DNA of 63,712 bases, filler included, from Perkinsus chesapeaki ATCC PRA-425 (lineage: Eukaryota; Protista; Perkinsozoa): NCBI GenBank assembly GCA_013115145.1. It is 6 parts of 6 records of this genome, joined end to end, with 100 filler letters (N's around TTAATTAATTAA, not from the genome) between each part and the next. Parts side by side here need not be neighbours in the genome. Positions count along the whole stretch, not along the records: positions 24,087 to 47,658 come from JAAPAO010000561.1; 5 more parts are not named here. One strand, written 5' to 3'. The position numbers and the translations under genes were made by a program. Below are positions 1 through 63,712 of the stretch, one piece after another. Under the pieces are notes generated by a model. The model saw only the letters and a program-made list of their open reading frames with translations. It made no database searches and had not been told where the DNA came from. Position 1 is the stretch's first letter. The number at the start of each line of letters is the position of its first letter.

Positions 1-470
1 AGTCTACCGGAGACGCTTTTTTCGATGGTCAAAAATTGCTCCTATGGCGGACTATTGATAGGAAGTATGGTGCTCGGGCTGGAAGGAACCTCTCTTTCTG
101 GGGAAATTAGGTGTTTCCCTACAACTGCCTGAATAGTATGTTGCAGGTAGTCAAGCCATGGAGCTCGCATCATACAGGGACCTTAGCTCATGGAATATGC
201 AAGGATCAAGCTAAGATATTCAGCAGTAACGCAGCTGAAGGCCCCCCGGCACAGAGCTTCTCGGAGGTAGTCATGCGCTGTAGGATTGAACGCTCACCTT
301 TGTATTTATTAGGAACATACTTGTACAAAGGGCACTTCAACCCATTCGATGTCATCCACAATCGGCCAAGATACCGGGTCAATAAGGAAGAGATATAGCC
401 CACTGTAGACAAGCGGTCACTGCCAATCACACTGCTGCTGCCGCTGCTATTCAGCTCTTATGATGATGCT

Positions 471-758
471 GTGGTACAGGAGCTTAAGTCTTACATCCCT
501 GAGGACCCTCTCGACTTTGCTCCTCACGTGGGCATGAACGACATGTCCCTTGGCCCTGATGAGGTTGGTCGTGGTCCCTGTTCGGACCTGATCTCACCAT
601 CTCAGTTTGGCCGACCTCCGATTCTCCGAGCGGCTCTTTGGGGACGTGCTGACCTCGTGGCGGAGCTCCTTCGTTGTGGGACTGATGTGACCGAGGCTGC
701 CAGGTCGAGCTTGGCGAACGTATTGTTGCTATTTATCCGCCGTGTAGGTCTGGCATGA
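471..758 (+). CDS. Small spliced gene with a divergent ankyrin-like repeat (boundaries approximate)
   Basis: Translation FGRPPILRAALWGRADLVAELLRCGTDVTEA fits the ankyrin pattern (G-x-P-L-x-x-A...LV-x-x-LL-x-x-G-A/T-D). A close paralogous exon lies at ~3430-3520. Confidence 0.5.
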   Translation: MVQELKSYIPEDPLDFAPHVGMNDMSLGPDEVGRGPCSDLISPSQFGRPPILRAALWGRADLVAELLRCGTDVTEAARSSLANVLLLFIRRVGLA

Positions 759-1339
759 CAGCAGTGCATGCATCAGCTTTGCCTGGTAACAGTGGAGTTA
801 GGCAAGCAGTAAGCCAACCGTGGGGAATAATAGATTAAGGCTCCCTTGTCAGATTATAGATCATGTCGGCCCTACACAGTGTGATACAGAATACTCTATG
901 ATAAGCCAGAAGACCACAGGTAGGTGCAGTGATGGGATCAAGCCAGCTCATACAGCAGCAGCAGCAGCCCGTCACATGCATGCATTCAACTCGACTCAGC
1001 AAAGATATGTTTTATGCTACTGCACGGTCTGCCGCCCACGCTTAATTGCTACTAGCAATGCGCACATTATCCCCCGCAAGTATGCGATAGTTTTCATGGC
1101 ATCAATCGCCATTTACTATGGCAGACTTATTTCGTTGTAGAGCACAATTTCACCGAACCCGAGCCGCAGATTTCCTGTCCGTCGCATATGCTAGTATATG
1201 TCGCCCCTTGCTGACTCTACTAGTGCATAGATCTACCTTGGTGTCATCTCAGACCTCTGCAACCTCCTCACCCTAAAAGGTGCCTTTCACCAGACCATCT
1301 CTAGTCGTTGCGCTCGTCCGTTCCATCGAGCTATACGCC

Positions 1340-2135
1340 GCGCTCGACGGTACCAACAGCACGTTTGGGAATTTGTCAACGGCGACTCTGAAGCGGTGAT
1401 GCTGTCCATGAAGCAAGGCAGGCTGAGACACCACAGTGAGGACATCCCAGTGAGCCCTGACTCTATGGAGGTATGCAATATGGGGACAAATTGTGTGCTA
1501 ATGACTACGCTTAGGGTGGTCGAACAGCACTTCATAGAGCAGCTTGTGATGGGTCACTGAGAAAGGCCAAATTCGTCATAAACTGCGGAGCCAGCATCGA
1601 TATGCTATGCGAAGTGAGAATGGCCCTCTGTTGCTGGAAATACTACCTAATTACGCAGTTGATGTTCTCTGTTTTGACAGTTTAATTATGTGTTGAACTT
1701 TTCGTTTAGCGGATATCCCAGTCATATCTTTTGAGCTTCTACCGCTCGCTCGATGATGAATGATATCCTCTCCATTCTATTCACACCACGTCGTTTGACT
1801 CAGATAAGAGGCTGGACGGCTCTTCAGTGGGCTGTGTACTCTGGCAGCGTTCCTGTGGTGTCCTATCTCCTACAACAGGGAGCTAATATCGATGCCCAAT
1901 GCCAAGTGAGATGATGCTTTATCTCAACAGCTTGGGCTTTGACTCTCGATCTCAGTACAACGGCCATACCCCTCTGCACTTGGCGGTTCTGTACAACAAC
2001 CCTAAAGTTCTACGACTTCTGCTCGACCACAAATGTGATCTAACCAAGCAGACAACCGCTGCGTACCGAGTGCGTCGAACAGGCGGTGACGCTGCGGTCC
2101 TTGTGAGGTATTCTGCTGCCCTATTTCGGAACTAA
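1340..2135 (+). CDS. Spliced ankyrin-repeat protein (boundaries approximate)
   Basis: Exons encode GWTALQWAVYSGSVPVVSYLLQQGANIDAQCQ (~1810-1905) and NGHTPLHLAVLYNNPKVLRLLLDHKCDL (~1958-2045), separated by a short GT-AG intron. Confidence 0.75.
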
Positions 2136-3123
2136 ACAGCTGTCATTGGCTCAGGTCCGGTAGCACAGTGATGCACTATGTGATGGTACTGGAAGATCGC
2201 CAGCATCTCGCGGCTATGGTGGGCAGAACAGTGGCCGTTTTCCAACGTAGTGGATTTTTCAGATCATCCAAAATCTTAGTCGAGGCTCCTCCTCCTCCGC
2301 CTGCCCCTTCGCCCGTGATGCTAGATCTCGTGGTGAGTGGCATTGCTAGTTGAGCTCCATGATGCTTTGTTATCAGCTGTGGAGTATCTCATGGGCATTC
2401 AAGACGATACAGGGCGAACGGCAGTTGAGGCTGCAGTAGCGGTTCCACTGCAGTAGGCTATGCTGAATCGAGGCCACCTCATCACCCTCCGAATGGATTC
2501 CAATTAAGTCATGTTGCCCATTGGCCAATTCTGCTTTTGCTGTCATCCGTTGACCTATGTTGCGCTGTGGGCCTCCGCGTCACCAATTGTGAGACACTCT
2601 GCTGTTTGTTATTTATTATCAGTTTTACCTTCAATGCTATCGGCCTTATCAACGCCTAAAGCATCAGCCGCTGCCATCACTCTCATAAAGCGACAAGGCT
2701 TCTGGTAGGCGTCTGATAATAGTCGCTCAAGTCCGTTACTCCCGCTGCGGTCATCCGGCTACTTGCTAAGTGTCTCTGTACCAACATCGATGAAAACTGC
2801 CTTTCTTTGCTTCGTGCCTTTGATCACTTAAAGTGCCACCAGGTCTTCAGCATAACACAGCAAATGTACCTGTTATCGCCGCAATAGCTGTCCTTTAACC
2901 TTCTGTTCGATGGCTTTAACGATGACCTTGGCATCTCACTCGTAGGCTCCTGGCGGCGCCATTACAACTGTCCCGAGTGCATAGCCGATGCACAAAGGAT
3001 GCCGGACGAGGCTCATGCCAACGGAGGCGTAAGTTCGACCCCTCGTTCAAGCATCTCTACACCGGTCGACCGTGCGGAGATATCTTTCCTAAAGATATCC
3101 ACGAGGTAGATTGAAGGACCTCT

Positions 3124-3690
3124 GTGGATAACTATTGGTGTTGCCAGACTCTATTGAGGGTCGCGTCGGAGGTGGAATGGTGGGACAGTAGCACATCTCG
3201 GGACTTTATAGAATGCCACAAGATGCCACCTCCCGCTCAGTGCCACACCAGTGATGTTGCCGACCCCGAACAGCAGGAGGAGGTTCTCCGCCCACTTGCC
3301 TTGGTATCTCCGCTGCACTCTCTCACATTTAGGAAGCCTCTCAAGGCCATAGCAGCCCCACTATGGGCGTTGTCAATGATATTGATTCGGTACCGTCTTT
3401 CTGTGGGCCTCCTAAACAGCGGTCCTCCTCAGTGCGGCCGTCCAGCCATTCTCCGTGCCGCTCTTCATCGCCGTGCCGCTCTCGTGAAGGAGCTCCTAGC
3501 TGAAGGCGCTGATCCTACCGAGCCATCAGTCGGGTGGAGTCCCCCGGCACACTTTGGCCTTACTACTCCTTACTATCTCAGCTTGGGTGATACCGCCATT
3601 CGAGTAGCGGTGGCAGACAGCAGTAATGGCACAGCAGTCCTCGAAGCGGTCGGTTGCAGGGTCTCTCCGAATCATCCTTCTAAGTTCTGA
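3124..3690 (+). CDS. Spliced gene with a divergent ankyrin-like repeat, paralog of 471-758
   Basis: CGRPAILRAALHRRAALVKELLAEGADPTE, followed by LGDTAIRVAVADS. Boundaries approximate. Confidence 0.5.
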   Translation: MDNYWCCQTLLRVASEVEWWDSSTSRDFIECHKMPPPAQCHTSDVADPEQQEEVLRPLALVSPLHSLTFRKPLKAIAAPLWALSMILIRYRLSVGLLNSGPPQCGRPAILRAALHRRAALVKELLAEGADPTEPSVGWSPPAHFGLTTPYYLSLGDTAIRVAVADSSNGTAVLEAVGCRVSPNHPSKF

Positions 3691-3719
3691 CTTGGTCTCT
3701 GATGTTCTGCTCTGTAGAT

Positions 3720-4800
3720 ATTAGACCACGTTGCTCCGTCCGCAGTTGACATGGACTTCAAGTGTGTCGAACGAAAACGGGAAGGTGGCATCTCGAGCCT
3801 TGCTACTACATCACAGTAATTTTCCTCCTCAGCCCTAAAAGAGCTGTTGGCCGTTGAGGACCGTATTGGTATCAAGGTTTCGGACTACCGAGGGGCAGTT
3901 GAAATACAGAAGGCGATTAACCGGGCCTACGAGTACATGGTCAACATTTGCAAATTCGTGGTTGATGATGTCCCCCGAGCGGATCTCATGGTGCCCGATG
4001 ACCCGCAAGCCATCCCTGTGGCAGCCGATGTCACCGATTGGGTAGGTGTAGCCACCAGTGGAATGCACTCCTTCATGTGTAGACCGGCGAAACGGCCCTC
4101 TTCAACGCTGTAAGAAGCGGACATCTTTGGAAGGCAGAGTTCTTATTGGCCAACGGCGGCGCCACAGTCGACAAGGAAGTTTGGGTATACCATATTGCTG
4201 TGATGAACAGTCGGATGCTACCAGTTGTGTAGGGTATGACGGCACTCCACGAGGCTGTACTGATGCGGTCGGTGGATCTTATACGGCTACTATTGAAGCA
4301 TGGCGCCAATCCTAATTTAGTTGCTAAGGTAGCCGCAAGACTGCCAAATGCTACTAGGTGCCCTGGTATTAGGCAGACGGCCTGTCGTGCCTTCATGCAG
4401 CGATAGTCAGCAATGGTGGCTCGGAGATTGTCCGCTGCCTGCTGGCCAATGGTGCTGATCCTGCAGTTAGATCTGAAATCGCATATCAGATGACCGTTGA
4501 CGGGCAGCGGTATGGTATACCGTAGGCAGCTTGGGTGTTTATCGTTGCTACCACGCCACGGATCAGGTCTGGCTCCACAGCTATGCATTTCGCTATCCAG
4601 CTCCGTCGACGGGACACTGCAACACTGGTGAATACAGCAAGGCCGACCACCAATGTGTGAACTTATAAGTCAGATACTGGAGGCTATCGGCCCTCAGCCC
4701 TCCGATCGGAGCGGCGCCGTGCGAGATGATAAATCCAGGCGTACGCCTCCCTAGTCGCATAGCTGACCGTCCTCCTGTTTAGGTGTTGAGGAGCTCATGC
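3720..4800 (+). CDS. Spliced ankyrin-repeat protein (boundaries approximate)
   Basis: Exon translations AVDLIRLLLKHGANPNLVAK (~4268-4328), AIVSNGGSEIVRCLLANGADPAVRSE (~4401-4478) and SGSTAMHFAIQLRRRDTA (~4567-4620), with GT-AG introns between them. Confidence 0.65.
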
Positions 4801-5389
4801 AGATGGCGAATGACAGCGGCCTTCTGCCCGGCGGCCTCGTCGATGTTCATTGATTGCTATCTGTATAGACTTGCTTGATGGACATTATCTGTCCATGCAC
4901 ACTGTTCACTGTTTCCTGTGACCCTGTTGTTTCGTGACCGCCGTTCGTGTGCATGCGTTCATCCTAGATGCCATAACTGGAAGCATACTATATATTATCG
5001 TTGCACCAACTGTCGTGGCAGCACCGACCCTGAGGTCATTCTATGCCGGTAGCCTCGATATAGTAGACATTTCGTGGGTCTCTCTTGGTCACGGTGCCAG
5101 TGACATGGATACCGCCGTGCACGCATGCGCATAACATCTAATTGTTGCCGGTTCTTTAAGTTCCGCATAATACTCCCTTGCACGTGCGACTTTCTATGGC
5201 GTCCACTAGAAGTACCGTCTCTACTCTCAAGGCCTTCAGGCCAATAGTAGTAGATGGAGCTCTGTATAGGAGACTTTCCACTCTATCTACTGGACACCAG
5301 CGCATCAGCTTTGTTGCTGCAGCTGCTGCTGGCTCGCCTCTCTCTCACTTCCGCAGGTAGTAGCATTTTAGAGCATTATTCAACCAATC

Positions 5390-6036
5390 GGCATCCTCCG
5401 ATGACGTTCTTAGGTGCTTCAACTCCGCTGCTGCTTCTTCTTCCGAGTGTGGAATTCGTCGCGGACTAGTCGGATGGACCGATCTTGAACTTGCTGTGTC
5501 CACCGGTAACCTGTCTGAGGTTCGAAGACTAATTGCCTGCGGCGCCGACCCAAGGGCCACCAATGAAGTGATACTACTGTTATGCTAATACTTGCTCATG
5601 TGATCATCATTATCATCAGAATGGCCAGACACCGCTGCACTTTGCTGCTGTGAATGGGAACCCGAAAGTCATTGACCTACTTATCAAGGAAGGAGCTGAT
5701 CTCAATGCCGAGGACACTGTAGGGCGGTACTTACTTGTACGCTGAAGAGATGCTGCTGGTTCAGTGTGGCCGCATTCCTCTCGTCCTTGCTGTCCAACAG
5801 AAGCAGGATTCCGCAGCCAGGGCTCTCATACATTACAAGCCATCCATCAGCACAGAACAAGTGGGTTTGCTGTAACTTATGGCATGACACTCCTCTTCCA
5901 GCTGTTAAAGGCTGTTCAACTTGCCCAAAGCAACGATGACGAGAATATGCTATCGATTCTGAGGGAGGCCCCCTCAACGCCCAATCCGGACCCTAAGGAC
6001 CAAGAGTATGATTGTATGGGGATTCATATCGAGTAA
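5390..6036 (+). CDS. Spliced ankyrin-repeat protein (boundaries approximate)
   Basis: GWTDLELAVSTGNLSEVRRLIACGADPRATNE then NGQTPLHFAAVNGNPKVIDLLIKEGADLNAEDT, with flanking GT-AG junctions. Confidence 0.75.
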
Positions 6037-6235
6037 CAGCTCACCTATAAAGCATCTTGTTGAATCGCTCCATCCAGAGGCAACACTCGAGCTCCTTGGG
6101 AGCAGGAAGATGCCCACGCTAGGACCCAGGCGGCCGACTCGTCTGTCAACGCTCCGGATGTTCGCTGTGTGAGCGAGAAGCCCCAGGATAGAAAGGTGAG
6201 GGCGGGCATTGTGCCAATAGGGAGACTAGTACTAT

Positions 6236-7450
6236 CAGGAACAGCCTGCAGAGGGCTCCGACGAATTCGACATCGCTTCCCTTGAAGAAAGAAGACGAAG
6301 TACCGTCTAGCGTGCGACCGTTTCATTGCAGCGTTTTTAGATTTATTTTCACTGCTTAACGGTGGCGAAGAGTTATCCTCTGCTGAGAGAACCAGAGTCG
6401 AACGTGCCTTGGCTGAGACTGGGAAACGAATGCATGAGATTGAGAGCTTGATCCAATCGGCCATTTTTGGGCAGCTAGAGAGGATGACTGACATCGTCTG
6501 CAATCGCTCAGACCTAAATCGTATGTTATTGAACATCGATTCGACTGATGAGGTACGCAAAGCATTACTAAGACGACGCGAACTTCTGCATCTGGTTTTG
6601 CAAATATCAGCGGGCATTTTTCAGCTCGGTTGGTCTCCTCTTCATTGGGCGGCGTACAAAGGACATAATAGGGTTGCTGAATTCCTGCTCGAACATGGGG
6701 CCGATACCAACAAGCTGACTAAAAGAGTAGATTACCTTATAGTCCCACAACTTAAGAATCATTCTCAGGAGGGAGCCAGTGCGTTGGTCTGTGCTGTGGC
6801 AAGAAAAGACTCTGACGCAGCTACCCGTCTGCGTATCGTTCAAGCCCTTCTGGAGCACGGTGCCGACGTGAATGCTGCTGACGGAGTAACGACCGGGTCG
6901 CCGCTTGGAGGGTCTCGTTGTTTGGCCCTTAACTCCGCTATTGTCGTCACAATGTGAAGCATCAGCTGGTTTCAGGATGGCGAAACACCTCTCCACTTCG
7001 CAGTCGGATTTGTTGATTACGAAGTCGCTCGTGTGCTGCTCGAAAACGGTGCAGATCCCTCTATTAGAACAAGATACTCGATAACTGTTGGCGAGAACAA
7101 TTTTGCGTAAGTGCCTCCTTCATTGCTCGCAATTGAGGGAACGCCCTTTGTCAGGGCAGGAAGTACCGCCTTGCATTACGCTCATCAGCTCAGAGCTGAT
7201 AACATGATAAGGCTCGTAAGTCCCTCGCAGGCTGAAGCCGCGTAGTTGAGTGAAGCTGTCTGTTGTAGATTGCTTCATATGCTGGCTGTTCCCAAGACAT
7301 TGATCGAGAAGAAGATTATTCCCGAAGTGAGTTTAATACTTATCGACCTTCGCTGTATCAGTCAATGTGGGTGATTCAGGTACTTATCACGAAGCCAATG
7401 TAACAAGAGATAGCAATGGTCATACCCCCGTCCAGGTGCATCCTCGATGG
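6236..7450 (+). CDS. Spliced multi-ankyrin-repeat protein (boundaries approximate)
   Basis: Four successive ankyrin repeats: LGWSPLHWAAYKGHNRVAEFLLEHGADTN, EGASALVCAVARK...RIVQALLEHGADVNAADG, DGETPLHFAVGFVDYEVARVLLENGADPSIRT, AGSTALHYAHQL. Confidence 0.85.
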
Positions 7451-8069
7451 CCTTGCTATATGATTTAATAATGACTTTTGAAAATTATCGGTCAGAATGA
7501 AACCCATCTCTCTGCGTGCTGCTCGAGTTGGTGCTGACCGTTGTATTCTTCATAAGAAGCAGCTTAGCATTTATCCTCCACCCACAGTGGGATACTTTGG
7601 ACAACTACCAGTCCTGAGGACTTCAATTCTGGCAATAATCACATTATCATTCACCCCGTGTTGCGCAACTTAGTACTCGATGAAACTATCAATAGTGATA
7701 CACACGAGACCGAGATCTCTTCCAACTTTGGCGGCATTCACGGCATTCATGGACTCCACGCAATGCTCGCAACATCGATACACTTTGCGATCATGGCATG
7801 AAGCGCCAGAACTCCAGCAAACTGTCAATACGAGGGCTGATTTACTGAGAGTGAAATTGATATCTAGCTCGCTTCATTGCACTGGTTGGAGATCAACATG
7901 ACTGAAATGTATGGAGACTATAGTCCTGATAGCTTTATGACTGCATTGACAAAACCTGCAGTATCATTGTGGAGAATTAAAAGGTATTTACATACACTGT
8001 AGCGCTTACAAAGTGCTTGACAATTGGAGATCCAAGTCTCGAAAAGACTGGGAGCGTACGGCATACGGC

Positions 8070-10128
8070 TCATTTTGGGTCCTCAGGCGCTATACTATTC
8101 GACAGGCCTGTAGGAGTAAGAAACTCAGACCTACAGAGCTTATGAGTGCACTCAATACAGGGCGAGGAAGTCGGTGAGTTGATGCATTCTGAGAGGCAGT
8201 TATCTCTACCGCACTGCATCCACATGCCAAGAAGGTCAGCACAATGGTTCGTGATGGCGGGCAGATTGAAAGGAGTACGGGAAGCAGTGGTGGTATAAGC
8301 CAGCATGCATTTGGAAACTCCGTCTTTGTCGGCGAACGAGCTCTTGGAGCAAGAAACCAGCTGTTGTGAGAATTGTTGTCCATCATAATATAGAGAGCTG
8401 CCATCGTTGTTCGCAACAGACTTCCACCAACGAACTTGATCTCTAGTATTGCAACCGACACCACTCGGTGCTTTGGGTAAAGTAGTGGCAGTGAGCACAC
8501 TCGTCTGACGGTCTGACCAACCCGCCTCATTCTGAGACTGAACTTTAACAGAGTAACTTTTCTGGTTGGAGAGACCCGTAATGTCACAAAAGTTGAGACC
8601 ATCCGAAGGGGTGCATGCCACACCATTTCCATCCGACCAAACGACACGATAACCAGAAATTGCCAAGTCACAAGTGGGATTTTGGGGAGGATACCATCGG
8701 ACACTCAAACCATCTGCGAACACCGTTTGTATGGTAGGTTGGCTGGGCGGATCAGCACTGCAGTCGTTCTTGGTCTTAACCGTGATAGGGTCCGAAGCGC
8801 CTCCATCACCCTTTGAGTTAACAGCATAGACGGTAACTTGGTAGGACGTGCCTCTTGCTAAGCCTGTTACGGTTCCTCTCGACATATGACCATCGACTTC
8901 GACAGTCCTCTGATTGTCAACGGTTATTCTATATCTTAAAATCATCGCACCATTATCTTGTACCGGAGGCCATTGCAAAAGGATGGAGTTCGAGGTGATA
9001 TTACTTGCGGTAATGGCGCCCACCTGATAAGAGTGTTTGATGACGATGAGCTTCAGTGAAGCTGTTGATTAACCTTGCCGGGGACAGCTGCACTATCAGC
9101 ATCGCTCCTCATCGAATACTCCGCGGAAGAAGGGCTTGACCCAATCCCATTAAAGGCGGTAAGGGTGAAGGCAACATTCTGCTGAGGAGATAAGCCCGAT
9201 ACTGTGAACGGCTGAAAACAACCGATTCGAACCCTCGTGGTGTTCGGCTATACCGTTGTCGCATCCTCAGCTTGAATTGTCTCGGATGTCCAGTTCGTCG
9301 AGGAGCCGACCTACAATCAGAGAATTGACAAATAGTGTCTTCCAAATCTCGGAGGCGGAAGTTGATAACTCCTACCTTATATCTCATACTGTAGCTTGTA
9401 ACGTTTGATCCGTGAACAGATGCTGGGGGTACCATGATAACCGATACCGACGAAGTGGAAGTGTTGTATGCCGCAAGACCTGACAGTCATCCACTTCGTT
9501 TTACTCTCAAGTTAACCTTCTACTTACCCGGGGCGGAAGGTGGTGCAGGAGGGAGCAGCGAAGCCAAGACCGAAACCGATGGGGAACTGAGGCGTCCGTC
9601 CTCCATTTCGATTCTATATCTCACGATGAAGGAAGCTCCAGCTGTTAGACCAGCAATTTGCGCAACTACTGGAACAGACTCATAGTTGACCTTGGAATGG
9701 ACTGTCCCCCATCCATCAGTGTCAGCTAGAAAGCGCCCAGAGGCTGAGGCTGCGGGTTGACTCTCAAGCAAGAAGTACTTGGGCTTATATGTCAGAGCAG
9801 CTGCGACAGGAGAGAGGGTAACATTCACCTCGGTGTAGCCTGATGTCACTCTAGGATAGAGCAACTCGCCAAGGTCGATGACCGTCGAGGGAGATCCCTT
9901 TTTACCACCGAAAAGACCAATTTGCCATAAGACAATTAAGATAATAGCAACAGCGATGAGCGCACCAATAATACAAGCGCAGCCATAACGCATGCAACAG
10001 AAACAGTAAGGCTTAGCTCTGGTCCACCGCGATGCTTGTACTTCATCGTTCTTTTCCGAGTTGCTACACTCGTCGTCGGCGACCACTGTATTGGCTGACG
10101 AACCACCGGAAGAGAAAACCCGACCCAT
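8070..10128 (-). CDS. Type II membrane protein with four fibronectin type III domains and a Cys-rich C-terminal module
   Basis: The first exon has an N-terminal TM helix (CACIIGALIAVAIILIVLWQI) and an FN3-like region (IAGLTAGASFIVRYRIE). Middle exons splice via GT-AG to ...PFTVSGLSPQQNVAFTLTAFNGIGSSPSS. The last exon (from ~9023) has SILLQWPP...VTGLARGTSYQVTVYAVNSKGDG and LSVRWYPP...ITGLSNQKSYSVKVQSQNEAGWS. Confidence 0.85.
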
Positions 10129-10650
10129 TTATTCGAACACTCCTGTGGCCACAGTGTGATAAGGCTGTTTATTAGCTGTACCTTGTAAACGGCCCATATC
10201 ACGGTGAAAAAAAGATACAGGTTTGAAATCTAGGCAATTAGTTGCCAGACACTACAGCAAGTGCCATAAACGTGTCACCGGGCACTTGATTCAAGACTTA
10301 AGGCTGATTTAGCTGATCTAAGGCTCCATTGGATGCACGCATGAGCGAAAGGGGCAGAGGGCAGAGTGCGGCGCAGTCACGGAGTGGTAGAAGTCGTAAG
10401 CTCTACAAGCTGGTATAAATCTTATGGTCAACATCAGGCATGCTGTTTGGTAGCTACGGCTGTGTTTCAGGAGAGAGCTTCCGCATGTCAGACAACCGGA
10501 CTGGCTCTATCACATTCCTGGTGGGCGTTTATTCAAATATTGGACAGCAAGACAATACTGCTACAGAGAGGGGGGGGTGTAAAGGAGTAGACAATATGTA
10601 TCTGTTGGAGTATTTATTGGCGTAGGCTAGATCATTCTATGTGCACTAGT

Positions 10651-10750
10651 NNNNNNNNNNNNNNNNNNNNNNNNNNNNNNNNNNNNNNNNNNNNTTAATT
10701 AATTAANNNNNNNNNNNNNNNNNNNNNNNNNNNNNNNNNNNNNNNNNNNN
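10651..10750. other. Artificial assembly spacer (44 N + TTAATTAATTAA + 44 N)
   Basis: Identical 100-nt structure recurs five times in the window. TTAATTAATTAA gives stops in all six frames. Confidence 0.97.
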
Positions 10751-11211
10751 AAACGGAAATGAAACCGCGCTCGCATGAGCGAAGCGAAGTATCACAGATA
10801 TACAAACGTCATGCATCTACAAAGTACAACGTATTTCAGCGGCAGTGGTCGCTCAATTGATTCCGCCCTTTAATTTCATCTGATAATCAACATCGGCCCT
10901 GGTTGCTAGTCGACACAGTCATCACTAAATCCATTGTACAGGACGTATAAGGTTCGTGCAGTCCGAACCTGTGAAGCTACCTGTGCACTCGGTTGTGGGC
11001 TATGTCCCCCTAAGACGGGCCTATCGTGCTAATATTGTCAGTGTTCCATGTCAGCATCCCCTCCACTAGGCCATCACTGTTGCGTTTGGATGACATCCAG
11101 TTTCAATGAAGTTACTTAATCTGTGATATGCGTAGCTACGGTTGGCTGCGTGTCACGAAATGTACTTTGCATTTTCGATGTTAGTTTCTTCTTGTTGTTG
11201 TCGTTATTATT

Positions 11212-12126
11212 ATGACCGTACATGACGGTATCTGCCAAGCGCGGCCTCTGATTTGGGTTATTAATTTATTGCCGTGCTGTTTTGGAATGGTTATGGTGGT
11301 CTACGGCTTTATACTGCTCTCGAGCTATATGGCCGAACTGGTTCAAAGGTGGCGTATCTTGGTTGTCCTAGCTTCTGGAGTAATGATGACTTTATTGGCG
11401 ATATTGGCGTGTGTTGCCACTAAGCGGCGTAGCAATTGGTGCATCATTTGCACATTCTTTACGGTCTGTATGATGCTACTGGCTCTCTATGTTAGCGGGG
11501 CTATCTCAGCTACTATAGAGTACGCCAAGTGGGTGAGCATGCATTCTGAAGTGGGTCATTCGCTGCATTACGCTCCTAACGAGTGGACACCAGAGCAACG
11601 TGGAGCTGTGGTCGAGATGAGGGGCACGTTCTTTGAGATGTGGGGCGATTCTTGCACTGGGGGAAAGTGTACAGATGATGGTAAGTGTTTGGAGAGCCCT
11701 GTGAAGTTGACTGAAGTTGTATGTGAAGGCGAGAGTAGCTTAGGAAAAGCATTTACGCGTTGGCAGGACGGAGCGGAGCACGCCTCGAGGACCGCAGTGC
11801 AGCCCTACTTCACTGAGTGCAAGAATTCTACGATGCTGACTGAGCCTTATGCTAATGAGGAGCAGGTCAACTCGTGGTGTGTCAGCTTTGACACTCTTCT
11901 CTATCGAACTCAGAACTGGAATTTTTACAACATGTTCCTTATGTGGGCTCTAACAGTTGTGATGATTACAGCACTAGGGCTCAATGCTATTTATCTCTTT
12001 CATCGTCGACGGGCGATTCAGGAGGAGAAGAAGGAAGTCCTCTATGTGAGTCGGAGGGTATCTGGCTCCAACTGGTGGCTCACTCCAACGGCTCCAGGAG
12101 GAGGTAGCGTATCTCAGCCGGTGTGA
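11212..12126 (+). CDS. Intronless tetraspanin-like four-TM protein (304 aa)
   Basis: Three closely spaced N-terminal hydrophobic helices, a large Cys-containing loop (WGDSCTGGKC...C...FTEC...NSWC), a fourth helix near the C-terminus and a basic tail. Confidence 0.6.
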   Translation: MTVHDGICQARPLIWVINLLPCCFGMVMVVYGFILLSSYMAELVQRWRILVVLASGVMMTLLAILACVATKRRSNWCIICTFFTVCMMLLALYVSGAISATIEYAKWVSMHSEVGHSLHYAPNEWTPEQRGAVVEMRGTFFEMWGDSCTGGKCTDDGKCLESPVKLTEVVCEGESSLGKAFTRWQDGAEHASRTAVQPYFTECKNSTMLTEPYANEEQVNSWCVSFDTLLYRTQNWNFYNMFLMWALTVVMITALGLNAIYLFHRRRAIQEEKKEVLYVSRRVSGSNWWLTPTAPGGGSVSQPV

Positions 12127-12889
12127 AGGTTGTTAGTAATTACTGTTGTTGCTGCCCGAGTGGCACTTAAGAAGGCACTTATTATTATTGAAGTAGTTCT
12201 TTATTATAGAGGTTATCGAAACAAGCGTTGTACATAATCTCGTTACTTTTAATCGTGTATAGTTATGCTATGTGATGATAGTCGTATTAGTGATACTTTT
12301 GTAATGGAGAAGTAGGCGGCACTGTCTCACTCGAGTCAGGGTTACTTCCCCCATCCTACTTGCTCATACCCGTGAAAGTGAAGGAGGTGAAGTGGTGGCA
12401 TAGCTATATTCTTATGAAGAAAATCCGCGAGATTCTTTGAGGACAGCCATCTATTCGCTTTCTTTTCATTCGCTTCTGTAGCTCGGCCTATTTAGGCCCA
12501 CAGCAGTCGTCCCCAAGTCGTGTGTGCATAATCCTCTAATTTTGTGAATTCGCGTGTCGGTCGTCGCCTAGAGTGTGTCACCACCAAGGTTGCCCCTCAG
12601 CTGCACCGTTGGTGATCTGATAGTAGTATTTTATTATTGTGTGTATCTGATGCAAATAGATTATACTGCCCTTGTCTCTCTTGGTTTTCGCGTTATCAAT
12701 ATGGGCCTCAGTGGAATCTTACAACCGACGTCTACGGAGGCAGTGTAGATTGAGATAGGATGCCACCATGATATGGTAGTCATCTCCACAAAGCTGATCT
12801 CGCTTTGATTCATTCCAGTACTCGGCTGCTGGTGCTGCTGCTGCTGCTTTGCTGACGTTGTTGTCGTTATTGCAGTTGTTTGGTCTGTA

Positions 12890-14095
12890 ATGGGATGCTT
12901 GAAAGGGAAGTTTTCGGTCATCCACACCTTTCTTAATTTCATTCCACTATTCCTAGGCTGTGCCATCATAGGCCTCTCTATACAGCTCATCGCATACTCT
13001 ATCCATGTGGTGCCAGTATGGACTTCTGTCGTGCTGCTCATCAGCGGTATACTGCTTGTAGTACTGGGGGCATTGGGCTACTGTATTCAGAGGCGCGGGT
13101 TCAATCCCTGGGTGGTGTTTATTTTTTTATTTTTATTTATCGTTCTAGTCGCTCTATTCGCTATATCGGCCAGCTTCTACTCCTATTGGTATGGCAGCAT
13201 GGCAACTCTTGAAGAGGAGCTGCATCAGAACTCGGGCGTTGCTCTGGCGAGCCAGGGTGTTTACTATTCCACCTGGGCGGGGTACGTTGGCCTTTGGTAC
13301 AGTGGAGGGTGCCATGGTGCTGTCCTATGCGATGATCCCAACACGGAGGGGTGTGAGGAGCTACTGGACGAGGCAGGTGAGAGACGGCTAAGGGTGACTG
13401 CACAGGGGGCCTTCCTGTCTGCGGGAAAAGCTAAGCCAGACGCTCGGTGGTTGATGGACGGCGCTATGGGAACGACCACACCTGCGGCGACTACGGCAAT
13501 GGGACCTGGTCCTGGAGAAGGTGAGGAGGGGGTAACGGAGGGTCCGGGTAGAGGCGAGAGCGGTATGAAGGATGATGAGTTGGAAAACTCACACCGGCCG
13601 CAACTTGGTCAGATTTACTGTGACGATGATCTGATAGAAGAATGGATGCGGTTTTGGGCGGCTGAGGACGCGAGCGTTATGCAAATGAGCTTTGATGAGT
13701 GTCTGGAGTATGTTGAGCATATCTCAGAGGGCCACCATATCGAGGAAGGTGCTAACAATGCGTGGTGTCTGAGCCGCTGTGAAGTTGTGGCTACAATCGC
13801 TACCTGTGCCCTGTGGAATATGGTATCTCGGTGGGTTATTGCGGCGTGTTTGGGTGCTGCTTTGACGGGCAATGTACTGTTTCTTCTCAATAGGAGGAGT
13901 AAGCGGGTAACTATGCAGCAGAGGAGGGAGTCGGTATTAGCCGGGCAAGCCGCGGCTGATGCCTCGAACGCTCTAGGAGCGGTGTCCCCAACGGTGACCC
14001 TCACTACGTGCGACTTCTCCCCCAATGGGCACCGCTTTTCCTATGCGAACAGCATAGACCCGCCACCTGAGCCCAGTCGGGTGATCAGCCTGTGA
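12890..14095 (+). CDS. Intronless tetraspanin-like four-TM protein (401 aa), divergent paralog of 11212-12126
   Basis: Same 3+1 TM topology. Loop cysteine motifs (WYSGGCHG...C...C; FDEC...NAWC) align with those of the neighbouring gene, plus an acidic/Gly-rich insertion. Confidence 0.6.
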   Translation: MGCLKGKFSVIHTFLNFIPLFLGCAIIGLSIQLIAYSIHVVPVWTSVVLLISGILLVVLGALGYCIQRRGFNPWVVFIFLFLFIVLVALFAISASFYSYWYGSMATLEEELHQNSGVALASQGVYYSTWAGYVGLWYSGGCHGAVLCDDPNTEGCEELLDEAGERRLRVTAQGAFLSAGKAKPDARWLMDGAMGTTTPAATTAMGPGPGEGEEGVTEGPGRGESGMKDDELENSHRPQLGQIYCDDDLIEEWMRFWAAEDASVMQMSFDECLEYVEHISEGHHIEEGANNAWCLSRCEVVATIATCALWNMVSRWVIAACLGAALTGNVLFLLNRRSKRVTMQQRRESVLAGQAAADASNALGAVSPTVTLTTCDFSPNGHRFSYANSIDPPPEPSRVISL

Positions 14096-14547
14096 ACACC
14101 TATGAAGAGTAGTTGTTGAAGGCTGTGGCCGACTTCCTGGTTGGGACATTTCAGTAAGACTAAGGTTCTCTATTTACTCCAGGAGGAGGTCGTCGTCCGA
14201 AGGTTTCCCACGTATCTTTGACTGCTGCAAGTGCACGTCGATATTTTTCTAAGTAATCTTGTTTTGGTCTCTCCCATATGGGATCATTCTCCTCGAAGGG
14301 GAGGCTAGTGCCACTAAGTAGTGCATACGACCGAATCGGTAACACCGATTGCTGTGTTGAACTGGTAGTCCTCAAGATCGATTTAGATGGTAGATAGAGA
14401 GTGCAATGGATTGATGATAATAATAGTATCTTCTCTCTTTCTGTTGTGCCACCATGATGATCACCGTTTTGATATGATGCTTTGTTGGGTTGCAGTTTAT
14501 CACAGTCATTCTGGGCTGGCGGGAATCATGTGGCTCAGTTTATTAAT

Positions 14548-16029
14548 ATGGTACTGGATTACTCCAAATGGGACAAGCTCGAGGTATCTAGCTCCTCCTC
14601 GTCGTCGTCGGAGAGAGGTGATGACGAAGATATGTATATTGAGGTGATTACTGTTACTCTCCGCTGGTGTAATATCCTCAGGGCGAGCCGCCAGTTACAA
14701 CGACAACTGGTCCGGGGGGGATGCAAGTGCGGTCTTTCAAGAAACCAGTATCGGTTACTCTAGGCCAGGGGAAAAAGGTGCCTCTGCATGCCGAGTATGG
14801 TGAGTGGTATCTCGGTGCATTTGGATTCCTTGGCATTATTTATGCTTTTCAGGATCAACGTCATCGGAGCCTAGAGTAGTGGAGTTGGATGATAGCAGGG
14901 ATTACGTCAATGGAGTGTATATTAGGAACGGCTCTAAATGTGATAGGTAGTATTTTTGTGGGAGGTGATGGAGTCATTATCGTGTGACCATTGGAGTGGC
15001 TGGTGAGTGGTGTGCCCCATAGAGGCTTCGTTGATCGCCTTGGTGGCGAAGCAGGAAATGTTCCCGAGCCCTGGATTCGTCTGCTAATAAGTTTTCGGGC
15101 GGCGTGAAAGCTGCAAAACACTGTCTTTCTGCAGTATGAAAAGTTTTCAACTTCCGGTCACTATTTCATGCATAATTTTTGGGGAAAACCTCGAGATGTC
15201 GGAAACTAATGCTCTCGTGCATGTTTGATCACGTATTGGCTCCGTTTCTGCTGAACGGTTTCATTGACAAGTAATTTGCATCACAGCTTTTCTGTTTTCG
15301 CTTATATGCATTTTAGTAGCGTAGGAACGTACTAAAATTTCCTACGTTCGGGTACGTAGGAAATTCTTACGTTAGCAAAATTCATATACGCGAATTACCG
15401 CAAGGAATTTGGTTGGTAATTGTGGTATAGATACTATTGGTCGCAGAGCAAAGACTCGGTAACTATATCGGTAGTGGTTCCAAAAGGCACTCGCGGAAAG
15501 AATGTCGGAGCGGTAACTGTCGACCATAACCACGTTTTAAGGCTCGATCTTACAGGTAGGAAGAGCCTAGCTGTGCCTCGGCAGAGAGGATATGTTACTA
15601 CTGGCTCAGACTCACCAGCGTACTTTGAAGGCAGGCTGGAATTTCCCGTAAAAATGGATGACCCAGATGAGGATATAAGTTGGGAAATGAAGGACGTAAG
15701 GTGGGCTACTGTGTGTATGGTTTACGCTATGGACAGGTCGACGACGCGTCGCACCGAGTTGTAGAGATATCTTTGCGGAAGAGTGCACCATTGATGCCCG
15801 GACTTATTACGTGGTGGTCGGATGCTATTAAAGATGGGGATGCCGAAGTTGATGTAACGAACCTCGCTGACCGGCGGAAAGATTCCAACATGGCACAAGT
15901 CGGTTTGCGCCCTTCCTGTTTTGAGAGGTAATATGTTGCTCATCTCAGGTTCAAGCGGCGTGGAAGGAAGCGCAAGAAGCGTTTAAACAAAAACGAAAAG
16001 AACCCCAGGATAAGATTGATCTAAGTTGA
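14548..16029 (+). CDS. Spliced NudC-family / CS (p23-like) domain co-chaperone
   Basis: Starts MVLDYSKWDKLEVS. CS-domain exons YYWSQSKDSVTISVVVPKGTRGKNV, YFEGRLEFPVKMDD...ISWEM and VEISLRKS...TWWSDAIKDGDAEVDVTNL. Ends AWKEAQEAFKQKRKEPQDKIDLS*, in line with NudC C-termini. Confidence 0.75.
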
Positions 16030-16090
16030 GATACACCGAAATTTACCCAACGCGTTAAACCGTTTCTTCTTTGGTATAGTTTGGTTATGA

Positions 16091-16466
16091 GTGAAATTGG
16101 GTGGGTGCTACACAGTCATCGCGGAGGTTCAGGTGTTTTCTTTGAGCTTCATATTGCTTGTCATTATGCGGCGGCTGCAATCCATAGAGATTCGAGCATA
16201 TCCAAGCCCTGAGGCTCTAGTATCCATAGGATTCAAAGGTTCACTAGAGGAGGAGCGCTGGCGTGTAACGAAGGATGGGGCTCGGATTATCAAAAAGTGA
16301 TGAGTGGGCTCCAAAAATGGTGTTAAGTTATATCCACCTCAGGATAGCGGAGGCCTCACCTTTTAGCGAGCTGACACCTGAGCCGACAGCTACTGATGTG
16401 AAGGAGGTCCTTGAGCTGGTTAGAGAGCATACGAGGCTTCCAGTAATATATTGGGATGTGGCGTAG
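16091..16466 (+). CDS. Hypothetical protein (probably spliced)
   Basis: Overlapping ORFs with protein-like composition (EALVSIGFKGSLEEERWRVTKDG; ELTPEPTATDVKEVLELVREHTRLPVIYWDVA*). No recognisable family. Confidence 0.3.
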
Positions 16467-17130
16467 GCAACTCCTAAGGTTCCCATGGTGTTGCAGACCT
16501 TCAAAGTGAGATGGGAACTTAGGCCTAACCTTGCCCACGTTGCCTTGTCGGCAGCCGATCATGGGCTCGACCGGGGAGAGATTGATCTGAAAGAATCTTC
16601 CTGGAAGATGCATACTCTCTTCTAGCAGTTGTTGTGGGATTTTTGGGCATGGTATCATGCGGGTGCAGCTCTCTGGGTGTTTTTCGCGACTGGTTTCCTT
16701 ATACCCTTCAAAAATAATTGTTTAGTCCATTTCGTCTTTACCAACGGAGTTAACCCGCTTCAGTCTAAATGGTGTAGTCATCAAGCCTGGTTAGGGAAAG
16801 AGATCACTGGTAGAGTCGATCGTTGAGTTCAAATGGAAACTGAAGGAATAACTCTTCCTGCCGGAATATCCATTGAATCTCAGTAAAGGAGCCATGATCT
16901 GTCCATGAGGACTCTACAAACAAATGCTACCCACTGCGTCTACTTCATTGGTAGAAGCACTATTCGTTCTCGGTGGCAGATTCATTGACCCCGAGATGAG
17001 TCCCTTCAAAGAAAGAGGTACCCGAGTTCCCATTATCGGGCACTCGCTACTTCACACAATTGCCTTAGCCTAAAGTGTGGGTACGTTTGGTTTGTTCGAG
17101 TCGGAATTCCTTAATTACTTGTCTCCTTAG

Positions 17131-17958
17131 GTTGTCGGTCTGGAGCGGGAGTTCATCGACTTGACTCAGCGTCAACGGCTGGGCCGTAAGCATGGTGGTG
17201 CGCATAACGTCAAGTATAGCTCGCTGACTTGTCGATCGGCGACGGGAGGCAGCGATAGCCGACCTGCTCCGGGAAAGCAATCGGCACCGTCAGTCGGCAG
17301 TACGCTGCCGTCTACTCTGGATGGCATTAGTGCAAGCGCTTCGTCCATATGTGGTACCGTTCCATCGTCCATCGACAACCCCAATGATGTATTATGGAAC
17401 TTCCGTGGGAGACTTGGGGAGAAGTTGCAACAGGCTTTGGGGCGGAATCCTGATGCGTCCGAGCTCTGCTTCTCGTACGAGCCGCTAGAAAGAGGCGGTG
17501 GGTTTATTTGTACGGTGAAAGTTTTTGGACTGGAGTTTCGGTCTGATCCCTACCCAAAGAAGAAGCTGGCGGACCAGGATGCATGTCGATGTGCTCTCGA
17601 GTCCTGGGACACGCTATTGCAAGATGCGGTGTCGATGCGAGCGGAAGCTACCCGACAGATTGGCCCTGACTATGGCGTATCCAGAATGGATGCGAAGAGC
17701 CGCTTGAATCATGCATTGCAGCGGAGGCTTGGCAGGCCTGTTACTCGTGTTGATGTAACGTACCAGACTGAGTCGACCGATGGCAGTGAGAACTTGTTTA
17801 AGTCCACTCTGCGCCTTGTGTGCTTGCCTGGTGGACGGTCGTTCATCGGGTACGGAGCATTGAGCAAGGGTAGTGCAGAGCAGGACGCTGCGGGAACTGC
17901 TCTGGATTGGTTGGATTCACAACCGATTTCGGAAAGTTTCGAGAACCACGTCAACTAA
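17131..17958 (+). CDS. Protein with two double-stranded RNA-binding (dsRBD-like) domains, 3' exon; upstream exons not resolved
   Basis: Acceptor CCTTAG| at 17130. Repeat 1 FRGRLGEKLQ...GFICTVKVFGLEFRSDPYPKKKLADQDACRCALE and repeat 2 AKSRLNHALQ...FKSTLRL...FIGYGALSKGSAEQDAAGTALDWL both match the dsRBD alpha-beta-beta-beta-alpha signature (K-x-x-A-E/D-Q-x-A-A/C). Confidence 0.75.
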   Translation, partial: VVGLEREFIDLTQRQRLGRKHGGAHNVKYSSLTCRSATGGSDSRPAPGKQSAPSVGSTLPSTLDGISASASSICGTVPSSIDNPNDVLWNFRGRLGEKLQQALGRNPDASELCFSYEPLERGGGFICTVKVFGLEFRSDPYPKKKLADQDACRCALESWDTLLQDAVSMRAEATRQIGPDYGVSRMDAKSRLNHALQRRLGRPVTRVDVTYQTESTDGSENLFKSTLRLVCLPGGRSFIGYGALSKGSAEQDAAGTALDWLDSQPISESFENHVN

Positions 17959-18199
17959 CAATGCCTGACTATTTTTATCTTCGGCTTCTCCCTCATGTTG
18001 CATAGCTTTCCTGCGGCCACCAGACTCACGACTGCGATCAGTCATGAGTCTTCCACGGCCTACTGTTGTTGCTGCTGTTGCGAATGAACCCTACGTGGCC
18101 TAGCCAACTGTATCCATTAGTTCTGGTACCTCCCCACTCGCCACTTGGCTATCTGACAGGCCCCACTTTGTCCCGCACCATTGTATTGAGTCAGTGTTG

Positions 18200-19179
18200 A
18201 GTTACAGGGACTTTTGCCAACTTTTTCAGTTTCGTAAATGAAGACAGGGAAGGCTGTGGGGCGGCATAGCGGCCCCAAGCGGAACGTTGCCAAGCTGCCG
18301 GCATCTGTTAGGATCCGCAAGCCAGCTGCCAGTGATGCAAGCGAGAGCCTCGGCAGGTCCTTCCAAGAGGGTTGGAACTCCAGTGTGATACAGTGTTAGT
18401 TCTTCGGCAATGTCTCAAGGTTTCTGTTGTAGGTGCGGCTTCAGCTGCAAGAGGTATCGAATGAGCAACAACCCTCCAAAAAGCAGTCGGCGCTACGGGA
18501 TCGATATGTTTCGATAGGGGTTGATGCCACCTTCATGGCATTGCAGTCCGGTCAGTGCTTGGCGGTTATCATGCCTGCCTCTCCCGGGTAAAGGTAACAA
18601 CCAAAGTGATTGAGGAATTTCCCGTTGGTAGTTCGTATAAACTGAACCGGCATATTTGCCTTGGTTGTCAAATTAAAGGCGTTCCCTTTGTCCTTCTATC
18701 ATTGGAAGGTTGGAAGCTTGTATGTTGTGCGTTGGGGGTCAGTCGCTTGACCGCTGTCGGCTTCAAGGTCAGTTTTACCGCTTGCGCGTCAACTTCCTTC
18801 ATTTGACCTCCTTCAGCCGTTCGCTGGCACACTCCCGTCGCTGAGCTCGGTGATAGCAGCGGTGAAGGAGGCATCATCTTTGGCTGGGCAGTATGGAGGC
18901 TTCCCTCAGCCCATGCCCTGGGACACCCAGACGCTCAATGTAGGACCTGCTAGTTCCCGAGTCTTGCAAACGGTAGTCTGACAGATATCCGATTTCATGC
19001 GAAGTTCTCGTAAACATGTAGTGGAGAGCTCAGGTGGGTCGACGAGCTCGCCTGCGCCCACAGAGTGTGATGCTGAGATGCCTCCGATCGAGGCCGTTAA
19101 GGAGGCAGAGGCCGCTTTACCAACTCCTCAGCAGGATGATACGCTGTATGATATATTGGACCAGATGCTGGACGATTGA
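18200..19179 (+). CDS. Hypothetical spliced protein (extent uncertain)
   Basis: Exon-like segments PFAGTLPSLSSVIAAVKEASSLAGQYGGFPQPMPWD and a terminal ...PTPQQDDTLYDILDQMLDD*. No family recognised. Confidence 0.3.
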
Positions 19180-19263
19180 ATGCATTCGCTGTACGTTTCT
19201 TTCCCAGCAGATTTCTGTTGCGCTTAGTTCTTCCGATGATGATTTTGCCGTAGCTACTTGGCG

Positions 19264-20195
19264 ATGGGTTTTCTGACGCGAAGAGGTTTCGTTGTTGCTA
19301 ATATCGCCGCAGCTTGCACGGCAAGCATGGAGTCTTACCCCAGCTGCGCAAAGGTCAATCAAGCCTACCTGCCCAGAGAAGGTCAGAAAAATCACATACC
19401 TTCGCCGCCTTTTACGGTTTATCAGTTGTTGCCGACATCGCCGATTCGAGTCACTGCAGTTCAACTTCGGACCGAATCGGCGGGTCTGTTGTGAATAGCG
19501 TGGCCGAATGTGCTGTGAGATGCTCGGAACTGTCCTCCACGTGTAGCTATTGGACGGTTGGCGTTGTGAGAAAGGGACATCGAGTTCGGTCCACGCATGT
19601 GTTGAATGCTGCTCTATTGTAGAGCCTGAAGGGAGCTTCTATACGGATAGGGGCGTTCATGTTGTTCATGTTCATCCTGTACGTTCAAGGTTGCTGGCGA
19701 CTTGATGTGTTGGCCTATCCCGGCCTATCAGACGATTCTACCGACGAGCTCCACGGTAAGCTGCTCTCGCGAAATATAGAGTATCAATAGGCCTATCTGC
19801 TCTGCATGGAATGGCGTTCTGAGGGGGCATGTTTGATATGGCGATGCTTTGCAGGGTTTCGCATCGGGGGCGCGTGACTGCTGCCCTCTGGCCTTTCCCG
19901 AGTGCGTTTCCAAGGACACCATCTACGATGGGCCGAATACTACTGTCTGGTTCGACGCTGTTGCTTATGGTAGTGATGGAAAGCGAGGCTGCTATCAGGT
20001 AGGGTGAGATTCTCCTTATACCACTCTCAGTTGTATCAGGAAGACTGCTCTTGGACGGATGCCTTCAGCTCGAAGGGCATCGAAGGGTGCGCGGCGGTCT
20101 GCGCAGGCGTGGCCGGCTGCGCCTTCTGGAGCTACGATGACGAATTAGGCTCTTGCACTTTGAGGTTACCGATGTTGGCAAGCAGCGCTGGTTAA
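19264..20195 (+). CDS. Spliced secreted PAN/apple-domain protein (3' end uncertain)
   Basis: Hydrophobic N-terminus. Motifs SVAECAVRCSELSSTCSYWT and GIEGCAAVCAGVAGCAFWSYDDELGSCTLR match the PAN/apple pattern C-x3-C-x5/6-C-x2-W/F-S/T-Y...C-x-L. Confidence 0.55.
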
Positions 20196-21619
20196 ATGCC
20201 TGTATAGGTCTGATAGAGCTAGGAGCCGTACGGGGCCTGGGGTGGTATCCGGTACGAGGCTATGTGGGGAAGTTGCCCTCTTTGTGCGCAAGAGGGGGCC
20301 AGAACAGGTAGACTAGCGCCGCACATTGCAGCACCCATTGAGAAGCTGATGGCTAACAGCGCTCTTATCAAATGCCTCGACACTCCTCCGCTCGTGCACT
20401 GTCAATGCGAGGCTGAGTCGACTACTTTGTGGTGTTCAGAATGACAATGGCTGTTGGGCTGCGGGCTTCACCGCCAGCTTATGTTGCGACGAAAGATACG
20501 GTCCGGAGGGAAACACTGTTTGCTGGGATGCCATACATACGTAACCTACCCAGTGTGGGCCCCCAGTCAAGGTCCTGTCCCAGGTATCATAGGTGTTGCA
20601 GAGCTAACGTGGCCGGGCGGTATCAACATGCACATGTCTCAGAGGAACTGTAGGCTTTGTTTTGTCGTTGAGTTCTCCTTGTTCTGCTTCGGTCTATAGC
20701 AGTTGTTAAGATCCTCCACTATGGACCCACTCATTCCTGGCATGGTGCCAGCCCCAGCGGGTGGTGCTCCACGAGTTTACACATCTCAGTGGCCAACCGA
20801 TGCACAACAGCACTCTGTGAAGGCTCGAGGAGACGAGAGTAAATCGTGTCAGCTTACCGTGAACGGAAAACTGTCTGGCAGGCACCTCGCAGGCCTCGAC
20901 TATGGCGGGCACGACTTATGCCTGTTCAGATCCCTATATGCTACAATCACCTGGACCAAGCCCTTATGCTACTATTGATGGCATGTAGCGGAAAAAACGG
21001 TATGTCGCTTAGTGTTGCAGGGCATAACTCAGGTCCATCTCAACCCCAACTTTAACCCTGTCTCCTATTCAACCGGCTCGGCGTCAGCCTGAGCACCATC
21101 CTATTATACTTCCTTTTCGAGAGGGGGAATGGACTCAATACAATTCGGTGGGGCCACTTGGTACGATGTTGTTTTTCACATGGCATTAGTCAGTTACGTA
21201 GCATCTCCCATGATAATAACGTTGATGACCACCTCAACAACAACACGTATGACCAGTTTGTGAGCACATGTCGGAAAGACAGCGATCACACTGAGGCTTT
21301 GAACGTGGGTCACATTGCCGTCATTTTTACTTCACTCCCGAGATCTGTCTCAACTCCAGGGAAAAGCATGGCGTGATTTTGGAAGGGATCTGTCTTCTAG
21401 CGAAGCATGTGTAACTTGCATGATGTTGCATGTTGTCAGATTAGAATCGAAGATGAGCACGAGAACGATATCGATAATAACGATGCTGCCTGCCTGAGTA
21501 TCGAGCACACATGCGGCTGTCCGTCCAGGGCGCGACCGAAAGTGTAAGCGCCTAACCACCACCATTTTTCTCTATTTCCCGTTCAATAGGTATAGCTTCT
21601 TCGGCGCTAAGATCCGCGG

Positions 21620-21944
21620 GTGCTGGTGACGCTGAATTGTCTGCACCACACTGCCCGGTTCTTCCGATAATGTACAATTGCTTGGACTACCTCGTGGAAC
21701 ACAACCGGCTTTGCTCGGTTCCACGGTGGCAGCTTGTGGTAACCTCCGCTTGACTGAGGTTTTCTGCTGGTCTTGTTCCGGTTGTGTGTTTCAATCAGAA
21801 AGTGGGTCTGCGGGAGGAGGCTCCTTCGGTCGCATGGGATCATGCCGTGCTCGAGTGTCCTTACTTCCCTCGCTGCCGAGCCTGGCTTGCCTCTTCGGGT
21901 CTCGTACACTTCGGGGAAGCGTCGTTCTCTGCTTGCGTGCTCTA
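21620..21944 (+). pseudogene. Possible degenerate 3' remnant of a non-LTR retrotransposon ORF2 (CCHC tail)
   Basis: WVCG in one frame followed by EEAPSVAWDHAVLECPYFPRCR in another resembles the LINE C-terminal C-x-C-G...E-x-x-x-H-x-L-x-x-C-P...R knuckle. In-frame stops are present. Confidence 0.3.
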
Positions 21945-22443
21945 GTCAGAGATCGGCCGCTTGACTGACTCCCTCAGTTTGAACCGCTTAACGTGTTGTT
22001 AATGCAAGCGACGCTCCGGAGTCGTGCGACTAGGTCGTCGACACGGTTGAGGAAAATGGGGAAAGACGCTCACTCGGGTACACCTGGGGTGGCACTGCCA
22101 CTACATTCCTGTGGTTAGATTCATCGCCGGACTCTCTCTTCTCTCCCAGCCCAGCATCGCCCGGCCAGGGTTCGGCGGGCGATGCGGAAGTCTTCGATAC
22201 TTGTGTAGGTTCTGATCGAGTGAGTGATTAAAGCGTTGTTCGCTTAGGTGGCGGAAGCTGCCAGAGAGGCAGAACGCAGCGGACCGTCGTCGACGCCACC
22301 AGCTAAGCGTGTGAGGCTGGACGGTGCGGAGAGTGTGACCAGGACTGCGTAGCATAACTGAGGCGAATAGCGCTGCATTGTTAGGATATCTCAGGTCGAA
22401 GAGTGCTCCTGCTGCGCGCCGCGCACGCGAGAGCACGTCGACC

Positions 22444-23967
22444 ATGGCGACCACTCCGGGCTTGCGCATAGATGGTCCGCGCGATGCTGATTTGCGAGCC
22501 GATGATAATAATGCGGGTGTAGCCAATGACGTGATTTGCGATGGTAAGCTAAACAGTGGTGATGCTTTGACTTCGTGTAGGTCCGATGTTATTGGATCGC
22601 CTACGGGCCCCCGAGAAAGACGGCGGAGCAGGACTGACTACGGCGGATATCCAGAAACTGATGGATCAAGGCATAGGTGCGAATCACGAGCATGCCGCCG
22701 TGTCGGAGGAGCTCTTATTGAATTCATTGGTTTGTCGCTTCTCTGTCGCCGGCAGACTCCTGTTGAACCTTTCTTGTCTCGCTCAGGTACGGTAGAGGCA
22801 TTGGCCTTCACTCCCATTCGCCACATCAACAACTTACGCGGAATATCAGATCAGAAAGCAGAACGGCTGAAGAAGGCGGCTGTTACTCTCGTAAGATACA
22901 ACAGTCAGAATACAACAGCATTTCCAGGTTAAATAAAATTCAATCTCACTTGGTAGTTCCATTTTGCAGGAGCGACGTGCACGGCCATATTCGTGGCATG
23001 CTGAGCCCGCTCCTCCTGCGCTGCGACAGCGCCTCTGTGAAAGAGGTGGTATTGATGTTGCAAAATTTATAATTGTGAGAAATGTGTGGTCGATGCAGGG
23101 CTCGAACCTGCGACCCTCGCGTTATTAGCACGATGCTCTAACCGACTGAGCTAAACGACCGTTGATGAAGAAAGTGTCCAAACTCCTTTCTCTGGGCGAG
23201 CGAAATGTATTCCTTGTGACGTATAGAAGTAAATTACGCACTATAGTTTAGTCACTATACTCGAATGCTGCCCCGAATCGGCATTGCTGACTTCTTTGGT
23301 TAGCTCTCACGTTACGTGAGAGTGAGTCACGTACAGTAGAATAATTATATAACCCTCCACGGTCTCACGTCAGGTGCCGATGGGGTTCCAGTCGGCAGGT
23401 CAGTACCTGGAGCAGCGCTCAAGCATGATACGAATCAGTACCGGATGTAAGGCTATCGATTATGGCTTCTCGGTCTTCGGTCGGAGTTACGTTAGTAGTA
23501 GCGAGAAGCGTCAGCCCCACGCTCTGTTACCTATCAGAAGGCACTTAGTCACAACCTTCCCCACCGCAGGCGGGCTCCTATGCTCCGCAATTGAGCTCAT
23601 ATGCTTCGTGACTATAGGCAGCAGCTCTCTGCCTTGGACTGCCTACTGTGAGTGTGGGCAGGTCCTAGCATTGATACCTTGCTCTGCGGTGGCATCGAGA
23701 CTGGCTCTATCACAGAGATTTTCGGAGAGTCTAGGGCTGGTAAGTGGGATGAATGCGGCGGGAACATCTGTGGGTTGTCAGGTAAATCACAGTTTTGCCA
23801 TGCCCTCTGCGTGGCAGCCCAGTTGCCTATCTGCCAGGGTGGAGCAGCTGGGCGATCTATGTCAGTTTATACTTCATAGCATCTGATGAGCAAGGATCAG
23901 GTATATCGATACGGAGGGCACTTTCCGTCCGGAGAGACTTATGGATATGGGGCAAAAATGGGGCCTG
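22444..23967 (+). CDS. RAD51: RAD51 recombinase, 5' partial gene truncated by the contig end
   Basis: Spliced translation MATTPG...GPMLLDRL...[23 protein letters not shown]...[16 protein letters not shown]...VPMGFQSA...[91 protein letters not shown] and [13 protein letters not shown] favour RAD51 over DMC1. Confidence 0.88.
23087..23160 (-). tRNA. tRNA-Ile(AAT), antisense inside a RAD51 intron
   Basis: Reverse complement GGTCGTTTAGCTCAGTCGGTTAGAGCATCGTGCTAATAACGCGAGGGTCGCAGGTTCGAGCCCTGCATCGACCA: acceptor stem, D arm with A box, anticodon loop CT-AAT-AA, T arm GGTTCGAG, and a T run downstream. Confidence 0.95.
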
Positions 23968-23986
23968 GTAGGTGTTCGCTTTCATA

Positions 23987-24086
23987 NNNNNNNNNNNNNN
24001 NNNNNNNNNNNNNNNNNNNNNNNNNNNNNNTTAATTAATTAANNNNNNNNNNNNNNNNNNNNNNNNNNNNNNNNNNNNNNNNNNNN
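23987..24086. other. Artificial assembly spacer
   Basis: 44 N + TTAATTAATTAA + 44 N. Confidence 0.97.
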
Positions 24087-24099
24087 CGCGAGTGTGTTT

Positions 24100-24370
24100 A
24101 GGTCACCCCACTGGCACCTTCGTTGGTAACACAAGTCTGGGTGCAGTCACTGTGGCGGTCACGGCTTTGTTCGCTGAAACCGAGACTGTCATCCAGGAAC
24201 TGTAAGACCTTGGTTTTTGTTCATGTTTCGAGGTTTCACTTTCAGGAATGTCACGCTGACGGGTCTGAACCTGCAACTGCAAAATATCCCATACAACATG
24301 GAGGGTTCGAAAATAAATATCACCGATTTCTCGGCTATCCCCGAAACCTACAGGGCATTGATTGAAGGTG
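24100..24370 (+). CDS. Internal exons of a hypothetical protein at the contig start
   Basis: GNTSLGAVTVAVTALFAETETVIQEL, GTAAGA donor, then NVTLTGLNLQLQNIPYNMEGSKINITDFSAIPETYRALIE followed by a GTGAG donor. Confidence 0.3.
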
Positions 24371-25161
24371 AGGCACCGCTAGTGGGTTTCGTTGTTATTC
24401 TTTATCTTAGGGGCATCCTTGACATATGATAGCAGCGCCGAGACTATCACCTTCTCGATTCCTGCCCCTCCCCTGTCGGTTGTTCTACACAAACAATCTT
24501 CCCTCAGCAACATGCTTAGGCGTCAATGATTTTCCACTTTCTCCCCACAAAGCGACGAGAAAGTTTCTCGGAGAAGCTTATTTCTTTGATTTGCTACCTT
24601 CTCGCCTCAGGAAAGTTGGGCGCTCAATGCTATAAGGGATAGCTTTATGTGCATGATTTCCAGAACTGCCTTAGGAGCAGTGTGGTACATCATTATGATA
24701 ATACGTCATTACCGTTGTATTAGTCGTGTCGCTTGTCATTAGAGTGTCAAACATTCATTTGTTCACCGTTTTCTATACAGCAAGTATTTCACTATGAGTT
24801 GCGTTTAGCTATTGGTCCTACAGTATACTATGTTGGACATAGTGGCAGTTGAGGACGGTGCCCATTCACGGAAGTCGACCGAATCTCTTTAATCGAGGCG
24901 CGTCAATCATCTCATACCATATATTCCTTAAACCACTGCTGGTGATTCATCAGTGATGAAGATGAAGCTGATGAAGCTACCCCACTGTGGGGAAGCTTCA
25001 TCTTGAGCGAGCGCCTTGACGCCTCAAGATGGTTCCCGGAATGGAAGATTGTTGGCCTGAGAGCCGATAACTTGTGATTCTTAGTGCGAATGGTCCAAGT
25101 CACTCTGTCAAACTCCGATTTCTTCTCGTCATAATATGACGGTCATATAAATTGAGGCCGT

Positions 25162-25650
25162 CTACATGGTCATCGTCCCATTTGAGAGATGCTCCGGCAG
25201 ATCTCGCACGATCTCCGCTCCAAGCTGCAGATTCTGCAGTGCAGATTCTTCGACGCCATCCAAAGCTGTGAGAGCCATGGACTCTATCGCTTTAGTCGCA
25301 GAAACGACCGTCCCATTGAATCGCCTGCAAATTTCGCTTCGAATGCCAGCTAAAAATGCGGCAAATTCCTCGTACATCGTATCCAGCTCCGACAACCCAC
25401 CCCTCTTCGATGATCTGGCTCCTACCACCTCGAATCCAGATGATTGGAGGTTCTCGACTATCCCCTCAACCTTTGGGGCGATTTCTTTCCTTCCACTGAA
25501 TGAATCGATGCACGCGAGAAAGCCCTCCCTTGACAGCGCAAGCTGTGCGAAGTCCACCGTCGATGCCTGTAGCATCCTGGCGAAATTGCTCGTCGCCTGT
25601 AGGAGTAGGTCAAGCTTCACAAGACACTCGATCGTAGTTCGCGTGAGCAT
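25162..25650 (-). pseudogene. Probable hAT-type transposase fragment
   Basis: LLQATSNFARMLQASTVDFAQL resembles the hAT motif L-Q-x-x-x-x-D-L/F-x-x-A. Later SEICRRF. No catalytic N-terminal region is visible. It lies next to an element with terminal inverted repeats. Confidence 0.4.
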
Positions 25651-26107
25651 GAAGATAACACACCTTAGATGAGGGAGCCTGCCGTGGTGGAGTCCCGCTC
25701 ATCGGCCTATCGGCCGAGTGCCGAGGCTAATAGACCACAAATACCACACCACTAATACGGACCACCCTACTCAGACCTACTTCCCAGCTTTTTGCATGGA
25801 AGTGTATTATAAATTTATGGCCACCAATACTCTTACCTAATGTGAAGTCAGGTCATCGAAAGTTTCGTTCGGGTCGCTAGATTAGGTGCCATCCCTCCTT
25901 ATTGCTTTACCTAACTTCTATGAGATATACTGTCAGCAGATTCGTGATTCTCCAACTCAGTGTAGGGTCTGTAATGAAGACTCTGTATTAGCTGTTCTAG
26001 ACTAGAACTTCTGGTGTTCTGACAACGATATCGACGCGGCGTCGACGACGCCTTCGATGAAGTTACAATCGTCCGATTGTAATTGGTCGCTCAATTGGAC
26101 GAGCGGC

Positions 26108-27003
26108 CTGGAGCCCGTTCAAGTGCTCAACTGTTCCGAGTTCCGAGTCTGAGTAACTAGCTCCGAGTTCCGAGTCCGAGTTCTCCTAATCCGAGTACTT
26201 CTGTGTTCAAGTGCAACAGCTCGGAAAGGAGGGTATTCCGAGATGTTTGGCTGAGTACTCAAACTGGGTTTCTAATCGGAGTGTTCAAGTGCGTGTTCGA
26301 TTTCTTAGTAACTACTCGGAACGACATCCCTCACTACGAAAACTATCCTTCACTTGTTTATTTGCCGAGAAGTTAACTCAAGGACTAGTTTCTTTCAAGA
26401 TAGAAAAACTTGCATAAAACCTATTACAAATATATCATTCTACTAATATACCTAAAAAAAGTACACACGAAATTCACACAGACAAATTTTTATATGTCAT
26501 ACGTTTCATATTACGGAACATATCATATGGTTATCGTTACAGGCTGCAAGTTTCACCATACTTCTTTCTTTTTTGAGTGGTACCGGTCATAATGAGCATT
26601 ATTTGGCTTTCTAGATGAATGAAATGTGGTGGAACTGCATTATTTGAGTCGATCGTAAAGTGCCCGTACTTATCCTATATCAGTTACGTAGGTAGTGGGT
26701 GATTTCCAGACTGGAAATTCCAGTCATTGAAGGTGCTTTGTGTTACGGGGGACTCGGAAACACTATGTGTTCGCACTCGGAGCGCGAAGGGAGTGTTTCC
26801 TAGTGTTTTGCGAGCACTTGAACAGGGCACTCAGAAGATCTACCCGAGTATCTCGGAATTGTGCTCGGAATGGCTTCTCTGGATACTCGGAATCGGGGTA
26901 CTCGGATGAATGGCACTTGAACAGAAAATTTTGTTCCGAGCTCGGAGGGGTCACTTTTCTGAGCATGTGCGCTCGGAAAAGTGGGCACTTGAACGGGCTC
27001 CTG
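26108..27003. mobile_element. Non-autonomous DNA element (hAT-like MITE) with terminal inverted repeats and subterminal repeats
   Basis: Left CTGGAGCCCGTTCAAGTGC and right GCACTTGAACGGGCTCCTG (17-bp perfect core). Three GTTCAAGTGC/GCACTTGAAC copies per side, many CCGAG/CTCGG motifs, AT-rich core. No target-site duplication seen. Confidence 0.7.
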
Positions 27004-27136
27004 ATCTCGAACGCGTGCTCTCGAGCTTACGCGTAAGTCTCTTACCTTGTCGCCGACAAGTTGTCGGTCAACTGAGACCATCCCAGTGATTCACACTGAA
27101 TCACTGAGTGAATCATTCAGTGAGTCACAGACGGTG

Positions 27137-27179
27137 ACTTTTGTATTGTCACTGTGACTCACAGTGACAATACAAAAGT
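27137..27179. repeat. Near-perfect palindrome, 20-bp arms with a 3-nt centre
   Basis: ACTTTTGTATTGTCACTGTG-ACT-CACAGTGACAATACAAAAGT. Confidence 0.9.
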
Positions 27180-28073
27180 AGTTGGCATTATTCAGAAGTT
27201 ACCCCCCTATCAGGCTCGCTGATGCATGGGTCAACAAGGGAAGCCAGAGATACCCTTTTGATTGTTCTTCTCTCATTCCGGTCACCTTTAGCCTGCGTAG
27301 CCAGTAAGTAGTGTGTGTAGTTCAGCGTGTGCAACTCTCGAAGGTGAAGTCAGTACTTAATCGATAGTTTCAGAAACTCGCAAAGTATAAGAGTTTCGTT
27401 CGAAGTGTCAAACGTGGGCGCGTATTATCAAACTTGCCCGCTTGTTGTCATTCTTGGATGAGATGCTGTCAAACTTAGACTCGGTTATGAATCAAGTTTA
27501 TGTCAAAGATGAATGAATATTGTCACACTTGGACCCGATATTTCACACTTATTCCGAAAATGAATACGTATTGTCATTCTTGGAAGAGACATTGACATTG
27601 TTGCTTGGACATTTGTCGTTGCTTGTTGCTTGTGCGCTCAAGGCCCTTGAGCGCAAGTCACCCTTGAGTCAAGGGTGTTGCGGACGCGGTTATCTTGAGA
27701 GCTTACCAGTTACCGTCATTTCAAAAGTCGTGTTAGAATGCAAAGACATGCTACATATTGTGAAGTCCACAAGGGCATCTTGTGAATCGTATCGTGCTGC
27801 GAACATGGCAGATGTCTGCATACCGTATCTCACTGAAGAGCAATGCTTCCCCGAATACGGAATAGATCAACGCAATCTGCTCCTCATCATGAGATGGAGG
27901 GTATATTTATTAACCGCATTGAAAGCATGCAAGATGTGAGAATAACATCTATATGGGATAATAGATCCTTTTAGTTACAGTAAGGCAGCATTACTAATGC
28001 TTAACATCTTCACCCAACAAAAGGAGAAAGCCAGCAAAAGCTGCCTTGTGTAGGAAGCCGTTCACTTGCCAGA

Positions 28074-28804
28074 CTATTTCACAATAACGTCGGCACAGGA
28101 AGCATAATAAATACCTTTGAACTGCCACATGTGATAAACAGTGTAGATGGCAGGAGTCAGATGACGGGGAATCGTAATATCGGCAGATGAACAGTCAGCA
28201 GGATCAGTCTTATTATAGAAAGGATGGCACTCTTCTAAAGTAGTGAAGTCATCAAAGGAAGGATCAGCCTTATATGGTGCAATCTTAATCTGTACACAGG
28301 TGCCTGAAATACCAGAGAAATAAAGGGCTTCCGGTGAGTTGTAGAAGTGCTACCATCAGATTGATAATTGGTGTGTCCATTTCCCATCCAAGAGATATGG
28401 AGCGTACCACCTGATGATCATAGAAATGCCCCAGAAACGCGGAATGTAGACTAGCTCATGGTCACCTCTGGTCACCTCGGCGCGGTTGTCGGTGTTAGAA
28501 GCCCCTTCGGAGCCAGCTTTCCTGCAAGGCCTCTGGGAACTTGTATTTAAAGGCTTGTATGGTGGCAAGGGGTCACGGCACTTGCTAAGATCCAACGGGG
28601 ACGGGCAGATTGGTCGCTGAAAGAGCGAAATGACAAATCAGATCAGATGCCACTTACCGCATAATATTCGTCCGGGTGATCATGAGTTGTTTCGCCCAGC
28701 CTCGGCAAACCGCCTTTAATGTCACCTTTGAGTTTGAAGACCCAAGTGTGACCAGCGGCTTCGGGGACGATGATAAGCATAACAATGACGACAGCGGGTT
28801 TCAT
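28074..28804 (-). CDS. Secreted histidine-brace protein, LPMO-like (4 exons, 194 aa)
   Basis: Exons 28804-28658, 28616-28466, 28410-28354 and 28303-28074 join in frame with GT-AG introns. Product: MKPAVVIVMLIIVPEAAG/HTWVFKLKGDIKGGLPRLG...RAEVTRGGTLHISWMGNGHTNYQSDGTCVQIKIAPY...ITIPRHLTPAIYTVYHMWQFKGIYYASCADVIVK*. Signal peptide then His1, a second His in WxxNGH, and a C-terminal YxxCADV. The gene model is well supported; enzymatic activity is inferred. Confidence 0.75.
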
Positions 28805-29119
28805 TACAATTGTTATTTGACAACCGCTCTATGTTAACAATCTAAAGTTGCTACCCGATCGAAGCAGGATGGATGCGAGCAGTTTCAAACGGTTGCCGAG
28901 TGAGCGCGCCGAGCTGTCACATTAGGTGTCACCTTCACCATGTCACCAAAATGCTCTTTCCCGCGTGACGATCAACACTCCAACAAAAGATTCCACTGTT
29001 AAAACTAGAATCTGTATTAAGGTACAGTGAGCAGTCTGCATTCACTCTTCATTACTCCACTATTCGGCCATCTCCTGCCGCTCTTCACGCCCATCGGATC
29101 TCCTATGTCACTTCTCTCA

Positions 29120-32100
29120 TCACCGAAGCAATCGTGGGCCAATGCCGCCATTAGACAGTTTAACGGCCAGTGTATAAAATGATTCCAGCTTCTCGGAATC
29201 TGTCTTTCCGAGTGCTTCTCGAGCACCCCTCATCAAAGCCTGCGCCCGATCCAGACGGCGAGAACCGAGCAGGAAAGTTATGGCACGAGACATGGCTTCG
29301 TACACTTTGGCCTGGTCGAGACCACGCAAGAATTTGGTGATTCTCCAGCAACTTTCCGGAGGATTTCCGCCTGTGACGAACTCTAGAATCTCTTTGGCAA
29401 TGTCGGACTCATCAACCTGCTTACCCGGCAGTCCATCGCTGACCTTGTCGTCGATAACTTCGGGTGCGACCAACCGAAGAAGATGCCCACGTTCGCTTGG
29501 CCGCACATACACCGTACACGCGCTCGCGCCTTGCCCGAATAATTCAAGTACGATTTCCTGGAAACTGCGAAAAGATTCCAAATTGTCAACCTCCACAATC
29601 TCAACTTCAAGATCATGCTTCGACCTTGGATACTTCTCGAGACGCCCTCTTACCCCCGCAACTCTGACGCTATCACCAAAGCGCGCTTCGATCGAACTCA
29701 TCATTCCCTCAGCAGAGTTGGCCCGAAGAACGATTTCTTCGAGAGACCGCATGCCAACCCCTCGCTTGCTTTGTCGCTCAACCTCCACTTTTTCGTGAGC
29801 CGGCGAGTTAGGGCTCGCACCTTCTCGGGGGCGCTTTCCGTGACGGGCGAAAAATTGGCCAAGTCGCTCCTGCTGACGCGCACGTGTCTCTTTTTTCTTC
29901 ATCTCTTGAGCGTACTTCTCCTCAAGCCCAACTGGTGGGTACAAATGAACATCTGGCAGCTTTCCAAACTTTGCCGCATCAACGACCCACTGTGGGGTGA
30001 CCACCACATAACTACACATAGTTCACATTACACTTAAACATGCTAACCGAAATATCTATTATTGGCACCAACGATTTCCAACACCTTTTAACGCCTATAT
30101 CCGAAATAGGCTTGCATAGTGAGCCCATTTCGGAAGGCTTACTATGGCTTAAATAGCAAGACTTACTCTTGTCAAAATAGTATTTCGACAATAGCAACTT
30201 CTACTTCGACGGCGACATGACCACACAGAACGCACAGGTTACATTTAGGGAGTCATCTAGCCCCTTAGGAACTGGTTGTTCCCCAGGGACGGTAAAGTGT
30301 TCCTAATACGAAGATATGATGGAAGAAAATGATCGATGACTATAGATGAAATATTATTAATTAAATATTAGACAGAACGTTCGTAGCCATAAGGGAACGT
30401 TAGACGCATGCCTTCTGGAAGCGTCCGATTGCACCCTATCTGGCTCGGAGCCATTGGCTCTATTGCCACTAGAGCGAGATCGAACTACCTAGGCGTAGCG
30501 CATGACCAACTCTCATTATACTACCTCTTTTCTAGTCAGAGTAGAGTCATTGTGCTGGTGATAAGTGTTCGCACGCATGCTCTGCGCATGCGTTCACCAT
30601 TGTAGTTGTACGCAAGCACAATATATACCCTTTTATCTACTCTCCCTTGTTAACTCATGAGTCGTGTTCAAGAGCAGTCCAGCAATGGTGTGGATGGGCA
30701 ACATATTGGCGACAGCGGCAGGATCAACGACCCAGCATCATCCTCCATATCACTGCAGGATCTGAAGTCTGCTCGAACGGTTGCCAGACGCAATCGCACT
30801 CGACTCGCTAATGTGCTTAAGCGCGTGAAGGCCGACATTGCCAACTACCAAGAGTCCGAAGACCTTCCAGAAGGTGAAGAAGATGCTGAGTACGAGTCCC
30901 TCCTCTCGAAGGAGGACTCCTTAGAGAGCCAGCTCGCAGACGCCGAGGTTGCTGTAGCCGAGGCTGAGCGAGCCGTGGATGACCAGCTGTTGGTGGATGT
31001 ACAGCGCCGCCTTCCAGCCCCCACGCTCCTGACGTCGGGCCTGGCACAGCAGGACCCAGTCGGCCATCCCGACGTCACTGCAAGTCCCGTGGCCAGTCTT
31101 CAGGGGCGCCGTCAAGCTGCCACTCCCCGTTCGGCGGGTTTGTCTTCCAACACTGCCCAGTCGAATGATAGTGTCAGCAAAGTCCTCATCCCCAAGTTGG
31201 CTGACCCTTACAACTTCGTGAACCACTTGAACATGTTCTGTCGTATTATGGTTGATCATGGCCATGGTCGGTTCGTCGACGGTGCCTTCGTGCCTTCGGG
31301 CCAGGAGACGTCACTGGTCGTGAAGCTGGTCAAGTCTGTTGATAAGTGTGCCAGCCTCCATCAAGCCGCGGAGAGTGCCGCTCAGACCTCCACCTATCAA
31401 TGGGGGCCGACCGTGGGTTCTCTCGTTCGTCAGTTCGGGTCTAAGGAGACAATCCGGACAGAGGTGGCTCGCAAACTGAAGAATTTGAAGTTCCAGTCCG
31501 TAGGTATGGCCGAGGCGTTCAATCAACAGCTGACTATCATTGGTAATTCTTGGTTCTCGGTCTACGGGAGTGAACCCGCTGAGGTCCGCTTTCTGGCCGA
31601 CAACTTCCTGAGGAAACTTCCGCCCGATGTCCTGAAATCCCTTACTTCGCACATCCTGGCTCTCCTTCCGCAGGATGCGATTGCGAGGTGGGAGAACCAT
31701 CTTCAATTGCATGAAGACGCTCCACTGCCTACCTCATCGCCGTCGATTTGCCTTACTACGGCGATCGCTACCGTGTGCAAGTCCATAGAGATTGCCGAAT
31801 CCCTCGGAGGGACGGCCTCCGTCCCTGGGTTCAGGAGGTTCGACAAGGTCCATCGGGTTGGAGATTCCTCTAGCCCAACTCCTATTTCGGACTTTGTGTC
31901 AAAACACGCAGTGGGCTCTGTCATGTACTTCCGTACGGACCGGACGGACATAAGTGATGACTCGCTTCAGGACCACTTCTCGCGGCTGGGTTCTAAGTCC
32001 ACGATGGTACTCCATCACCCCCGTGGGCACACCTATGGTTTCGCTGCCTTCGACGATGCGACTCGTATGGAGTCTGCAATCCCAACAGCCACTTCTGAGG

Positions 32101-35100
32101 CACTTGGAGTCACTGCTCGCCGTTATGAGAAGCCGGGAAACGGCGGGGGGCCCCGTTTTGGCCGACGTCGGTAGGCGTCGGGGCCCTTAACTCTCTCACC
32201 GACCCTAATTCAATAACTACTGCAATTGGTTGTAATATCTTCAAAAATGACACCATTGATTGTAACATTGTCTTGAAAGATGGCTCACCTTTGAGGAGCA
32301 GAGCCCCAATTCCTTCCGCTGAAGACGAAGGCTTTATTGATGATATTGTGCAAGCATTTTCTTCTACCAGTTCGTCTCTTCCTGAGATTAGTTTCCGTGG
32401 GCACCTTGAGGGTGTCGAGGTTCAGTGCGTAGTTGACTCTGCGTCCGGCTACTCGTATATAGCCGCCTGTGACGTTGGACGTCTTCCCGTCACACCCGTT
32501 CCACTCGACCAGCCATTCCAGGTTCGAGTGGCCAATGGAGCTGTCGTTAAGGGCTCCAGTGCCGTGTCTGGCACGCTTGAGCTTTTTGAGCTCAGCTCAG
32601 CGGCGGTCGTCTGCCGCCGCCCTATTACTTTACGTGTCCTCCCATCAAGGGGCACGCTGGGATCGTGTGGGTTGCCTTGTCTCCTACTAGGCCGCGATCT
32701 CATGGACTTAATGTCCTTACAGGTGGAAGCCCGGTTATGCTCTTATAAGGGCCACACTCTCTATCAATACTTTCCTACAGTCGAAGAATTGGTGAGATGT
32801 GCCCGTCTTGACGATCAACTCTACCATCTCTGCGAGCTAAATGGTAGCTGGTTGCGGGCTATTTCGCCAGTTGGTCACTCACCGTCGTCTGAGGACCTGT
32901 CTGTCTATGTCAATCTACCAGTATCGAGCCAAACTCGGGAGCAGGTGGCGGAGTACTGTCGATCCCTTGGTCAGCGGAAACCCTTCCGTCAGGACGAACG
33001 CGGTTATTACTCCGAGCTCGTCCCCCTCCCAGTCGAAGACCTCGACCGGTTTCCAGAGTACCAGGAGTATTGCTGGCAGATCTGCTGCCCCCAACCCAGC
33101 CGGGTTCGGCAGGGCCGACAGTATGCCGTCAAGAGCTATGCTAAGCTGACTAAAGAGCAACGCTCCCAGTACCGTGAGCTCGTCGACACCTATGTTGCAC
33201 GGGGCCATTGGACGCCCCTCACCACTGCCCCGTCCAATGCTGCGGCCGAGGTTTTTCTCACCGGTACGGAGAAAAAGGGCAGGTTGGTTTGTGATTTCCG
33301 CCCTCTCAATCAAGCCCTACCTAAGAGTTCCACCAATACCACCTTCATTCCGGTCCTTATGTGCTGTTTGCGGCTACTGCGACCAGCAGTGCTGATCTTT
33401 GCTGACTGCCACTCTGCATTTTATATGCTCCGGCACTGCTTGCATGAGGGCTGCCTCAATAGCTTAGAGATGCACACTGGTGATGACAAGTACTTCTCGT
33501 CTAGCCGAGTCTGCTTTGGCGTAGTCCATGGTCCTGAATCCCTCGAAGAGAGCCTTGGGCGCCAGGTGACCACGGTCATTGAAAAACCACCAGTGCCTGT
33601 AGAGCAAGGGGGTATTGCTGAGTTCGTTGATGATCTTACCGTTGCCCTGGGGCCGGCAGACTTGGCTGTGGTTGGGCTTTTGCTATCGACCCTTATCTAC
33701 TTTCTGGGGATTTGTGGGTTTCTGGTAGCACTGGCCAAGTTCTCCATACTGGTGGTGGATAGCGAGGCTCCAGAGTTGGCTACTTTGAAGCCATTCATGA
33801 AGCCAGAAGCTTCCATGCTCGGGGTCAAGGCGTCGTTCAAAAGCGGTTGCCTTTTCCTACAATGCGATCGGACTGAAAGCTTACAAAGTGCGCTCAGTAT
33901 CCTTTTGCGTGAGCGTTGGACTAAGATCGCTATCTATGCCGTTTCTGGCGCGCTCGGCCACGATCCCTTAGCCCTGCATGGTGATATCAAGCCCTTATGT
34001 GATGCAGCACGGCGACTTTTCGGCTCCGTCTTCAGCAAAGTCCCATGGTCTCAAGCGCTCGGTCATGATGATTTCTCTGCTGAACAGTGGAAGTGCTGGA
34101 TGGAGATCCACTCCCGTTGGCTTGATTTCATCAACATGGCTATTGCTTCCCCTTGTGAGCATGTTATGCCCCTAGCCGAAGGTCGCCTGCAGCTCATTCT
34201 ACAGACAGATGCCAGCGCTTCGGGAGCGGGCGTGTTCATTGGACAGTCCAATGAACACGCCCGCTGAACAATTTGGACTCCGGCAACGGACGGGTGAGAT
34301 ACTGCCTTTGGTGAGAGATGCCTGCTCTTGGACGGCTCTCCAACAACGGTACCACTCAAACCGTCGAGAAATGCTAGCCCTCTACCGTGGGGTCTGTTGG
34401 CTCTCGCGTATACTAGTACAGCTGAAGACGATGTCCTTCAGCACCTCTCCGGTGGTTACAGACCCTCCTATTATCCAGTCCGACAACCACAGCACGGTGC
34501 GATGGTGCTTATCGTCTTGCAGCACCTTGAAGTTCACTGCGATTGAGCGGCATGCCTTGCACAGGATTGCATCTGCTCTAGGTAATGAACTCTTGCAGAT
34601 CCGTAAGATCTGTGGAGGATATGAAGTTATGCACCTTCCAGGAGTTCAGAACGCTGCGGCCGATGAGTTGAGCCGGGTCCTCAGTGTGGGTGTGAAGGGC
34701 CAGTTATCATTGCCTTTGTTCCAGCTGCTCAACCACGCAACGGGTTTGAAGGAGTATCCAGCTGCCGACGACTTGTTCGTGCTCGCGGAGGTGTTAGGAT
34801 CGTCAGAAGTCCACGATCTCTGTTTCGAGTACTGTGGCCCGGGCTGCTCCCGCCCGCCTTCTGGAGAGGCCGCTCTCGGCGACCAGGAATGTGCCGCACC
34901 AGATGCTGCCACGCTTTATGTCCTCCAGCAGGTCTGCCCCGAAGCGTCATTCATTCTTCAGGAAGAGGACTTTGTGGATCGGTGTTTTACCCTGGAAGAA
35001 GAGCCCGAAGATGCATCTCAAGGACATCAACCTCAGACGGAGTCATACTTGGTTAGAAGACTTGGTAGTGACACCTGGAGCATAGACCAGGCCTGTCGAA

Positions 35101-38100
35101 GTATCTCCGTCTTGCGCTGGTGCCTGGATGCCTGGTTAGTCGCTGCGCGGGACAAGACGCGCCGTGGTCCCCGGTCGAAGGACTTCCAGCCCTTCCCCCG
35201 GAACTGGACTAGGGAAGACCTTCTTGTTCTCCTGCGCGCGGACCAGGGCGGCAACTCGGCAGTCTGCAGCCTGCGTGAGAAGGGTTTCTCTGAACCCTAT
35301 TACGATATTGATGGTCTGGTGACCTTCCGCTCTAGTCTCTCTAGTGGGGCGGTGGCTTTCCGCCCGTTGGTCAGCAGTTTGATCCGTGATAAGCTTCTTC
35401 GTGATGTCCATCGAAGTCATGGCCACTGTGGGGTAGATTACATGTGCGGAAGGGTAACTCAGGGATTCCATGCTCAGCGCCTTCGCTCTGCCGCCGCCCT
35501 TATAAAGCAGCACTGCGTCTTCTGCGCGCGGTTCTGTGCGTCGTTCCCAAAGACATGGACGGTGCCTTGTGGAGGCCCCTTCTTCGACCTAGAGAGTTTG
35601 ATGGCTCTCCCAGCCTACAGTGTTGTGGGCATCGATTTCCTTTCCTTAGCACCCAAGGTCAAGGTCTTGGCCGTAGTCTGCGCGGCGACAAGACACTGCT
35701 CCCTGTTCTACACCCCTCAGGAGAACTCGCACTGCTCCTTAGCTGCCATTAAGGAACTGTGCCTCTTGTTTGGTCGGCCCTTGTGTGTATATTCTGATCG
35801 TGCCAGCTATTTTCGGAGCTCCTACTTTCTGGAAGGGCTCGAGAAGATGGGCATTCAGAATGTTCACTTGGCCTCGCGCTCCCCATTTGAGGGTTCCCTC
35901 TATGAACGTCGCAACCAGGAAGTCCGACGGCTTCTCCGCTTCTTTGAAGAACTACCGGTGGTACGCCGTCTTCTTGCTCACTTTGATGCTTCCTCGGTTT
36001 CCGATGTAACCTCTCTGCGACGGCTGTTGATGGAGATATCCCTTATTATGAATCAAAGGCCCTTGGGTATCAGCCGGTCTGGGGAGGATGTTAATACTAT
36101 ATGCCCTGACAGCTTATGCTTTGGTTATACTCGTCGCACTGACCAGCTCAGTGAACCCCTGTTTGAAGTACCGAATAGACCTTCAGTGGTGGATGAGGGA
36201 GTTCCTCAGGCAGGGGTGGACATGGTTATCGATTCTGCCGCTGTGCGTCGAGGTTCTACAGGTTATCTTCCTCTGGGCGCTCAAGGCTCCCCGCCTCAGC
36301 GCTTCTCTGCTGTTAGGAATTCTTTTCTATCTTATCATTTTCAGTGGTTGAGGGATCGCTCTACCCGAAACGTCGTTCGCGGCGTGGCGAAGGCTGGTAA
36401 CGTCTCCATTCACTTTGATGAGGGCGACCTAGTCTTTGTGAAGAGTGGTAAAGTCATTTACCCGGCCAGGGTAGTCCAGACCCTTCCCGGCTCGGATGGT
36501 GTTGTACGCCGCTTGCGCGTGCGCAATAGCAAGTCGGGACACGAGTCTACGGTGTCTCACCACAATGTTGTCAAGTCGTCTATTGAGTCGTCGCTGCAGG
36601 ACTAGATTATGTTCGATCTGGGGGCCGTTTATATTGCCACTAGAGCGAGATCGAACTACCTAGGCGTAGCGCATGACCAACTCTCATTATACTACCTCTT
36701 TTCTAGTCAGAGTAGAGTCATTGTGCTGGTGATAAGTGTTCGCACGCATGCTCTGCGCATGCGTTCACCATTGTAGTTGTACGCAAGCACAATATATACC
36801 CTTTTATCTACTCTCCCTTGTTAACTCATGAGTCGTGTTCAAGAGCAGTCCAGCAATGGTGTGGATGGGCAACACTCTCTGTATAAATTCAAATATTCGG
36901 CAGACTTGATACAGACACAGTATATGTGTCAAGTCTGTCGAATGTTTGACTGACTATAATCGTTAGTGTATCATACACAGTATTGACACATGATAATGTT
37001 ATGATGATCCCCAGAATCCCGCAACTCTCATACCGTCTTTCCGCCGCCAGTTCCCAACCAACCTCCGGTCCCTCCCTTTAAGGTCGGTAAGTTTCCTCCA
37101 CGTTTGGTTCCCCAGTGCGACTGCGCTCGCGATGACATGCGTGACCGATCTCATGCCGTATTGGTGGTACTCTCCACCATGGCTGGTTACCAGACGTTGA
37201 ATCTAACCACCACGTTCAGCCCGGACAGCTTCCCGTTTTAATCAGCCAGCAGTATTTCGACCAACGCTTATAACGGACCGATTGATCAAGGCAATCGCTC
37301 GACTGTGCAGCCATCCCGAAAGACTCATTCGTCTGCATGAGGACAAGCTTTTCAACTCGAGGAGATTTCACTCGACACCAAGGTGGGGCGTGACCGACAA
37401 TTTCCAGGTAGATATAGGGACTCATCTGGCTCACGGAGATATGCTCCTCGAGGACCAAGAAGTGCTTCTGATGCGGAAATTCCGTTTAGGAAATGAGGAC
37501 AATTATTGATAGTGATTCGGAAACAAGATACTCCCTAAATACGGATCTTATATCCTTATATGATACTTTCGAGGGAAAACTTCCCGTGCATTCCTCCTGT
37601 CAACCTTATTCTGCATCACACGAAGTTTGGGTCAAAGTTGGAAAACCATTTTCCGCATTACCCTTACCTCCTCCTCACTGGACCCTTCCATCCGCCCTGT
37701 CAGCCAGAACGTAAGTCCCTTGAACACATCTCCTCCGCCACCACCACCTTTCCGACCTTCAGCTTCGGAACAAGCGTAGCGTTCTTGGTAACTGACCTAG
37801 GGGATACATCCAGCTCAATGCAGACGCCATAGAAGAAGGCTCTGAGAATCGATCATCCTTTACGGCTACGGTGTTAGGAGGTCATCACTTGCATATGTTG
37901 TAAAGTGAACAAGTCAAGGTGACGTGAATATGCTGGCATCTGGGAGATATCTTTCCCTCGTTCAAAACTGCCCGAAGACTCACAGGACACTCTTGCCGAA
38001 TCCCTCACCGTTTCAACAACTGCTTCCGCTTCTCCATAAGATACTCCCTCTCGCTCTGCCACCCGCTTGAGGAAGGCGCTCGCATGGAAGCCTCGGCAGA

Positions 38101-38575
38101 AGTCGCCTTCGCTGTCGGGCGTGCCAGCTCGCCGCGCCGACCAGACATTGCCAAACACTCTGCGAAATTTTCTCCACTTTCCCCATTGACGAACACTTTC
38201 CTCAAAATGTAGTGTCTCAATTCTATATCGCCTGCAAATAATCCAGGATTGTAAAACGTGCGTTGAGGAATAGTAAGGAAGAGCAAGTTTGCAAGATTGA
38301 GTATATCTGGCAACTCGAGGAACAAATCTGATACTGGAAATGCGGGACATCACCAACCCAGCATCATCGCCCAGGCATAGCCGAAGGTGCTCAACGAAAT
38401 GAGAATCAGCAAGGCCACGGGAAAACCTGAGAGGAGCTGCAATACTGGACTTAGCGAGTTCGTAGAGAAGCGTCAAGCTTTCCAAGAGGAAGGCGCCACT
38501 CATTTCAAAAATCCATACCGCGCTCGATGCCATCAGTTTAGCGAATGAGGAAATCACTCTCGCGAATAGGGACAT
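29120..38575 (-). CDS. REV1-like BRCT-domain protein, spliced across an LTR-containing 7-kb intron
   Basis: Exons 37796-37668, 37202-37063 and 30011-29120 join in phase to give DVFKGLTFWLTGRMEGSSEEEIQRLVTSHGGEYHQYGMRSVTHVIASA...RSYVVVTPQWVVDAAKFGKLPDVHLY, a REV1-type BRCT. The C-terminus is a helical region resembling the REV1 CTD. A phase-0 donor at 37889 links the upstream ORF (start 38575, tentative). Confidence 0.7.
30461..30703 (+). repeat. 5' LTR (243 bp)
   Basis: TATTGCC...GGCAACA. Matches 36632-36874 with no difference seen. Confidence 0.95.
30657..32174 (+). CDS. gag: Gag-like ORF (coiled-coil N-terminus, capsid-like middle, RRM-like C-terminus, no CCHC knuckle)
   Basis: 505-aa ORF upstream of pol inside the LTR element. 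The first ATG falls within the 5' LTR, so the true start is uncertain. Confidence 0.8.
   Translation: MSRVQEQSSNGVDGQHIGDSGRINDPASSSISLQDLKSARTVARRNRTRLANVLKRVKADIANYQESEDLPEGEEDAEYESLLSKEDSLESQLADAEVAVAEAERAVDDQLLVDVQRRLPAPTLLTSGLAQQDPVGHPDVTASPVASLQGRRQAATPRSAGLSSNTAQSNDSVSKVLIPKLADPYNFVNHLNMFCRIMVDHGHGRFVDGAFVPSGQETSLVVKLVKSVDKCASLHQAAESAAQTSTYQWGPTVGSLVRQFGSKETIRTEVARKLKNLKFQSVGMAEAFNQQLTIIGNSWFSVYGSEPAEVRFLADNFLRKLPPDVLKSLTSHILALLPQDAIARWENHLQLHEDAPLPTSSPSICLTTAIATVCKSIEIAESLGGTASVPGFRRFDKVHRVGDSSSPTPISDFVSKHAVGSVMYFRTDRTDISDDSLQDHFSRLGSKSTMVLHHPRGHTYGFAAFDDATRMESAIPTATSEALGVTARRYEKPGNGGGPRFGRRR
30707..30724 (+). promoter_or_regulatory. Primer-binding site, probably for tRNA-Ser
   Basis: TGGCGACAGCGGCAGGAT lies 3 nt after the LTR. 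Its complement ATCCTGCCGCTGTCGCCA is a tRNA 3' end with CCA and discriminator G, typical of tRNA-Ser. The tRNA identity is inferred. Confidence 0.8.
32129..34267 (+). CDS. pol: Pol part 1: aspartic protease, reverse transcriptase, start of RNase H
   Basis: VVDSASGYSYI...LLLGRD (protease); GRLVCDFRPLN, ADCHSAFY, CFGVVHGP, FVDD (RT); LQTDASASGAG (RNase H first Asp). Confidence 0.9.
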   Translation, partial: EAGKRRGAPFWPTSVGVGALNSLTDPNSITTAIGCNIFKNDTIDCNIVLKDGSPLRSRAPIPSAEDEGFIDDIVQAFSSTSSSLPEISFRGHLEGVEVQCVVDSASGYSYIAACDVGRLPVTPVPLDQPFQVRVANGAVVKGSSAVSGTLELFELSSAAVVCRRPITLRVLPSRGTLGSCGLPCLLLGRDLMDLMSLQVEARLCSYKGHTLYQYFPTVEELVRCARLDDQLYHLCELNGSWLRAISPVGHSPSSEDLSVYVNLPVSSQTREQVAEYCRSLGQRKPFRQDERGYYSELVPLPVEDLDRFPEYQEYCWQICCPQPSRVRQGRQYAVKSYAKLTKEQRSQYRELVDTYVARGHWTPLTTAPSNAAAEVFLTGTEKKGRLVCDFRPLNQALPKSSTNTTFIPVLMCCLRLLRPAVLIFADCHSAFYMLRHCLHEGCLNSLEMHTGDDKYFSSSRVCFGVVHGPESLEESLGRQVTTVIEKPPVPVEQGGIAEFVDDLTVALGPADLAVVGLLLSTLIYFLGICGFLVALAKFSILVVDSEAPELATLKPFMKPEASMLGVKASFKSGCLFLQCDRTESLQSALSILLRERWTKIAIYAVSGALGHDPLALHGDIKPLCDAARRLFGSVFSKVPWSQALGHDDFSAEQWKCWMEIHSRWLDFINMAIASPCEHVMPLAEGRLQLILQTDASASGAGVFIGQSNEHAR
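32135..32186 (+). promoter_or_regulatory. -1 programmed ribosomal frameshift signal (gag-pol)
   Basis: G GGA AAC (32135-32141) is correctly phased in gag. A 6-nt spacer is followed by the stem GGGCCCCG (32148-32155) / CGGGGCCC (32179-32186). The -1 frame is open from 32129 into pol. Confidence 0.8.
34209..36605 (+). CDS. pol: Pol part 2 (+1 frame): rest of RNase H, integrase and C-terminal domain
   Basis: HSNRREMLA, QSDNHS, HLPGVQNAAADELSR (RNase H); H-x2-H...C-x2-C zinc finger; VGIDF, YSDRASYF, GSLYERRNQEVRR (DDE); MNQRPL; YPARVVQTLPGSDGVVRRLRV. Confidence 0.9.
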   Translation: MPALRERACSLDSPMNTPAEQFGLRQRTGEILPLVRDACSWTALQQRYHSNRREMLALYRGVCWLSRILVQLKTMSFSTSPVVTDPPIIQSDNHSTVRWCLSSCSTLKFTAIERHALHRIASALGNELLQIRKICGGYEVMHLPGVQNAAADELSRVLSVGVKGQLSLPLFQLLNHATGLKEYPAADDLFVLAEVLGSSEVHDLCFEYCGPGCSRPPSGEAALGDQECAAPDAATLYVLQQVCPEASFILQEEDFVDRCFTLEEEPEDASQGHQPQTESYLVRRLGSDTWSIDQACRSISVLRWCLDAWLVAARDKTRRGPRSKDFQPFPRNWTREDLLVLLRADQGGNSAVCSLREKGFSEPYYDIDGLVTFRSSLSSGAVAFRPLVSSLIRDKLLRDVHRSHGHCGVDYMCGRVTQGFHAQRLRSAAALIKQHCVFCARFCASFPKTWTVPCGGPFFDLESLMALPAYSVVGIDFLSLAPKVKVLAVVCAATRHCSLFYTPQENSHCSLAAIKELCLLFGRPLCVYSDRASYFRSSYFLEGLEKMGIQNVHLASRSPFEGSLYERRNQEVRRLLRFFEELPVVRRLLAHFDASSVSDVTSLRRLLMEISLIMNQRPLGISRSGEDVNTICPDSLCFGYTRRTDQLSEPLFEVPNRPSVVDEGVPQAGVDMVIDSAAVRRGSTGYLPLGAQGSPPQRFSAVRNSFLSYHFQWLRDRSTRNVVRGVAKAGNVSIHFDEGDLVFVKSGKVIYPARVVQTLPGSDGVVRRLRVRNSKSGHESTVSHHNVVKSSIESSLQD
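36632..36874 (+). repeat. 3' LTR (243 bp)
   Basis: Direct repeat of 30461-30703, preceded by a weak G-tract (CTGGGGGCCG). Confidence 0.95.
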
Positions 38576-38863
38576 CACTTCCGGGTTGCACTTTCAACGG
38601 CACAAAAAATCTCCGTGGTGCTGAAAATTGCACCACACCTGCAGAAGGTCGGCAAGCTGTACCAAAACTTGTAAAAGTCTGATCGATGACGGCCCGTTGA
38701 AGGGGCTAACCCGGAGGGGGTACATCCGGCCGCGGAAGACTCGGATCGATTTCTGCTGCCGACGGCAAACAGTGGAATTATCCAGTGAATATACCATCGA
38801 CTATCGCATTAGTCAATTGCTACGATTTTCCAAGGTAGCCCGAAAGAAGACCGTGCCGAGCTG

Positions 38864-41800
38864 TCAGAGGTTCACCCCAAACCTACCGGATTTTACAAAG
38901 TCTTTCGACTGCAAAACCGGAGCGGGCGGCGCTCCGGGCAGAGACAGATGGACAACACCGGCAGCATTCGCGTTCGGGAAGGAACTGAAATTATAATATT
39001 TCGCGCGCCATGAAATACGCAGTATAACTTTAAAATCGAACTTCGCGATACAACTCAATTGAGAAGGCACGGTTACGTCGTGGAAGAATGGCGCAGTAAG
39101 ACGCAATGGAGAACAAACAAAACCAGAAAAGTGCTGCTCTACTTCCACAATCCAGCAGGGGGCTCAAGTCTAAACTGCAATGAAAATCTACAGTGCGCTC
39201 GGGTTTGTTGGGCAAGTTGATTGAAATGGAATAGTCAACGTTTAAGTAAGTGAGGATTAAAGCTTCCAGCAACAAGAGGAAGCGACCGATAAATGTGATG
39301 GTGCATAAGGGTGCGAAGATTGGCAGCGCAGACGTTTCAGGGACTCACCTGACAGGAAGGCCCATGGCAGCGGATGTCATAAGCGCACAGCCGACGGTGA
39401 ACAGGCGAGGATGACCAACTACCGCACCAACCTGAAGGAAAAAATATCTTTTTCTTCCGGCGCGAAATCCATACAAGGAAAGCGAGTGGCGACGATAGCC
39501 TTTATTTGTGATATAGGACGAAAAGAGAACACCTGTGAGCTCGTCGGAATATGATATTATCGCTTCGCCGAGGTTTTCGAGAGTAGTTGAATACACGGTA
39601 GCGGTTTGCGCACGCGTGCACAAGCAACCAGCGTAACCACGTCCTTGAGCGGCCGAGCAGGTTAAATAATTCTTAATCGAAAATTTCAACTGCGGAAGAA
39701 ACTGCTGCGGAGTTGATTCGCTGAAAATTCCTTCAGGCTTGATGAACCCCTGGGGCGATCACAGAGACATGTAATTCGGAGCAACGGAGCTTGAGGTAAA
39801 AATGGTGTAGTGAAGCCTCCTAGGAAATGAAACCCCTTACGGAAGGGTAAGAAAGACCAACGGTAGAGATTCAGAACTGGCAATTTCGCGGTTGCCGCCT
39901 TTTAATGATACTGCTGAAAACTGCTGTATGACACTGACAAATATCGCTCGCCCAGAAAAAATGAAAACGATCCGAAACTTTCGAATTTACCTTCCTATAA
40001 CAGAAACATTCTACAACACGTGGAGTGAAAAGAAATGTGGAATAGTCACAAAAACTCTGCGAAAATCGAGCATGTGCTCACTCTCGGATACGCCCACCAT
40101 CTTACCTTCGCAACAACCGGCAGCGCTATAATAGCACAGACCGTCGAAGAAAGGAAGTTCGCAACCAGACCAGTGCAGACAAAGAAACAAGTAGCGCTCG
40201 CCCAGACGCTCGCTCCTTCCAGCGACTTCGAGATACCGTTCGCCAAGATTCTCAGTAATCCAGAGCTCTCGACCGCGTTACCGAGAGCCACGCCACCGCC
40301 AAGGAGGGTCAGCACGGACCACTGAGAAAAGGAAAAAAGTATTTACGGCGTAAGTTGTTCAAAAGTCGGTTTCAACTGTTTTCAAGGTAGGTTGTTTAAA
40401 ACAACACACCCTTGTGAACATATTTTACCGTTAATTCTACGGTATTTGGTCAAGTTCTGTTTCGATAACATACGTCATATCGAAAGATAGTTCCGAGGGT
40501 GATATCTCACGGAATTACGGTCGATATTTTCGTATCCCAGCAGATGCAGTCAAAGACTAAATCGTTATTAAATGCTGCCTTGGGAAGAACAATAGGCATT
40601 CTAACACTGTCCCAGATTTTCGACGACGGAGTTGCCGTGTTGAGGATCAACCTACATTTTCGAGCGACTTCACGCGCCTTTCCTCCTCCTTACCTGCATG
40701 CCCTGCCAGTCCTCAGTTGTCAAAATTCCAAGGCAATGAAATGCCACCACTGACATCAAACCAATTATACCCATGTTCCCGAAGATGCTCTGGAGGCCGG
40801 CGATATCGAAAATCATCCAAAGGAAAACTGTTGAGCAAACTATACCTGACAAAAACTGTGAGAAGGCAAATGAAGCAATTCTCACCAATAACGGTCCAAT
40901 CTGTAGAATTTAACGGCGCGTGACTTTCATCAACCTCCGATGCCACTGAATCCTTCTCCGTATCTGATACAGCAACATCGTTTCTAATGCTCAATAAAAC
41001 ATTCCACGCGGCAAACAATCTCTATTAGGTTTATAACGAATCTTAATAAGTAATTGAGACCGTGGTAAAATACCTATATACCTTACTAATACGATATTCA
41101 CGGTTATGTTTTGGTGGGGCTGAAGTGGGAGAAAAATGCTTACAAAAAACTAATGACACTATCCGAGAAAGAAAATTACGTGGATTCAGAATATATATGT
41201 CACACCGTTTCAAACGTTTTTCCACAAGAAATCTCGCTCCCCTTATTAATAATACATTATTCATATCGGTCTTTTAACCAATTATATACTTTATTAGAAT
41301 ATATAATATCTATCATTTACTAATAAATTAAATATTAATAAAAAACATTAATTAAAATTAACTGATTAATAATTAAACAAGATAGACAATATTGTATTAA
41401 AGATATCTCTATTAATTAACTATTATATTAATTCTCCCAGCCACACCAAGACGGCTTGGCACATAAAACTACTTTTTGGATCAAAATGCACTACGATAAA
41501 GTGAGCTCCATCTTAACACGGAATGACGACTCGCCCAACAAACGCACTGTCCACTTACCAACTCCCCTCTTCTCCTTCAATTCAATTGTCTTCGTCGCAT
41601 CGCTCCGCTCTCCTCGATAAATAAATTTTAAAACCGTAAAAACCGCCAATGCCGACAACACACAAACCGGCAATGCAAAAATAATCCACTGCATGAAGGA
41701 CAAATCCGAGCCTCCATTGGACCCTGACGAAAAAGTCACGCGCCACGAAATTAAACGCAACTTACGCAAAGCAACCAGGGCTATAACGTTCTGTGGCGAG

Positions 41801-44800
41801 GCTATCGGTGTGATCATACCACCGACATTACCTGAAATAGAAACATCTTCAATTATTCTCGATGTTTCGTCTTGCGTTCTGTCGCCCTAGCGTGAGATTT
41901 TTCTAAAGCAATGTTTTGTCAGGAAGCTGTAGATGAACATCAGATGCTTGTGAGAACCAAACGATGCATTTTTCTGGGACAAGCTGCTTCTCCCAAGAGA
42001 TACATCTTTTGTTCTTTTGGCAGTCCGCGGACAAATTCTTCCGAGGTTAGATAACCCCTACTCCTCTTACCGAGGAGTGTCTATCATTACGATATGCACT
42101 AGTATTACTAATACTCAATATAAACGTATTAGCGACCTTGCTTGAACTTCTTTCTTATCTTCACCACCTGAGCGGCCGGATGCCATTCCTTCTGGTAGCA
42201 TTTCGTGCTCCCGGGTTCAGACCGTCTGTCTGGAGCACCGGGAAGCCGGGAACACCCCGGTGAACAGCTCTGAATCAGACCCTCTGTTCACCACACCCAT
42301 TTTCATTCCAAAACTTTAGCTCGCGCTGAACTATCCTCTCTCAGCGGAACTCTGTCTTTTACTACAGATCTGTCCTTTGCAGCAAGATACGAAAATTCAG
42401 AGGAATTTCCCCAAATTTTTCCTATTCCAAATTTTACCTTCTACAGTGTGATCCGAACTGTTATGCAAATCACTATTTTCATAACTCTCTTACTCCAACG
42501 AATGAAAAAACTTTGGGCATTTCCATTTTACTTCACAAAACCACTCAGAGCCATTTCTGATGTCACACTGCAATCGGAGTAAAAAGCCCCTGCCGAGGTT
42601 CGAACCCACGACCCTTACATCCAAAGGCCACACTAAGTACAGTCCGCTTCGCCTCTGTATCCGAAAGCTCCCTCGCCACTGGTGCTACCACGGCTGTTAA
42701 TAATACTGCTGCTGCCACGTTAGAGAGGGCTCCAGAGACGAGCAAGCCCAAGGACAGAATAACCTAGAATGTGACCGAGAAAATAACAAAATAAACTATA
42801 GTATGACCGAAAACAGTGATATATAGAGCCCAGATACTAAATGAAAATTTTACATATAAATTTACTTTAGATAAATTATATATTCGATAAATATTGTATA
42901 TGGTGCAGGTTAAAGAACTGAATAAGCTACCTGGTCAAGAATGCTTCACGGTGTGTTCGCTTTTCTTGGGAAAGTCGACCGAAGTTCATTTTTTACGTCA
43001 AAATGACCAAGATAAGCTGACATCTTGGGAGATACAACCATGAAAGATGGGGAATCGGAATTTGGTATAACTTTCATGACAACAAAACTCCCAGCCGTTT
43101 CATTGTGATGGTGACGAGCAAGATAGAAACTGGCCTTCCTCAGCGTTCGTTTTCTGTTATGGATTTTACACTTCATATAAAAAGTAGCACAGTAAACTGC
43201 ATATACTGATATAGCAGAGAAAATATATACTGTATGTATTCGCTATATGTTATTTTATTTCACAATCGCGTTCCCAAATTCTGTCCTCTCCCACCGCCAA
43301 ACTCACCAGTGAAAGCTTGTCTCCACCAGTCGCCACCCGAGCCAGCAACCTCCTCGCTAGTCGCTCAGTAATGTGATACCTAGTAGCTCTCACGACATAA
43401 TCGATCACGCGATCGATTACTTCTCCAAGGCTTGTCCCATAGCGAATCCAGATATAAACAGGAAAATAACAGGATCGAAGTACGCTGACGAAACCACTGT
43501 TGCAGCTGCAGACGGTGGCAAAAGTTCGCCTGAGAAAAACAGGAAATCCCCAACCGTTTTATTACCAACGATGATTATCTATTATCATGAATGATAAGTT
43601 TGATGGGAAATATGTTACTAGTGATACGGAGGAGGAGATATAATAGGAAGGATTTTGATAGGAAATATATTCCTCGTCGATACTATCTATCAAACTTTCC
43701 AAATTCATGAAAATGCGCCGCTGTCTGATGTCTATCAATAGACTCTGCCAATATCTTCAATCCCCACTTCTCTACTACCATCTCCGATTTCACTACCGAC
43801 TATCCTAGCCGGCACCAAAGCCATCGATGACGGGTCCGGCACACGCATCACCCGGAAGACAACCTGAACAAAAACGAGCATCTTTCTATTGGCAATACTG
43901 TGATCGGGCAGATAAAAAGTACGCATGAGTATTACTGATTCAGTATTATTGATTTTACTGATTCAGTATCAAAGATATATGAGATATCCACAAGGGCATT
44001 CGACCGTTGCATAGTGCGATGTAATTCAGACCACTCCTCCTCCCGCACTGTGTAGAAACTAACATGCCCAAATAAAACAGAATAACGTGTTCTCCGTTAG
44101 TTCCTGTTTTACTACAGCTTCATACAGAATACGCGACCTATCCTTTTCATGAAATGTGATATACTGGTTGTTGGAAGAATTCAAATTGAGATGTTATGGA
44201 TACAAAAAGGTTCGTTACAGAAGATACGTGTAGTTCATATCAATATATTCATATAATATTATTTTCCTATATTTTTCCGTTTTCCATATCTATTATTTCC
44301 TTATATTCAATTCATATAATACGTATTATAACAAATTAAACTATAATTCTGTATTACGCTAGCATTATACTCTAACAACATCATTTAGATGTTATAATTA
44401 TGATCAATATAATAGTTCAAAAGGATGTTATATCATTTGACCCAGATAACACGCTATAGAAAATCAGGCATCTGTGAGAATACAAGGCAAATGACAGTCT
44501 GCTGCTCGCCGCATTGCTGGAGCATGCCTCCTCCCCAGATACTACGATTAATAGTCCAAGACAGAGTGATGTGACATACGGTGGCCATGGCTCCAACACC
44601 CACCACACCGCAGAGGCGATGAGTATACCAAGACATCGCTGGGCGGCACCATCACTTGATGAGAAACCCAGAGGGAGCACCTGAAATAAAAATGCACTTC
44701 TACAGCGCCGGTTACGGGTTGCCATGCCGAGCAGTTGATATCATAGCAAAGACCAGGCCATTGAGCAATGTGATGGCCAACAACAACGATACATTGATAA

Positions 44801-45250
44801 CTACTTATTAGTGATGCATAGTGACTTCGGAGTTACCACCATTTTTCCACTCATCTTGATGAAGTAAATTTTCACATCTTTCTACTATCTTACCGTCAAC
44901 GAGTCCCCCCCTACATCTGCCGCGTGGAGGACACGAAAACAAATATAAAATAATTTAATAATCATTCAATTTAATTTCATTCATCAATTTAAAAATATGA
45001 TCATTAAACCGCCAAGAAGCTTCTCGTCCCGTGAAGCTCCCGCTTCTTTCTCGCGTGGAATTAAGCTTATCCTATGCGCCGATGAATTGCCCAGCACTGG
45101 AAAGCTTTGGACGCCAATCTCTGCCCGAGTTATTACCGCTGCCAGAACGCCCAGGAAAACGCCGAGCCCAGCAGATGTGAGCTGCCTCCTGGTAGGCCAC
45201 ACAAATCGGGATGATGGGGAGCTGAAGAGAGAGATTACCAAGCGAATCAC
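38864..45250 (-). CDS. Multi-exon Pho87/Pho90/Pho91-like (SLC13/CitMHS-type) anion transporter; 5' end not resolved
   Basis: Exons AQRCLGILIASAVWWVLEPWPPYVTSL, ALSNVAAAVLL, AFGCNVGGMITPIASPQNVIAL, LLGGGVALGNAVESSGLL, NFLSSTVCAIIALPVVAKV, HPRLFTVGCALMTSAAMGLPV, SSFPNANA and LQSKDFVKSG follow the order seen in fungal low-affinity phosphate transporters. No SPX domain was confidently located. Confidence 0.85.
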
Positions 45251-47658
45251 CTAAAAGTTATATGCGAAGACCTATAAAGTTCGAGCACTGTAATAAGTCA
45301 TACTCTGCAAGAATAGAAGTGCTTCCGAACTGAATGCAATATAAACGAAATATATTTATGACAGCAATCACTATTCGAAGTGTTCGAGTGATAGATGGAA
45401 AATAAATGCATGGAGCTAATTACCAAGCGAGTCACCTAAAAGTAATATGTGAAGATAAAAGTTCCGCCGGAGAATCGCTAGAAATGCTTCCGAATTGAAT
45501 GCAATATAGACGAAATATATTTATGACAGCACTACTACATTTCCATTGATTATTGTAAAAGTGATAGATTGAAAATAGAACAGGTACTAGAAAAAGCATA
45601 TCTGCTACCGTGGTATGTGATAATAATACAGCAGCAACTATACATAGATATCTGTAGTAAGTCATGAAACGGTTGATCTATTTAGTGGAATGTTAGTGTT
45701 TCTATTAGTCGCAGTACTCATATTTGAAATATAAAGGTAAGACACTCATGATTGAGAAATGCTAAAAGTAGGGAATATTCTATCTTATTATTGTGTTAAT
45801 TATAGTGACTATGGAGGCAGTACTCCACTGTTATTGTCTTCACTAATGAGATCAAATATTGGCATCAATCCAAGTTGACTCAATGAACTCGGTACAAAAG
45901 GATAACGGTGCGTGCGGACTAGTTTAGAATAAAAAGAGACTTGGTGTGCCATTGGGCATATTACTAGTCCAAAGGGAAATACTGCATAATAGTCGCTTAT
46001 TTCATGGAATATTTTCCAGTGGAACTTCGAATGCAGCAGTTGCAAACGAAGCAGTTATTGCAAAGAGCATGCTGGCTGTCTCAGGAATCAAGGCAAAGCC
46101 TGTCAACCTTCAAGCAGCAAGACGTGACTTGTCCCATTTATTTCTTGTTCGAATGAGGAAAGTTCCAACATGAGGTAGTTATCACTTGGCACTATACTCT
46201 CGGGCAGTTTGCAAATTGACTTTCAGTTTGCGTTTCGCAATTCTAACGGACACTCGCCCCAAGCTGCTGCGAACAACAGTAGAACCGCCCATCATTACAT
46301 TCGCCCCTTCTTCAAGGACGCCGTCTCCATCTGATCTAGAGTCTCCTCGGGTAGCACTCTGCTGGCCTTGCGCGTGCGAGCGCTGCCACCAGAATCCTCG
46401 CCTCCTGATGATAAGGGGGAGTCTGCCAGGCTTGTAGAGTAAGGTACTGGTTGGTATTCCCGAGCTGGCATGGTAAATTACAGACTAACAACTGACCAAC
46501 ACGTAATAGCCTTTCTGTTATTTATCGGAAATGTTATCTGACACAAGGCCAAGTTCCCTGTATGAAACCTGAGTGCGCACTACTACGGCATCTACTGTAT
46601 AATGTCGCCGCACCAGAGGATCAAGTTGATCCGATCAACACAACAGTCTGAGGTTCTAAAAGTGAAGTTGTTAAATTAAGAGCCTCGCAGACTCATTGAT
46701 GTAGGCATAGATCTTGGGTATTGATCTCGATCTTTCTTCATTTTACTCATTTCCTGTACGTGTCATTTACAGCTCAGCAATAGGACCTACTGCCAGCCTA
46801 CTGAGTAGGCTGAGGCGTTCGAAACGCCTCGTTTCCCAGCCTGCTATGTTCCATCTAATTAAGCCCGGCGAAACTTTCCCCCAAACGTGAAATATCCCCA
46901 GGCGTATCATCCAGATGTCACTTCAAAGAGAAGGACTTGATGGATAATACACCATAATGACCTTAATTCGTGAAGTATAAAAGATAATATCATAGATATC
47001 ACCTTTATATAACACTGATAAAGCCATAAATACTTGGCCCTCATTGAGGGCCCCTCAATCAAACGTTAAAATGCTTGCCCCATGTCAATTAAACACACTC
47101 TCTCTGTCTCTTTGGACATCCAAGAGTCGTCGATCTTGGAGAGCGGCCTACCAAGTGCCCACACCACATGAGGCATGTGCGTAATGTAGTGATCTGGGCC
47201 GTCAGCTAGTGATGGCTATCAGTAAATTGACGTTCAAACATCACTTATAATGCTTGAAGTTAAAACTTTATATTTTAATTCGTGTCCGGTTTTGTCACCT
47301 TGACAGAATGAGTAGCCACGCTTGATGTATTATCTTGAAAAGTAAAAAAAGAATGCAGATATTTCAGATTTTAAATGCCGAAGTCCGAGTTCTGGCAGCG
47401 GCTGCCACACAGCCCTTACAGTAGAATCCCTTTTCATCACGATCCTGATTCTGATCATGAGCACCGATCGCCAGTCCCATATCCTTAGCAACTGCATAGC
47501 ACGATAATAAGCGTTCAAACTGGACTAGAAAAATGTTATAATTAATAGGACCCTTATTATAGGTCCAAGAAACAAAGAACGGCAATGAAATCCCAAAGGC
47601 GCGGGAGTATGGGAGAAGGCCAAACCTGAAGCCCGGACGCCAAGTCCAATGCCTCAGG

Positions 47659-47758
47659 NNNNNNNNNNNNNNNNNNNNNNNNNNNNNNNNNNNNNNNNNN
47701 NNTTAATTAATTAANNNNNNNNNNNNNNNNNNNNNNNNNNNNNNNNNNNNNNNNNNNN
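47659..47758. other. Artificial assembly spacer
   Basis: 44 N + TTAATTAATTAA + 44 N. Confidence 0.97.
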
Positions 47759-48035
47759 TAACTTGGGCCCTAAAGGGGAGGTTCCCATCATTATGAGTAA
47801 TGTTAATTATGTGCGTCCAGATAGCAAAGGCAAGAAATGCTCGATTATGATCGTGAAACGAGATCGTCCTTTCTGGGTCCTTCCCGGTTCGGTTTTAATC
47901 GGGTATTACTTCGAGTTTCAGATAGATAATGGACGAGTGGGAATTGCTGAAACTGTTACTCAAAGTACTTCCCTCCGTCACTTCAACGGGTCGGTATTCG
48001 CCGGATCTCCGAATGGTGCAAAGTTATCTATTTAG
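47759..48035 (+). CDS. C-terminal fragment of a pepsin-like aspartic protease
   Basis: CSIMIV...FWVLPGSVLIGYYFEFQIDNGRVGIA resembles the A1-family tail W-I-L-G-x-x-F-L-x-x-Y-Y-x-x-F-D-x-x-x-x-R-V-G-F-A. Truncated by the spacer. Confidence 0.6.
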
Positions 48036-50093
48036 TCAACCTCCACTTGGGCAGGTAGATGCCTTAGCTGATATGATCTGACCATAGACTAAGGACTCGA
48101 CCAGCTTCCAAGTCTTTGAACTATTCCACTCAGATGTATTATCAATCTTTGTCTCTTCATATGTCTGCGTGCTCAAGCGCACGAGTGCTTCGCTCGGGCC
48201 GAGCTATGGCAGTCGTTCATCAACACAAGTGTTACGGTCGTAGGCAGGCCCTTGTAGATAGGTTAAGGTGCTTCGGTTTGTTGAATCCTATAACCTATTG
48301 AATCAGAAGTATTGATAAGTCCTTTTCCTTTTTGAGACCTTAATGGCTCAGAGTTCAGTCCAGAGTGGCAAACAGGCAGATGCGTACAACTCCTACCCAA
48401 GTCTGATTCTGTTTTTGTAGACCGATCACAGTTCCTACCCAAAACCCATCAACCCGACTCGTCCGTGAGGGACGTATCGGGATCGTGTCAGTTCGAGAGG
48501 TATTAATCCTACTATTTCCGGAAGTACTAGTCAACTGAAGGAGAACAACTATAAACAGGATAATCAAGTTGGCCCAGGTTGCCTGGTTAGGCTAGAGAAG
48601 GGGGCGCGCGGGACAGCGACACAAGATGTAACCGCGACGATAGTCAATACTGTCGAGTCAACAGTGAGGCTCATTCATCCACTAGTTTCGGTACCGAACG
48701 TTGAGAGTAGCCCCTTACGATTGTGCTGCCTGTCGCTCAATTCTCACTGTTTCATAAACCAGACAAATCTGTTAATCTATTCGGAAAAATTACCGATGTC
48801 GCCACCATCATGATAGAATCTATCAACTATCCTTGCGTCATCCAATCGGGTGCGCAACCTACTACCGCTTGAGCCCCCAAGTGAGCTCACCGGTGAGGGC
48901 ATTGCCGTCGATTTGGGAGCGGAGCATGATGTCCTCTCAGACAGATTGGTCTCGGGTGTCACAGGAACTGTTTCGACCTCGATAACTGTCACGCCTTTGA
49001 AAATCTCGCTGCTCGGCGTCACAGTCGGCAATTTCGCGGCGAGCGGTCGGGAAGAACTGGTCGTGGTTGAGGATCGATGTTGTTCTGTCGATAATACTGC
49101 TGATGGTTGTTTCCAGCACGCTGAGGTGGGTTTAGAACAATGAGGACCTTGACCTTGCAGCTGAGCCAGTTTGCCAGGGAGAGCTTGGAACCCCGTCGAC
49201 TGTCTTGCGCTGATGACAAGGCAGTCTGGTGAAACCAACTATTCAGCGATGCTCCATGCATTTGCGTACTGCTAGTGTTGGTAGGTGAAGTTAACATGTC
49301 CAGTCGCTGCTGGCGGCTGAGACTTCCCCAATGGCCCGAAGACTGACCACAATTGCGCTACACGGGGAACCAGTGTAAAATGATAAACAACTAGCAAGCG
49401 TGTTACAGTGGACACCACATGCGAATATCAACACGTTTTGCATCTTGTCGCTCGACTCATCGAACCAGTACAGTAAAAGCTTGAAGAGGCGAAGGCAAGA
49501 AATTTATGTATTTATTAAAGACTTGTTAAAATTAATTTTTGTCTAGAAATAGAAGTGACATCATGTACATTGATACTTCGTCAAGTTGAAGAGTCGGCCA
49601 ACTAAGTGAGGTAGCTCTCTGTTGGGATGTTCCTTCGTGGAGGGTGCTATTAGTCGAAAACCCTCCAGCAAGGACTTGGTTCATTATACGGTTACGGGTT
49701 GCAGCCTGCGATATTTACATTTCGCAAGATATGTTCCGAAAGATGATCTGGGAGCAATTATGATAAGCTACGTGCTTTCATGCAGTTATAATATACCTAT
49801 ATCATATACATACCCTTAAAAAATACAAGCCATGAAGCAGGACGCCAATTTACAGCAGCCAGCTAAAGACAGTAAACATGCGTTTGGATTATCATCATAT
49901 ATACCAACTGTTGCAATAAATTAGCGCCAATAGAAGAACGGCCAGCGCTAGGATACATAAAGTGAATGTTAGAGGTAGATGTTTGAAAGGTACTGGTCTC
50001 CGTACGCACCTGTATCATACTGTTGTCATCTTCGCCGCTGTCCTCCATATCATGCACTCCTTCATTTTTCGTTTCCAAGCACCCCTAGAAACA

Positions 50094-50191
50094 CGTAACT
50101 TTGGCAAGTTAACTAGTCTTACGTTCATACGGGGAGACATCTCGGCGGCGCTCTCGCACTCGGCCGAGCTCCAACCCTTAAAACATGCCAT
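50094..50191 (+). repeat. Dispersed ~90-100 bp repeat, copy 1
   Basis: Shares CGTAACTTTGG, CATACGGGGAGACATCTC, TCTCGCACTCGGCCGA, CTCCAACCCT and AAACATGCCAT with 53733-53821. Confidence 0.8.
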
Positions 50192-50647
50192 TTAACCAAC
50201 TGGATCTGGCTCTACTGGAGTAAGCACTAAATGATGTCTTAGCAGTGATAATCGAAAAAGTTGAATAAATTATACCAGACCACGCGCCGAGTGGCAAACG
50301 GAATGATCATTTACACTATGCAGGTTGAATACTTCCGTAAGAGCAAGTTTCGAGCAATTTTCGCGGAATCCGCATTCGTAAGCTTCAGCACCTTCGTGTC
50401 CAATCACCCGAACTACTCAGCCAAGGGAAACCGAGATAGGATTGACAAACACTAGAAGACACTGCTAGCAGCAGAGAAGGAAATCGCAACAGGCAGTTCA
50501 CACCACAGTTGCCAAGTTAAACAGACAGCTGTAGCGGAGATGGCTACTAGGTGTTCTCGGGGGAAGGCCACCGCTGCTACCACTGGGTTGTCGAATAATG
50601 ATGCGACCAGTAAGGGGCGGTGGTGGCGGTCAAGTGAGCATCTTCAC

Positions 50648-51599
50648 TTATCCGATGTTGAGGCGGAAGAGATCGTTCATGCAGTAGAAGCCTCCGGTGG
50701 TCGGATTGGGTGCAAGATGGAACACCTACAGGAGCAGCATTAGAACGACAATCAGGCCGTGATGACGAACACAGCGGGAAGTATTTAAGACGGAGAGATT
50801 ACAAGCTCTCAAGTTGCATTCCTGAGCGTTCAAAATAAGTTGGAAAAAGGAGGCCAGAAAAATGATAGGAAATATGTACGCAATGTAACAAAAATTATTA
50901 TATAATATTCAAAGGCAATAAATCGATAATACTGCAGATTATCGTATATGTTATTATACAGCTGTAATATTAGCGGTCAAAAGGTAACCTCCTATAAGAA
51001 CTTAGCGAAATTAAACGCAGTTTTAATGAGACATAACACGATTAACTTTTTATCATACAATAAAGATTAAAGGACAAATCATATATAAACCAGAAAAAAC
51101 TACGGTAATTAATTCAATATTATCGAGCATTGATGCTATATAAACAAAGGGTTGATGACATCCCATCCCATGATGACGACGGATGAAGCCTACCTGACCG
51201 AACTTGAGGGGGTTAGTGTTATCGTCCACAAACAGATTGCCAGTAACGAATACTATAACACCATTATTGGACGGGTTGGGCTGGCAATCGGCTTTGATGA
51301 TCTAAAAGCACCACCGGCATTAGCTCTAGTCGAAGGAATGAAGGAGCTCACTTGATGCCTGACCTTCTGAAATGGAAGGCTGGCAATCTTTTGAACGATG
51401 CTGCCGGCGCCTTGGAACTGCTCACCCTCGAAAGTCAACATAGAAGTATCTGAGAATAATGATAATGATACCAATATAGTGAAGGTAAGATACCTCCGTA
51501 AAGAGGACCGAGTTGACTTCGGTTTGCGTCGAAGGTCTGGTAGTACTGCTGCACGAACTGGTCGCCTATGGCTTGAAATTGTGGGTTAATCTGAGCCAT
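50648..51599 (-). CDS. NTF2: Nuclear transport factor 2 (4 exons)
   Basis: Spliced MAQINPQFQAIGDQFVQQYYQTFDANRSQLGPLYGDTSMLTFEGEQFQGAGSIVQKIASLPFQKVRHQIIKADCQPNPSNNGVIVFVTGNLFVDDNTNPLKFGQVFHLAPNPTTGGFYCMNDLFRLNIG*. Confidence 0.95.
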
Positions 51600-51961
51600 T
51601 ACGAATAATAAGGTTTATAAGGAATAAAACCTGCAATAACCAGCTGCACGCTGTATACAGGTTGGCAGGACGCACGGTTCACCCACAAAATCGATCACAC
51701 GCTACCAACTTGTCAAAATTTATTATCGCATGAAACGTAACTTCTTCTTGGCTTCAACTAACCCTGTCAACGTAGTGAATATCATTCCAGTCCCAATCGA
51801 GTAAACAGGGTCAAAGAAAAACCTGCAGCTAGCGTAATCGCTCGAGATAATTTTTCTGGCTTTGCACAACCCGGGAATATTTTGCTCAGTTTGTGACGTT
51901 TTTACTCCTCAATAATCGCTAGAGATCTTTTCGCACTTCTGAGTATGTAGCATGGCGGGAG

Positions 51962-53050
51962 ATGAGTTTGGATCTCAAGGCGGCAGCAAACGAGCTACGA
52001 GAATCTGGAAAGGCATTTGACCCTCCTGCCCCTCACGATTTGAGGAAAAGTCGGTATGATACAACCTTACCGCGCACCAACGGTTTTTCGAGGCCCTTAA
52101 GCACACTGCAAATGCTCTCTTGGGGGGTATTCGGGGTAGATGTGGTCCTAGCAGCTACTGTAATGTTACCGCTCTGCCTGGCCGACGGTCGGTGGTATAA
52201 TTTGCTTATTTTTACAGTGTGGATTGCCAGTGCTATTGGCATGATATTATCAGCCTATAAAGCTACTGCGTGCGATCCTCGCGACAAAACGGTCTCCTTG
52301 GAAGGCTCCTCCTCCTCGTCGACCGATTCAAAGAGGTTCTGTCATCTTTGCAGAAGGCTCGTCAATATCGATGCCAAGCACTGCCGGAAATGCGATAAGT
52401 GCGTTGGAGATTTCGACCACCACTGTGAATGGCTCAACAACTGCATCGGTCGATCGAACTACATCCTGTTCATCTACGCCACAGTCGCAGCTATCACCTT
52501 CACGCTAGCTTTAACGACCTTCTCCCTAGTAGAACTAGGCTTTGTCATCGCAGAGGGCTCTATCAGTAGCGTTCAACGCTGGCGTCAAGTTTACAGTAGC
52601 GTCACCGAAGAGACGGTTATCGGGTGCTCTTTGCTGATATTGGCTCTCAATCTGCCTCTGGGAATATGTACATTACAGTTGGGGCTTTTCCATGCGTTTT
52701 TGGCTTATAAAGGCCTTACCACATACGAGTATATTATGTATAAAATCAACGGAGAGCAGGCGGAGCGAAGCACTCCGCCGCAGGGACGGAAAGTCTGGAA
52801 GCGCTTTCAATCTCTGCCATCTCTGTTCGATTGGTTTGTCTTCGCGGGATCGTCCAGGCGGAAAAGGGACGAGCCGAACGAAATACGGAGAAGTCCTCGG
52901 CTGCTCGCGGTTCCAATCGACAATCGAGATGGCGCGGCAAGTCGCTGCAGCAGCAGAGGTAGCTCTCGAGTGGCAGATTCCATCGAGGTCGTTATTGGCA
53001 CTCCTACTAATAGGAGAAGTGAGGAGGAGGAGGAACAAATTAAAAGTTGA
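51962..53050 (+). CDS. DHHC palmitoyl acyltransferase (intronless)
   Basis: FCHLC...AKHCRKCDKCVGDFDHHCEWLNNCIGRSNY Cys-rich domain, four TM segments, LTTYEYI motif. Confidence 0.95.
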   Translation: MSLDLKAAANELRESGKAFDPPAPHDLRKSRYDTTLPRTNGFSRPLSTLQMLSWGVFGVDVVLAATVMLPLCLADGRWYNLLIFTVWIASAIGMILSAYKATACDPRDKTVSLEGSSSSSTDSKRFCHLCRRLVNIDAKHCRKCDKCVGDFDHHCEWLNNCIGRSNYILFIYATVAAITFTLALTTFSLVELGFVIAEGSISSVQRWRQVYSSVTEETVIGCSLLILALNLPLGICTLQLGLFHAFLAYKGLTTYEYIMYKINGEQAERSTPPQGRKVWKRFQSLPSLFDWFVFAGSSRRKRDEPNEIRRSPRLLAVPIDNRDGAASRCSSRGSSRVADSIEVVIGTPTNRRSEEEEEQIKS

Positions 53051-53547
53051 TGATTGCTCATGAAGTTGAGTGTAGAATATTTTGTCTTGAAGTTAGTGTT
53101 GCTGTTATAACAGTAAGGGCCAGAAAATCGCAGGCGGGATCTCTTAGAGAACTGGACTGTTGAGGGAGCACTCTTTAGGCTATATAATGAAGATATAGAT
53201 GATACGGGTTATGGAGATATATAACTATGCACTTATTAATAGGTTAATATTATGATTATTAACCTATACTGATATGGCCCATATCATATATATAGGTATA
53301 TGTCATGATAGCGATATAATACTAACCGTGTCATATAGGTATGGATGAACTGTGCTGCCATATAGCACTACCAGTGGGCTGTTTTATCGAGAATTTCTTC
53401 AGCCCTATCAAGGGGGAGTCTCCTTAGGAGACCTTGGATGCCTGGAGAGTCGATTTGGTTCCCACTAGGAGCATTTAACGTTCTTCCCCGGTTCAAGCGG
53501 CACAGTATTATTCTGTCGCTCTCAGCCTTATTGTTATATATTTTTCC

Positions 53548-56079
53548 ATGCCCTCAAATCGCGACTATAACCATCTTTTCAAATTAGTCCTGATTGGCGA
53601 CTCTGGTGTGGGTAAATCCTGTTTGCTCCTACGGTTCGCTGATGACAGCTTCACGGAGAGCTACATAACAACAATTGGGGTGGATTTCAGGTGATTAAAC
53701 GACCTCTTGATCGTCAAGCACCACTATAAACTCGTAACTTTGGAGACTTAACCAGCATACGGGGAGACATCTCAGCGGTCTCGCACTCGGCCGACCAACT
53801 CCAACCCTCGAAACATGCCATATTAAGAGATAAAAAAATCTTAAAGTATCATCAGAATCGATTTCTTGGGGGGCACTGCTATCAGTTAGACATATTACTA
53901 TGCATTATGAACATTAGTGCTTTGTCGTGCTCGTTATAATGTGAATCACATTAAGTGGTAAGAAATGAAATAATGTCCGACAACATCACCCAGGTGAAAT
54001 ATATAACTTATAATGCACTTTCCGTAGGTTCCGGACCATACCAGTCGGAGACAAGACGGTTAAGTTGCAGATTTGGGATACGGCAGGACAGGAAAGATTC
54101 CGCACGATCACGTCTGCGTAGGTCTAATAGGTGGAATCTTTATAGTGCGGTGCTGGTCGGTCAGAGATATCTTTTTGTGGGGTCGATGCTAGAAGATTAG
54201 TTTTGGCAAATAATTACATCTTACTTGAGAGACCACGTGTGAAGTTCACAATCCTGAGTAGTCGGCCCACCGAGGATGGTCGAGCTTGGGGGTCCATACC
54301 GGGAGCTCGGCTTAGCTCCGAACTCGCTTCCAATTACTTGATAATATTAATACTTCATGGCTGATCATTTCACAGCAGCAAGTTTTGGAAAAGTGACGGC
54401 TTTTCGGGTCGAAAAAATGCATTCTGAAAATTAAGCGTTTTTGGGCAACAAGAAAGTGTTTAAAATAAAATTGATAACTGAGGAGAAGCTTGCGGCCCTT
54501 TCGGAGGGTGCCTTGAAGGATAATGAAACGCTCCCTGTCAGATTGCCACTAGAAGGCATATTACCTACCAAACTTGAAGTTGGCTTGAAAGTTTGAAACT
54601 TTCCCCGGCGACTTTAAAACTGAGAAACAAGAATCCACCTTCCGAGCGTTTGAATGTCGCACGCGTTGCTACTCTCGAACTACTCGTGAATACTTTACCT
54701 CTTGAAAGAGTTGTTATTCAAACAAGTACCTCTACTAGAACCCTGTAGCCAACCCCCGGAACCCGATATAGTCTATTTCTGGGGCCAGGGCAAAACTTCG
54801 GGAAAATCCTTCCAAATTTTTCCGTAGAATTTTCTCCCGGTCCTCTCAAATTTACTTTATTTTTTCATTTCTATTTCGCATATATTCGGTTGTTGTTCAT
54901 CATTTGCAATGAATCAGATACTATCGTGGAGCTGACGGCATTATGATGGTTTATGACTGCACTCATAGGGAGTCATTTGACAACATTGACAGCTGGCTCA
55001 GTGAGGTCAACCGGTAGGTGACAACAACAACCGCCGCCGACGGTTAGAAGTAAAGTTTCAACATACGGATGTTTTTGAAAATTGTCGAAGCTCGGATCGA
55101 TCCCGTGGCGTAATCGATGTCTCAATTTTCCTGACCATCATGACTCTTCTATTATGAAATGTATTCTCTCCATTTACGGGATTGAAAGTCTGAAATTCAG
55201 CAACAGCGGGAACGTGGGAGGCCGGAACCGCCGAGTAGCAGCTGGCGAACTGTGAATTACGAGTGTTTGGGAAATCTCCTGTCATTGCTCAGTTATGCGA
55301 ACGATTCCACAGTGAAGATCCTTATTGGCAACAAATCTGATTTGGAGGACGATCAGCAAGTGACCGCCGAAGAGGGAGAAGAGAAGGCAAAAGCGTTGGG
55401 CTTCTCTGGCTTCATTCTCACCAGCGCGAAGGTGCGGCCGTTCCCTCCACTGATGGGAGGTTTGCTCAGGACTCTTCAAACGTGGAGAAGGCATTCTCGA
55501 TGGTATCACAGTCACTTATCGACACTCGGGCGGCTGAGGCGAGGAATAGCTCGGGAGAGGGAGGGCGACAGCCTAGTGGCGGGGTGAGAGAAGAGCGCAG
55601 GTTCGAACCTATGTGGGCGTACTTTGGAGCTCATAAGGAAACATCGGATCTTCCCGGAGGGAATACGATGTATTGTATAATATTTGTATTTCAATACAGT
55701 CTATGATCTTTTACTCATTAAAAATGTATAAATAATTTTAAAATGTATTAACATCTAAAATCGTATTAAAGCCTATAAAACGTATTGAAACTTTTAGAAT
55801 GTATTAGAGCTTTTATAACCGTATCAGAGGTTGTTCCAAAATCACACTGGAGCCTACAGGTTATACGTCTTGTAGGCTACGAAACTTGTGGAAGCTCAAA
55901 GTGTAGTTGAAACGTATTTGGCCGTAAAAATCCCGTTCTGCCTCCATACTCCTCATCCGAGGAACGCATTTCTGTGAGGCTAAATGGGTCCCTGGAAGCA
56001 CTCACGCTTTCAGGTTATGCAACTACGCAACGGCGGGTCAATGTCAAGCTATTATCCTTCGAATTGCTGTGGACAATGA
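53548..56079 (+). CDS. RAB1A: Rab1A GTPase (alveolate/SAR-type Rab1 paralog), 6 exons
   Basis: [51 protein letters not shown]...[23 protein letters not shown]...IGNKSD...[13 protein letters not shown]. Last exon (56014-56079) [21 protein letters not shown] supplies the prenylation motif. [13 protein letters not shown] and TSAYYRGADG resemble Plasmodium Rab1A rather than canonical Rab1. Confidence 0.88.
53733..53821 (+). repeat. Dispersed repeat, copy 2 (Rab1A intron 1)
   Basis: Similar to 50094-50191 with small indels. Confidence 0.8.
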
Positions 56080-57179
56080 TTGATGGTGGTGTCTCGTTTT
56101 ATTTGCATTTTTTCACTTTTTAATAGTGGACTTGAGTTACAGTAGGATGCCTTTAAACATATGTGTCGCTAGTATAATTGTGGACCAAAATTTATAAGGC
56201 AGATCCGACGGGTGGAGAGAGTATATTACACACCGTTCATCAACTTTTGATAAGACTCTATCATGTGCTCAGAATCTGCGTAGACAATACGAAAAGCATG
56301 CATGATCGTTGCAGATTATCTCTATAATACATTAATACATTCGGTTGAGCTCAGCTCCACGGTAGAAAGTTTAAATACTCAAGTGTAGTAGTAAAGTTCA
56401 TATGACATCATTCACTTTCAATTATTTATAATGTGCCAAATTATGACTCACCAAATAAATCATTTCTGTTTTAACATTCTAGATTGGGATGTGAGTAGTG
56501 AAGGTGCATAGCAAAAAGGTTAAGTGAAAGCTGCTCGTATTCAACTTATAAATCGATTGTTAAGCAGCTCGCATTCTACATGACGCTAACTACTCAACTG
56601 CTCGATTACATTGTTAATAGTAGATGATATACACTCATGGACACTAGTATAAATATAGGAGATAGTATAGGAGAAACGGTGCCAGTCAAGCGAACGGTTC
56701 CCGGGTTAACAACAACCCGGTAGGAGCAGGAGTCCCGCCCCAGGGAGAATGAGCTCGATGTGTCGTTTGGGTCCAGGAACATATTTCCCATTTTATCTAC
56801 ACCCCGCCAGGAGTACTTGTTGTTACCCTCCGAGGAACACATTTCTGTGAGGCTACATGACTCCCTGTTCACAACCGTTTTTCATGTCGCAATTGTGTGC
56901 GCTATTCCTTCTTGTGTTCATATGAGAGTAAATATGTTAATTTTAACGGAATTGATTTATCAAATTTGATAAAGCCTCACACGGAGAGGAGTGCTAAATA
57001 AAGTCTCAAGTGAAGGACGAAATACCGACTATGCTCCTTCTAGCCACATTGGTCGCTCCTCGGTGATGACCCGCGGGCAAAACGGACAGAAGTTGAGCTC
57101 GCTACGTTTGAAACGTAACGTTTTGTGGCGCGTTGCTCAACAGAAAGCTCATTAGCTGAGTCTTACATAACTCACCATC

Positions 57180-57622
57180 ATGGTTCATCCAGCAATCTGC
57201 CCGACATGCGAGCATTCTCACTCCCAGCAAACCGTCACAATACACTCTACAAATCACCACGCAGACTTCCCTCCACGGAACGATCGCGCAGGAGTACTCA
57301 TCTCAACCGCCGACCATCCACTGGTAGCGTCGTAGAAGATTCTCGGTATAACTGATCTCAGAATATCAACGATCTCACCGCGTCAACGAGAGACCCTCGT
57401 TCGGCAATTGTCGATGCTGCCAGAGAAGCCTATCACACTCAGCACGCCGCAGTGGAATTAGCGAACCATTCCGATAACAAGATCATTGCCAAGCTCGCCC
57501 AAGCAGTAGCTAACTCAGCAAAGCAGTGCGAGCACCAAGCGAGACAGGTGAATAAGCAACATGAGTTGCTGCTAGGAACTCTGTTTATGGCGACGTGTAG
57601 GTTAGGTGAAGGAGGTTTTTGA
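57180..57622 (+). CDS. Hypothetical two-exon protein
   Basis: MVHPAICPTCEHSH...DHPL, GT-AG intron, then NINDLTASTRDPRSAIVDAAREAYHTQHAAVELANH...GGF*. No family recognised. Confidence 0.3.
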
Positions 57623-58892
57623 TTTAAATGACGCTATTATGTCGCCAACTGCAGATCATGCCTACTTTTTGTACTTCGAATAGCATACAGCAAGTGTACA
57701 TAATTATGACTTTGCACAGAATAAGAGAGGAGGTTTAATACATAGTTCACCTGGCCCTCATATCCACGAACTCCAGCCGTGGAGAGTTGCCATCGCCAAT
57801 TGCCAACGGCAATACGTTACTTGCATGCCGTCTGCCGATGTCCCTCTCGCAACCGACATGCACGTAACGTATGTTTATCCTTGAACATTGTAGATTTTAC
57901 CGTCTAATTCGAGAAATCATACTATGACACCACCTTCACTTGCTGGCGGTGACTTCCTTTTGTAAAGAGGGCCTGCTTTAGAGACGGGTAGCTCGGAAAA
58001 GTGGAATAAAGTGGGATACGTGCAGTGTGTTCTATAATAATTCATTGCTAAGAAAATTATCTTTATTTACTATTAATAAACGCTGCGTTGAGAGCCAGTT
58101 GCGCAATCCTTTGTCAGTTAGCATGCCGCGTTGGGCTTCCAGTATCAGCCCAGCGACCATATCTTCCGATGAACCAACTGCTTATCGATAATTCAACCAA
58201 ACAACAATAATTTCCCACATGCCGACCACCTCACTGACCGTTGAGTTATAAACCGGAAGCTTGATATCTTTGTTGCGTTGATTGGACGTCTAATTAAATA
58301 GCATCGCGCTCTCAAAGGTACGGTCTCAGATGTTGGCTAAGCTCGTGTTAGTAGGGCCCCTTGCCTAAGGTAAGTTGCCTTGTAAACTAAACAGTATGTG
58401 AATCTGTTGTCTCGAGGAGAACACCTCCTCTGCGGGTCGGATGCTTGGCTGACCCATCCAGGCTGGGTGAGCAGTCCAGTTAATGTGTTGTAAATAACGT
58501 ATTTCACACTACAGTATTTTCACCACCAGAGTGTGGTACTAAAGCTCAGTACCAGCTCAGGCACGGAAGAGCATTCGCCATTTCCCTATAGTTTACCTAG
58601 TTATTCACATAACTAGGAATTTCGATGATGCATAACGCATTCAGAATCTGAATTTCAGATGAATTCTATTACGGTGGCGGTCATTTATTCAGCAGTACCC
58701 TCGCCTGGTTAGCAAGATCTCTATTAAGTAGATGAAGTAGATGTAATGTTAAGGATTATCTCTATTATGTAACTTTTCTAACTCAACACAGGTTGACTAA
58801 ATAGATAACTTTGCACCATTCGGAGATCCGGCGAGTACCGACCCGTTGAAGTGACGGAGGGAAGTACTTTGAGTAACAGTTTCAGCAATTCC

Positions 58893-58992
58893 NNNNNNNN
58901 NNNNNNNNNNNNNNNNNNNNNNNNNNNNNNNNNNNNTTAATTAATTAANNNNNNNNNNNNNNNNNNNNNNNNNNNNNNNNNNNNNNNNNNNN
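58893..58992. other. Artificial assembly spacer
   Basis: 44 N + TTAATTAATTAA + 44 N. Confidence 0.97.
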
Positions 58993-59395
58993 TCTCAGAA
59001 CCTTCAACAGTCATAATAAACTGGTAAGGACGACTCGGCATTGCCTTGACAGTAACTTGACCGTCTTTGGCAACAATCATATCCTCCCTGGTGGTGATAG
59101 ATCCATCCTCCATACCGGGTAGGGTGAGGCCGTAGGTCTCCATTGCCATCGACTTCCCACAGGGAGCAGGGTTCCCATGGACATCCTTCACATCTTTGTT
59201 ACATACTGTCCTAGTTAAAAGATGCATGCGCATGTTAACTGGCTTAAACGCCGAGGCTTGGTCAGGGAAACCAAGGAGTATGCTGAATATGAAACAGAGC
59301 ATTGTTAAAATGAGAATCACTGATAGCCAGAGATCATCGCATCGAAACTGTATAAGTGATCTCAGCAAGAATGTCTTATGAGGCTGTAGTGACAC
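58993..59395 (-). CDS. 5' part of a hypothetical, possibly secreted protein, truncated at the spacer
   Basis: Hydrophobic stretch (MLCFIFSILLGFPDQASA) then open frame CNKDVKDVHGNPAPCGKSMAMETYGLTLPG... running into the N gap. Confidence 0.4.
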
Positions 59396-59661
59396 AAGAC
59401 CGGTTCTGCCCGTTAGTCCACTTCGCTCGCCTTTAGCTACATCTTAGGCAAAAAGCGTGTATGCTGAGAATTCCCCAATTCATGTGCCGTTGGAGGTCTC
59501 CTTGACGAGCGGATAATGGCAATGTGTTGATACCTAGCAAGGACGTTTGCGAGGCTCAGTTTTAAAAATAAATGAACATGGTAGCGCTTTGTAGGAGATT
59601 CACAGCCTGTGAAGCATGGTTAGCAGTGGATCACAGGTGACCATGCAGCGCAGATCTGGCG

Positions 59662-60342
59662 AGGTGTACTCATTAACGATTACCTCAAGGATATGTTACC
59701 TAGTCAAAATGAGTATATTCTCCAAGCTGCAGAGCCAAACTCCTCGTCAGTAGTGAGTAATTGAAAAATTTGTGCAAAATCGGTGCGACACATTCTTAGA
59801 AACCACAGCTTAAAAATGCACGCAAATTCATGTTTTTGTTAGGGAAGTATATTGAAGCAGATAATTCAGACCTAATCACATACACCATTGGAAATCTCAT
59901 CCTTTATTGACTATATGACATGGGTTTCGTAGTCTAGCTCCGCGTTAATGAGACACGCTTGGCCGTTGAAGCAAAAGTATCCCGACAGCTGCCATTTTTA
60001 GCTGTGAAAGTCCATTTTTGGCGATCACAACGCATAAGGTCCGTGACAGGAAGCATGCTCTAGAGCTACGCTACGAAACTCATAGCATTTAGTGAAGAAA
60101 GGGTAAGCTTTCCGATGGTGTATGTGATTAGGTCTGGATTATCTGCGTTAATATACTTACCTAACAAAAACGTCAATTTTGCGTGCATTTTTAAGCTGCG
60201 GTTTCTAAGAATGTGTCGCACCGATTTTGCACAAATTTTTCAATTACTCACTACTGACAAGGAGTTTGGCCCTGAAGCTTGGAGAATATACTCATTTTGA
60301 CTAGGTAACATATCCTTGAGGTAATCGTTGATGAGTACACCT
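59662..60342. mobile_element. Foldback/MITE with ~235-bp terminal inverted repeats
   Basis: 59662-~59897 is the reverse complement of ~60106-60342 (AGGTGTACTCATTAACG... / ...CGTTGATGAGTACACCT) with scattered mismatches. A second inner inverted pair lies at 59924-59940 / 60063-60079. No coding capacity. Confidence 0.85.
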
Positions 60343-60944
60343 TAGTTGTTCTCAAACCCTTAAAGAACACGAGTTGATAAGAATTTGACGCGCGGTGTAT
60401 ACTTAGAGGTTTTTATTATTGTTCTTGTTGCTCGGCAGGGTTCCCCAAACCAGGAAGAAGCTTCGAGTATTTCCGGGGAAACACGAAGCACAGTGTGCAA
60501 TATTCGTACAAATTCACGAATAACTAATGTCGAGCGAGTTGGCGACCCGTCAGGACCCATCAACTCGGAGTTGCGGGGTATTGTGAAATGCAGCAACTCT
60601 TCAGCGTTACGTTGACTCAGGAAACTGTTTTTAGGACAGACTTGCTATCTCTTGAGTCTCTCAAGTTGAGAGTGTTACCGCGTCAGTGACGCGGCGTCAC
60701 CTCACGTGGCTCACGTGGCCAGCATGGCAGGAGTCTAGCTGCTGGACGTTCCAGTCTGGACTGAGGTCGGCCTTCAGTAGATCATTGGCCCACCTACAGC
60801 TCGCGATGCAGGTCTTGCCGCAAGACAAACCAGGTTTGTCCACAAAACCGTAAGTGCCCTGGGATAAAAATAATTTCAGACGAAATTTCACGAAATTTCA
60901 TGATATTTCATGAAACGCACACATTAGAGCACGGACCGCGCTAT

Positions 60945-61044
60945 NNNNNNNNNNNNNNNNNNNNNNNNNNNNNNNNNNNNNNNNNNNNTTAATTAATTAA
61001 NNNNNNNNNNNNNNNNNNNNNNNNNNNNNNNNNNNNNNNNNNNN
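60945..61044. other. Artificial assembly spacer
   Basis: 44 N + TTAATTAATTAA + 44 N. Confidence 0.97.
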
Positions 61045-61708
61045 GATGAGAATTAGTAAGAGTTATCATTGGCTCAGTCCTCCCTATTGAGTTAGTAATG
61101 TCTAATACCCGTGAACAAGTAAGCTCTCCAATAGAATCAACTCCGCTCTTCGTCTTTCTCCGGGCAACGATCGCATATAAGGTATAAATTTTACAGAAGA
61201 CATCCTGAAGTGGTCGGTCATGTGGTCTACCCTAATACTCCAACTTCGCGGTCCTACATCACGATTAATCATGACGATATCACTAATCTATCTTGCGGAG
61301 GTTTTCGAGGATCGTATTCCTTAGGATTCATAGGAATCTATTTCGTTCTCGTTTAAAAACAACCTTATCAATCGTGAAGCCGTGGAAAAGTTTTCTTTTG
61401 TGGTGGGCCACGTGGTCTACGGTAGACCAGACTTGTTTTCCCCCCAATATGTATCTATAAAGAGCGCGTTTGAAATAACTTAAAGGAGGAAGAGAAAGAG
61501 ATGAGAGATGTATGTCCTTCTTCCTTGAGTTTTCTCTTGCGACTCCTCGGCAAAATTTTGGCCACAACGGCGCTTGGGTGGCGCGGGTACGTACACACGC
61601 GCCGTCGTGTGCCCTCATACACATCAGCTCCCGGGTGCGCATCGTTATTCTGCGCTACGTGCAACGAGTTGCCTTTCAGAGTGCTTTCATAAACACAATC
61701 TTACTACT

Positions 61709-61936
61709 ATGTCTGGTATCATATGGAAGATACTGTTGGCAGGATTCGTGCTCGGTGTCGCAATCGACGGGAGAACTCCAGAAGAAGCAGATGTTTTCTG
61801 CAAAAAGGTGGCAGATGGTCTTGGCAATTGGTGTGATCCTCAGTGCAAGGACACAGCCAAATGCGGCGGAGGAAAGTCCAGACGGTGCTACTGTGAGCCT
61901 TCCTGTTGGGCCCTTGGCAAAGCTCATAGCTGCTAA
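61709..61936 (+). CDS. Secreted 8-Cys peptide, defensin-like (CSalphabeta) spacing, 75 aa
   Basis: ATG at 61709: MSGIIWKILLAGFVLGVAIDG/RTPEEADVFCKKVADGLGNWCDPQCKDTAKCGGGKSRRCYCEPSCWALGKAHSC*. Signal peptide plus C-x10-C-x3-C-x5-C-x7-C-x-C-x3-C-x8-C. Confidence 0.7.
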   Translation: MSGIIWKILLAGFVLGVAIDGRTPEEADVFCKKVADGLGNWCDPQCKDTAKCGGGKSRRCYCEPSCWALGKAHSC

Positions 61937-62572
61937 AGGTCTCCCGTAAATGCTGGGGTATCTTCCGGGATTGATATATGCGCCTTGTGTTCGAAGGTAT
62001 TGCGCTGCCCCATCACGCAATTGTGATCATACTTCGATCCCATTTCTTTTTCCGCTTGATTATTGTCTACTCTAATTGTGGAGTAGATTAGGGCAGTCTT
62101 GTCCATATCATGAGTATCTCTTATTATTGATCGAGGAAAGGTTCTCTTGCAACAGTTCTGACTATCGAGCTTTGTTGATCTAGGAACAGCAGTTTCTAGT
62201 GACCTGAGTATCCTTGAGTTTACAGTGATGGGCGTAGACTGAGCGATACGATAACATACCCCCTTCACCTTATGAAGTTATCGTCCTTGAAATGCTCGGG
62301 AGCGCTATAGTTTTGCCGTGCTGTGGGCATAACAGGGACATATTCGAAGAAGTTATAAAATACCAAGGTTCATAACGCGCAGCAAAGCGAGTCCGGCTTA
62401 AGGGACGGCAATGCGGTCACTCCACGAATGCCACATCACAGTCAGTAACCCGGAGAGATTATCCAATGTTTATTCTTGGTCCGTGCACGCATGCCCTCTT
62501 GTGACCTCGAACTTAACGCACACGTTCAGTTCGAAGGCTGACTTATGTAGAGGTTCCCATTGATTTATACCT

Positions 62573-62872
62573 TTGCAGGCTTTTACTATGATATCCTACC
62601 TCATACTGCTCCTACCATTAGTTCAAGGAGGACCGGTATCTAGCAGGGTTCCTCGAAATACATATTACGCGGATGCAATACTGCCATCTCTTTCAAGCAT
62701 CGTAAACTTCCAGCCTCATGACAGTCACGATGCTGTCTTTCTTGCAGTGATCTACAAGTTCATGTATCAAGGAAGAAGTATGACGTCGACCCCACTGTAC
62801 CAAAATTTTATAGTTGCATGTTTCTTCATTTCCCTTTATTTCTCTTCTTTTTCGCAATGGAAATTACAATAG
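62573..62872 (+). CDS. Hypothetical protein with a signal-peptide-like start (probably spliced)
   Basis: MISYLILLLPLVQG followed by an open frame. No family recognised. Confidence 0.3.
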   Translation: MQAFTMISYLILLLPLVQGGPVSSRVPRNTYYADAILPSLSSIVNFQPHDSHDAVFLAVIYKFMYQGRSMTSTPLYQNFIVACFFISLYFSSFSQWKLQ

Positions 62873-63712
62873 AAGAGAGAATCGCTATTTCTCTTTCCTC
62901 CGGCCACCCTGTTGTACGGCAATAGTTAGTTCGATATATCTTTACATTCTCACAGCTCAACTTTCCTTGGTTGTCGCGATCTCGAAAAGTCGCGAAAAAA
63001 ACTTTTCTGAAAACTTTTCCAACTTTTCTGAAAGTTGCCGCGGAGACGGCAACTGGAGACACCATAGTGCAGGAAGTACCATTGAATAACCTTGAGTTCA
63101 CGCTGCTGCATTGTTATTAAATTGACCTGGTAAATTATCAAAAATTTGGTCATATCATTAAACGTTTGCGTAATTTGTTAGAAGCATGGGTAATGTTTTA
63201 AAAAAATGGGTAAATTATTAGAAATCCGGGTAAATAATTAACTTGACCTGGAAATGCTGTAGTAGTGGCCAATCGTGCTAACTCGCGTCATTTTGTAGGA
63301 CCCTAACTCCAAGGCATTGTTCCTTGTAACGTATGCGGAAAGAGCGTTGTGATAGTAAATGCGTCGTGTTTGTATTTGATGTTAGTGACCAATCCCTTGT
63401 CTCTCCTACATCAGTCGTGTATGCCACCAGGCTTCGTCAGTGCACGTTGTTTGCGTTCAACCTTGTCTCACGAGTTGCCAGTGTAAACTTGGAACACAAA
63501 CACAAGATAGGGAGCAACAACTTTCACATCACACGTGCAGATAAGCATACAATAACAGGGCGACAAGCAGATAAAGCGCTAGGAGCTTGGCCGGACTACT
63601 GAAGGAATGCCGGCGAGCCCAACGAGTCATCGTGAAGAGTGAAACCGGCGATTTTCGAGAGGCGCGACCAATCGTCCGGATGCCACATCCTTCGATGCTT
63701 TGGGTATCTCAC

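Follow-up and report, generated by a model that had tools for sequence, protein, structure and literature searches.

A Four-Exon Gene of Perkinsus chesapeaki Encoding a Predicted Secreted Histidine-Brace Protein of the LPMO Superfamily

A real, expressed, four-exon gene of the clam parasite Perkinsus chesapeaki, located on the minus strand of the window (the whole stretch of 63,712 nucleotides that was analyzed, filler included), encodes a protein that sequence comparison and structure models place as an unclassified member of the LPMO superfamily. The full explanation, which we consider likely, is that of an expressed spliced-leader gene for a secreted histidine-brace protein of this superfamily, from a family that is unclassified, remotely connected with DUF7492, and duplicated in Perkinsus. 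LPMOs have a central role in degrading chitin, cellulose, starch, and pectin oxidatively, and in bacteria, oomycetes, fungi, and insects they are known to contribute to virulence or development. Perkinsus species are responsible for major oyster and clam diseases, and no link between LPMOs and Perkinsus was found in the searched literature.

Gene Structure and Expression

The ORF of 194 aa (585 nt spliced) extends between 28804 and 28074 on the minus strand, in four exons of 147, 151, 57, and 230 nt, with three introns of 41, 55, and 50 nt. The features of the locus are the following:

28829 to 28843, minus strand: two alternative acceptor AGs for the spliced leader (28843-28842 and 28830-28829), placed by cDNA contig ends
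28805 to 28841, minus strand: 5' UTR of 37 or 24 nt according to the acceptor, from cDNA
28658 to 28804, minus strand: exon 1, 147 nt, with the start codon (28804-28802), signal peptide, His19, and G-x-P-R; model and identical cDNA
28804-28751, minus strand: signal peptide, 18 aa, a hydrophobic leader that is also present in homologs
28750-28748, minus strand: codon of His19, predicted first mature residue, from the gene model
28617 to 28657, minus strand: intron 1, 41 nt, GT..AG, phase 0; joint 28616/28658 in three runs
28466 to 28616, minus strand: exon 2, 151 nt, with C53, C62, and C80, three of the six conserved Cys; model, cDNA, and homologs
28411 to 28465, minus strand: intron 2, 55 nt, GT..AG, phase 1; skipped in three runs, and homologs
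28354 to 28410, minus strand: exon 3, 57 nt, with W-M-G-N-G-H (His112 codon at 28375-28373); model, and cDNA to 28370
28304 to 28353, minus strand: intron 3, 50 nt, GT..AG, phase 1; paralog cDNA and homologous genes (the identical cDNA ends before it)
28074 to 28303, minus strand: exon 4, 230 nt, with C121, C144, Y-T-V-Y-H-M-W, Tyr185, C188-A-D190-V, and the stop TAG (28076-28074); model and homologs
28106-28104, minus strand: codon of Tyr185, putative axial ligand, from the gene model
27690 to 27832, minus strand: extra terminal exon of KAF4657077.1, judged to lie outside the gene, from reconstruction of the GenBank model

Expression of this gene is documented by cDNA contigs of 384-398 nt that span, with 0 mismatches, from 28843 or 28830 to 28370, skipping exactly the 41-nt and the 55-nt introns, and the splice model as a whole lies far beyond chance. 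The cut of intron 2 is ambiguous by 3 nt, the GT..AG placement being among the options. The position and phase of intron 1 are identical in a P. chesapeaki paralog and in P. marinus, and exon 3 is also common to many paralog cDNAs of high depth. At their 5' side the contigs end at 28843 (X1) or 28830 (X3, X4), and the mRNA body starts directly 3' of each acceptor AG. Reverse-complemented, their unmatched 5' letters read (G)CCGTAGCCATTTTGGCTCA, after which comes the genomic AG; the libraries are of RT-PCR type, and the leader on the cDNA may be in part primer-derived. The spliced leader of P. marinus has the TCTT form (PMC9399869), vs. TTTT here, and the DinoSL primer of the RT-PCR libraries is most simply the source of the latter. 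Two other origins of the locus had been considered. A core dinoflagellate source, suggested by the TTTT leader, was discarded on the basis of protein identities, and a fungal contaminant, suggested by the short introns and an AA11-like motif, was rejected given the paralogs in three Perkinsus genomes and the spliced leader on the mRNA.

For intron 3 and the C-terminus, support comes from sequence comparison with paralog cDNA and from the exon plan shared by two homologous Perkinsus genes. In paralog cDNA from the same libraries (loose end at 28368), the intron-3 junction reads ...GHTNSVSDGTCVQI and encodes SDGTCVQI. Four exons, with intron phases 0/1/1 and intron lengths of 41-52 nt, are also found in the P. 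marinus gene PMAR011619 and in the paralog FOL47_008220. None of the RNA runs listed contains exon 4, so the stop at 28076-28074 is supported by homology and not by reads. The four exons, the GT-AG introns, and the 194-aa product that had been proposed by the sequence-only reading were therefore confirmed, introns 1 and 2 by cDNA and the remainder by paralog cDNA and homologs.

The same reading had described the gene as hidden, which is not the case: GenBank holds it as FOL47_008617, with the hypothetical protein KAF4657077.1 of 228 aa. This public model has an additional 282-nt intron (28114-27833), and the conserved last strand is replaced by an unrelated tail. If it were right, splicing from 28115 to 27832 would give a product of 228 aa without the Y-x-x-C-x-D strand and with no functional histidine brace. 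The splice sites are plausible (GTATTT at 28114 is usable as a donor, and an AG precedes 27832), and the 28115/27832 region lies outside the coverage of the read data. This possibility is nevertheless very improbable, since the 282-nt intron is 5-7 times as long as the other introns of the gene and its relatives, and the homologs, two from the same species included, all remain unspliced through the conserved strand, with the stop beyond it. Moreover, no homolog has anything corresponding to the tail, its predicted fold reaches a pLDDT of 27-33 (the mean is 73.5 for the GenBank protein vs. 89.6 for the paralog model described below), and its adoption would delete Cys188, leaving one conserved Cys unpaired. 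The 194-aa model is the better one, and the last intron of the GenBank model is faulty. No recognizable gene that would explain the UniRef name "Protein arginine methyltransferase 10" was found in the downstream ORFs at 24087-28070.

Conservation and Distribution of the Family

The predicted product begins with a hydrophobic leader of 18 aa (MKPAVVIVMLIIVPEAAG) that ends in A-A-G and is followed by His19, as had been proposed. All of the members with an intact N-terminus (29/29) are alike in this respect, with a hydrophobic leader of 13-23 aa ending in G, A, or S and then H-[ST]-[WF] at once. Both SWMGNGH and ...IYYASCADVIVK are found in the product. Conservation was counted over 68 homologous domains, and the putative metal-binding residues singled out by the earlier reading proved to be conserved: His19 in 58/58, His112 of the NGH motif in 66/67, and an aromatic residue at position 185, in the Y-x-x-C-x-D strand, in 64/64 (Phe in 36 and Tyr in 28, the latter being the residue of the P. 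chesapeaki protein). W107 (67/67), N110 (66/67), R35 (63/64), D190 (62/65), and six Cys are also conserved. To our knowledge, the W-x-G-N-G-H signature is unlike those of characterized LPMO families.

Exon 4 as sole query retrieved 40 homologs. Paralogs are present in P. chesapeaki, P. marinus, and P. olseni, one homologous Perkinsus locus carries a tandem gene pair, and all Perkinsus relatives terminate in the Y-x-x-C-x-D strand. Beyond this genus, the family is represented in diatoms, further marine protists, and a nemertean. Each Perkinsus protein consists of a single domain and has no carbohydrate-binding module. Outside Perkinsus, relatives bear Cys-rich repeats at the C-terminus, for which no match was found in Pfam or the PDB, or a GH16 domain. 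The latter is the case of a Skeletonema homolog, in which the fusion with a GH16 glycoside hydrolase ties the family to polysaccharides.

Predicted Fold

The AlphaFold model used for comparison (pLDDT 89.6, pTM 0.84) is that of a paralog 68% identical to the P. chesapeaki product and not of the exact 194-aa protein; residues 19-181 of the latter, folded as part of the GenBank version, are themselves predicted to fold confidently, with a pLDDT of 78-92. The modeled fold is an immunoglobulin-like beta-sandwich of LPMO topology. With the paralog model, Foldseek returned 71 matches in the PDB at E<=1e-3, the best 50 of the 71 all being LPMO or LPMO-like, and VIA-align gave Z scores of 9-11 to AA9, AA11, AA10, AA16, and X325, every time with His18 of the model on residue 1 of the chain. 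In a wide unbiased structure search, TdAA15A reached Z 11.7 and AA11 Z 10.7. At Z>=8 there are 23 PDB representatives, each an LPMO or LPMO-like protein (AA15, AA11, AA10, AA9, AA13, AA16, and X325), and generic sandwiches start at 7.5. The beta-sandwich anticipated from sequence thus resembles, at high Z, LPMOs alone. Fold neighbors in AFDB and Atlas include AA9, DUF7492, and "chitin-binding type-4" clusters.

Relation to Known Families

The earlier suggestion of a single-domain LPMO-like protein of a possibly uncharacterized family is supported by the profile searches. No curated family threshold (Pfam, AA models) was reached, and the nearest model is Pfam DUF7492. For AA9 (PF03443), relatives score 12.5-17.6 bits (cut-off 27.8), 2/37 family members match at E<=0.01, and the P. 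chesapeaki exons give no hit. The BIM1-like model (PF20238) had no hit at E<=1 in the family members scanned. The NCBIfam scan and a phmmer search of exon 4 against PDB sequences returned nothing, and Pfam searches with single exons gave sub-threshold DUF7492 alone.

DUF7492 (PF24320), an uncharacterized and mostly ascomycete family, is the sole Pfam model that touches the present one repeatedly. At E<=0.01 it matches 22/37 members, with a best value of 4e-7. Relatives outside Perkinsus score up to 25.5 bits when scanned individually, two relatives carry PF24320.2 in precomputed annotation, and the fold is common to DUF7492 clusters in AFDB and Atlas. On the other hand, exon 4 scores 13.0 bits and the GenBank protein 14.9 bits, below the 27-bit threshold, and the alignment covers the C-terminal third alone. 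No mention of DUF7492 was found in the searched literature, and membership would therefore give no function.

Among characterized families, AA11 is the only one reached by the family profile in PDB sequences, with marginal E values: 0.0027 for 4mah and 0.0045 for 9exj, over 112 and 37 profile positions, respectively (AoAA11 of Aspergillus oryzae, PDB 4mah/4mai, and AfAA11B, 9exj). The aligned blocks run from the second His through G-[ST]-C-x-V and Y-T-L-x-W-x-W to Y-x-x-C-A; GNGH falls at most one residue off the second His of AA11, and Y-S-S-C lies on the axial Tyr of its Y-M-N-C. However, AA11 is fungal, its N-terminal region is unalignable, and the present family has Ile or Phe where AA11 carries a Glu two residues ahead of the axial Tyr, which puts a known second-sphere catalytic residue out of its usual place. 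In AA9 this position is occupied by Gln. The N-terminal H-S-W ... G-x-x-R is closer in look to AA10, AA13, or AA15 than to AA11, and the residue two positions ahead of the second His is invariably Asn, whereas AA10, AA11, and AA15 have Ala there.

The top structural match is AA15, represented by TdAA15A of Thermobia domestica (PDB 5msz), in which 148 residues are aligned, with model 18-194 on chain 1-194. AA15 proteins are also secreted, with an N-terminal His after the signal peptide (cleavage is predicted in the Perkinsus protein), and they share a terminal aromatic-x-x-C-A-D-I/V strand with it. We know of no characterized alveolate LPMO, in agreement with the sequence-only reading. Alveolata are not new to these enzymes as sequences, however: AA15 is eukaryote-wide, it has been reported from algae, oomycetes, and Alveolata, and Alveolata sequences were listed in its 2018 phylogeny (PMC5823890). 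These precedents, together with the TdAA15A match over the whole chain, the profile hit to AA11, and the name "Chitin-binding type-4 domain-containing protein" (AA10/AA15-type) assigned automatically by UniProt to P. marinus relatives, would fit a divergent, chitin-oxidizing member of AA15 or AA11, two CAZy families already established, and nothing would then be new at the family level. Such an assignment is improbable. With the family profile, neither AA10 nor AA15 chains appear among PDB sequences at E<=10, and the LPMO_10 model (PF03067), the one that detects AA10 and AA15, has no hit at E<=0.01 in 37 members nor at E<=1 in the 20 members scanned. Identity to AA15 in the structural alignment is 13%, and AA15 has ten conserved Cys (PMC5823890) vs. 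six in the Perkinsus family. Finally, the Z scores to AA15, AA11, AA10 (10.4), and AA9 all fall between 11.7 and 10, a narrow range which indicates that the protein is about equidistant from these families and not nested in one of them. The preferred placement is thus that of an unclassified family within the superfamily.

Proposed Mechanism and Function

According to the mechanism that we propose, the 194-aa product would enter the secretory pathway and be cleaved after Ala-Ala-Gly18, exposing His19 at the N-terminus. A histidine brace for one copper ion would then be formed on a flat face of the beta-sandwich by His19, through its amino group and its imidazole, and by His112 in the invariant W-x-G-N-G-H loop, with Tyr185 of the last strand (Y-x-x-C-x-D-V) below the metal and disulfides from the six conserved Cys stabilizing the fold. 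By analogy with characterized LPMOs, the reduced Cu(I) might react with H2O2 or O2 and attack an insoluble polysaccharide by oxidizing a glycosidic bond at C1 or C4. We infer that the product is very probably a histidine-brace copper protein of LPMO fold; for its being a true polysaccharide-oxidizing enzyme, the chances appear even. As putative substrate, chitin, either of the host mollusc or of the parasite's own wall, is slightly favored over beta-glucan or cellulose.

Instead of an enzyme, the protein could be a non-catalytic copper binder of LPMO fold, comparable to X325/Bim1-like proteins, devoted to copper capture or buffering on the surface of the parasite or within host tissue. LaX325 (PDB 6ibh/6ibi) has the LPMO-like fold and a histidine brace (predicted here), appears among the structural matches at Z 9.2-9.3, and is, like the Perkinsus proteins, small and without a carbohydrate-binding module; BIM1-like domains are present in one Atlas neighbor cluster. 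The Glu or Gln usual two residues before the axial Tyr is missing, and the invariant Asn110 and Asp190, close in sequence to the brace residues, could be extra ligands. An additional Asp bound to the copper is the defining mark of X325. A 2026 review also holds that the histidine brace is no predictor of oxidative activity (PMC13353379). We regard this alternative as unlikely, considering the lack of BIM1-like hits already mentioned, the nearest structural matches, which are the catalytic AA15 and AA11, and the Cys-rich C-terminal repeats or GH16 of relatives in other taxa, as in carbohydrate-active enzymes. In addition, the chain stops at the last strand, 6 residues past Cys188 and with no hydrophobic C-terminal signal, so that the C-terminal extension of GPI type found in X325 is missing.

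Returning to the reading of an oxidative enzyme, it may be tentatively extended to the entire family, which would constitute a new CAZy-level family of active LPMOs in Perkinsus, diatoms, other protists, and a nemertean, defined by a mature N-terminal H-S-W, W-x-G-N-G-H, and F-x-[YF]-S-S-C-A-D-I. In Perkinsus, its members would have lost their binding modules, been duplicated, and be abundantly expressed, acting on the chitin/glycan matrices of the host mollusc or on the parasite's own resistant wall in the passage from trophozoite to zoosporangium.

Biological Significance

With the public gene model corrected, a group of "hypothetical proteins" receives a testable name. The GH16-fused relative in bloom-forming diatoms suggests that marine polysaccharides are turned over by an oxidative route not yet charted. 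In Perkinsus, a duplicated, expressed, and secreted copper oxidase, if this is what the gene encodes, would be a candidate for host-matrix attack, wall remodeling, or copper handling.

Gene model and public annotation

Removal of three GT..AG introns from the minus strand between 28804 and 28074 yields a frame of 585 nt and a product of 194 aa, whose N-terminus, MKPAVVIVMLIIVPEAAG, is followed by HTWV, which contains SWMGNGH and which ends in IYYASCADVIVK. The sequence-only reading had proposed a four-exon, GT-AG, 194-aa gene, and every detail of that model, including both motifs and the C-terminus, matches the spliced translation; the observation is confirmed. As had also been remarked, the ORF track misses it: because the gene is a split eukaryotic one, the bacterial-style ORF list shows fragments only.

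28657-28617, minus strand: intron 1, 41 nt, GT..AG
28465-28411, minus strand: intron 2, 55 nt, GT..AG
28353-28304, minus strand: intron 3, 50 nt, GT..AG
27832-27690, minus strand: extra terminal exon of KAF4657077.1 (reconstructed GenBank model)

To call the gene hidden was an overstatement, since it is already annotated as the hypothetical protein KAF4657077.1 (FOL47_008617, 228 aa; P0042 here), identical to the window's model over residues 1-181. The GenBank model has the same first three introns, and then passes from 28115 into an extra 282-nt intron (28114-27833), with 47 unrelated residues replacing the final 13, G-I-Y-Y-A-S-C-A-D-V-I-V-K, which form the conserved last strand. The evidence speaks against this tail: every other family member reads through to a stop right behind the conserved strand, the extra intron exceeds any other in these genes by a factor of 5-7, and in the folded KAF4657077.1 residues 183-214 have a pLDDT of 27-33, residues 19-181 being confident (block means 78-92). 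The four-exon model is better than that of GenBank, and the extra intron and exon look like an error of the public annotation. In UniRef, the same protein (UniRef100_A0A7J6LCU9) is named 'Protein arginine methyltransferase 10', a name that looks spurious because nothing methyltransferase-like was found in the protein or in the downstream ORFs (24087-28070).

Transcripts and probable trans-splicing

Four public RNA libraries (454, RT-PCR), which bear the label marine metatranscriptome, contain roughly one in four of the words sampled from the gene region, and the region 27000-30200 was compared with three of them and with X5, an RNA run with a species label only. The three libraries give contigs of 384-398 nt that span 28843 or 28830 to 28370 with 0 mismatches, skipping exactly the 41 nt of intron 1 (28617-28657) and 55 nt whose placement, ambiguous by 3 nt, includes intron 2 (28411-28465); introns 1 and 2 are thereby demonstrated to be real. 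Identical cDNA stops short of intron 3 and exon 4, where the support comes from paralog cDNA, gene structure and homologs. In fact, paralog cDNA from the same libraries reads GHTNSVSDGTCVQI over the junction equivalent to intron 3, and exon 4 alone, used as query, retrieves 40 homologs among 1.8 billion representatives (best E=1e-26); a search of public runs found no RNA run for exon 4. In exon 3, the stretch 28370-28412 (minus strand) is also covered by many high-depth paralog contigs, 90-99% identical there and then divergent upstream (...NTAFRAEVTR... in place of the window's ...NTDNRAEVTR...), which shows abundant transcription of several family members.

When reverse-complemented, the unmatched 5' ends of the contigs read (G)CCGTAGCCATTTTGGCTCA, the next AG coming from the genome; together, (G)CCGTAGCCATTTTGGCTCA and AG make up the dinoflagellate 22-nt spliced leader (sequence quoted in PMC9399869). 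The acceptor AG is either 28843-28842 or 28830-28829, and the position of both leader junctions on genomic AGs fits true trans-splicing of this mRNA. The TTTT of the leader is probably that of the RT-PCR primer, since P. marinus reportedly uses a TCTT variant (PMC9399869) and the libraries are RT-PCR products.

Upstream on the same strand, a 299-aa ORF without Pfam match (29120-30019, minus strand) ends 316 nt from the start codon; given this close spacing, both genes could lie on one transcript resolved by spliced-leader addition. Three consecutive long ORFs of 505, 664 and 798 aa (30657-36605, plus strand), which lie some 1.8 kb upstream of the LPMO-like gene, probably represent a retrotransposon; the 798-aa ORF matches an integrase zinc-binding domain (E=6.6e-5) and the rve core (E=1.1e-4), both below the Pfam gathering cut-offs.

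Paralogs, homologs and conservation

The closest proteins belong to Perkinsus chesapeaki, P. marinus and P. olseni. Two of their genes have the four-exon plan of the window's gene; their introns measure 41-52 nt and have the phases 0/1/1:

L001:3001-3729 (P. chesapeaki, JAAPAO010000514.1): FOL47_008220, paralog, exons of 144/151/57/233 nt
L002:3001-3720 (P. marinus): PMAR011619, exons of 144/148/57/233 nt

At the former locus, FOL47_008220 and L001:5522-6248 are tandem 194-aa paralogs, which indicates local duplication of the family within P. chesapeaki; they lie about 1.8 kb apart and adjoin a protein kinase gene. In a maximum-likelihood tree, the nine named Perkinsus proteins group at 100/100 with the metagenomic P0041, taken to be perkinsid; a long branch leads to this clade, in which the window's protein branches off first.

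Conservation in the family (window numbering; 37 domains in the alignment A1, 68 in the wider set)
His19: 58/58 sequences reaching the N-terminus
Ser/Thr20: 58/58 (Ser 57, Thr 1)
Trp/Phe21: 58/58 (Trp 51, Phe 7)
Arg35: 63/64
Trp107: 67/67
Asn110: 66/67
Gly111: 67/67
His112: 66/67
Position 185: Phe 36, Tyr 28
Asp190: 62/65
Cys 53, 62, 80, 121, 144, 188: 64-66 of 65-67 each

Both the predicted first mature His and the NGH His are thus conserved among homologs, and wherever the N-terminus is complete, a hydrophobic leader of 13-23 residues precedes the His directly and ends in Gly, Ala or Ser.

In most non-Perkinsus members the domain is accompanied by Ser/Thr/Pro linkers and by between one and three copies of a Cys-rich repeat (C...G..SYCK.W..D.CGR..C.G). 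This module of about 45 aa, seen in the C-terminal regions of the relatives P0002, P0004, P0005, P0011 and others, has no sequence match in Pfam or PDB, and may be an undescribed carbohydrate-binding module. In Skeletonema diatoms the LPMO-like domain is joined in one protein to a GH16 glycoside hydrolase domain (KAK1735218.1 of S. marinoi, P0006/P0054, 713 aa, domain at about 19-193). Another member, on a very long branch, is XP_064626874.1 (P0085, 299 aa) of the nemertean Lineus longissimus, on a 25.6-Mb scaffold.

Predicted fold and family placement

An AlphaFold model was built from A1 for the paralog P0001 (68% identity to the window's protein, residues 1-181). The chain is modelled as an all-beta sandwich (mean pLDDT 89.6, pTM 0.84), of the LPMO type that had been anticipated. 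Foldseek returned 71 PDB matches at E<=1e-3, and all 50 of those listed are LPMO or LPMO-like (AA9, AA10, AA11, AA16); re-alignment with VIA-align gave Z 9-11 to AA9, AA11, AA10, AA16 and X325. A second PDB search, independent of Foldseek, placed TdAA15A first (Z 11.7, whole chain), followed by AA11 (10.7), AA10, AA9, AA13 (9.5), X325 (9.2), AA16 (9.1) and AA14 (8.6); each of the 23 chains that reach Z>=8 is an LPMO or an LPMO-like protein, and generic sandwiches score 7.5 or less. Where the numbering of an LPMO chain starts at the mature N-terminus, model residue 18, the post-leader His, opens the alignment opposite chain residue 1. Neighbours in AlphaFold DB and ESM Atlas are AA9, DUF7492 and 'chitin-binding type-4' proteins.

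By sequence, no curated family threshold is reached, in agreement with the suggestion of an uncharacterised family. The AA9 model scores 12.5-17.6 bits, short of its 27.8-bit cut-off, and LPMO_10 and BIM1-like give 0 matches; DUF7492 gives 13-15 bits for the window's protein and at most 25.5 among members scanned individually, with matches at E<=0.01 (best E 4e-7) in 22 of the 37 relatives. Among solved structures the family profile finds AA11 only (4mah, E=0.0027; 9exj, E=0.0045), with GNGH at most one residue from the AA11 second His and [YF]-S-S-C on AA11 Y-M-N-C. The protein is weakly AA11-like in sequence, and its terminal aromatic-x-x-C-x-D-[VI] strand resembles that of AA10 and AA15. 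The family also has features of its own: an Asn that stands two residues ahead of the second His, in place of the Ala of AA10, AA11 and AA15; an Ile or Phe two residues ahead of the axial Tyr, in place of the Glu of AA11 and the Gln of AA9; and a six-Cys pattern. In structure, the protein is about equidistant from AA15, AA11, AA10 and AA9, and it is placed in the LPMO superfamily as an unclassified branch and assigned to none of the AA families.

Possible function

Conservation, predicted fold and profile comparisons support the secreted histidine-brace, LPMO-like reading. The best-supported prediction is a secreted copper protein in which His19 would become the mature N-terminus and, with His112, would form the brace above Tyr185. 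That it oxidises a polysaccharide is about an even chance, favoured because the structures nearest to the P0001 model are catalytic chitin- and cellulose-active enzymes and because relatives carry GH16 or putative binding repeats. These same points weigh against an X325/Bim1-like role in copper handling, which is unlikely, although it remains a serious rival because the second-sphere Glu/Gln of known LPMOs is absent from its usual place and the Perkinsus proteins are without a binding module.

Literature searches found no paper combining LPMO and Perkinsus, and none mentioning DUF7492; as far as they show, the sequence-only reading was right that alveolates have no characterised LPMO. That alveolates carry LPMO-like genes had been put forward before, as AA15 sequences from 'Alveolata' appear among unicellular algae in Figure 2 of Sabbadin et al. 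(2018; PMC5823890), Perkinsus being absent from its main text and from those supplements that were examined. P. marinus relatives are auto-named 'Chitin-binding type-4 domain-containing protein' in UniProt, and the match behind this name was not reproduced with current Pfam.

As for the substrate, which is a guess, chitin is slightly favoured: the AA15, AA11 and AA10 neighbours are chitin-active, and mollusc hosts, like thalassiosiroid diatoms, produce chitin. Just as conceivable a substrate is the beta-glucan or cellulose of the parasite's own wall. The analysis leaves a corrected gene model for the KAF4657077.1 locus, in a family whose ancestral role was more likely the remodelling of self or environmental polysaccharide than attack on a host, since free-living diatoms also have it.
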